Shown: in pieces, positions 1-64,000 of the stretch
Layout: each line of letters begins with the position of its first letter
Numbering within the stretch: position 1 is the stretch's first letter
Assembly (NCBI GenBank): GCA_964383745.1
Contig: CAYLHV010000006.1
Location: forward strand, 3,196-67,195
Direction of reading: 5' to 3'
Source of the DNA: an uncultured Rickettsiales bacterium
GTDB taxonomy: Bacteria; Pseudomonadota; Alphaproteobacteria; Rickettsiales; CAYLHV01
Length of the DNA stretch: 64,000 nucleotides
Notes under the pieces: generated by a model
Told to the model about the DNA's origin: nothing
What the model saw: only the letters and a program-made list of their open reading frames with translations
Database searches by the model: none
Translations under genes and position numbers: made by a program

Positions 1-94
1 GAAATATTTTTTACTGAATAGTAGACTATAATTTTGCAAGGTCATTTTATTTAAATTCTCCAATTTATACCATCTGTATTTGCTGTAAAATTTG

Positions 95-170
95 TGACCA
101 TCCAGAGTTGTTTTTCCTATGGAATATAACATAACTTATGGATTGCTACGCCTTCGGCTCGCGGGCGACG
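95..170 (-). repeat. RPE-like dispersed repeat, copy A (half element, reverse orientation)
   Basis: The reverse complement of about 98-169 aligns by eye with 46239-46311 and 49221-49291. Shared core: GTCRCCCGCGAGCC..GGCG..GCAA.CCAGAGT..ATTCCAYAGGAAAAACAACTCTGGAT. Confidence 0.6.
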
Positions 171-222
171 GAGATTACACCAACCATTAAGACAATGCTT
201 TGCGGTGAAGAGAGAAAAAAGA

Positions 223-299
<77 letters not shown>

Positions 300-372
300 A
301 TGTGAAAAATCATAATCACATAATTATATATACACAGAAAAAAAATGCTTTGCAACTGTTTTTTCTCAATAA

Positions 373-3000
373 TCATAGATTTTTTTGAAATTCCTCAATT
401 GCCGCTTTAATTTGCCCCAAATTTGACTTACCCAAAGCAACTCCACTTTGCGCAATTTGCTTATTCCCGCCCCCAGACTCTTCTCCAAGCATGCCACTGA
501 AAATTCTTACCAACTTCCCAGCATCATGAGCGAGATCATCGGAAACTGCAATTAAGAAAGAGGTTTTTTCCTGAGAAGGCGCCATCAAAAGGAAAATTCC
601 TGAGAATTTTTGCCTCAAAACGGAAGCAATTTCACGTAAGAATTTAGGGTCAATTTCCAAGAAAGACACCGAAAAATTTGCACCATTTGCAAGTTTCTTG
701 AATTCTTCCTCTTTAATGCTTGCAAGCGCATTTGCAACTTTCAGAGCGCTTAATTCTTTTTCCAAATTTTTTCTCGAATCAGAAATTTCAGAAATTTTTT
801 GCACCATTTCATTTTGTGGAATTTTCAACATTGCAGAAATTTCTTGCAAAATGTCATTTTTCTCAAACAAAATTCGCAAAGCTTCCTGACCAGTCACAGC
901 CTCAATTCGGCGAATTCCAGAAGAAATTGCTGATTCAGAGAGAATTTTGAATGCACCAATGTCGCCAGCACGCTCAACGTGAGTCCCACCGCAAAGTTCA
1001 TGAGAATCACCAATTGCAACAACTCTCACCTCATCATCATATTTTTCGCCAAAAAGCGCCATGGCCCCCGCTTCAATTGCTTTTTTCATATCCATCAATT
1101 TAGTGGAGCTGACCAAATTTTGCAAAATCACATGATTAACTTTCCACTCAATTTCACGAATCTCAGCTGCAGTCAGCGCTTTCGGATGACTAAAGTCAAA
1201 TCTCAACTTGTCCGAAGCCACAAGTGAACCTTTTTGCGTGACATGCCCGCCCAGACTATCTTGCAAAATTTTGTGCAAAATGTGGGTGGCTGAGTGATTT
1301 GCCCTGACTTTTTTTCTGAAATTTTCATCAATCTCCAGCAAAATTTCATCCCCAATTTTCAGAGAACCTTCAGTTAAAATAACTTTGCTTGCATGCAATT
1401 TACCAAGGAATTTTTTCGTGTCAATCACCTTGCCAACGCCATTTGCAGCTTTTAAACTTCCAACATCCCCAACTTGTCCACCAGACTCAGCATAGAAAGG
1501 AGTTTGGTTGAAAAGCAAAAAACATTCCTGATTTGCTTTCATTTCTTGCCGCAAAACAGCTTCTTTGCCGCTCACATCAACAATTTCCAGAATTTTCCCT
1601 GTTGTTGAATTTTGTCCATATCCCTGAAATTCGCTGCTGCCATGTTTTGCATGAAGCTCAAACCAAATTGCATCAAAAGACGCCTCTCCAGAGCCACTCC
1701 AAGCAGCTCTTGCTCTTTTTTTCTGCTCTTCCATTTCGCTTTGGAACTCAGCTTCATTCACAGAAATTTGCTTATCTTTCAAAATGTCCAAAGTTAAATC
1801 AAGAGGAAAGCCATATGTGTCGTAAAGCTTAAAAGCAACTTTACCAGACATTTGTGAATTTTTCCCTAAATGGGAAATTTCATCTTCAAGCAGCCCCATG
1901 CCACGGCCGAGAGTTTGGTAGAACTTACTTTCCTCCCCGAACATCACAGAAGAAATGAATTCCTCAGCTCTTTTTAATTCGCCATAGGCCTCGCCCATGA
2001 GATTTGTCAGAACTGGCAACATTTTATGCAAAATTGGATTCGCTCCTCCAAGTTGATAAATATGGCGCATGGCCCTGCGCATGATTCTACGCAAAACATA
2101 GCCCCTGCCTTCATTTGACGGCATGACTCCATCAGCAATCAGAAAACTCGCCGAACGCAAATGATCAGCAATGACTCGATGCGAAAAGATTTTATCCCCA
2201 TCTGCACCAGATTTTGTGAATTCGCAGGAAGCTTCAATCAATGTTTTAAAATAATCAGTTTCATAGTTACTACAAACATTTTGCATGACCGCCGCAAGTC
2301 GCTCAAGACCAGCGCCAGTGTCAATGCTGGGTTTTGGAAGATTAATTTGTGTGCCATTTTGTAATTTCTCATATTGCATGAAAACCAAATTCCAAATTTC
2401 TACAAACCTGTCTCCATTTTCATGCTCAGTGCCTGGCAAACCGCCAAAAATCTTGTCCCCATGGTCATAAAAAATCTCTGAACATGGCCCGCATGGCCCG
2501 AAATCACCCATTGACCAAAAATTATCATCTGTTTTAATTTTAATGATTCTGTCACCAGAAATTCCTGCAACTTTTTTCCAAATTTGTTCAGCTTCCTGAT
2601 CACTATGATAAATTGTGACATATAGCCTATTTTTATCAATCCCCAACTCTTTTGTGAGGAAATTCCAAGCAAATTCAATTGCCCCGTCTTTAAAATAGTC
2701 CCCAAATGAAAAATTCCCCAACATCTCAAAAAAAGTGTGATGACGCGCAGTGTAACCAACATTTTCCAAATCATTATGTTTACCGCCCGCACGCACGCAT
2801 TTCTGAGCCGTCGCAGCTTTGACATATGGCCGCATTTCAAGCCCAGTGAAGACATTTTTAAATTGCACCATTCCCGAATTTGTGAACATCAAGCTTGGGT
2901 CATTATGAGGAATCAGAGGGCTTGATGGCACAATTTCATGACCATTATCTTTAAAAAAACTCAAAAAAGAGCTACGAATTTGATTAGAGCTTTTAAACAA
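373..3000 (-). CDS. alaS: alanine--tRNA ligase
   Basis: 875-aa ORF. The N-terminus FLSFFKDNGHEIVPSSPLIPHNDPSLMFTNSGMVQFK is the class II AlaRS signature. The editing-domain HSATH..CGGTH motifs are present. Confidence 0.97.
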   Translation of the reverse strand: MFKSSNQIRSSFLSFFKDNGHEIVPSSPLIPHNDPSLMFTNSGMVQFKNVFTGLEMRPYVKAATAQKCVRAGGKHNDLENVGYTARHHTFFEMLGNFSFGDYFKDGAIEFAWNFLTKELGIDKNRLYVTIYHSDQEAEQIWKKVAGISGDRIIKIKTDDNFWSMGDFGPCGPCSEIFYDHGDKIFGGLPGTEHENGDRFVEIWNLVFMQYEKLQNGTQINLPKPSIDTGAGLERLAAVMQNVCSNYETDYFKTLIEASCEFTKSGADGDKIFSHRVIADHLRSASFLIADGVMPSNEGRGYVLRRIMRRAMRHIYQLGGANPILHKMLPVLTNLMGEAYGELKRAEEFISSVMFGEESKFYQTLGRGMGLLEDEISHLGKNSQMSGKVAFKLYDTYGFPLDLTLDILKDKQISVNEAEFQSEMEEQKKRARAAWSGSGEASFDAIWFELHAKHGSSEFQGYGQNSTTGKILEIVDVSGKEAVLRQEMKANQECFLLFNQTPFYAESGGQVGDVGSLKAANGVGKVIDTKKFLGKLHASKVILTEGSLKIGDEILLEIDENFRKKVRANHSATHILHKILQDSLGGHVTQKGSLVASDKLRFDFSHPKALTAAEIREIEWKVNHVILQNLVSSTKLMDMKKAIEAGAMALFGEKYDDEVRVVAIGDSHELCGGTHVERAGDIGAFKILSESAISSGIRRIEAVTGQEALRILFEKNDILQEISAMLKIPQNEMVQKISEISDSRKNLEKELSALKVANALASIKEEEFKKLANGANFSVSFLEIDPKFLREIASVLRQKFSGIFLLMAPSQEKTSFLIAVSDDLAHDAGKLVRIFSGMLGEESGGGNKQIAQSGVALGKSNLGQIKAAIEEFQKNL

Positions 3001-3098
3001 TTGAACTTACCATTGAAAATATTGATTAATAATGGAATTCTAGCATGCTTTACAGCGAAGTAAAGCAATTTTTTATTTTTTATAATACTAAAAAACCC

Positions 3099-3126
3099 TT
3101 GCATGCAAGAGAAATTTGTTTATAAT
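3099..3126 (+). promoter_or_regulatory. sigma70-like promoter candidate (TTGCAT-16 nt-TATAAT) upstream of the ankyrin gene
   Basis: TTGCAT at 3099-3104 and a perfect TATAAT at 3121-3126. The -35 lies inside the 12-bp perfect palindrome CTTGCATGCAAG (3098-3109). Confidence 0.4.
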
Positions 3127-3270
3127 GCAGAAATATTTGCACATTTCACAACAACCTCCACTCAAGAAAAAATTATATTAAATCCTAAAAAAAACTCTTG
3201 CTATGCTAGAATCTAAATGATAACATGCTCTTAAAAGTAGCGTTAAATCATTTTACGGAGCCATTATAAC

Positions 3271-3768
3271 ATGAGCAAAACACCATTAAACAGAGCTTTT
3301 TTTTATGCAATTCAAGAGCAAGACATTGAAATTGTACGAATTTTGATCAAAGAGGGCGTTGATGCTAATTCCAAATTTAAAAATGAACAAGAAATTGAGC
3401 ATCCCGCATTAAATTTGGCCGTTCATGCTAACAACCCATCAATTGTGAAGCTTTTAGTGGAAAATGGAGCTGATGTAAATGCTCAAAGCAGCTCCAAAAT
3501 CACCCCACTTTTAGCTGCAGTTGCAAAAAATAATTTTGAAATAACCAAATTTCTGCTAAAAGCAGGCGCTGACACCGAGCACCAGACAGAACATGGCGAC
3601 ACAGCTTTAGTCCTTGCAGTGCAAAAACAACTGCCAGAAATTGTGGCACTATTAATCGAACATGGCGCAAACGTCCAAATTCTAACAAATAAAATTTTCA
3701 ATTTCGGAACAAAAGATAAATCACTAATGAAGGAGATTAAAGAAATCATAGACAAATCTAACAATTAA
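3271..3768 (+). CDS. ankyrin repeat protein (about 4 repeats)
   Basis: 165 aa with repeated ANK consensus: PALNLAVHANNPSIVKLLVENGADVNA, TPLLAAVAKNNFEITKFLLKAGAD, GDTALVLAVQKQLPEIVALLIEHGANV. Confidence 0.85.
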   Translation: MSKTPLNRAFFYAIQEQDIEIVRILIKEGVDANSKFKNEQEIEHPALNLAVHANNPSIVKLLVENGADVNAQSSSKITPLLAAVAKNNFEITKFLLKAGADTEHQTEHGDTALVLAVQKQLPEIVALLIEHGANVQILTNKIFNFGTKDKSLMKEIKEIIDKSNN

Positions 3769-4925
3769 ACATAGCGAGAAGCATTTTGATATTTCACCAC
3801 TCTAAATGATTTAACCTGTTGCTCCTGATCTCCAGAATATATCAAAAACCCATCTTTAGCTTTTGTAGTAAGTTTTTTAAAATATTCTAAATTTTCTAAA
3901 AACGATGGCTGAAATGTTTTGGAGGACTTGATTTCTATTGGAATTAATGAATTCCCTGATTTAACAATTAAATCAACCTCATGACCATTATGATCTCTAA
4001 AATAATATAAAGGAGGCTCAATGCCTTTATTAATAAAAGTTTTATATATATCTAAAATGACCATATTTTCCACCAAAGAGCCTCTTAATGGGTCTCTTTG
4101 AATTTGCGAAACATCATTTATATCTAGCAAATAGGAAGCTAAACCGACATCGGTAAAATATAATTTCGGAGATTTCACAACCCTCTTCCCAAAATTTTCA
4201 TAATATGGCGCAAGTCTAAACACAATGAAAGAAGCCTCAAGCACAGAGAGCCAATTTTGTATGGTATGATGCGACACGCCAATTTCATTGCTAATGGCAG
4301 AACTGGAAAATATCTGCCCTATTCTTCCTGCGCATATTTTCAGAAATTTTTGAAACAAAGTTAAATCTTTTAAATTAATAATTTGCCTAACATCTCTTTC
4401 CAAATAGGTGCCAACATAGTCTCTGTAAAGCTTCGTGGGGTTTAAACCATCTTTAAATATTCGAGGATATGACCCATAAAATAAATGCTCATCCAATGTC
4501 ATATTTGGTTTTGCTGTTTCCAGTTCAGAAATTGTCAAAGGAAGCAATTTTAATATAGCAGTTCTTCCAGCCAGAGATTGATTGATGTTTTCGGACAAAC
4601 TTAATTGATGGCTGCCCGTTAAAATATATTTACCTTTCACATCTTCGGAATCCACAATGGTTTGTATATATGACAAGATTGACGGCTCTCTTTGAATTTC
4701 ATCCAAAACACATCCCTGACTAAACCGATTAAGAAACCCTCTAGGATCTTCTTTGGCAAAATTCCTCTCATCAATATTTTCTAAATTAACATAAGGTTTC
4801 TGGGGAAAAATTTTTTTAACCAACGTTGTTTTTCCAGATTGTCTTGGGCCAATCAAACTAACCACAGGATAGCAGGAAGACATGCTTTTGAATTCTTCTT
4901 CGATTTCTCTTTTAATATATGACAT
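3765..4925 (-). CDS. AAA-family ATPase (AAA_14 / DUF4143-type ATP-binding protein)
   Basis: Walker A GPRQSGKTTL and Walker B-like VLDEIQ, with a C-terminal region typical of DUF4143 proteins. The ORF track starts at 5021. ATG 4925 (MSYIKREIEE...) gives the usual N-terminus for this family. Confidence 0.8.
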   Translation of the reverse strand: MSYIKREIEEEFKSMSSCYPVVSLIGPRQSGKTTLVKKIFPQKPYVNLENIDERNFAKEDPRGFLNRFSQGCVLDEIQREPSILSYIQTIVDSEDVKGKYILTGSHQLSLSENINQSLAGRTAILKLLPLTISELETAKPNMTLDEHLFYGSYPRIFKDGLNPTKLYRDYVGTYLERDVRQIINLKDLTLFQKFLKICAGRIGQIFSSSAISNEIGVSHHTIQNWLSVLEASFIVFRLAPYYENFGKRVVKSPKLYFTDVGLASYLLDINDVSQIQRDPLRGSLVENMVILDIYKTFINKGIEPPLYYFRDHNGHEVDLIVKSGNSLIPIEIKSSKTFQPSFLENLEYFKKLTTKAKDGFLIYSGDQEQQVKSFRVVKYQNASRYV

Positions 4926-5049
4926 TTGTTTTTTTCCTTCATTAGACATAGCCATATATAAGTAATAACATATTTTCAGACAAATTGGAACTACAAACTC
5001 CAATTTGTCTAAAAATATCAAAATTCTCCGCCGCTATGGAAAGAAAGTT

Positions 5050-5700
5050 CTACTTCAATGCCTCACTAATTCTACTCGCCACTTGTTCCGCTTGATCTTC
5101 CAGTGAAAAATGCATTAAATAGTGACCATTTTCATCGGTTAGATAGATCAAACTTGTGTGATTAATCAAATAGTTATCTTCATCAGCTGAAGAGTCATCA
5201 ACTTTTGCATGATAAATCCTATAGGCCTTAGTGACATTCGCAATTTGCTCTTCGCTGCCAGTCAAGCCAACAATTGACTCATGAAAATTACCAGAGAGAT
5301 ATTTCTGCAATTTTTGCGGTGTGTCTCTTTTCGGGTCAACGGAAACAAAAATTGGCTGAATTTTGATGGCATCTTTTGGCGGCAAAATCTCCATGACGCG
5401 GCTCATGACCTGCAAACTTGTTGGGCAAATGTCTGGGCAATTTGTAAATCCGAAATAAATCATCAGAAATTTACCGTCATAATCCTTCAAAGAAACCTCT
5501 TTTCCGGTCATATCAACCAGGTTAAAATCTCCTCCAATTGATGTGTTAGCCTCTTTTTCAAAAGACGGGTTACTGAGCTCTCCAGGCTTGGCTTTGTTTT
5601 TCGGAGTGAGTCCAACAATACTGTAAATGCCAACAAGACCAATGATGACTGACAAAATGATGATCATTAACCATGATTTATCTGATTCTTTAAAAGACAT
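5050..5700 (-). CDS. SCO1/SenC family copper chaperone (cytochrome oxidase assembly)
   Basis: N-terminal TM segment. Thioredoxin-like motif FGFTNCPDICP and a conserved downstream His (LINHTS). Confidence 0.85.
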   Translation of the reverse strand: MSFKESDKSWLMIIILSVIIGLVGIYSIVGLTPKNKAKPGELSNPSFEKEANTSIGGDFNLVDMTGKEVSLKDYDGKFLMIYFGFTNCPDICPTSLQVMSRVMEILPPKDAIKIQPIFVSVDPKRDTPQKLQKYLSGNFHESIVGLTGSEEQIANVTKAYRIYHAKVDDSSADEDNYLINHTSLIYLTDENGHYLMHFSLEDQAEQVASRISEALK

Positions 5701-5702
5701 TT

Positions 5703-6704
5703 CTAACCTCTTGAAAAATTGTTATTTTTTAAAATAAAAGGAGTGGCATAGGAAAAAATGGCCGAGGCCCCTGCCCTTTTAATTGCAATCAAACTTTCAT
5801 GAAGCACATTCTCAAAATTTGGCATTGACGAAAGCATTGCAAATTCGCCACTGACTTGATAGGCGAAAATTGGTAAATTTTGAGAAATTGATGCTTGATA
5901 AATAATGTCCAAATAGGCCCCTGCTGGCTTAACCATGAGAATGTCAGCGCCTTCATTTGCATCAAGCTGAATTTCTTTCATTGCTTCTTTAGCATTTCTA
6001 AAATCCATCTGATAGGTTTTTTTGCAAGAATTTTTTAAGAATTTTGCAGAACCAACTGCGTCTCTGAAAGGTGAGTAAAAAGCTGAGGCAAATTTTGCAG
6101 CATAAGACATTAATATCACATTTTGATGAGCTGCTTTTTCCAAACAAGTGCGAATTTCAAGAATTCTGCCATCCATCATGTCAGATGGGGCCAAAATGTC
6201 TGCACCTGCAGAGGCTTGACACAAAGCCTGATTGACCAAAATTTCAATTGTTTCATCATTCAAAATCTCACCATTTGGCCCCAAAAGGCCATCATGGCCC
6301 GAAGAAGTGAAAGGGTCCAAAGCCACATCAGCAATCACTCCCAAATGCGGAAAATGCCTCTTAACCTCAGAAATGGCCCTGCAACAAAGATTTTCCGGGT
6401 TAATCGCCTCACTTGCTTTGTCATTTTTAAGTTCATTCGGAATGACGGGAAAAATCGCAAGAGCTTTCAGCCCTAAATCAACCAAGATTTTGCATTCTTC
6501 GAGCAACACATCAATGCTCATTCTGAACACATTTTTCATTGATGGAATTTCCTGTTTAACTTGCTTTCCATCAACCACAAAAACCGGCCAAATCAAGTCT
6601 GATGCTGAAATTTTAGTTTCCGCCACTAACTCTCTGATCCATTCCGATTGTCTCAGCCTTCTTGCACGCAAAAGCGGAAAATGCGCCAGGTTAAACTTAC
6701 TCAT
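5703..6704 (-). CDS. hemB: porphobilinogen synthase (delta-aminolevulinate dehydratase)
   Basis: 333 aa with RARRLRQSEWIRELV, DVALDPFTSSGHDG (Asp-rich metal site) and MVKPA (Schiff-base Lys region). Confidence 0.95.
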   Translation of the reverse strand: MSKFNLAHFPLLRARRLRQSEWIRELVAETKISASDLIWPVFVVDGKQVKQEIPSMKNVFRMSIDVLLEECKILVDLGLKALAIFPVIPNELKNDKASEAINPENLCCRAISEVKRHFPHLGVIADVALDPFTSSGHDGLLGPNGEILNDETIEILVNQALCQASAGADILAPSDMMDGRILEIRTCLEKAAHQNVILMSYAAKFASAFYSPFRDAVGSAKFLKNSCKKTYQMDFRNAKEAMKEIQLDANEGADILMVKPAGAYLDIIYQASISQNLPIFAYQVSGEFAMLSSMPNFENVLHESLIAIKRAGASAIFSYATPFILKNNNFSRG

Positions 6705-6706
6705 GA

Positions 6707-6735
6707 TTGATCTGCCTTTTTCAATATGTTAAAAT
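6707..6735 (+). promoter_or_regulatory. sigma70-like promoter candidate (TTGATC-17 nt-TAAAAT) for the LRR gene
   Basis: Hexamers at 6707-6712 and 6730-6735, in the divergent hemB/LRR intergenic region. Confidence 0.35.
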
Positions 6736-6802
6736 ATCTTTAGCCTCTCATTATAGAAAAATTATTTTTGAGAAACAACCTTTTTATTACGGGAATTGAA
6801 TT

Positions 6803-8125
6803 ATGAATGCAGCACAAACAAAAAAATTCAACAATAAAGTAAATATGATCAAAAATAATCAAATTGCCCATGTTTTCATCGACTTTGATAATTACGGCAT
6901 GACAGAAGCTGATGTCATCACGCTTGGAGCCGCAATTGCAGTCAGCACAAGCCTCACAGAGTTTAAATTTGAGTGGAACCACTCAACTCCAGCCGGAATT
7001 GCAGCGCTTGCTAATGGCGTTGCAGCTTGCGCTTCTTTAAAATCTTTTAAAACTTGGGGGCAGAATCTTGATGCAAGCCAATTAGGGGATTTTGTTAATG
7101 CATTGAAAAATAATCATAATATCGATGATTTTGGAGTCTATCACGCACCAATTGGTGATGCTGGCGCAGCCGTAATTGCTGATGCAATTGAAAATGCTGG
7201 TTTAAAAAAGCTAACCCTTTTCAATGCAGGCGTGTCAGATGCCGGTGTACAATCAATTTCGGGCGCTTTAACAAACAACCCAAATTCCTTAGAAAAACTT
7301 GATTTGCCAAATAATCAAATCACAGATGTGGGTGTGACAAGTTTGGCGAGCGCTGTTGCAATTGCTGGAAATTTAGAGCATCTTGGACTTGCTTCCAACC
7401 AACAAATCACAAATCTTAGTGATTTAGGGGTGGCAATTAAAAATAACAACAATATCAAGCAGTTAGACCTGTCTTCTAATCAAATAGATGATTCCAGCAT
7501 GGCAAGTTTTGCAAGCAATCTTGAATCTTCCGCAATTGAAAATTTGTCTCTATCAGGCAACTCAATTTCCGACGCAGGGCTTGAAACTTTGATCATTTCC
7601 GCATCAAAATTGTCAAATTTAGGAAATTTAAACGCAGATATTCCAATGTTCGACCCAAATTCCGATGTTGAAACTGTCAGTCTTGCAGAAAAATTTCACG
7701 AATTAATGAAAAATAGTCAACAAAATCAAGAAGATTCCATAAACTCTGAAAGATATGAATATAAAATCATCGAAGCCAGGAAAGAAGTGAGAAAAATTCT
7801 CGAAGAAGATCAGGAACTCATTGATTTAAAACAAAATGACCCAGCCAAATTTGAAGAAATAAAAAAAGCCTTACAGGAAAAATCAATTGAGGCAAATGGT
7901 AAAACCGCTGAGGAAATCAAAGAGGAAATTGCTGTCTTAAAAGAGGAGGAAGTTAAGAAAGAAGTGAAAGTGGAGGTGGAGGCCAAAGCAGCTAAAGCCG
8001 AAAAAAGCGAGGCGAGACTTGTTGCAGAAGAGCACAAATCAGCCAAAGCTGAGCCAGTTAAACCAGCCGAAGAAAGCGAAGTGAAACTCCTTGCAGAAGA
8101 ACCACCGGTTGCAGATGAGCTTTGA
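6803..8125 (+). CDS. leucine-rich repeat protein (ribonuclease-inhibitor/RNI-like LRR) with an E/K-rich C-terminal region
   Basis: Repeats of about 28 aa: LKKLTLFNAGVSDAGVQSISGAL, LEKLDLPNNQITDVGVTSLASAV, IKQLDLSSNQIDDSSMASFASNL, IENLSLSGNSISDAGLETL. The C-terminal ~130 aa are Glu/Lys-rich and the protein ends in -PPVADEL. Confidence 0.8.
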   Translation: MNAAQTKKFNNKVNMIKNNQIAHVFIDFDNYGMTEADVITLGAAIAVSTSLTEFKFEWNHSTPAGIAALANGVAACASLKSFKTWGQNLDASQLGDFVNALKNNHNIDDFGVYHAPIGDAGAAVIADAIENAGLKKLTLFNAGVSDAGVQSISGALTNNPNSLEKLDLPNNQITDVGVTSLASAVAIAGNLEHLGLASNQQITNLSDLGVAIKNNNNIKQLDLSSNQIDDSSMASFASNLESSAIENLSLSGNSISDAGLETLIISASKLSNLGNLNADIPMFDPNSDVETVSLAEKFHELMKNSQQNQEDSINSERYEYKIIEARKEVRKILEEDQELIDLKQNDPAKFEEIKKALQEKSIEANGKTAEEIKEEIAVLKEEEVKKEVKVEVEAKAAKAEKSEARLVAEEHKSAKAEPVKPAEESEVKLLAEEPPVADEL

Positions 8126-8205
8126 ATTTTGCAAATTGGGCTAGAAGAATATTAATTTATAGCTGACATGTTGTTAATATTGCGTTAGTATTATACTCCA
8201 CAATG

Positions 8206-8371
8206 GAGCCCCCCCAATTTTGTCATTGCGAGCGCCAGCGCGGCAAACCAGAGTTATTTACGTTGGATTTTTTCACATAGTTTTCATCGAAAAAAATCCA
8301 GAGTTTTTTTCCTACGCGGGAAGTAAAAATAACTCTGAACCTTTACAGCAATGACGGAAATTTGGGGGCTC
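8206..8371. repeat. RPE/MITE-like palindromic element, full-length copy B
   Basis: Terminal inverted repeats GAGCCCCCCCAATTTTGTCATTGC ... GCAATGACGGAAATTTGGGGGCTC. Nested internal stems CAGAGTTATTT/AAATAACTCTG and GGATTTTTTC/GAAAAAAATCC. The left arm GTCATTGCGAGCGCCAGCGCGGCAAACCAGAG is identical to the start of copy E (49221). Confidence 0.7.
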
Positions 8372-8572
8372 TGCAATGAGAAAAATGGACGCGCGCACTT
8401 AAAAAACGCGCAAATCTTCATCTTCCTCCCTTTCCTAGAGATAAAGCTGCATTTTAAATTTTATCCAGGAAATTTCTATCAGTCATCAATCTCTTTTTTA
8501 CAGCTCTATTAAAAATCTAATGTCCCGTCTATATATAAGAAATCCAATAGTAAAAAAAATTTATATCAACTC

Positions 8573-8601
8573 TTGATTTTTATATCGAGATATATTACAT
8601 T
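8573..8601 (+). promoter_or_regulatory. sigma70-like promoter candidate (TTGATT-17 nt-TACATT)
   Basis: Hexamers at 8573-8578 and 8596-8601, about 45 nt upstream of the ankyrin ORF at 8646. Confidence 0.35.
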
Positions 8602-8645
8602 ATACATGTATATTATTAACCTTAACAAATTTTAGAGGCAAACCA

Positions 8646-9140
8646 ATGATAAATCAAGAATTATACTATGCAGCTTTTAATGGTAATGTGGCATCGGTAA
8701 AAGAATTAATAGCAAAAGGGGTTGATGTTAATGCCAGCGACGAGCGTGGATATACAGCATTACATCTCGCAAGCTCCCAGGGTCATGCAGATGTTGTTTG
8801 GGTATTAAAGGAAAATGGGGCAAAAATTGATGCTCAAACTGAAGATGGAAAAACTGCATTAGACCTTGCAATGGAAGGAAATCATCCGGAAGCGGCATCT
8901 TCACTTACAAATGTTAACATTTCCCAGATTTTACTCAATACAAATGTGAACTATAACATTTTACAACAGCCAATTAAAGAAATTGAACCTATTAAATCGT
9001 TTTTTGTAGAAAATATAAAAGAAGATAACCGTAATTATCTTCTCACAATACTTGCTGAAAAAGAAGAATCATATATGAATGCGGAAGACTCAATTTCTAA
9101 ATTTCTATCCAAATCCTCATCTTCTCATGGAAGATCCTAA
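8646..9140 (+). CDS. ankyrin repeat protein (about 3 repeats)
   Basis: YYAAFNGNVASVKELIAKGVDVNA, GYTALHLASSQGHADVVWVLKENGAKIDA, GKTALDLAMEGNH. Confidence 0.85.
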   Translation: MINQELYYAAFNGNVASVKELIAKGVDVNASDERGYTALHLASSQGHADVVWVLKENGAKIDAQTEDGKTALDLAMEGNHPEAASSLTNVNISQILLNTNVNYNILQQPIKEIEPIKSFFVENIKEDNRNYLLTILAEKEESYMNAEDSISKFLSKSSSSHGRS

Positions 9141-9156
9141 CAAACTCTTAAAAACC

Positions 9157-9192
9157 ATGCGCTTTTCTTTATTTTCGTTAAAAAAAGCGCAT
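9157..9192. terminator. 10-bp perfect inverted repeat (ATGCGCTTTT / AAAAGCGCAT), possible terminator
   Basis: Hairpin 17 nt after the ankyrin stop codon. No clean U-tract follows it on the plus strand, so termination is uncertain. Confidence 0.3.
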
Positions 9193-9230
9193 GTTACATC
9201 ATAAATTTCATAATTTTTTTCATTTCTCTA

Positions 9231-9259
9231 TTGACTTTTAATTTAAGTTTCATTATATT
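9231..9259 (+). promoter_or_regulatory. sigma70-like promoter candidate (TTGACT-17 nt-TATATT)
   Basis: Hexamers at 9231-9236 and 9254-9259, upstream of the ORF at 9329. Confidence 0.4.
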
Positions 9260-9328
9260 ATGCTATAAGACTATAGCTTAATAAAACACAAAAAGGTAAA
9301 TAGATGAAAAAAAAACCAGAGAAGACAT

Positions 9329-18168: not shown

Positions 18169-19260
18169 TCACCTTAATTTTAAAGTCATGAGACCCAGCA
18201 TGGCGAAAATTATGGCCAAAATCCAGAATCTTATGACAATTTTAGGCTCACTCCAACCAATTTTCTCAAAATGATGGTGAATTGGGGTCATTTTGAAAAT
18301 TCTTTTGCCACCAGTGAGTTTAAAATAATAAACCTGCATGATCACAGAAATTGTCTCCATCACAAAAACACCACCAATGATTGCAAAAACAATCTCATGT
18401 TTAGTCACAAGGCTGATTGTGGCAAGCCCTCCTCCAAAAGCAAGACTCCCAGTGTCTCCCATGAAAATTTGCGCTGGCGGCGCATTATACCACAAAAATC
18501 CAAGGCCAGCGCCAACCAAGCTTGCACAAAAAATCGCCAGCTCACCCGCATGCTCAATATAGTGAATTTGAAGATATTCTGCAAAGTGAAAATGACCACA
18601 AAGATAGGCGATTAAAGCAAGACAAACAGCGCAAATCATGATTGGAACAATGGCCAGACCATCAAGACCATCTGTCAAATTCACAGCATTTGAAGCGCCA
18701 ACAATCACGAAAATTGAAAAAACATAAAAAAACAGGCCAAAATCGATGAGCAAATCTTTAAAAAACGGCAATGCAAGCTTCATGCGCAAAGAAGGGTCAA
18801 AAGAAGATTGGATCATATAGCAAGCGACAAGGCAAATGACGGTTTGGAAAAAGAATTTCACTTTTCCTGACACACCCTTGCTGTTCCGCTTAACAATTTT
18901 GAGAAAATCATCAACAAAACCCAAAATCCCAAAGGAAATTGTCACTAAAAGCACTGAAATTAGATAAAAATTAGAAATGTCCGCCCAAAGCAGGCTTGAA
19001 AAAGTCACTGACGCAAGCAACACAACCCCACCCATGGTTGGCGTGCCTTTTTTACTCTCCAAATGACTCTCAGGGCCACATTCACGAATTGGTTGACCGC
19101 CTTTTTGGATTTTAATGAAAAATTTAATTGCAGGTGGGTAGAGCAAAAAACTGAAAATCAAACTTGTGAAGCAAGCGCCCATTGAACGAAATGTCACATA
19201 TTTAAACAAATTAAAAATGGCATGATCATCTGCCAGTGGGTAAAGCAAGTTATAAAGCAT
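18169..19260 (-). CDS. mraY: phospho-N-acetylmuramoyl-pentapeptide transferase
   Basis: The canonical MraY N-terminus MLYNLLYPL...FNLFKYVTFRS starts at ATG 19260. The ORF-track start at 19329 is an in-frame extension into murF. Motifs NAVNLTDGLDGLA and HHHFE are present. Confidence 0.95.
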   Translation of the reverse strand: MLYNLLYPLADDHAIFNLFKYVTFRSMGACFTSLIFSFLLYPPAIKFFIKIQKGGQPIRECGPESHLESKKGTPTMGGVVLLASVTFSSLLWADISNFYLISVLLVTISFGILGFVDDFLKIVKRNSKGVSGKVKFFFQTVICLVACYMIQSSFDPSLRMKLALPFFKDLLIDFGLFFYVFSIFVIVGASNAVNLTDGLDGLAIVPIMICAVCLALIAYLCGHFHFAEYLQIHYIEHAGELAIFCASLVGAGLGFLWYNAPPAQIFMGDTGSLAFGGGLATISLVTKHEIVFAIIGGVFVMETISVIMQVYYFKLTGGKRIFKMTPIHHHFEKIGWSEPKIVIRFWILAIIFAMLGLMTLKLR

Positions 19261-20659
19261 TTTCAATTCCTTCCTGAACGCTTGAATTTTTAAGCAAATG
19301 TTTAACCAAAGCGTGCATTTTAGTGCCATATGAACCTTTGATCATGATGATGTCGCCATTTTGCAATAAATGATCAATTTTGTCAATCAAATCATCAATT
19401 TTTTTGAAAGAAACTGCATTTGGAAAATTTTTGCTCGCCTCAAACATCAGCTCCCCAACAGAAAAAAAACTGCCTATGTTCGAATTTTTCACCGCAGACA
19501 CAATTTCTTGATGAAAAATTGCAGAATTTGCACCTAATTCTTTCATGTCACCTAAAATTGCAATCTTCCTTGCTTTGAGAGGGAGATTTGCCAAATTCGA
19601 AATTGCCGCAATCATTGATTTTGGGCTGGCATTATAGCTTTCATCAATCAAAAGCAAGTCTTTGTTATTAAAAGAAATTTTACGCATCTCACCACGGCCA
19701 GCTTTAGGAAAAATCCCTTCCAAAGCATTTTTTGCTTTTTGTAAATCTAATTGTAAAAAATGACATGTTGTGAGAGAAATTAACGCATTTGATGCATTAT
19801 GAACACCCAGAAAATTCACTTTAAGTTCCAGATGCATCTCATTGATTTTTAAGGAAATTTCAGTTTTAAAGTCTGCAGCATTTTTCACATCAATAACAGA
19901 AAAATGAGAATTTTTACCAAAAACAGCAATTTCTTTTGCATGGGATTTTACTTTTTTTATAAAAATTTCCTGAAATTCTTCTGGAAAAATTGCAATTGCA
20001 GCGCCGGAAAGAGCTTCAAAAATCTCAGCTTTAGCCTCCGCAATCTGGCTCACTGAGCTGAAAAACTCCAAATGAGCTTCCGCAATTGCCGTGATGATGG
20101 CAATTTCTGGTTTTAAAATTTGAGTTAAATGCGAAATTTCACCAGCTGCGCTCATTCCAAGCTCAAAAACGCCAAATTCGCAATCTCTGGGCATCAAACA
20201 AAGACTGATTGGCAGGCCCAAATGATTATTAAAATTATTAGGAGAAAAATGTGTTTTCCCAAATTTTGACAAAATGCCAGCCAGCATTTCTTTGCAGGTG
20301 GTTTTCCCAACACTTCCAGTGATTCCAATGATTTTAGCCTTTGTTTGCTTTCTCTTGAACTCTGCCATTTTTTCCAAAGCTTCAAACACATTTGGCACTA
20401 AAATGACCTGGGATGGAAAATTTTCCAGCTCTTTTGTGATTTTGCCGGCAATGACAAAAGAAGCTCCTTGCTTTAAAGCTAAATGGGCAAAATCATGACC
20501 ATCAGACTTCTCTCCTTGCAAAGCAAAAAAAAGATCATTTTTCTGAATTGACCTTGTGTCAATGGAAATTCCGCAAATTGGCAAATCCAGCAAATCAGCA
20601 GGTTTCGCAAGATTCAAAGCCTCAAAAATCTCACTAATTTGCCATAAATTCTCTGTCAT
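19250..20659 (-). CDS. murF: UDP-N-acetylmuramoyl-tripeptide--D-alanyl-D-alanine ligase
   Basis: 469 aa with Mur ligase P-loop GITGSVGKTT. Canonical murF-mraY order. Confidence 0.93.
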   Translation of the reverse strand: MTENLWQISEIFEALNLAKPADLLDLPICGISIDTRSIQKNDLFFALQGEKSDGHDFAHLALKQGASFVIAGKITKELENFPSQVILVPNVFEALEKMAEFKRKQTKAKIIGITGSVGKTTCKEMLAGILSKFGKTHFSPNNFNNHLGLPISLCLMPRDCEFGVFELGMSAAGEISHLTQILKPEIAIITAIAEAHLEFFSSVSQIAEAKAEIFEALSGAAIAIFPEEFQEIFIKKVKSHAKEIAVFGKNSHFSVIDVKNAADFKTEISLKINEMHLELKVNFLGVHNASNALISLTTCHFLQLDLQKAKNALEGIFPKAGRGEMRKISFNNKDLLLIDESYNASPKSMIAAISNLANLPLKARKIAILGDMKELGANSAIFHQEIVSAVKNSNIGSFFSVGELMFEASKNFPNAVSFKKIDDLIDKIDHLLQNGDIIMIKGSYGTKMHALVKHLLKNSSVQEGIENAL

Positions 20660-20677
20660 TTTTTCCCCATCAATAAT

Positions 20678-21700
20678 TTAAGAAATATGTTCACTCAGCA
20701 AATTTGTCACTTTCGCAAGAAGCTCGTCAATGTTATGATCTAATTTTTTAACTTCATATTTAGGAATTTTCTGCAAATTATTTTCTGAAATTTCCGGACA
20801 TTCCGCAGCAATTTCAAGCATTTCCTGCATTTTTCCATTGCAATGCAAAACAAGGTCACAACCAGCCTCAAATGAACGATTAACCCTTGACGCATAGGAG
20901 CCGGAAAGAGCTTCCATTGACAGATCATCTGTCATCAAAATTCCTTGAAATTCAAGCTCTTGCCGAATGATTTTCACAAGTTCTTTTGAGAAAGTCGCAG
21001 GCTGATTATCAATCTGAGAAAATTCTATGTGGGCTGTCATGCCAAAAAAAGGAATTTTCACTTGAGAAAGATTTTTAAAAACCGCAAAGTCAGTTTTCAT
21101 GAGCTCCGCAAAGCTTGTGTCCACAATTGGCAAGGCTTTGTGCGAATCAAGCAAAGCCCTTCCGTGACCAGGAATATGTTTAACAATTGGGGTGACGCCA
21201 TTTTCAGACATGCTTTCCATGACCCATTTGCAGCAATTTGTCACAATCTCAACTGACTCCCCATAGCTTCGGTTGCCAATGATGTCACTGGCGCCTTTAA
21301 CCAGCAAATCAGCCACAGGAGCGCAATTCACGTTAATTCCCAAATCGAGCAATTCTTTCGACATTGCAGCAAAATTCATGTGTAACGCTTGCTGCGCTGA
21401 ATCTGGAGATTTAATTGCGAGTTCTCCAAAATAGGACGCGGGATTATAGCGGTGAAATTCAGGCGCCACAAGCCTTGCAACTCTTCCCCCTTCTTGATCA
21501 ATGAGAATTTGCAAATGATCATGACTGACCAGAGATTTGAGCTTTTTAATTAAAGATTTAATTTGCGGTGCATTCACGCAATTTCTTGCAAAAAGAATGA
21601 AACCAATTGGGTTATGTTCTTTAAAAAACCTCTCTTCTTCCTCTGAAACTTCAGTTCCAGCACAGCCGAAAATCACTGACTTAATTTTTTTACTCATCAC
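20678..21700 (-). CDS. nagZ: beta-N-acetylhexosaminidase (GH3, peptidoglycan recycling)
   Basis: 340 aa with ILIDQEGGRV, KHIPGHG and MTDDLSM, typical of NagZ. Confidence 0.88.
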   Translation of the reverse strand: MMSKKIKSVIFGCAGTEVSEEEERFFKEHNPIGFILFARNCVNAPQIKSLIKKLKSLVSHDHLQILIDQEGGRVARLVAPEFHRYNPASYFGELAIKSPDSAQQALHMNFAAMSKELLDLGINVNCAPVADLLVKGASDIIGNRSYGESVEIVTNCCKWVMESMSENGVTPIVKHIPGHGRALLDSHKALPIVDTSFAELMKTDFAVFKNLSQVKIPFFGMTAHIEFSQIDNQPATFSKELVKIIRQELEFQGILMTDDLSMEALSGSYASRVNRSFEAGCDLVLHCNGKMQEMLEIAAECPEISENNLQKIPKYEVKKLDHNIDELLAKVTNLLSEHIS

Positions 21701-21718
21701 TTCCTAATTTCACTCCTT

Positions 21719-22390
21719 TTATTTAACAACAAAGCAACCTTGTTTTTTTTCAATCAATTTTTTGCAAATCAACCTAGCATTAGAAGCGCTGGCAATTGGG
21801 CCTGCTTGCAAAGCGTGATATTGCCCCTTTTTTCCAAGATCTTTCATTTTGACTTCAAAATCAAGGTTTTTTAGCAAATTCGAGTGTTTTTCCTGAATTT
21901 TGCTCCACATGTTAGTTGCTTCTTTTTCAGTTTTAAAGGCAGCAAGTTGAATTTTGAAACCATTTTCTATTTTTTTAGCAATTTTACTCTCAATTTTTAC
22001 TTCTTTTAAAGGAACAATTTTCTCCTCTTTCACCTCAATTTTTTTGACATCATTAACTTTCGTTTCTTCAACTGCAGCAAAAGCATTGATTGTCAAAGGT
22101 TCTTCCGGCAAAGGCAGCAAACGCTCTTTTTGCACAGGATTTTTGGTGGCAGAAATATTATCATAAACCCTCTTATCCATGTTTGGAACATGCATTCCAC
22201 CCGGGTCAGATGGTTTGATTTTATATGGCTCTTTGCTGGCTTTTACCAAAATCAACTCCTGTTTTTCATTAGAATTTTCACCATAATTTTGCAGAATGAC
22301 AAAAATGATGGATCCAATGGCCAAAATAATTAGAAGAATGATGGAGAAAAATTTAAAATTAAATGATTTTTGTTTGCTTTTCATCTTCAC
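21719..22390 (-). CDS. SPOR domain-containing protein
   Basis: N-terminal TM segment. The C-terminal ~75 aa (FKIQLAAFKTEKEATNMW...YHALQAGPIASASNARLICKKL) fits the SPOR pattern. The argS-SPOR-nagZ order is common in alphaproteobacteria. Confidence 0.8.
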   Translation of the reverse strand: MKMKSKQKSFNFKFFSIILLIILAIGSIIFVILQNYGENSNEKQELILVKASKEPYKIKPSDPGGMHVPNMDKRVYDNISATKNPVQKERLLPLPEEPLTINAFAAVEETKVNDVKKIEVKEEKIVPLKEVKIESKIAKKIENGFKIQLAAFKTEKEATNMWSKIQEKHSNLLKNLDFEVKMKDLGKKGQYHALQAGPIASASNARLICKKLIEKKQGCFVVK

Positions 22391-24135
22391 ATTTCCATTT
22401 TTGGTTCAATTTTTAAAATTTTAAAAGCATCTTGTAGAATGTTTAAAAAACAGCAAACTAGCGCAATTCTGGCTTTGCTAAGCTCGAAATCAGCCGTGAT
22501 GAAACGCAAATTTTCATCTTCTTTTCCGCAATTCCAAAAACCGTGAAATTCCGCAGCAAGTTCCATGATGAAAAACACAATTCTGTGGGGTTCCAAGGCT
22601 GTTGCAGCAAGTTCAATGCGGCGACCATAGGAACTTAAATTTCTGATCAAAGAAAGCTCTTTTTCATGTTTTAATTTAGAAAAATCAACATCTTGCCAAT
22701 GATTTTTCTGCAATTCTTCCGCATTAATTCCTTCTGTGGCGGCTTTTTTCAAAATCGAAGAACCGCGCGCAAATGCATATTGCACATAGAAAACAGGGTT
22801 ATCTTTTGACTGTTCTTTCACTTTTTCAATGTCAAAATCAAGCATCGCATCATTTTTTCTGGTGAGCATGATGAAACGAAGGACATCTTTTCCAACAATT
22901 TCAATCACATCTTCCGCGGTGATATAGGTGCCTTTTCTTTTTGACATTTTGAAAATTTCACCATTTTTCAGGAAGTTAACAATTTGTATGAATTGCACTT
23001 CAATTTCCGCCTTTCCGTCACTAATGGCCTTGATGGCTGATTGCAAGCGTTTTTTATATCCTGCATGGTCAGCGCCTAAAATTAGAACTTGCTTAAAAAA
23101 ACCTCTGTCTAATTTATTTTGCATATAGGCCAAATCTCCAGCAAAATAAGTCAAAGAACCGTCATTTTTCTTGATCACACGGTCAAGATCATCGCCAAAA
23201 AGCGTGGATTTGAAGATTAATTGCTCTTTTGGTTCAAAATCTTCCTCAGAATTTTTTCCACCTTTTGGTGGCTCAAGAATTCCTCTGTAAATCAAGTTCT
23301 TATCAGTCAACTTCTGAACAACTGCTTCAACCATTCCACTGTCGTGCAAATTTTTTTCTGAAGAAAAAACATCAAACTCAACCGCAAGATTTTTTAAATC
23401 ATTTTTAATGATTTTCATGATTTCTGACAAGACAAATTCACGAATGTTGGTGGGAGTTTCTTGATGTATTTTTTTTGCAATTTCAATGACATAGTCACCA
23501 GGATATAAACCTTCTTGTAAAGCTCCTGGTTCTTTATTTCCTGCAATTTCCGCAAGGCGCGCGGCAACAGAATTTAACAAAACATCAATCTGAACGCCTG
23601 CATCATTAATATAATATTCCCTTGTGATTTCATGACCGGTTTTTTCGAGCAAACTTGCTAAAGAATCACCATAGACCGCGCCCCGGCAATGGCCGACATG
23701 CATTGGGCCAGTTGGATTTGCCGAAACAAATTCCAAATTAATTTTTTTCCCAACACCAATGTCGCTTTTAGCAAATTCTTCATGAAAATTCAACATGTTG
23801 CGTAATTGTTCCTGCCAAAATTCATCCTTCATGAAAAGATTAATAAAACCCGGTCCGGCAATTTCAACTTTGCCAATTTGCGGAATTTTCTTGATTTTTT
23901 CTAACAAAATCTCAGCTAATTGACGTGGATTCATGTTCAGATTCTTTGCAAAAACCATGGCAGCATTGGTTGAAACATGGCCATGAGAGTCAATTTTTGG
24001 AGGCTCGGAGGAAATTTTTTCTAAGGTGTTTTCGTCTATATTTTCAGTAAAATTTTCTCTTAAAATTTCCGAAATTTGTGATTTAATTTTTTTAAAAATA
24101 TTCAATTGCATGGTTTTGTGATTCTCAGAATTCAT
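22387..24135 (-). CDS. argS: arginine--tRNA ligase
   Basis: 582 aa with a HIGH-type SANPTGPMHVGH and a KMSKS-type MSKRKG. Confidence 0.96.
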   Translation of the reverse strand: MNSENHKTMQLNIFKKIKSQISEILRENFTENIDENTLEKISSEPPKIDSHGHVSTNAAMVFAKNLNMNPRQLAEILLEKIKKIPQIGKVEIAGPGFINLFMKDEFWQEQLRNMLNFHEEFAKSDIGVGKKINLEFVSANPTGPMHVGHCRGAVYGDSLASLLEKTGHEITREYYINDAGVQIDVLLNSVAARLAEIAGNKEPGALQEGLYPGDYVIEIAKKIHQETPTNIREFVLSEIMKIIKNDLKNLAVEFDVFSSEKNLHDSGMVEAVVQKLTDKNLIYRGILEPPKGGKNSEEDFEPKEQLIFKSTLFGDDLDRVIKKNDGSLTYFAGDLAYMQNKLDRGFFKQVLILGADHAGYKKRLQSAIKAISDGKAEIEVQFIQIVNFLKNGEIFKMSKRKGTYITAEDVIEIVGKDVLRFIMLTRKNDAMLDFDIEKVKEQSKDNPVFYVQYAFARGSSILKKAATEGINAEELQKNHWQDVDFSKLKHEKELSLIRNLSSYGRRIELAATALEPHRIVFFIMELAAEFHGFWNCGKEDENLRFITADFELSKARIALVCCFLNILQDAFKILKIEPKMEM

Positions 24136-24186
24136 TTAAATAAAACAACATCATAAAGCCTTTAAATGGCAAAAACAAGCATAAAT

Positions 24187-24924
24187 TTAAGAGATTTTCT
24201 TCTTATTTTTCTTGAAATTTTGATAGGCCTCTGTGAGAATTTGAAATTTTTCTTCAATCAAATCAAGATATATCGGCGACAAATTCACCGCATTTGCAAG
24301 ATGATCAGGGTGGCAGTTTTTTACCAAATCATGGTATCTCTTTGTTATTTCAGACATTTCTTCAGTTTTCTTAACCTCAAAAATTTCAAAAATATCAGAA
24401 TCATCGGACCAGTTCATTTGCAAATTTTTTCTTAAAAGATGATCAAACTCAATCTCACTAATTTTAAAAATTTCAACAATCTTTTTTAAAAAACTCATCT
24501 CTTTTCTATTCATGTGACCATCACTCAAAGCAATTCTGATGAGTGCATCAATGGTTTGGACGAAAAGAAAGCGGTGGTTTTTGAAGGATTTCTTAATTTT
24601 TTCAGCATAAACTTCATGAGAAATTTTGTCTTTAGAAGCTGCGATAATGAGTTTTTCAATGCCTAAATTAAAATTTGCACTCAAAGGAAAATTCTTGACG
24701 ATGGATTTCAATTCTAAGTTGTTAATCTCTGAGTCAATTTCAGCCATTTTAGAGGAAAGAGCAATGAAAGAAAAAACATAACCCAATCTAGAATTCGGAT
24801 CTTTCTCTTCAGAAATTTCCTTGTTTTTCAATAAGATGCCCTCATTTTTCTTGGTGCTAAAAATTTTCAACACATTTTCTTTCAATTTTTTAATATAGTT
24901 ATTTGAATTATCACTTGAATTCAT
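24187..24924 (-). CDS. DjlA-like co-chaperone (TerB-like domain plus C-terminal J domain)
   Basis: C-terminal J domain with ITKRYHDLVKNCHPDHL (HPD motif). The central region (ALSDGHMNRKEMSFLKKIVEIF) is TerB-like. Confidence 0.7.
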   Translation of the reverse strand: MNSSDNSNNYIKKLKENVLKIFSTKKNEGILLKNKEISEEKDPNSRLGYVFSFIALSSKMAEIDSEINNLELKSIVKNFPLSANFNLGIEKLIIAASKDKISHEVYAEKIKKSFKNHRFLFVQTIDALIRIALSDGHMNRKEMSFLKKIVEIFKISEIEFDHLLRKNLQMNWSDDSDIFEIFEVKKTEEMSEITKRYHDLVKNCHPDHLANAVNLSPIYLDLIEEKFQILTEAYQNFKKNKKKIS

Positions 24925-24984
24925 TTTTAATTTTGCTATCCTTCAATTTTAATTTTCAAATTTAATTTTTCAAAAATTACGCCA

Positions 24985-25656
24985 ATGAACATCATTTCCA
25001 TGGACACATGTTTTGGCTATTTTTCTGTTTCGCTCATGCGAAGCAATGAAATTATAGCAGCATTTCAAGATTTTCAGAACTCAAAACAAGCTGAAAGGTT
25101 GATTTTGTCGCTCGAAAAGATTTTAACAGATGTGAATTTGTCATATGACGACTTTGACAATGTGGCAGTTTCAGTTGGGCCTGGCAGTTTTACGGGCGTC
25201 AGAATTGGCCTTGCTGCTGCAAAAATGATGAATTTGGTGAAAAAATTCCGCATCATCCCAATTTCAACTTTGGAAATTCTTGCTTTTTACTATTTTCAAG
25301 AAAACCCCGAAATCAGCAAAGTGACTTGCTTGATTAATGCTAAAAGAGGGCAGTTTTATGTGCAAAAATTTGAGAATTTACAGACATTTTTAGGGAAATC
25401 AGAAGTGAGAATCGTTAATTATGATGATTTAGTAATCGATGAAAGTGAAAATGTCGCTTTGCTTTCTAGTGATTCGATGGATGAGTTTTTAGAAAAATTA
25501 CCCCCTAATTTACATGTTTTTTCCAACATTCATGCAAAAGATTTAGCATTATTTGCTTTAAAATATCACCAAAACACAAATTTTAACGAAAATTCTATTA
25601 AACCTAATTATGTTAGGGAGGCTGATGCAAAAGTCAGCAGTAAAAACATTTTATGA
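24985..25656 (+). CDS. tsaB: tRNA t6A37 biosynthesis protein TsaB
   Basis: 223 aa with the YeaZ/TsaB signature VGPGSFTGVRIGLAAAK. Confidence 0.88.
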   Translation: MNIISMDTCFGYFSVSLMRSNEIIAAFQDFQNSKQAERLILSLEKILTDVNLSYDDFDNVAVSVGPGSFTGVRIGLAAAKMMNLVKKFRIIPISTLEILAFYYFQENPEISKVTCLINAKRGQFYVQKFENLQTFLGKSEVRIVNYDDLVIDESENVALLSSDSMDEFLEKLPPNLHVFSNIHAKDLALFALKYHQNTNFNENSIKPNYVREADAKVSSKNIL

Positions 25657-26729
25657 TTCGGAAAATCACTAACTTCCCCAGAAAAATCAAGCATTTAAAA
25701 ATTGAAAATGAAAAAGGTGATTGCTTTTTTGAAGCATTTTTTAAGGCAAAAGATGAAAAAATCTTTCAAGAAATCTTAAATCATGCATCTAAGCGAGTTA
25801 AGCCTTTGAAACATTTGGAAAAAATTGATTTTTCATCAGTAAAAAATTTAAATTTCCTTCAAAAGATTTGGAGATTGTTTTTTATTGAAATTTGGCATGT
25901 TGGAATCATTGAGCAAGAAATTTCTGATATATTGCAAAATGGCCTCAAAAAGCCAATTAAATGGCTTAAAAAAGCTCCGCCAATGCATTATTATGCTGAC
26001 CCATTCCATTTTTCTTGGCAAAATGATGATGTGGTTTTAATGGAAGAATATTCCTATTTTTCAAGGGGTTGTATTATCAATTTTAATGTAAAAACTGAAG
26101 AGGCCCAGAAAATTATCAACCTATCAAAACACATGTCATATCCACAGATTTTTGAGCATGAAAACAGGCTTTTTGTTATGCCAGAAACCGCGCAAAATGA
26201 TAATTTAATGCTTTTTGAGTTTGTCAATGGAAAATGGATTTTTGTTCATAATCTATTGGAAAATGTAAAACTTGTTGATGCAACAATTTTTATGAATCAA
26301 GGAAAATTCTGGCTTTTTGCAACTGATGGCAAGAATCCAAATAGTCACCTGAATTTATTTTTTTCCGATTCTCTTTTCGGCAATTGGTCGCCTCACCCGC
26401 TCAACCCCGTGAAAATCAATGTTTTTGGGGCAAGGCCAGCTGGTGCAATCATCATGCATGAAAATAAAATTTTGAGACCAGCTCAAGATTGTTCTTCAAC
26501 TTATGGTTTTAAAATTAGAGTCTATGAAATCACCAAACTTTCAACAGAAGAGTTTGAAGAGAGAGAAATTAACCTAATTGAAAGCAATGATGCAGAATTT
26601 TCAGAAGGGCTTCACACCTTGAATTCTTATGGAAAATCAACGATTCTCGATGCAAAAAAATTCGTTTTCGCACCTTTAGAATTTGCCAAATTCATTGCCC
26701 ATCGATTGAGCGAAATTCTTTTTCGATGA
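25653..26729 (+). CDS. hypothetical protein (possibly the beta-propeller family annotated as glucosamine inositolphosphorylceramide transferase-like)
   Basis: 358-aa ORF whose ATG overlaps the tsaB stop (ATGA). The pattern WHVGI...YYADPF...SYPQIF...MPE...FWLFAT...FGNWSPHPLNP...ARPAG...RPAQDCSSTYG recalls that family from memory only. The CDS call is firmer than the family call. Confidence 0.65.
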   Translation: MIRKITNFPRKIKHLKIENEKGDCFFEAFFKAKDEKIFQEILNHASKRVKPLKHLEKIDFSSVKNLNFLQKIWRLFFIEIWHVGIIEQEISDILQNGLKKPIKWLKKAPPMHYYADPFHFSWQNDDVVLMEEYSYFSRGCIINFNVKTEEAQKIINLSKHMSYPQIFEHENRLFVMPETAQNDNLMLFEFVNGKWIFVHNLLENVKLVDATIFMNQGKFWLFATDGKNPNSHLNLFFSDSLFGNWSPHPLNPVKINVFGARPAGAIIMHENKILRPAQDCSSTYGFKIRVYEITKLSTEEFEEREINLIESNDAEFSEGLHTLNSYGKSTILDAKKFVFAPLEFAKFIAHRLSEILFR

Positions 26730-28122
26730 ATTCATTTAAACTTTCTTTTTCCGCGCCCGCTAGCTTAGCTAGCTCGCATGCAATCAGATTTTTTGGCAAA
26801 GATTCAGAAATTCTTTTAAAATTCACTTCTTTGACAGATTTAAGCAAAATTCTGCTATGCTCACATTCAAAAATTTCTCCAATTTCTAGAACTGAGAGTT
26901 GAGCTCTATTAAACTTAAAGTGAGTGATGTTGCTCCAAACCGGCCCCAAAGAAGCTCCAAGCATTGCAATTCCACCAATGACAGCCCAGGCTGAACCAAG
27001 CAAAAATGACGTGACAGAAAGCGGGTCCAAATGGATTTTTTGTAGGAAAATCACTGGAATTGATAAAATGGACAAAATTAACGCAATTGTGGAAACAAGC
27101 ACAAGCCCCACAAGCCCCAACATGGCTCCAAGAAAAGCCCCGCCCAAAACTCCTTTCAAAGACACAATTGACTTGACCATGAGCGAAGATTCTTTACATT
27201 CGCGTTTTTTAAAAAATTTCTTCATCTCGCCAGTTGAATAGTCAATGGCTGTAAATCCGCATTTGAGGCCTGCTATGTTGATTAATTCATGATTAACAAT
27301 GTTTGTTCTAGCTCTTCCCTTAATTATCAAAGCTCTAACTATTGGTAGATTCGAATTATGCGCGGCATAAATCAATGGAGTGGAGCCTGATTCGTCTTGC
27401 ATATTAGTTTCTGCGCCAGTTTCTATTAAAAAACTCACAATATCAAAATCATTAGAGCTGACAGCATAGTGCAAGGGGGTCTTTTTTCTTTTGTCAGACA
27501 AATTAACATTCGCCCCATGCTCAATTAATTTTCTCACAATGTCCAAATTTCCTTGATAGGCGGCATAGATCAAAGCGGTGCAGCCAAAATCATCTTGCGA
27601 ATTAATGTTAAATTTACGTTCTTTAAGCAAAAATTCAACAGCGGCACCGCTCACGCCCATTGCAGCATAATGCAAAGCATTACGGTTGTTTTTGTCATCT
27701 TGAAAATCAACCGCAAAGCGTGATTGCATTTCACGCACCAAAGTGATTTTGCCTTTCATAAGATAGAGGCTTAAATAGGGAGGGGAAAGTTGATAAAACG
27801 CGTCTTGCAGCATTTCCACGCCATTTTCAGCAACATATTCGGTTAAATAGGACATGTTGAGATTTTCAATTTTGCTTAAATTGCCATCTTCAGAATCATC
27901 TTTTTCATTATATACAAAAAATTCTCGCAAAATTGATTCAATTTTTTTTTGCATGAATTCTTCAGCAGTCAAAAATTCATGCATTGCTTTTGATTCATTC
28001 AAAAATGAGTGACTTTGAGATTTGTTTGAAGAAAAAAATTGCTTCATAAGGTTTTTTACATTTGCTTTTCTGGTTTTATCAAAATTTTCTGCTTCCATTT
28101 TTAACCTCTTCCTGTGCAACAT
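26692..28122 (-). CDS. ankyrin repeat protein with C-proximal transmembrane segments
   Basis: 476 aa with about 4-5 ANK repeats (RNALHYAAMGVSGAAVEFLL, GCTALIYAAYQGNLDIVRKLIEHGANVN, KKTPLHYAVSSNDFDIVSFLIETGAETN, GSTPLIYAAHNSNLPIVRALI). Three hydrophobic stretches follow (GGAFLGAMLGLVGLVLVSTIALILSILSIPVIF; FLLGSAWAVIGGIAMLGASLG). Confidence 0.8.
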   Translation of the reverse strand: MLHRKRLKMEAENFDKTRKANVKNLMKQFFSSNKSQSHSFLNESKAMHEFLTAEEFMQKKIESILREFFVYNEKDDSEDGNLSKIENLNMSYLTEYVAENGVEMLQDAFYQLSPPYLSLYLMKGKITLVREMQSRFAVDFQDDKNNRNALHYAAMGVSGAAVEFLLKERKFNINSQDDFGCTALIYAAYQGNLDIVRKLIEHGANVNLSDKRKKTPLHYAVSSNDFDIVSFLIETGAETNMQDESGSTPLIYAAHNSNLPIVRALIIKGRARTNIVNHELINIAGLKCGFTAIDYSTGEMKKFFKKRECKESSLMVKSIVSLKGVLGGAFLGAMLGLVGLVLVSTIALILSILSIPVIFLQKIHLDPLSVTSFLLGSAWAVIGGIAMLGASLGPVWSNITHFKFNRAQLSVLEIGEIFECEHSRILLKSVKEVNFKRISESLPKNLIACELAKLAGAEKESLNEFIEKEFRSIDGQ

Positions 28123-28230
28123 TTCCTCAGTAAAAATGTGTCCTCTTAAGGAGATTATAACAAAAAAAGCAGCATGATGGAACAGAAATCTATTGTGCAG
28201 TGCAAAATTTTTTTCCTTCTTGAAAAAATG

Positions 28231-29982
28231 TTACATTCCCAACAAAGAATCGAGATCAATTTTTAATTTGTCACCAATGATCTTATTTAGCTTTTTCGTG
28301 ACTTTTTCCTTCACTTTTTCCGTTTCTTTGTGAATCTTTTTTTCAAATGTATGTTTTCCAACCATAATCAAGAAATTTTGAACAATTCTTTCAAAAGCAG
28401 CTTCTTTGCCTTTTATGATTGGCAAGGAATTTTTTTCATTTTTCACTAATTCAAATTCAATTTCCTGTTCATCTTTAGAAAGAATCGACTCTTCAGCAAA
28501 TTCACTTAAAGATGCTTTGACGAAATCATCTAGTTTATCATAGTAAAGAATGCCATTTTGTTCTGGAGCTGCGTTAAAATCAATTTTACGAATTTCATCA
28601 GCCACTCTTCTGACATAGGCCAAAATTGAGTCAGCAACCTCTTGATATTTTGACATTTTGATTTTCAGATCATAGGATGTGGCGCCATTTCTTCTTGCCC
28701 CCTCCCCTGTGAATTTAATTTTTCTGCCTAAGAACTCAAATTCTAACTTTTTAATCGAGAGATTTTCTGTGTCATTTTTGTCAAGATACGTCAATTTGAT
28801 TTCAGATTTTAACTTTCCAAAGCGATGAAAATGAGGAACTAGAATTTGAAGATTGTTTATATATGTCTCCGAATGATGATCTATTGTTTCTGGCAACATC
28901 CATTTTGATTTTTCTTTCCTTAGAGTGCCTGCAAGCTTCTGAACTTCCGATAAAATGATTTTATAGAAATTCACAGTGAAAGAATTTTCACCTTTCCAAT
29001 CAATCTTCACAAATTTAACATCACCTTTTTTCATTGAAAAATCGACATCCAGAGAGGAGTCGGAAGAAAAATTTGAGCTCACAAGCTCAAAAGGACATTT
29101 CAATGAAAATTTAACATCACCTTGCTCAAAATCTTTTTTATTTACAGTACCTTCATAGTTTATGCTTCCGGAACCATTAAAATGTTCAAAAGCTTTCAAA
29201 GATGCATTTGTCATTGGTTGATCAGAAAAAATGGCTTTATAGGCTGAATTTGCTTGAAGCTTCTGCAAAACTTCAACGCCATGCTTAGTCAAATTAAGAT
29301 TTTTAATCGTGAAATCAAGGTCAATACTGCCAAAACCATTATTAATTTTTTTAATTTGCAAATTATTGTAAAATTGTTCGGAAGAGAGGATTTTCTTTCC
29401 AGAGGCATTAAGATTAATAAACTCACACTCCTTGCAATTAAGATTAATGCCCTTGATTTGCGTTAAAAAATCATCATTTTGTTTTAAGATCGGCGCGTCC
29501 AGTGTGATTTCGAGCATTCCAGCCTTGCCTTTTGACGCAACTTTAAACCTATCTTGCAGAATTTTCAATTCATATGTCGAACCTCCTTGGAGCTTGATTT
29601 TACTTAATGTAAAAAGAAGATTCAAATTGAAGATCAAAGATTTTTCAGAAGAATATTTGAAATTAAAAAAATCACGATCATTTAGTAAATTCCGAAGAAT
29701 CTGCAGTTTTTCTTGATTTTGCTCAACAGCAATTTTTTGATTCAGCTTGCTCTTAAAGATTTCCGCATTAAGTAGCTCAAAATTTGGCTTTAAGAAGCTG
29801 ATTTCAAATGAAAATGGGAAACCTTTAACGGAAATTTCTTCAAATGAAAATTTTACCCCCATTTCTTCCAAATTTTTCAGTTTCTCAGGAAGTTTGTTTT
29901 GGATTAAAGCGCTGATTCCAAACCATAAAATAACATATAGCAGCATTAATCCTAACAGAAATCTCGAAATTTTAACTTTCAT
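28231..29982 (-). CDS. hypothetical membrane-anchored protein (possibly DUF2125-like)
   Basis: 583 aa with an N-terminal TM segment (FLLGLMLLYVILWFGISALI). ISVKGFPFSFEISF resembles the GFPF(R) motif I recall from alphaproteobacterial DUF2125 proteins. The family call is weak. Confidence 0.65.
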   Translation of the reverse strand: MKVKISRFLLGLMLLYVILWFGISALIQNKLPEKLKNLEEMGVKFSFEEISVKGFPFSFEISFLKPNFELLNAEIFKSKLNQKIAVEQNQEKLQILRNLLNDRDFFNFKYSSEKSLIFNLNLLFTLSKIKLQGGSTYELKILQDRFKVASKGKAGMLEITLDAPILKQNDDFLTQIKGINLNCKECEFINLNASGKKILSSEQFYNNLQIKKINNGFGSIDLDFTIKNLNLTKHGVEVLQKLQANSAYKAIFSDQPMTNASLKAFEHFNGSGSINYEGTVNKKDFEQGDVKFSLKCPFELVSSNFSSDSSLDVDFSMKKGDVKFVKIDWKGENSFTVNFYKIILSEVQKLAGTLRKEKSKWMLPETIDHHSETYINNLQILVPHFHRFGKLKSEIKLTYLDKNDTENLSIKKLEFEFLGRKIKFTGEGARRNGATSYDLKIKMSKYQEVADSILAYVRRVADEIRKIDFNAAPEQNGILYYDKLDDFVKASLSEFAEESILSKDEQEIEFELVKNEKNSLPIIKGKEAAFERIVQNFLIMVGKHTFEKKIHKETEKVKEKVTKKLNKIIGDKLKIDLDSLLGM

Positions 29983-30096
29983 TTTTTATTTTCTCAAAAT
30001 ATGTATTTAAACTGGCTTTATGATAGAAGATATATATCTTATCACACGTCAGGTCAAGGACTTTGAAGAAAAAAACTTCATTTTGTGAAAAAAAAC

Positions 30097-30125
30097 TTGC
30101 AAATAAGACATGATTGCTCTAAATT
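30097..30125 (+). promoter_or_regulatory. sigma70-like promoter candidate (TTGCAA-17 nt-TAAATT) for ffs
   Basis: Hexamers at 30097-30102 and 30120-30125. The predicted start site falls at the 5' end of the SRP RNA helix (about 30136). Confidence 0.45.
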
Positions 30126-30135
30126 CCTTTATTAA

Positions 30136-30233
30136 GGAAGAAAGTGGCCGGGCAAATTTTTTGCTTAAAAACAGGTCAGGTCCTAACAGAAGCAGCCAAA
30201 GTGAAGTTGATTTGGGTCAGTTGCTTTCTTCCC
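30136..30233 (+). ncRNA. ffs: signal recognition particle RNA (small, 4.5S type)
   Basis: Conserved domain IV sequence CAGGTCAGGTCC....AGAAGCAGCCAAAG. Terminal helix GGAAGAAAG (30136-30144) pairs with CTTTCTTCC (30224-30232), and TGGCC pairs with GGTCA. It sits immediately upstream of dnaX-ybaB-recR, a common linkage. Confidence 0.75.
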
Positions 30234-30262
30234 TCAAACTTTTTAAAGAAAATGATGAAATC

Positions 30263-31801
30263 ATGGAAAATCAAAGCAAATATGTCATTCTTGCAAGAAA
30301 ATATAGGCCCGCTAGTTTTGTTGATTTAAAAGGCCAAGATGCGCTTGTCAGAAGCGTTTCTGGGGCCTTATTCAGCCAAAAACTGGCTCACGCATTCCTC
30401 TTAAGCGGCATTCGCGGCATTGGAAAAACAACAACCGCCAGAATCATGGCCAAGCTCATGAATTGCAAAAATGTGACTTTCGCAAATGGCGTCGCTCTTT
30501 CTTGTGAAAATTGTGATAATTGCAAGAGTTTCAACGCACATAATCACCCTGACGTGTTGGAAATTGACGCTGCAAGCAAAACCGGCGTTGATGACATTCG
30601 CGAAATCATTGAAAATGCTGCCTACATGCCATTGATTGGTAAATATAAAATTTATATTATAGATGAAGTGCACATGTTGTCGAAAAACGCTTTTAATGCG
30701 CTTTTAAAGACGTTGGAAGAGCCTCCTGCACATGTTAAATTTATTTTTGCGACCACGGAAATGCACAAAATTCCTGCAACAATCTTGTCGAGATGTCAGA
30801 ATTTTTCGCTCAAAGCGCTCGGGTTGCTTGATCTCAAGAATCATTTGGCGGAAATTGCAAAAAAAGAAGACATTCAAATTTCTGACGAAGCTCTTGAAAT
30901 TTTGGCAAATGAGTCTGAAGGTTCAGTGCGAGATTCGCTTTCTTTGCTTGATCAAGTTGCATCAATTGGAGGCATGATTTCAGCGGAAGATGTTCGCAAC
31001 ATGATTGGATATGGCTCAAAACTTGACATTCATGAGCTTTTTGAGCACGTCATCATGGCAGAAACTGAAAAAGCTTTGGAAATTTTAAATGAAATTCACA
31101 GAAATGGCACTGATTGTGGGTTGATTTTGCGGGAAATGTTGACTCTCACAAATCAAATTAGTAAATGTAAAATTTCAAATTCCTATTTGAAAAATGCTTT
31201 AGTGCCTGAAAATGAAAAAGCAAATTTGCAGAAATTTAAAGAAAATCTTGAAATTTCAACACTTTCATCCATTTGGCAAATGCTTTTGAAAGCGTGCCAA
31301 GAAATGAAAATTGCGCCTAATAAATTGATGAGCGCTGAAATGAGCATCATTAGGCTGTGTTTTATGTCAAATGGCCCTTCTCTGTCACAAATTCTCAAAG
31401 GAATTAATCAAAATGTGAATTTGAAAAACTCCTCTAATTTAGATGTTGCTGGATTGTTAAATTTGCTGCAAGAAAAAAACGAATTGGTTTTAATACATCA
31501 CATTAAGAACAGCATATATATCACTGAATTTTCAAATAATTCTTTTTCCTATGCGATTACAAACGACGCTCGGTTGCCGGAAGATTTTGGGCAAAAAATG
31601 CGGGATTTTTTCAAGGATAATCTTGGTGAAAATTGGAAAATTTCAAAAATTGAAATAACTGAAAAACAAGAAACAATCACCGATGCTGAAAGCAGGAAAA
31701 AAGAAAAATTAAAAAAAGAATTGAGTGAGAATCCACTCGTTAGAGACTTTTTGAAAGAATTCACAGGCAGCAATGTTAAAGATGTTCGAATTATTAATTA
31801 A
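30263..31801 (+). CDS. dnaX: DNA polymerase III subunit gamma/tau
   Basis: ARKYRPASFVDLKGQ, Walker A GIRGIGKTT, Walker B IYIIDEVHML, sensor SRCQ. ATG 30263 is preferred over the ORF-track start at 30110, because that extension covers ffs. Confidence 0.93.
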   Translation: MENQSKYVILARKYRPASFVDLKGQDALVRSVSGALFSQKLAHAFLLSGIRGIGKTTTARIMAKLMNCKNVTFANGVALSCENCDNCKSFNAHNHPDVLEIDAASKTGVDDIREIIENAAYMPLIGKYKIYIIDEVHMLSKNAFNALLKTLEEPPAHVKFIFATTEMHKIPATILSRCQNFSLKALGLLDLKNHLAEIAKKEDIQISDEALEILANESEGSVRDSLSLLDQVASIGGMISAEDVRNMIGYGSKLDIHELFEHVIMAETEKALEILNEIHRNGTDCGLILREMLTLTNQISKCKISNSYLKNALVPENEKANLQKFKENLEISTLSSIWQMLLKACQEMKIAPNKLMSAEMSIIRLCFMSNGPSLSQILKGINQNVNLKNSSNLDVAGLLNLLQEKNELVLIHHIKNSIYITEFSNNSFSYAITNDARLPEDFGQKMRDFFKDNLGENWKISKIEITEKQETITDAESRKKEKLKKELSENPLVRDFLKEFTGSNVKDVRIIN

Positions 31802-31826
31802 ATCTTAAATTTAAGGAGAAAATAAC

Positions 31827-32147
31827 ATGAATATGAATCAAATCATGCAACAAGCGCAAGCAATGCAGAAAAAAATGGAAGAGATGCAGAAAAAGCTGGA
31901 AAGCACTGAATATGAAGGAAAATCTGGCGGTGATGCAGTTAAAATCATGCTAAGCGGCAAATTTAACATTAATTCTTTGAACATTTCCGAGGAATTGTTG
32001 AAAGAAGGTGATGCGGAACTCATTTCCGACTTGGTGATTGCCGCTTTTAACGATGCTAAAACGAAAGTGGAGGATGATTCAAAAAATTCCATGTCTGGCA
32101 TGTTTGGCGGCATGAAATTACCAGCTGGTTTTAAAATGCCATTTTAG
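31827..32147 (+). CDS. ybaB: YbaB/EbfC family nucleoid-associated protein
   Basis: 106 aa. MQQAQAMQKKMEEMQKKL...GGDAVKIMLSG...ISDLVIAAFNDA is typical of YbaB. An AGGAG Shine-Dalgarno lies upstream. Confidence 0.92.
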   Translation: MNMNQIMQQAQAMQKKMEEMQKKLESTEYEGKSGGDAVKIMLSGKFNINSLNISEELLKEGDAELISDLVIAAFNDAKTKVEDDSKNSMSGMFGGMKLPAGFKMPF

Positions 32148-32159
32148 TTGATTAACTCA

Positions 32160-32756
32160 ATGATTAGCAAAGAAATTGAAAGATTAATTTACTTTTTTGC
32201 AAAAATTCCTGGTTTTGGGCCAAAATCGGCTCGTAGGGCGGTTTTGCATTTAATGAAAAATCAAGAGACAAGCCTAACACCCCTGCAAAAAGCCCTTGAT
32301 TCTGCGGCACATTCTGTGAAAGAATGCCAGATTTGTGGGAATTTAGATAATTTTTCACCTTGCTCAATTTGCGCATCAACTGACCGTGATGAGAGCAAAA
32401 TTTGCGTCATTGAAAGCATTGCGGACCTTTGGGCCATTGAAAGAAGTGGCATTTTTGAAGGGAAATATCACATTCTTGGCGGGGTGCTTTCCGCAATTAA
32501 TGGAGTTGGACCAGAAGATTTGAACATTTCACCTTTGTTGAGAAAGCTTGAACATGAAAAAATCTCGGAAATCATTCTGGCAACTAATGCCACTTTAGAG
32601 GGGCAGACCACAGCAAACTATATTTTCAACCTCATTAAAAAATCTCATGACATTCAAATATCGAAATTGGCATATGGCATTCCAATTGGAGGAGAACTTG
32701 ATTATTTGGACGAAGGAACTTTGAGCGAAGCTTTTAATTCTCGCAAAATTTATTAA
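32160..32756 (+). CDS. recR: recombination protein RecR
   Basis: HhH motif IPGFGPKSARR, C4 zinc finger CQICGNLDNFSPCSIC, and a Toprim region. The ORF track starts at TTG 32148; ATG 32160 is more likely. Confidence 0.93.
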   Translation: MISKEIERLIYFFAKIPGFGPKSARRAVLHLMKNQETSLTPLQKALDSAAHSVKECQICGNLDNFSPCSICASTDRDESKICVIESIADLWAIERSGIFEGKYHILGGVLSAINGVGPEDLNISPLLRKLEHEKISEIILATNATLEGQTTANYIFNLIKKSHDIQISKLAYGIPIGGELDYLDEGTLSEAFNSRKIY

Positions 32757-32823
32757 AATTCCTTATTTATCAATCACAAAACCTTCATCAAAGTGATATT
32801 TTAAACGATTAGGCTTAAAAAGC

Positions 32824-32852
32824 TTGACATCTTTTGGTAAGTAAGTTACAAT
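32824..32852 (+). promoter_or_regulatory. sigma70-like promoter candidate (TTGACA-17 nt-TACAAT)
   Basis: Consensus -35 at 32824-32829 and a near-consensus -10 at 32847-32852, upstream of the transglycosylase gene. Confidence 0.5.
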
Positions 32853-32874
32853 TTGTTTAACTTTTAGTTAATAA

Positions 32875-33480
32875 ATGATTAATAAGGGAAATATAATGCA
32901 ATATAAAATTAAACATTTTGTAGCATTAGCAATGCTTGTAACTTTAATTTTACCCAGCTATGCTTCATTTTCAATTGAATCAAACCCGGAAGATATTTAT
33001 AATAATAATATCAATAATTTTAATAATAAATGTGTGTTTTTTGCTAAATATTTCGAGGAAAGATTAGCCATTCCTAAAGGTTTGCTTCATTCGGTTTCAA
33101 CTGCAGAGTCAAGCTTAAATCCTTGGACAATTAACATTCAAGGCAAAGCATATTATTTCTCAAGTAAGAATGAGGCTGTGGATTTCGTGAAAACCAAGTT
33201 AAATCAAGGGGTTAAGTCGATTGATGTTGGATGCATGCAAATTAATCTATATCATCATGGTGACGCTTTTAAGAGTTTAGAAACCGCCATTGATCCAAAA
33301 ACCAACATTTCATATGCCGCATTTTTGCTGAAAAATGGCTATAAGAGAAATTATTCCTGGCAAGAAGCAATTGCTAATTATCACTCAAAACATGAAAATT
33401 TAGGCAAAAATTATGCTTCTAAAGTCTTAAAAATTTGGAAGAATCATATTAACGGCCTGGTCAAGATGGCACAAAAATAA
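32875..33480 (+). CDS. lytic transglycosylase (SLT domain) protein
   Basis: 201 aa with a signal peptide. LLHSVSTAESSLNPWTINIQGKAYYF contains the catalytic-Glu ES motif, and GCMQIN fits SLT. Confidence 0.75.
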   Translation: MINKGNIMQYKIKHFVALAMLVTLILPSYASFSIESNPEDIYNNNINNFNNKCVFFAKYFEERLAIPKGLLHSVSTAESSLNPWTINIQGKAYYFSSKNEAVDFVKTKLNQGVKSIDVGCMQINLYHHGDAFKSLETAIDPKTNISYAAFLLKNGYKRNYSWQEAIANYHSKHENLGKNYASKVLKIWKNHINGLVKMAQK

Positions 33481-33486
33481 GTTAAT

Positions 33487-34452
33487 CTAAAAACGGAAAA
33501 GTGAGCCGCCCCAACATAAGCCCGCCCCGAATGCTTCAATCAACACTAATTGACCTCTTTTGATTTGGCCTGTTTCAAAGGCGTGATTCAGAGCAAGAGG
33601 AATTGAGGCAGCCGAAGTGTTGGCATGAAAACTCACCGTTTTGATGACTTTTTCTTGCTCAATTGCAAGTTTTTCAACCACAGCATTAATGATTCTGGTG
33701 TTAGCCTGGTGAGGAATGACAAGGTCAACATCTTTTGCAGAAAATCCATTAATTTCAAGGGTTTGCATGCTGACTTCTGAAAGCCTGTTCACAGCATGTT
33801 TGAAAACTTCCGTGCCTTTCATGCGCAAATGGCCTGATTTTCCGTTAAAAGCCACACCACCATCTGTGTTTAAAATTTCCCCTAAACTGCCGTCACTTTG
33901 TAGTTTTGATTGAAAAATTTCGCCAGAATTTTCTGGGTCAGAATTTGCAGAAATCACCACTGCCCCTGCCCCGTCACCAAACAGAACAGAAGTTGAGCGA
34001 TCTTGCCAATCAACGACTGAAGACATTTTTTCTGCTGCAACTAATAGTATGTTTTTATAGGCACCTGAAAAGATTAATTTACTTGCAATTTCAAGGCCAT
34101 AGACAAAACCGGAACAAACAGCTTGCAAGTCAAAGGCCGGACAATTATTTGTACAAGCCAATTTCTGCTGAAGCCTCACTGCTGTTGAAGGAAAAGTTAG
34201 GTCTGGAGTGGTTGTGGCAACCAAAATCAAATCAATTTCATTAACAGACATTCCTGCATTCGCCAAAGCCTTTTTTGCAGCTTTTTCCGCCATATCTGAC
34301 GTGAGCTCATTTTCCGCTGCAATGTGCCTCTGTTCAATGCCAGTTCTTTGCACAATCCATTCATGAGTTGTGTCCATGAATTTGGACAAGTCGTGATTTG
34401 TAAGAATTTTTTCCGGAAGATAACCTCCGCATGATTTTATATATGATTTCAT
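33487..34452 (-). CDS. fabH: 3-oxoacyl-ACP synthase III
   Basis: 321 aa with active-site AVCSGF, HQANTRI and GAGLCWG. Confidence 0.95.
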   Translation of the reverse strand: MKSYIKSCGGYLPEKILTNHDLSKFMDTTHEWIVQRTGIEQRHIAAENELTSDMAEKAAKKALANAGMSVNEIDLILVATTTPDLTFPSTAVRLQQKLACTNNCPAFDLQAVCSGFVYGLEIASKLIFSGAYKNILLVAAEKMSSVVDWQDRSTSVLFGDGAGAVVISANSDPENSGEIFQSKLQSDGSLGEILNTDGGVAFNGKSGHLRMKGTEVFKHAVNRLSEVSMQTLEINGFSAKDVDLVIPHQANTRIINAVVEKLAIEQEKVIKTVSFHANTSAASIPLALNHAFETGQIKRGQLVLIEAFGAGLCWGGSLFRF

Positions 34453-34458
34453 GTCAAA

Positions 34459-35505
34459 TTACGCTAAAAACTCAGGATATTGTTCAACAATTCGGTTGAT
34501 TTCTTCAATGATTTTATCATTAACTTCAAATTTAGCGAGACTAATGGCAACGTTAATTGCATTAGAAAATGCAAGATCTCCGGCAGAACCATGGCTTTTC
34601 ACAACAACTCCGCCAAGACCAAGCAACATGGCGCCATTATAAAGCCTGTGGTCAAATCTTTTGAAAATCTTATCCAACGAAGGTTTGGCAAGCAAATAGC
34701 CCAATTTGGCTAAGATGTTGTTTTTAAAGGCTTTTTTTAGAAAATCTTTATGAAATTTTGCTGTCCCTTCAGCAGTTTTAAGCGCAACATTCCCGGTGAA
34801 TCCGTCTGTGACGACCACATCAAAAAGCCCTTGAAAAAGCTGATCTCCCTCAACATAGCCGCAGAAATTTAGAGGCATTTCCTCATTTCGCATCATGCTG
34901 GAGGCGTTTTTGACCATTTCATTGCCTTTCACATCTTCTGAGCCAATGTTAAGCAGGCCAATTCTGGGATTTTCAATGCCAAAATTGGCACGCGCAAATG
35001 CATCACCCATGACGGCAAATTGCAGCAGATTTTCTGCACTACATTCAGCATTAGCGCCAAGATCAAGCATGAGAAACTTGCCCGTGATTGACGGCATGAC
35101 AGCTGCAATTGCTGGCCTCAAAATGCCCGGCAAAGTTCTGAGAGCAATTTTAGAAATGGCCATTAAAGCCCCAGTGTTGCCCGACGAAACAATGGCATGA
35201 GCATTTTTTTCCTTCACTGATTCAATTGCCAAAGTCATGCTAGAATTTTTACCTTTTCTCAAGGCAACAGAAGGCTTTTCATGAGATGAGATGGTCTCCT
35301 CAGCATGCATGATTTCAGAAGATTTTTTAAGATTCTTGCATTTTGCAAGCTCAGGCAAAATCTGATTTTCATCTCCGAACAGCTGAAAAAAAACGTCAGG
35401 ATTAGCAATTGCTGACATTTCAGCCCCTCTGAGGTTACTCGCCACCCCCAAATCTCCTCCCATGATGTCTAAGGCAATGATGATTTTTTTTTGCCCTTCT
35501 AACAT
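34459..35505 (-). CDS. plsX: phosphate acyltransferase PlsX
   Basis: 348 aa with IALDIMGGDLG, SSGNTGALMA and VVKSHGSA. Confidence 0.95.
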   Translation of the reverse strand: MLEGQKKIIIALDIMGGDLGVASNLRGAEMSAIANPDVFFQLFGDENQILPELAKCKNLKKSSEIMHAEETISSHEKPSVALRKGKNSSMTLAIESVKEKNAHAIVSSGNTGALMAISKIALRTLPGILRPAIAAVMPSITGKFLMLDLGANAECSAENLLQFAVMGDAFARANFGIENPRIGLLNIGSEDVKGNEMVKNASSMMRNEEMPLNFCGYVEGDQLFQGLFDVVVTDGFTGNVALKTAEGTAKFHKDFLKKAFKNNILAKLGYLLAKPSLDKIFKRFDHRLYNGAMLLGLGGVVVKSHGSAGDLAFSNAINVAISLAKFEVNDKIIEEINRIVEQYPEFLA

Positions 35506-35529
35506 TTTTTTGGCTTCCTTGCTTTAATT

Positions 35530-35709
35530 TTACGCTTGCTCTTCAATTGCAATCACTTGTCTTCCGCCATATTGACCTTCGGACATGTGGTGTTGAAGCC
35601 TGATTTCTCCAGTGTTTTTGTCTTCGACATAGTTCACTGGGGAAAGGGCGTGATGTGAACGTCTCATGTTTCTTTTTGATTTTGAAGTTCTTTTTTTAGG
35701 TACTGCCAT
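35530..35709 (-). CDS. rpmF: 50S ribosomal protein L32
   Basis: Hand-translated 59-aa ORF, below the ORF-track cutoff: [59 protein letters not shown]. Canonical rpmF-plsX-fabH order. Confidence 0.9.
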
Positions 35710-35935
35710 GTGGAATTCTCCGTAACAAATTGATTAACATCAAAATCTGCTTTAATTAAACCCACAGATTTGATATTATTGAATTAAATTATGCATTTAT
35801 CGCTTGCAATTATTTTGAATTTATAATACATATTTAATATAAAATCTAGTATAAAATGAAATTTTGAGAAAAATAATCTATTTTTTCTGTGAAATTTCAT
35901 TAAGATGATCCTTTTTTATTTGGAGCTTTTGTTAA

Positions 35936-36388
35936 ATGACCCTGAAAAGAATTTTTAAAATCACCTTTTTTGCATGTTTTTGTGGCATTTTTTCTGCATG
36001 TCATTCAAATTTGGACTTTAAAGGACATCAAATTCCCCAAGAATCTTTTGCTGCTCTTAAAGCTGGCCTTGGAAAAGAAGAAATCATCAACATTTTGGGA
36101 AACCCATCAACTCGCTCAGATTTCGGTTCAGAAACATGGTTCTATGTGTCTGAAAAAATTGAAAAAACTTCATATGTTAGAAATAATGTTTTAAAAAGGG
36201 AAGTCGTCATTCTTAATTTTTCTAAAGATGGAAAATTGCTTAATTTTAAGAAACTTGAAAATGATCAAGTAAATCCATTGGAATTTAATGAAGAAAAAAC
36301 TCCAATTAAAGGAGATGACACTTCTTTGATCAAAGAAACATTCAAAAACATTGGCAAATTCAACAAAAAACCACAAATTGAAAGATGA
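35936..36388 (+). CDS. bamE: outer membrane protein assembly factor BamE (SmpA/OmlA lipoprotein)
   Basis: 150 aa with a lipoprotein-like signal ending in SAC. GLGKEEIINILGNPSTRSDFGSETWFYV is typical of BamE. Confidence 0.75.
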   Translation: MTLKRIFKITFFACFCGIFSACHSNLDFKGHQIPQESFAALKAGLGKEEIINILGNPSTRSDFGSETWFYVSEKIEKTSYVRNNVLKREVVILNFSKDGKLLNFKKLENDQVNPLEFNEEKTPIKGDDTSLIKETFKNIGKFNKKPQIER

Positions 36389-36391
36389 TTT

Positions 36392-37840
36392 TCATTTGAA
36401 AAGATTGTAAATTGCAGTGATTGGTGCAAAAATGATTTTTATGATTGACATGAAAAACGAGCCTTCTTCCTTGATTTCAGGGCTCTTTGCCTTTTTGCGA
36501 GCATTTTCTTTGAATGAGTCAACTTTTTCATTGCCAATCTCATTAATGGTTTTTTCTCTGTCCACTAAAATGCTGGTTTGAGTGTCTGAGATGAAATTTT
36601 CTGTCAGAACTTCGAAGCCATATTCTATATAATATTCTGGCCAATTTTCTTCACTGGAAAGCATTTCAGACACTTCACCGCGCGACTCCATGATTTGCTG
36701 CAACATTTTCTCGCTTTTATTCAAATGCACTAATTCTTTCACCTTCAAAGAATTTCTGACAATGCTGTTGAGGTCTTTTGCATATTCAATGAATTCAGCA
36801 AAATTTCTTACGACATAGTTCCCATTATGGTCAAAAAAGCCAATTTTTAACTCTTTAATAAAATCAACCATCTTCTTAATTTTCGATCTTCTGACATTGA
36901 TGGAGCGATTTAAAGCTGAAGACGAGTCAAATTGCTTGCCAGAAAAATCATTATTTTCAACATTTATGCTCAAAAGTGTGTTGTTTTTTTTCATTGCATC
37001 ATTAAGATATTGCGCCCCCGTGGAACCAATTCCATTATGCCCAAGTTCAAGATGTTTGAGCGTTTTATTCTCAATTAAAGAATCAGCAATATGTTTAGCA
37101 CCAGCATCACTGGTTTTATTAAAATGCATATAAAGATTTTTTAAATTCTTATTTTCCTTAAGCATTTTAGCAATGTCCACAGCACCTAAGACACCAATAT
37201 TATTCATGCTGATGTCGAGCGATTCAATATTTCGATTATTATGAAGAGCCTCTGCAATTTTTGCAATGCCTTGATCACCTAAATTATTTTTTTGCATATA
37301 TATTTTTTTAAAATTCGCTCCGCCAGAAATTAGATTGGCTATTGACTCTCCAGATTCCTGACCTAAATTATTGCCACTAATTTTAAGAAGCTCAATTTTA
37401 GTTGGGGCGGTTTTAATTTGATTGCTAAAATAGGAAATTCCCTCATCAGCAAATTTATTATCAGACAAATTAAGTGACGTTAGACTTTCATGCGCCATGA
37501 TTGCGTCAGTTAAATACATGCAGCCCCTTCTGGTGATTGACGAACCTTCCAGGTTGAGATCTTGAAGAGAAACGCATGTTTTAATTGCTTCGCTGAGGTT
37601 TTTTATGTCTAAATTTTCCATGGAATTATTAATGGAAAGTGAGCGCAAGTTCTTAGAAGAAGCGATATATTTTGATAAATCATGATATTGTTTGTTAGAA
37701 AGTGTGGCGTTGCTTATGCTAATTTCAAGAATGATGGCACCACTATCAACAATTTCAAAGATTTCTTTAAAATCTTGCAACTCTCTCTTTTCTTCAAAAT
37801 CTATATTTTTAATTTTGACGCTAATCATTTTCAATCTCAA
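36392..37840 (-). CDS. leucine-rich repeat protein (RNI-like) with a C-terminal hydrophobic tail
   Basis: 482 aa with about 9 RNI-type LRRs (LRSLSINNS, LQDLNLEGSSITRRGCMYLTDAI, LTSLNLSDNKFADEGISYF, IESLDISMNNIGVLGAVDIAKML, LKHLELGHNGIGSTGAQYLNDAM). The last ~22 aa (FFMSIIKIIFAPITAIYNLFK) are hydrophobic. ATG 37828 is an alternative start. Confidence 0.8.
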   Translation of the reverse strand: MRLKMISVKIKNIDFEEKRELQDFKEIFEIVDSGAIILEISISNATLSNKQYHDLSKYIASSKNLRSLSINNSMENLDIKNLSEAIKTCVSLQDLNLEGSSITRRGCMYLTDAIMAHESLTSLNLSDNKFADEGISYFSNQIKTAPTKIELLKISGNNLGQESGESIANLISGGANFKKIYMQKNNLGDQGIAKIAEALHNNRNIESLDISMNNIGVLGAVDIAKMLKENKNLKNLYMHFNKTSDAGAKHIADSLIENKTLKHLELGHNGIGSTGAQYLNDAMKKNNTLLSINVENNDFSGKQFDSSSALNRSINVRRSKIKKMVDFIKELKIGFFDHNGNYVVRNFAEFIEYAKDLNSIVRNSLKVKELVHLNKSEKMLQQIMESRGEVSEMLSSEENWPEYYIEYGFEVLTENFISDTQTSILVDREKTINEIGNEKVDSFKENARKKAKSPEIKEEGSFFMSIIKIIFAPITAIYNLFK

Positions 37841-37885
37841 ATGGCTTAAGGCTATATTTTTATGTTAGCAGAGAAAGATTAATTT

Positions 37886-39052
37886 TTAATTAAAAAATCT
37901 TCTTAAAATTTGATGATATATGCTTGTCAGATCTTCAATTTCGGAAATTTCACATGATTCATTAATTTGGTGAGCTGTGGAATTGCAAAGGCCTAATTCT
38001 GCCAAAGCGGCATGGCGCCACAAAAATCTGCCATCAGAAGTGCCACCATTATTGATCAAACTTGGTTTTTTACCAATGACTTCCGTAGCAATTTGAATGA
38101 TTTCTTGAGTGAATGGGCTGAATTCTGAAACAAAAGGCTCGAATTTTGAGATGATTTCAAGAAAATGAGCACATTCTCCATGATTTTCGCAAATTTCTTT
38201 AACTTGCTTAAAAATGCTGTCCGATGAATGTAAATCATTAAAGCGAACATTGAAATTTGCTTCACATTCAGCTGGAATGACGTTGGTGACTTCATTGCCG
38301 ACTTTTAAATTGGTGATTTCAAGATTAGATTTTTCAAGCAATTTGCTGCCAGAATCGAATTTGATTTTTTTCAAATCATGCAAAATTGCAATCATGGTGG
38401 AAATTGGGTTAAGCGCTAAGTCAGGATAGGCCACATGTCCTTTTTTCCCTTTGATTTTCAAGGAAAAATTAACGCTGCCACGGCGAGCGAGTTTCAAATT
38501 ATCACCAGCTCTTGCAATTGAAGAAGGTTCGCCAATTAAGCAAAAATCAAACAATTTTTCATCAGCGTCACTTGCAATTGTTTCCAGCATTTTCTTAGTG
38601 CCATTAACCCCTCTGGCCTCTTCGTCTCCAGTTAAAAGCAAAGTTATTTTACCGAATTTCTGCTTTTCTTCCAAAAATTTCTCCAAAGCGCTGAAAAAAC
38701 AAGCAATGGCGCCTTTCATGTCAACCACTCCAAGGCCGAAGATTTTTCCATTTTCTTGCGCGAGCTCAAATGGAGGGAATTTCCATGATTTTTCATCTCC
38801 AGGCGGAACAACATCAAAATGACCTGCAAAACAAAAATGTGGAAGATTTTTTTCTCCTTCAATTTCAGCCCAAATGTTTGAAATCTCTTCTTTTTTTCCA
38901 GAAGAATCAATGTCAGAAAATTTCATGATTTGGCATTTGAAACCTAAATTCTCTAGAGATGCCTGCAAAAACTCAGCTGCACCAGAATTTTGGCCAGCAA
39001 CGCTTCTGAATGAAACTAATTTTTTCAGGAAATTCAATGTGTTATTCGTCAC
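37886..39052 (-). CDS. dapE: succinyl-diaminopimelate desuccinylase
   Basis: 388 aa, M20 peptidase pattern: FAGHFDVVP, GVVDMKG, LLTGDEE. Confidence 0.9.
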   Translation of the reverse strand: MTNNTLNFLKKLVSFRSVAGQNSGAAEFLQASLENLGFKCQIMKFSDIDSSGKKEEISNIWAEIEGEKNLPHFCFAGHFDVVPPGDEKSWKFPPFELAQENGKIFGLGVVDMKGAIACFFSALEKFLEEKQKFGKITLLLTGDEEARGVNGTKKMLETIASDADEKLFDFCLIGEPSSIARAGDNLKLARRGSVNFSLKIKGKKGHVAYPDLALNPISTMIAILHDLKKIKFDSGSKLLEKSNLEITNLKVGNEVTNVIPAECEANFNVRFNDLHSSDSIFKQVKEICENHGECAHFLEIISKFEPFVSEFSPFTQEIIQIATEVIGKKPSLINNGGTSDGRFLWRHAALAELGLCNSTAHQINESCEISEIEDLTSIYHQILRRFFN

Positions 39053-39899
39053 TCTTCGCCTTTTGCCTTAAGATTTGAGTTGTGGCCGTTTTGCCCCTGG
39101 TCGAATCATCAGCTTTTTTGACAATGATGGCAGCATATGTGCTTGTTTGCAGGCCATTTTCAGAAATTGGAGATGAAATTGAGCCGGGAACCACAACGGA
39201 ATTTGCAGGAATTTCGCCTTTAAAAATTTCTCCTGTTTCGCGGTCAATGATTTTTGTTGATTGGGAGAGATATACACCCATTGAAATGACGCTGCCAGAG
39301 CGGACAATGACGCCTTCAGTGATTTCACTTCTGGCACCAATGAAGCAATCATCTTCAATGATGACTGGAGAGGCAGAAATTGGCTCAAGCACGCCTCCAA
39401 TGCCAACCCCACCAGAAATGTGGCAATTTTTTCCAATCTGAGCACAACTTCCAACAGTTGCCCAAGTGTCAATCATTGTTCCAGAGCCAATGCTGGCGCC
39501 AATGTTAACAAAAGATGGCATGAGAACGCAATTTTCGCCAATGTGAGAACCAAAACGAACAATTGAACCGGGAGTGGCTCTGATGGAAGCTTTGAGGAAA
39601 TCTTGTTTTTTCCAGCCTTCAAATTTTAATGGGATTTTATCAACCCATGTTAATTCACCCGCAAATGGCCCCCTGCCCCAGTTAAACTCTTCCATTGGTG
39701 AAATTTTGAAAAATAACAAAATGGCTTTTTTCACCCATTCATTCACCTTCCACTCGCCATTTTGCTGCTTCTCAGCCGGTTTAAGCTCACCAGAATCAAG
39801 CAATTTAATGACATTTTTAATGAGATTTGCGTTTTTGCTGAGCAATTCATGATCAGACCATGAATTTTCAATCATATTTTTCATTTCTTGGAAGTTCAT
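39042..39899 (-). CDS. dapD: 2,3,4,5-tetrahydropyridine-2,6-dicarboxylate N-succinyltransferase
   Basis: 285 aa with left-handed beta-helix hexapeptide repeats (VNIGASIGSGTMIDTWATVGSCAQIGKNCHISGGVGIGGVLEP). Overlaps dapE by 11 nt. Confidence 0.93.
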   Translation of the reverse strand: MNFQEMKNMIENSWSDHELLSKNANLIKNVIKLLDSGELKPAEKQQNGEWKVNEWVKKAILLFFKISPMEEFNWGRGPFAGELTWVDKIPLKFEGWKKQDFLKASIRATPGSIVRFGSHIGENCVLMPSFVNIGASIGSGTMIDTWATVGSCAQIGKNCHISGGVGIGGVLEPISASPVIIEDDCFIGARSEITEGVIVRSGSVISMGVYLSQSTKIIDRETGEIFKGEIPANSVVVPGSISSPISENGLQTSTYAAIIVKKADDSTRGKTATTQILRQKAKSDE

Positions 39900-39956
39900 T
39901 TTTGAAAACCCGAATTTTGTTAGATTGTCTCAAATTAGCAGTTTTTTCTGCCAAAA

Positions 39957-41093
39957 TCAAGAGCTAATTCTCTCAAATTCTTGAATTGCATAGCGGTCTG
40001 TCATGCCTGCGACATAGTCTGCGACAATTGTTGGAATTTCTTCTTTTGAAGCATTTTTACACTCATTTTGCCATTGCTCCGGCATTTCGCGAATGTCATT
40101 AACAAAAAAATCAAAAAGCGCAGAAACAATTTCAGCAGAGATTTTACGAGAATTTTTGATTGCATCATTATAATACATTTTCTCAAGCAAAAATGCTTTA
40201 ATTTTTTTTATCTCTGCAAAAATCTCTTCCGAAAATTCAACCAGACAAATTTTTGCATTTCTCACAGAATCAGCATTTTCAATGGCGTGATGGCAAATTT
40301 TTTCTTCCGTGTTTAAAGTGACATTTTCGATTAATTTTCTGAGCAAATGTCTTTTAAATTCATAAACACGACGCGCTTTTTCTAAATCATGATGCTGATT
40401 GTCAATTTCCTCAATTAAATTTTCAACCATTGGAATGAATTTTAAATCATCTAATTTAAAAAAACCAGCCCTGATGCCATCTTCAATGTCATGCGCGCTA
40501 TAGGCAATGTCGTCAGCAATGGCGGCAATTTGTGCTTCAAGTGAGGAAAAATTAGATAGATCTAGGTTAAATTCGGCATCATATTGAAATATATAGGAAT
40601 TTTGGGGAGTTTTGACTGTGATGGGGCCATTATGTTTTGCCACGCCTTCTAAACTTTCCCAAGTTAAATTTAAGCCATTAAAGCCAGCATAGCGCTTTTC
40701 AAGCTGAGTTAGAATTTTAAAACTATTTGTATTATGACTAAATCCACCAAAATTTTTCATTTTTTCATTTAAAGCATCTTCGCCAACATGGCCAAATGGT
40801 GTGTGGCCAATGTCATGAGCAAGCGCAATGACTTCAGCAAGATTTTCATTCACTTCAAGATTAGCGGCCATGATTTTTGCAATGCTTGCAACTTCAATGC
40901 TGTGAGTCAGGCGGTTTCTGTAATGGTCGCCTGCGTGATTAACAAAAACTTGGGTTTTATATTCCATGCGGCGGAAAGCAGAGCTGCTAACAAGGCGCAT
41001 TCTGTCTTCTGCAAAAGAATTTTTTGTTATTGAAAAATCTTCTTTGAATTTTCTTTTGGCATTTTCTTGATTTTTCGTTGCATATTCTTTCAT
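39957..41093 (-). CDS. deoxyguanosinetriphosphate triphosphohydrolase-like protein (HD domain)
   Basis: 378 aa with FRRMEYKTQVF, RLTHSIEV, LAHDIGHTPFGH and a C-terminal ADYVAGMTDRYA. Confidence 0.88.
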   Translation of the reverse strand: MKEYATKNQENAKRKFKEDFSITKNSFAEDRMRLVSSSAFRRMEYKTQVFVNHAGDHYRNRLTHSIEVASIAKIMAANLEVNENLAEVIALAHDIGHTPFGHVGEDALNEKMKNFGGFSHNTNSFKILTQLEKRYAGFNGLNLTWESLEGVAKHNGPITVKTPQNSYIFQYDAEFNLDLSNFSSLEAQIAAIADDIAYSAHDIEDGIRAGFFKLDDLKFIPMVENLIEEIDNQHHDLEKARRVYEFKRHLLRKLIENVTLNTEEKICHHAIENADSVRNAKICLVEFSEEIFAEIKKIKAFLLEKMYYNDAIKNSRKISAEIVSALFDFFVNDIREMPEQWQNECKNASKEEIPTIVADYVAGMTDRYAIQEFERISS

Positions 41094-41174
41094 CTATTTA
41101 TCTCTTTAACTTTGATGCTCCTTCATATGATGACATATTTCTTGATTTTTGTCAAAAAAATATGAAAAAAGACC

Positions 41175-41203
41175 TTGCAACATGAGAAAAATTAGGTTAG
41201 ACT
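41175..41203 (+). promoter_or_regulatory. sigma70-like promoter candidate (TTGCAA-17 nt-TAGACT) for tRNA-Leu
   Basis: Hexamers at 41175-41180 and 41198-41203. The tRNA starts 12 nt downstream of the -10. Confidence 0.45.
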
Positions 41204-41214
41204 GTGGATGTTTC

Positions 41215-41299
41215 GCGGTCGTGGCGAAATTGGTAGACGCGCAGCATTGAGGGTGCTGTTTCTAACGAAGTGGAAGTTCAAGTCTTCTCGACCGCACCA
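41215..41299 (+). tRNA. tRNA-Leu (anticodon GAG)
   Basis: Hand-folded. Acceptor GCGGTCG/CGACCGC, anticodon stem CAGCA/TGCTG, loop TTGAGGG, long variable arm, T arm GGAAG-TTCAAGT-CTTCT. CCA is encoded. Confidence 0.9.
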
Positions 41300-41320
41300 A
41301 AATTTTAGCACGAATCTCAA

Positions 41321-41797
41321 TCATTGATTTCTTACTGGAACTTTTAGCACCATTTTACGTGCTTTTTCGAATGTCAGCTCCAAAGCAATTTCATCACCTT
41401 CTGCAAGCGTTCTCTTGAGACCCATGAGCATGATGTGCATTCCCGCTGGTTTCAATGTCACAACTTGACCAGCTGGCAACACAAGTTTACTGATTGGAAC
41501 CATTTTTGAAATCCCTTCAACAGTCACAATTTTGTGAAGCTCAGACTTAAATGCATCAACACAATTAATGCTGATCAAAGCATCATCAGTTTTAAGCAGG
41601 TTTATGAGCGAAAGGTAAATGGCTGTGGATTGTATTTCACCAAAAGTTGGTCTAGCCCAGAAATTGTTAAAAGAAATTGTTGAAGGAGCTTCTGCAGAAG
41701 ACACGCTTTTTGCTTTTGCATCAATTCCATTAAAAGAAAACAAAATCAGCGTGACAAAAATGACGAAGCCTCTATTTAAATTAATTTTTCTTAACAT
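41321..41797 (-). CDS. copper chaperone PCu(A)C (DUF461)
   Basis: 158 aa with a signal peptide and the Met/His copper motif PAGMHIMLMGL. Confidence 0.8.
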   Translation of the reverse strand: MLRKINLNRGFVIFVTLILFSFNGIDAKAKSVSSAEAPSTISFNNFWARPTFGEIQSTAIYLSLINLLKTDDALISINCVDAFKSELHKIVTVEGISKMVPISKLVLPAGQVVTLKPAGMHIMLMGLKRTLAEGDEIALELTFEKARKMVLKVPVRNQ

Positions 41798-41961
41798 CCT
41801 AAAAGCAACTCCTGTAAGTGAATTAAATCACAAAATCAAATGACATAATAATATTGTTCCTCCAATTAATACATGATTAAAATCAATTGTCAATCTTTTT
41901 TACTGGATTTTTCATGACTTATTGCTTAAAATGGTAAAAAAACATTTTGAGGAGATGCAAA

Positions 41962-42852
41962 ATGGAAAAAATTAAAAACTATTTAAACCTCATCAGATTT
42001 AATAAACAAACAGGAAGTTTGTTACTCTTTTGGCCGTGTGCCTGGTCTTTGGCTCTTGCGTGCGCAGAATTAAAACAAGCAATTGATTGGCATAAATTAG
42101 GACTTTTCTTGCTTGGCTCATTCTTAATGAGAAGCGCAGGATGCATCATTAATGATATTTTCGACAGGGAAATTGACCGACATGTTGAGAGAACAAAAAA
42201 CCGGCCAATTGCTGCAAATCTCATCACTGTCAAAGAAGCAGTTTTTGTGCTTTCAATTTTTTTGATCACCAGCCTCTGGATTTTGCTGCAATTTAACAAT
42301 CTCACCATTTTCCTGGGGGTGTTCAGCCTTGTGCCAATTGTCATATATCCATTTATGAAAAGATTCACTAACTGGGCACAATTTTTTCTGGGCCTCACTT
42401 TTAACTTCGGAGCCTTAATGGGGTGGAGCGCAATCACGGGAGACCTTTCCATTCACCCATTGATAATCTATTTTGCGGCAGTTTGCTGGACCATTTCCTA
42501 TGACACAATATATGCATTTCAAGATTTAGAATATGATCTTAAATATGGCATCAAATCAACAGCTGTGAAAATTTCTGCGCATAGTCAATTTCACGCAAAA
42601 ACTTGGATTTTAGTTTTCCTCATTCTTTTCATCAGCTTTTTGCTGTCACTTTCATTCATGCTAAAATTAAGTTGGGTATATGTAGCTGGTTTGGTTTTAA
42701 CATTTTTGGTCATCACTCACAGAATGCAAAAACTCAATCTTAAAAACCCAGAAAGCTGCATGGAAGAATTCACATTTGCAAGAGTCATTGGGTTTTGCAT
42801 TTTCCTCAGCATTTTAGCACATTTTGCTGTTAATGATTTATTGTTTTTCTGA
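41962..42852 (+). CDS. ubiA: 4-hydroxybenzoate polyprenyltransferase
   Basis: Polytopic. Asp-rich motifs INDIFDREIDRHVERTKNRP and YAFQDLEYD. ATG 41962 is preferred over the TTG start at 41947 used in the ORF track. Confidence 0.9.
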   Translation: MEKIKNYLNLIRFNKQTGSLLLFWPCAWSLALACAELKQAIDWHKLGLFLLGSFLMRSAGCIINDIFDREIDRHVERTKNRPIAANLITVKEAVFVLSIFLITSLWILLQFNNLTIFLGVFSLVPIVIYPFMKRFTNWAQFFLGLTFNFGALMGWSAITGDLSIHPLIIYFAAVCWTISYDTIYAFQDLEYDLKYGIKSTAVKISAHSQFHAKTWILVFLILFISFLLSLSFMLKLSWVYVAGLVLTFLVITHRMQKLNLKNPESCMEEFTFARVIGFCIFLSILAHFAVNDLLFF

Positions 42853-43782
42853 TTGAACCAAACCCTGCTTCGTGAGAAATCCATCTTTGCCAATGACATG
42901 CTGGCCTTTGATTTCTGTCACGAATTTTCTTAACAGATTTTGCTTTTCCAAATTTGACTTTCTTGCATAGAAATATATTTTCCTCGAAAAAGCATATTTT
43001 TTGCTGGCAATATTTTCAGAAGTAGGGGGCACATTATCAATTTTAATGCCATTAAGCCAAGCTTGATTTTGGCGAAAGAAATTAAAACCAATGATCCCTA
43101 AGGCCCTGTGATTCTCTTTCAGCTTTTGGATGATGAGATTATTACTCCCCATGATGATGAAAGCGCCATCATTTCGAATCATGTTGCATTTTTCTCCTAA
43201 ATTCAACTTAAGTTCCTTGCACATTTTCTCAAGCAAAAGTTCGTTAAGCGCATCTCTGGTGCCAGAATTATCATTTGGACCATAAATCTCTATTCTAAGG
43301 CGAGGAAAATTTTCATTAATTTCCGACCAATATTTCAATTCATTTTGCTGCAAGTCTAATGTAGAAGATGAGATTGCTTGGAATAACTCACTGGATTTTA
43401 ACGATTTTATTAACTTACCTTTAGTGGCCAAAACAATCCCATCAAGACCTAATTCAAACTCCTGAAGATCATTAATGCCATTTCTCTTGCAATCAGCAAT
43501 CTCATTTAAAGTCATTCTTCTGGAAGCAAAAATTAAATCAGGAGCGTTTGTTGGGTTTTTGTAATTCATACAAAATGTTTTAACTCCGCTGCCAGTGCCA
43601 TTTGCTTCAATCAAAGGTGAAGGAACTTGATGAAATTTAGCAAAATCTTCTGAAAATTCGGCGATGAATGGAAAAGCAGTGGCTGAACCGACAATGATGA
43701 TTTTGGGTTTTGATTCAAAAATCTGTCCTTGTGCAAAGTTAGACAGAAAAATCATGAACAAAATTAGAATTTTTTTCTTCAT
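42838..43782 (-). CDS. PstS-family (PBP-like) periplasmic substrate-binding protein
   Basis: 314 aa with a signal peptide, plus GSATAFPF, NGTGSGV and NSGTRD, typical of phosphate-binding PBP_like_2 proteins. The 3' end overlaps the ubiA 3' end by 15 nt. Confidence 0.7.
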   Translation of the reverse strand: MKKKILILFMIFLSNFAQGQIFESKPKIIIVGSATAFPFIAEFSEDFAKFHQVPSPLIEANGTGSGVKTFCMNYKNPTNAPDLIFASRRMTLNEIADCKRNGINDLQEFELGLDGIVLATKGKLIKSLKSSELFQAISSSTLDLQQNELKYWSEINENFPRLRIEIYGPNDNSGTRDALNELLLEKMCKELKLNLGEKCNMIRNDGAFIIMGSNNLIIQKLKENHRALGIIGFNFFRQNQAWLNGIKIDNVPPTSENIASKKYAFSRKIYFYARKSNLEKQNLLRKFVTEIKGQHVIGKDGFLTKQGLVQSEKQ

Positions 43783-43787
43783 GCGCT

Positions 43788-46019
43788 TTAAATTCCAAAT
43801 TTATTTTCTTGCGAGAAGCCTCTCGGCAAAAAGCGCCCAATTGCGCCTCTTTTTCCAATCCAAGAAATCATGTCTGTTTCAATTTTGATGCTGCCATCGG
43901 CTTTTTGCCATTTGAAACCTTCTTCTTTTTTGAAAATTTGCAAATCCGACAAATTCGCGTTTAAATATTTCTGAATCTTAACACCCTGCCCTTTTTTCAT
44001 GTTTGGCACTTCATTTAACGGGAAAATCAAAAGTTTCCGATTATTCCCAATCACAGCCACATGATCAGCCTCTTTTGGAACAATTTTACAAATTCGCAAT
44101 GAATCACCTTCAGAGAAATTCATGATTTTTTTGCCATTTTTGGTCTGCGCCGCAACTTCTTTTTCTTCAATCATGAAGGCTTTTCCTTGTTTCGAAGCTA
44201 AAATTAAAAGACGGCTTGCATCATGAACAAAAATTTCGAGAATTTCTTCATCCTCTTTTAGGTCAATCATGAGCCTGATTGGTTCTCCATCTTTTTTACC
44301 TTTCGAGATATTATCACATTTGACGGTGAAAAAACGACCAGAATCAGACACAATGATGAGTTGGTCAGCGCTGCTACATTTTAAGATGAATTTTCCCTCA
44401 TCTCCCTCTTTATATTTCAGATCAGCAGCTTCATGAGCATGGCCTTTTAATGACCGAATCCAACCGCGCTCAGAACAAGCAATGGTCACAGGCTCTTTAT
44501 TCATCATGACATTTAAAGATTCAACATCAACATCAATTGTTTTTTCTGAAAAGCTAGTTCTTCTTTTGCCAATTTTTGTTTTTTGCCCAAATTTTTGCTG
44601 CACTTCTTTAACTGATTCAAGCACCACATTCCAACATTCTGAATCATCTGTGACGATTTTTTTGTGAAATTCTTTTTCTTCTTGCAATGATTCAAATTCT
44701 TTACGAATTGTGATTTCTTCTAATTTTCTCAAAGAGCGAAGTTTCATGTTTAAAATTGCTTCAACTTGAATTTCGCTCAAACCAAATTTTTGCATCATGA
44801 TTTCTTTTGGCTCATCTTCATGACGAATGATTGCAATGATTTCATCGAGATTCAAATAGGCAATTAAAAGACCATTAAGAATTTCAAGCCTATGGTTGAT
44901 TTTATCGAGGAAATATTGTGATCTACGACGGAAAATGATGAATTTATGTTCAAGAAATTCCACCAATAATTCTTTCAAATTCAGCACAGCAGGAACAGAG
45001 CCTTTGGAAATCACATTCATATTATAGTTAAATCTGATTTCTAAATCGCTGACTTTGAACAAGCTTTCCATGAGAATTTCTGGCTCAATGGAGCGGTTTT
45101 TAGGGTCAATGACAATTCTGATGTCGTCAGTCGATTCATCCCTGATGTTATCAATCATTGGAAGTTTTTTATTTTGATATAGCTCAGCTAATTTTTCCAA
45201 TAAACGCGACTTCTGCACTTGATAGGGGATTTCAGTGATGATGATTTGATAGAGCCCGTGAGACAATTCCTCTTTCTCCCATCTCGCACGAAGACGCACG
45301 CTGCCACGGCCAGTTTGATAGATTTGCGCAATGTGAGCTTGCGTTTCTAAAATGATGCCACCAGTTGGAAAATCAGGACCTGGAACAATTTTCAGCAATT
45401 TCTCTAAAGCAATTTCCGGATTTTTAATGATCTCAATCATGGCTCTGCAAAGCTCATCGAGATTATGAGGCGGAATGGAAGTTGCCATTCCAACCGCAAT
45501 CCCTTCTGAACCATTTGCAAGAACATTTGGAAAATGCGCTGGTAAAACCATTGGCTCCATGTCAGATGAATCATAGGTCGGTTTAAAATCAACTAATTCT
45601 TTATCAAGATCTTTCAGCAAATATGTTGCAATTTCAGTGAGTTTCGACTCCGTGTAACGCATTGCAGCTGCATTATCACCGTCAATCGAACCAAAATTAC
45701 CCTGACCGTCAATCAGAGGATAGCGCACAGAAAAATTTTGAGCAAGCCTGACTAGAGATTCATAAATAGCAGCGTCACCATGCGGATGATATTTACCAAT
45801 GACGTCACCAACCACTCTCGCGCATTTTTTATAGGCCGAAGCGGGGTCTAATTTAAGAAGCATCATGGCATAGAGAAGTCTGCGATGCACAGGTTTGAGC
45901 CCGTCACGCACATCAGGCAAAGAACGCGACATGATGGTTGAAAGGGCATATTCAAGATATTTATCACTAATGACTTCACCGAAAGTTTTTTGTATGATGC
46001 TTTTCTCTGCTGCGCTCAT
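43788..46019 (-). CDS. parC: DNA topoisomerase IV subunit A
   Basis: 743 aa with RDGLKPVHRR and AAMRYTE (catalytic Tyr). The shorter length and the absence of a recognisable GyrA box favour ParC over GyrA. Confidence 0.9.
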   Translation of the reverse strand: MSAAEKSIIQKTFGEVISDKYLEYALSTIMSRSLPDVRDGLKPVHRRLLYAMMLLKLDPASAYKKCARVVGDVIGKYHPHGDAAIYESLVRLAQNFSVRYPLIDGQGNFGSIDGDNAAAMRYTESKLTEIATYLLKDLDKELVDFKPTYDSSDMEPMVLPAHFPNVLANGSEGIAVGMATSIPPHNLDELCRAMIEIIKNPEIALEKLLKIVPGPDFPTGGIILETQAHIAQIYQTGRGSVRLRARWEKEELSHGLYQIIITEIPYQVQKSRLLEKLAELYQNKKLPMIDNIRDESTDDIRIVIDPKNRSIEPEILMESLFKVSDLEIRFNYNMNVISKGSVPAVLNLKELLVEFLEHKFIIFRRRSQYFLDKINHRLEILNGLLIAYLNLDEIIAIIRHEDEPKEIMMQKFGLSEIQVEAILNMKLRSLRKLEEITIRKEFESLQEEKEFHKKIVTDDSECWNVVLESVKEVQQKFGQKTKIGKRRTSFSEKTIDVDVESLNVMMNKEPVTIACSERGWIRSLKGHAHEAADLKYKEGDEGKFILKCSSADQLIIVSDSGRFFTVKCDNISKGKKDGEPIRLMIDLKEDEEILEIFVHDASRLLILASKQGKAFMIEEKEVAAQTKNGKKIMNFSEGDSLRICKIVPKEADHVAVIGNNRKLLIFPLNEVPNMKKGQGVKIQKYLNANLSDLQIFKKEEGFKWQKADGSIKIETDMISWIGKRGAIGRFLPRGFSQENKFGI

Positions 46020-46238
46020 TGGTTAATCCTCTGATTTTATTTTTTTGCACATAATCACATAAGATAGCAAATTACAAAATGAAACACAATGTTTTTTAGA
46101 GATGTTTTTTTTATGGTGATGAAATTCTGTTGGAATAAGAATCTTTACAATGACGGACCCTTCCTCATACCGTTACCTACACCCCCTACTTCGTCACGAA
46201 TTTCCTCACTTTTTTACCCGCGAGCCTTTCCCAAAGCT

Positions 46239-46472
46239 GTCACCCGCGAGCCAAAGGCGCGGCAAACCAGAGTCATGCTACATTCCACAGGAAAAACAAC
46301 TCTGGATCACCAAAAAATTTCACAACAAATACGGAGAGCCTCCCCAAAAAAATCAAATCTCAGAAGACTCTTCCACCTCTCCCACACACTCCAAATCTTC
46401 TGAAGCGCAAGTCTCCTCCTCTTGCGAAGAAATAACCTCCGATTCTTGGCCACTAAACAGCGAAGCAAATGT
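46239..46472 (+). repeat. direct repeat D: RPE-like core (46239-46311), shared spacer, and the last 39 codons of the ankyrin gene
   Basis: Aligns by eye with 49221-49493. GTCACCCGCGAGCCAAAGGCGCGGCAAACCAGAGTCATGCTACATTCCACAGGAAAAACAAC.CTGGATCACCAAAAAATTTCACAACAAATACGGAGA is nearly identical. The gene tail is also shared: TCAAATCTCAGAAGACTC..CACCTCTCCCACACA.TCCAAATCTTCTGAAGCGCAAGTCTCCTCCTCTTGCGAA. Confidence 0.7.

Positions 46473-64000: not shown

Follow-up and report, generated by a model that had tools for sequence, protein, structure and literature searches.

Repeat units of the window

The DNA analysed here (the window) is a stretch of 64 kb. It contains six units of a directional hairpin repeat at five loci, all of them intergenic and bordered by tRNA-Pro, LRR genes, ANK genes, orphan ORFs or a ParC/GyrA-like gene (Table 1). 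The units were detected by nhmmer with a profile of the aligned units (E 1e-22 to 1.5e-9), and no further unit was found in the 64 kb window below E = 0.01. The 12-mer GTCATTGCGAGC has three exact occurrences in the window, and GCGCGGCAAWCYAG has four against 0.48 expected, a count that 0 of 100 shuffles reach. These counts and the profile E-values rule out chance as the source of the repeat. The original prediction had described a dispersed palindromic repeat family with five copies, all intergenic and next to accessory genes or a tRNA. The family and its setting are confirmed by the profile search, and pairwise matches together with nhmmer recover the four copies listed beside the 8206 element. 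The number five is right for the loci but not for the units, which are six since the 8206 element is an inverted doublet whose right unit lost its hairpin.

Table 1. Repeat units and related features of the window (A, left unit of the doublet; B to E, single units)
Feature	Position	Strand	Description and evidence
Full inverted doublet	8206..8371	.	Two units, GTC heads outward, tails inward; sequence, folds, unit alignment
Left unit of doublet (A)	8221..8277	+	nhmmer E 1.5e-9; 8222-8254 identical to 49221-49253
Right unit of doublet	8291..8369	-	Unit alignment; nhmmer E 1.3e-13
Unit B, single	86..172	-	Inverted-repeat matches; nhmmer E 2.9e-22
Unit C, single	10371..10433	+	CGTCATTGCGAGCCAAAGGCGCGGCAATCTAG and short tail; nhmmer E 6e-12
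Unit D, single	46236..46337	+	nhmmer E 1.3e-22; fold z -3.1
Unit E, single	49218..49317	+	nhmmer E 3e-20; fold z -0.2
Debris beside unit D	46143..46226	.	Read from sequence, compared with 8342-8360
GGAG(A)GCCYCCCC sites	8205-8215, 8364-8374, 46333-46345, 49326-49355, 51684-51694

The units share the core (C/T)GTCATTGCGAGC-loop-GCGCGGCAA(A/T)C, in which a GTC head is followed by an imperfect hairpin and then by a C tail. In the unit alignment it forms a directional module with the head (C/T)GTCA, the imperfect hairpin TTGC-GAGC-loop-GCGCG-GCAA(A/T) and then C. With the head extended to 5' (C/T)GTCAT, the stem reads ATTGC-GAGC / GCGCG-GCAAT and encloses a loop of 3-4 nt. The GTC head, the hairpin and the post-stem C are present in the left unit of the doublet and in units C, D and E, and the head of unit B is degenerate (CGTCGC). 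A and E share the inner hairpin GCG-CCAG-CGC, C and D have the variant GCC-AAA-GGC, and the inner stem is paired in both variants. Units B, D and E and the right half of the 8206 element also have a second hairpin, CCAGAGT...GGAAAAACAACTCTGG, together with an A-rich tail; in unit D the core hairpin is followed by CCAGAGT...AACTCTGG and then by the tail. This second hairpin is lineage-specific. Folds of the solo units are weak (z -0.2 to -3.1), as are those of the core hairpin alone (z -0.2 to -0.7), and the second hairpin of unit E is disrupted by two substitutions. Judged from these weak predicted folds and the broken hairpin of E, the copies look decayed.

Unit B lies 48 nt downstream of tRNA-Pro (223-299, minus strand) in the same orientation as the tRNA. 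Unit C, near lpxC, is flanked by two divergently oriented orphan ORFs (9658-10266, minus; 10458-10769, plus). Unit D directly adjoins the 3' end of the minus-strand ANK gene 46353-49052 and lies upstream of the ParC/GyrA-like gene, and unit E is 3' of the minus-strand ANK gene 49377-49967. Relative to neighbouring genes the units have no consistent orientation: D and E are antisense to the ANK genes, the unit at 10371 separates two divergent genes, and the orientation at 8206 is co-directional.

Pairwise comparison reveals how the units are related. Besides the exact identity of 33 nt between the left unit of the doublet and unit E, 20 nt are identical between D and C (46246-46265 and 10379-10398). 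D and B are 85% identical over 66 nt (46243-46307 and 165-100, minus strand), and D and E are 97.5% identical over 81 nt (46257-46337 and 49237-49317). The units are mosaic. The hairpin of E equals that of A over 33 nt, the 81-nt tail of E is 98% identical to the tail of D, and D itself carries a hairpin of the C type. Such mosaics suggest recombination or gene conversion between units, and the recombination role proposed earlier for these repeats fits the combination of an A hairpin and a D tail in E. D and E are each found just 3' of paralogous minus-strand ANK genes, and their similarity continues into those genes. On the sequence, the D/E pair represents, at least in part, a single segmental duplication. 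The copies at 46236 and 49218 are real family members, as claimed, but this shared ANK-gene flank means that they are not two independent insertions.

The fragments that had been noted near 46141-46236 are real but small. They comprise a half stem, ACCCGCGAGCC, at 46216-46226, and a reversed head remnant, CTTTACAATGACGGAC, at 46143-46158, which is similar to the right terminus of the 8206 element.

Four Logan contigs, all of run SRR15237806, match the window at 100% identity, with ends at 271, 4336-4364, 8228-8250, 10374-10396 and 13433. The source organism is therefore probably present in that run. The breaks at 8228/8250 and 10374/10396 fall within the core hairpins of A and C. This is as expected for repeated or palindromic sequence and gives no copy count.

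The inverted doublet at 8206-8371

The element at 8206-8371 is a nested palindrome of 166 nt which folds into one long nested hairpin. Its predicted ssDNA fold has -32.3 kcal/mol against -17.0 +/- 2.9 for dinucleotide shuffles (z -5.3), and 0 of 200 shuffles are as good; folding as RNA gives z -6.2. Terminal inverted repeats and nested internal stems had been described for this element, and both are present: the outer arms, GAGCCCCCCCAATTTTGTCATTGC and GCAATGACGGAAATTTGGGGGCTC, pair with each other in the fold. The order of sequence along the element is GAGCCCCCCCAATTTT-GTCATTGCGAGCGCCAGCGCGGCAAACCAGAG ... CTCTGAACCTTTACAGCAATGAC-GGAAATTTGGGGGCTC. The left unit contains the core hairpin TGTCATTGCGAGCGCCAGCGCGGCAAACCAG at 8221-8251. 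The right unit has kept its head, CCGTCATTGC, and the second hairpin, and its core hairpin is deleted. Outside both heads lies a 16-nt inverted repeat, GAGCCCCCCCAATTTT.

The motif GGAG(A)GCCYCCCC, which makes up the outer arms of the doublet, is enriched in the window, where it matches 8 times compared with an expectation of about 1. The motif also makes small hairpins directly 3' of two ANK genes on the minus strand, and one more copy lies about 70 nt 3' of a third. Of the two hairpins just 3' of ANK genes, only the first (46332-46346) scored as terminator-like. The doublet may be an insertion inside a GGAG(A)GCCYCCCC palindrome. REP dimers within host palindromes have been described in other species (Di Nocera 2013, PMC3733652), and the outer 16-nt repeat of the doublet may have originated in this way.

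The same hairpin flanks ssn homologues in other genomes

When one genome per species was scanned with the core pattern (GTCATTGCGAGC, 3-6 nt, GCGYGGCAA), it was found in at least 120 stretches from many phyla. Hosts among the listed matches include Dehalococcoidia, Mucilaginibacter (Bacteroidota), Patescibacteria, Babeliaceae, Clostridia, Elusimicrobia and beta- and gammaproteobacteria. Among these matches the tail AATC(C/T) is constant and an inverted partner is often present 15-30 nt away. Since the core is shared across phyla, it is not lineage-specific.

Two further features of the listed matches concern the core itself. Its 24-26 nt are nearly identical at every base even between very distant phyla, and the loop region is often GCG-N-AGC. 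The sequence GCG-N-AGC is a very stable mini-hairpin of the d(GCGAAGC) type.

All-against-all clustering of the ORFs at the 120 listed loci yielded a single informative recurrent neighbour, a GIY-YIG protein of about 97 aa (PF01541) found at 3 loci; the other recurrent neighbours at these loci belong to generic families such as kinases and ABC ATPases. The three loci are labelled Woesebacteria, Campylobacteraceae and unclassified bacterium. In all three, the hairpin lies 46-73 nt downstream of the GIY-YIG gene in equal relative orientation, and hairpin units are also found upstream in both of the loci that have an upstream flank. As a new link this partnership was dropped, for it was published in 2025 as Ssn/NTS (PMC11893778).

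In that work, the Neisseria NTS (CGTCATTCCCGCGMAVGCGGGAATCYRG) and its relatives, named Ssn-related motifs (SRMs), flank ssnA, a GIY-YIG gene of 94 aa, in an NTS-ssnA-NTS architecture with the hairpin heads outward (Chenal 2025, PMC11893778). SsnA binds one strand of the hairpin exclusively, in single-stranded form only, and places its nick a few nt 5' of the hairpin. A Wolbachia Ssn homologue cuts its own motif, and Rickettsia and Wolbachia are among the most SRM-rich genomes. It was suggested that NTS-ssn-NTS behaves like an insertion sequence (PMC11893778), and natural transformation in Neisseria is affected by the Ssn system (PMC11893778).

The association of the window hairpin with ssn homologues was analysed in 80 metagenome loci encoding GIY-YIG homologues, which are 48% identical to a 94-aa protein of N. 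gonorrhoeae taken as the SsnA orthologue. The 8-mer GCAATGAC is found within 200 nt downstream of the ssn homologue in 48 of 74 loci (median +33), and GTCATTGC within 200 nt upstream in 45 of 76 (median -55). These two 8-mers reach a density of 6.1 per kb close to the gene, compared with 0.49 per kb in the rest of the same loci, a 12.5-fold enrichment. Full units with heads outward are present on both sides in 27 of 71 loci and in 0 control draws. In total, units of the ATTGCGA type occur in the flanks of 58 of the 80 loci. Other loci instead have hairpins of the ATTCCCGC or the ATTCTGAG type, mostly with one type on both sides. In other genomes, the ATTGCGAG type thus flanks cd10448-like GIY-YIG ssn genes, as Ssn-related motifs do. 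The gene is also flanked by the host's own CGTC hairpins in N. gonorrhoeae, A. lipoferum, S. meliloti and N. aromaticivorans. By this association, the hairpin of the window would be an Ssn partner motif.

In Azospirillum lipoferum 4B, plasmid AZO_p3 (255106-256190), an ssn-like GIY-YIG gene is located between sufB and sufC with a hairpin doublet on each side. It looks like an insertion into an operon, which fits mobile behaviour.

Neither hmmsearch nor tblastn with some 80 Ssn proteins as queries (best E 0.24) found an ssn gene or a remnant of one in the 64 kb window. A blastn search of plasmids with the doublet and unit E matched only the core of about 30 nt, in Novosphingobium and Variovorax. 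Searching the literature by the DNA string of the repeat returned unrelated primer matches only.

Comparison with known hairpin repeats

The head of Ssn-related motifs, HGTCWY, is found in the window as TGTCAT (8221), CGTCAT (10372 and 49220) and TGTCAC (46238); that of B is degenerate (CGTCGC). The hairpin also has the form of these motifs, an imperfect palindrome of 20-50 nt followed by C, with the stem ATTGC/GCAA(T/A) and an inner GCG/CGC or GCC/GGC in the predicted folds. Like NTS and SRMs, the window units are directional hairpins with a (C/T)GTCAT head, a short loop and a post-stem C, they are intergenic and multi-copy, and the doublet at 8206 with its outward heads has the geometry of NTS-ssnA-NTS. 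The stem differs, being ATTGCGAG...GCAAT in the window and pyrimidine-rich ATTCCCGC in NTS. The window units also differ in having the lineage-specific second hairpin and the outer inverted repeat, and in being without ssn in the window.

The published SRM string HGTCWYN(0-2)YYVSBRHN(0-5)WNVSBRGN(0-2)RNCYNB gives no match in the window, although it finds NTS-type test sequences. The string rejects the ATTGCGAG stem because of a mismatch at its two pyrimidine (YY) stem positions. It matches flanking units in just 5 of the 80 ssn-homologue loci, compared with 58 that have the ATTGCGA type. The ATTGCGAG stem is missed by the string and yet is the commonest flank of the sampled ssn homologues, so string-based surveys under-count these repeats. 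Types ATTCTGAG and ATCCTGAG flank other homologues and are probably missed as well; the string did not accept one test sequence of the ATTCTGAG type.

CGTC-tagged REPs combine a CGTC (or TGTC/CCTC) head with a stem that begins with AT, a 4-5-nt loop and a CCA-like tail; they occur mostly in alphaproteobacteria, and no dedicated transposase was found for them (Di Nocera 2013, PMC3733652). The window units resemble them in the CGTC/TGTC head, the AT-starting stem and the CCA-type tail, which is ACCA or TCCA in 4 of 5 full units and TCTA in C, as well as in alphaproteobacterial predominance and frequent inverted dimers. Their loops are 3-4 nt long compared with 4-5. The main difference from CGTC-1 to CGTC-4 is found in the stem, which is interrupted by an internal loop in the window (5 + 3 bp) and is a clean, continuous 8-9 bp in the REPs. 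The GTC head, the hairpin and the C tail, together with the ssn association, make CGTC-tagged REP or Ssn-related motif a better label for the family than those proposed earlier.

REPIN-RAYT systems, reportedly described by Bertels and Rainey in 2011, pair GTAG-headed repeats with a Y1 (HUH) transposase. The likeness lies in inverted doublets of short hairpins which are thought to be non-autonomous partners of a single-copy, repeat-flanked nuclease gene. The window head is CGTC/TGTC, not GTAG, and by association the partner would be a GIY-YIG nuclease.

Weighing of the explanations

In the original prediction the family was called RPE/MITE-like, and both parts of this name can be weighed against the structure of the units. 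A classical MITE would derive from a transposon by deletion; it would have terminal inverted repeats, be moved by a DDE-type transposase, leave target-site duplications and occur in several full-length copies beside a related autonomous IS. The terminal repeats stand, since 8206-8371 has inverted repeats of about 24 nt and a nested palindrome, and a possible 5-nt direct repeat, CAATG, surrounds 8206-8373, which is weak as it was found by allowing offsets. Against a MITE, there is a single full-length doublet, the other copies are one-ended single units, no transposase adjoins any copy in the window, and the core is a pan-bacterial hairpin of the Ssn type. We therefore regard a MITE as very unlikely. 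Membership in one of the named families RPE-1 to RPE-10, capable of in-frame insertion into genes, is also unlikely, though slightly less so. The host is related to Rickettsiales, and the likeness to RPEs is genuine in that a palindromic repeat of about 100-170 nt with a CGTC terminus occurs in a Rickettsiales-like genome. The RPEs of R. conorii end in CGTC, and RPE-6 and RPE-4 are CGTC-1 and CGTC-4 REPs, respectively (Di Nocera 2013, PMC3733652). Against a named family, six-frame peptides of the copies match no NCBIfam model and 0 of 6 units lie in coding sequence, a small sample from the 64-kb window. The units thus differ from RPEs in showing neither in-frame gene insertion nor a match to the RPE1 domain, the model of which we take to be part of the NCBIfam release searched. 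Rickettsia palindromic elements were reportedly described by Ogata et al. in 2000 and 2002. The second hairpin and the outer repeat of the window units have no match in the collections searched, plasmids included, which also argues against a named RPE.

Alternatively, the family could be a structured RNA element instead of a DNA-level repeat, acting in termination or transcript stabilisation or as a small RNA. For such a role speak the strong RNA fold of 8206-8371, the position of D and E just 3' of ANK genes, and the frequent suggestion that REPs function as hairpins in RNA (Di Nocera 2013, PMC3733652). Yet no Rfam family matches the repeat: searches of the window at the gathering threshold and of 8100-8500 at E <= 10 (best E 0.49) gave nothing but tRNAs and noise. 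Single units fold weakly compared with shuffles, their orientation to neighbouring genes is inconsistent, and no terminator-type T tract follows them. On the last two grounds the terminator role suggested earlier is rejected for the units themselves, and an RNA element as a whole is highly improbable. We give almost no credence to the view that there is no real family, merely a local duplication of one stretch together with ankyrin genes. It would account for D and E, which share 81 nt at 98% and the adjoining ANK 3' ends. It is contradicted by the units at 86, 8221 and 10371 in unrelated contexts, by the hairpin of E, which matches the 8221 unit exactly but differs from D, and by a core that is common to many phyla.

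Proposed relation to Ssn

It is probable that the repeats of the window are members of the CGTC-REP/SRM superfamily with a mode of action based on Ssn. The partner would be an Ssn, a single-domain GIY-YIG nuclease of about 94 aa. As in the characterised members, the enzymes of Neisseria and Wolbachia, it would recognise the ssDNA hairpin on one strand and nick a few nt 5' of the head. The source genome presumably encodes a cognate Ssn or formerly did so. By analogy with the characterised systems, these copies may have spread via Ssn and may still be bound or cut by it. Given their weak predicted folds and the one degenerate head (CGTCGC), the single units are perhaps no longer Ssn substrates.

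The doublet at 8206-8371 has the heads-outward geometry of an ssn unit and lacks the gene. It can therefore be read as a shell of NTS-ssn-NTS without the gene, that is, as a non-autonomous doublet with about 100 nt where the gene would be. The four single units would be decaying solo copies that were spread by the Ssn system. These relics would later have been shuffled by recombination and by ANK-gene duplication, and one solo unit was probably carried along when an ankyrin gene was duplicated with its flank. The outer 16-nt repeat of the doublet falls beyond the expected Ssn cut site, and this model leaves it unexplained.

A more specific form of the Ssn reading is that the ATTGCGAG-stem hairpin represents a distinct pan-bacterial class of SRM, missed by the string and served by its own Ssn clade, and that the 8206 doublet is its gene-less shell. 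We put this forward tentatively, as a possibility that we rate below even chances. If true, it would be direct evidence that mobile Ssn units leave MITE-like derivatives, and it would explain the spread of RPE-type repeats in Rickettsiales-like symbionts.

The repeats are a known kind in a new and poorly sampled host, with the stem variant that the string misses and the lineage-specific second hairpin. They are correctly labelled as Ssn-type (CGTC-tagged) hairpin repeats, neither a new ncRNA nor the remnant of a conventional transposon. This label predicts a small GIY-YIG ssDNA nuclease in the source genome, at present or in the past. The gene-less doublet with outward heads would also support the view of Chenal et al. 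that NTS-ssn-NTS is like an insertion sequence, and it bears on how RPE-like repeats spread in intracellular alphaproteobacteria.

The host and its ankyrin genes

The alanyl-tRNA synthetase (AlaRS) encoded in the window has 100% matches only in one NCBI protein, on a contig of 84 kb, and in a Logan contig of SRR15237806. Its best named relatives are in Rickettsiaceae, Candidatus Tisiphia, Trichorickettsia and Holosporaceae, with 55-59% identity. This points to a deep-branching alphaproteobacterium near Rickettsiales that is rich in ANK and LRR genes and probably intracellular. Together with lpxC, the divergence of AlaRS and the richness in ANK and LRR genes suggest a lineage of intracellular symbionts that is still undescribed.

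The ankyrin-repeat genes form a minus-strand cluster (46353-49052, 49377-49967, 51767-54160 and about 54200-56300) with a periodicity of 99 nt and a strongly negative GC skew. Three blocks of this cluster, 52082-52519, 54583-54999 and 55636-56043, are mutually 66-79% identical, which points to recent paralogous expansion.
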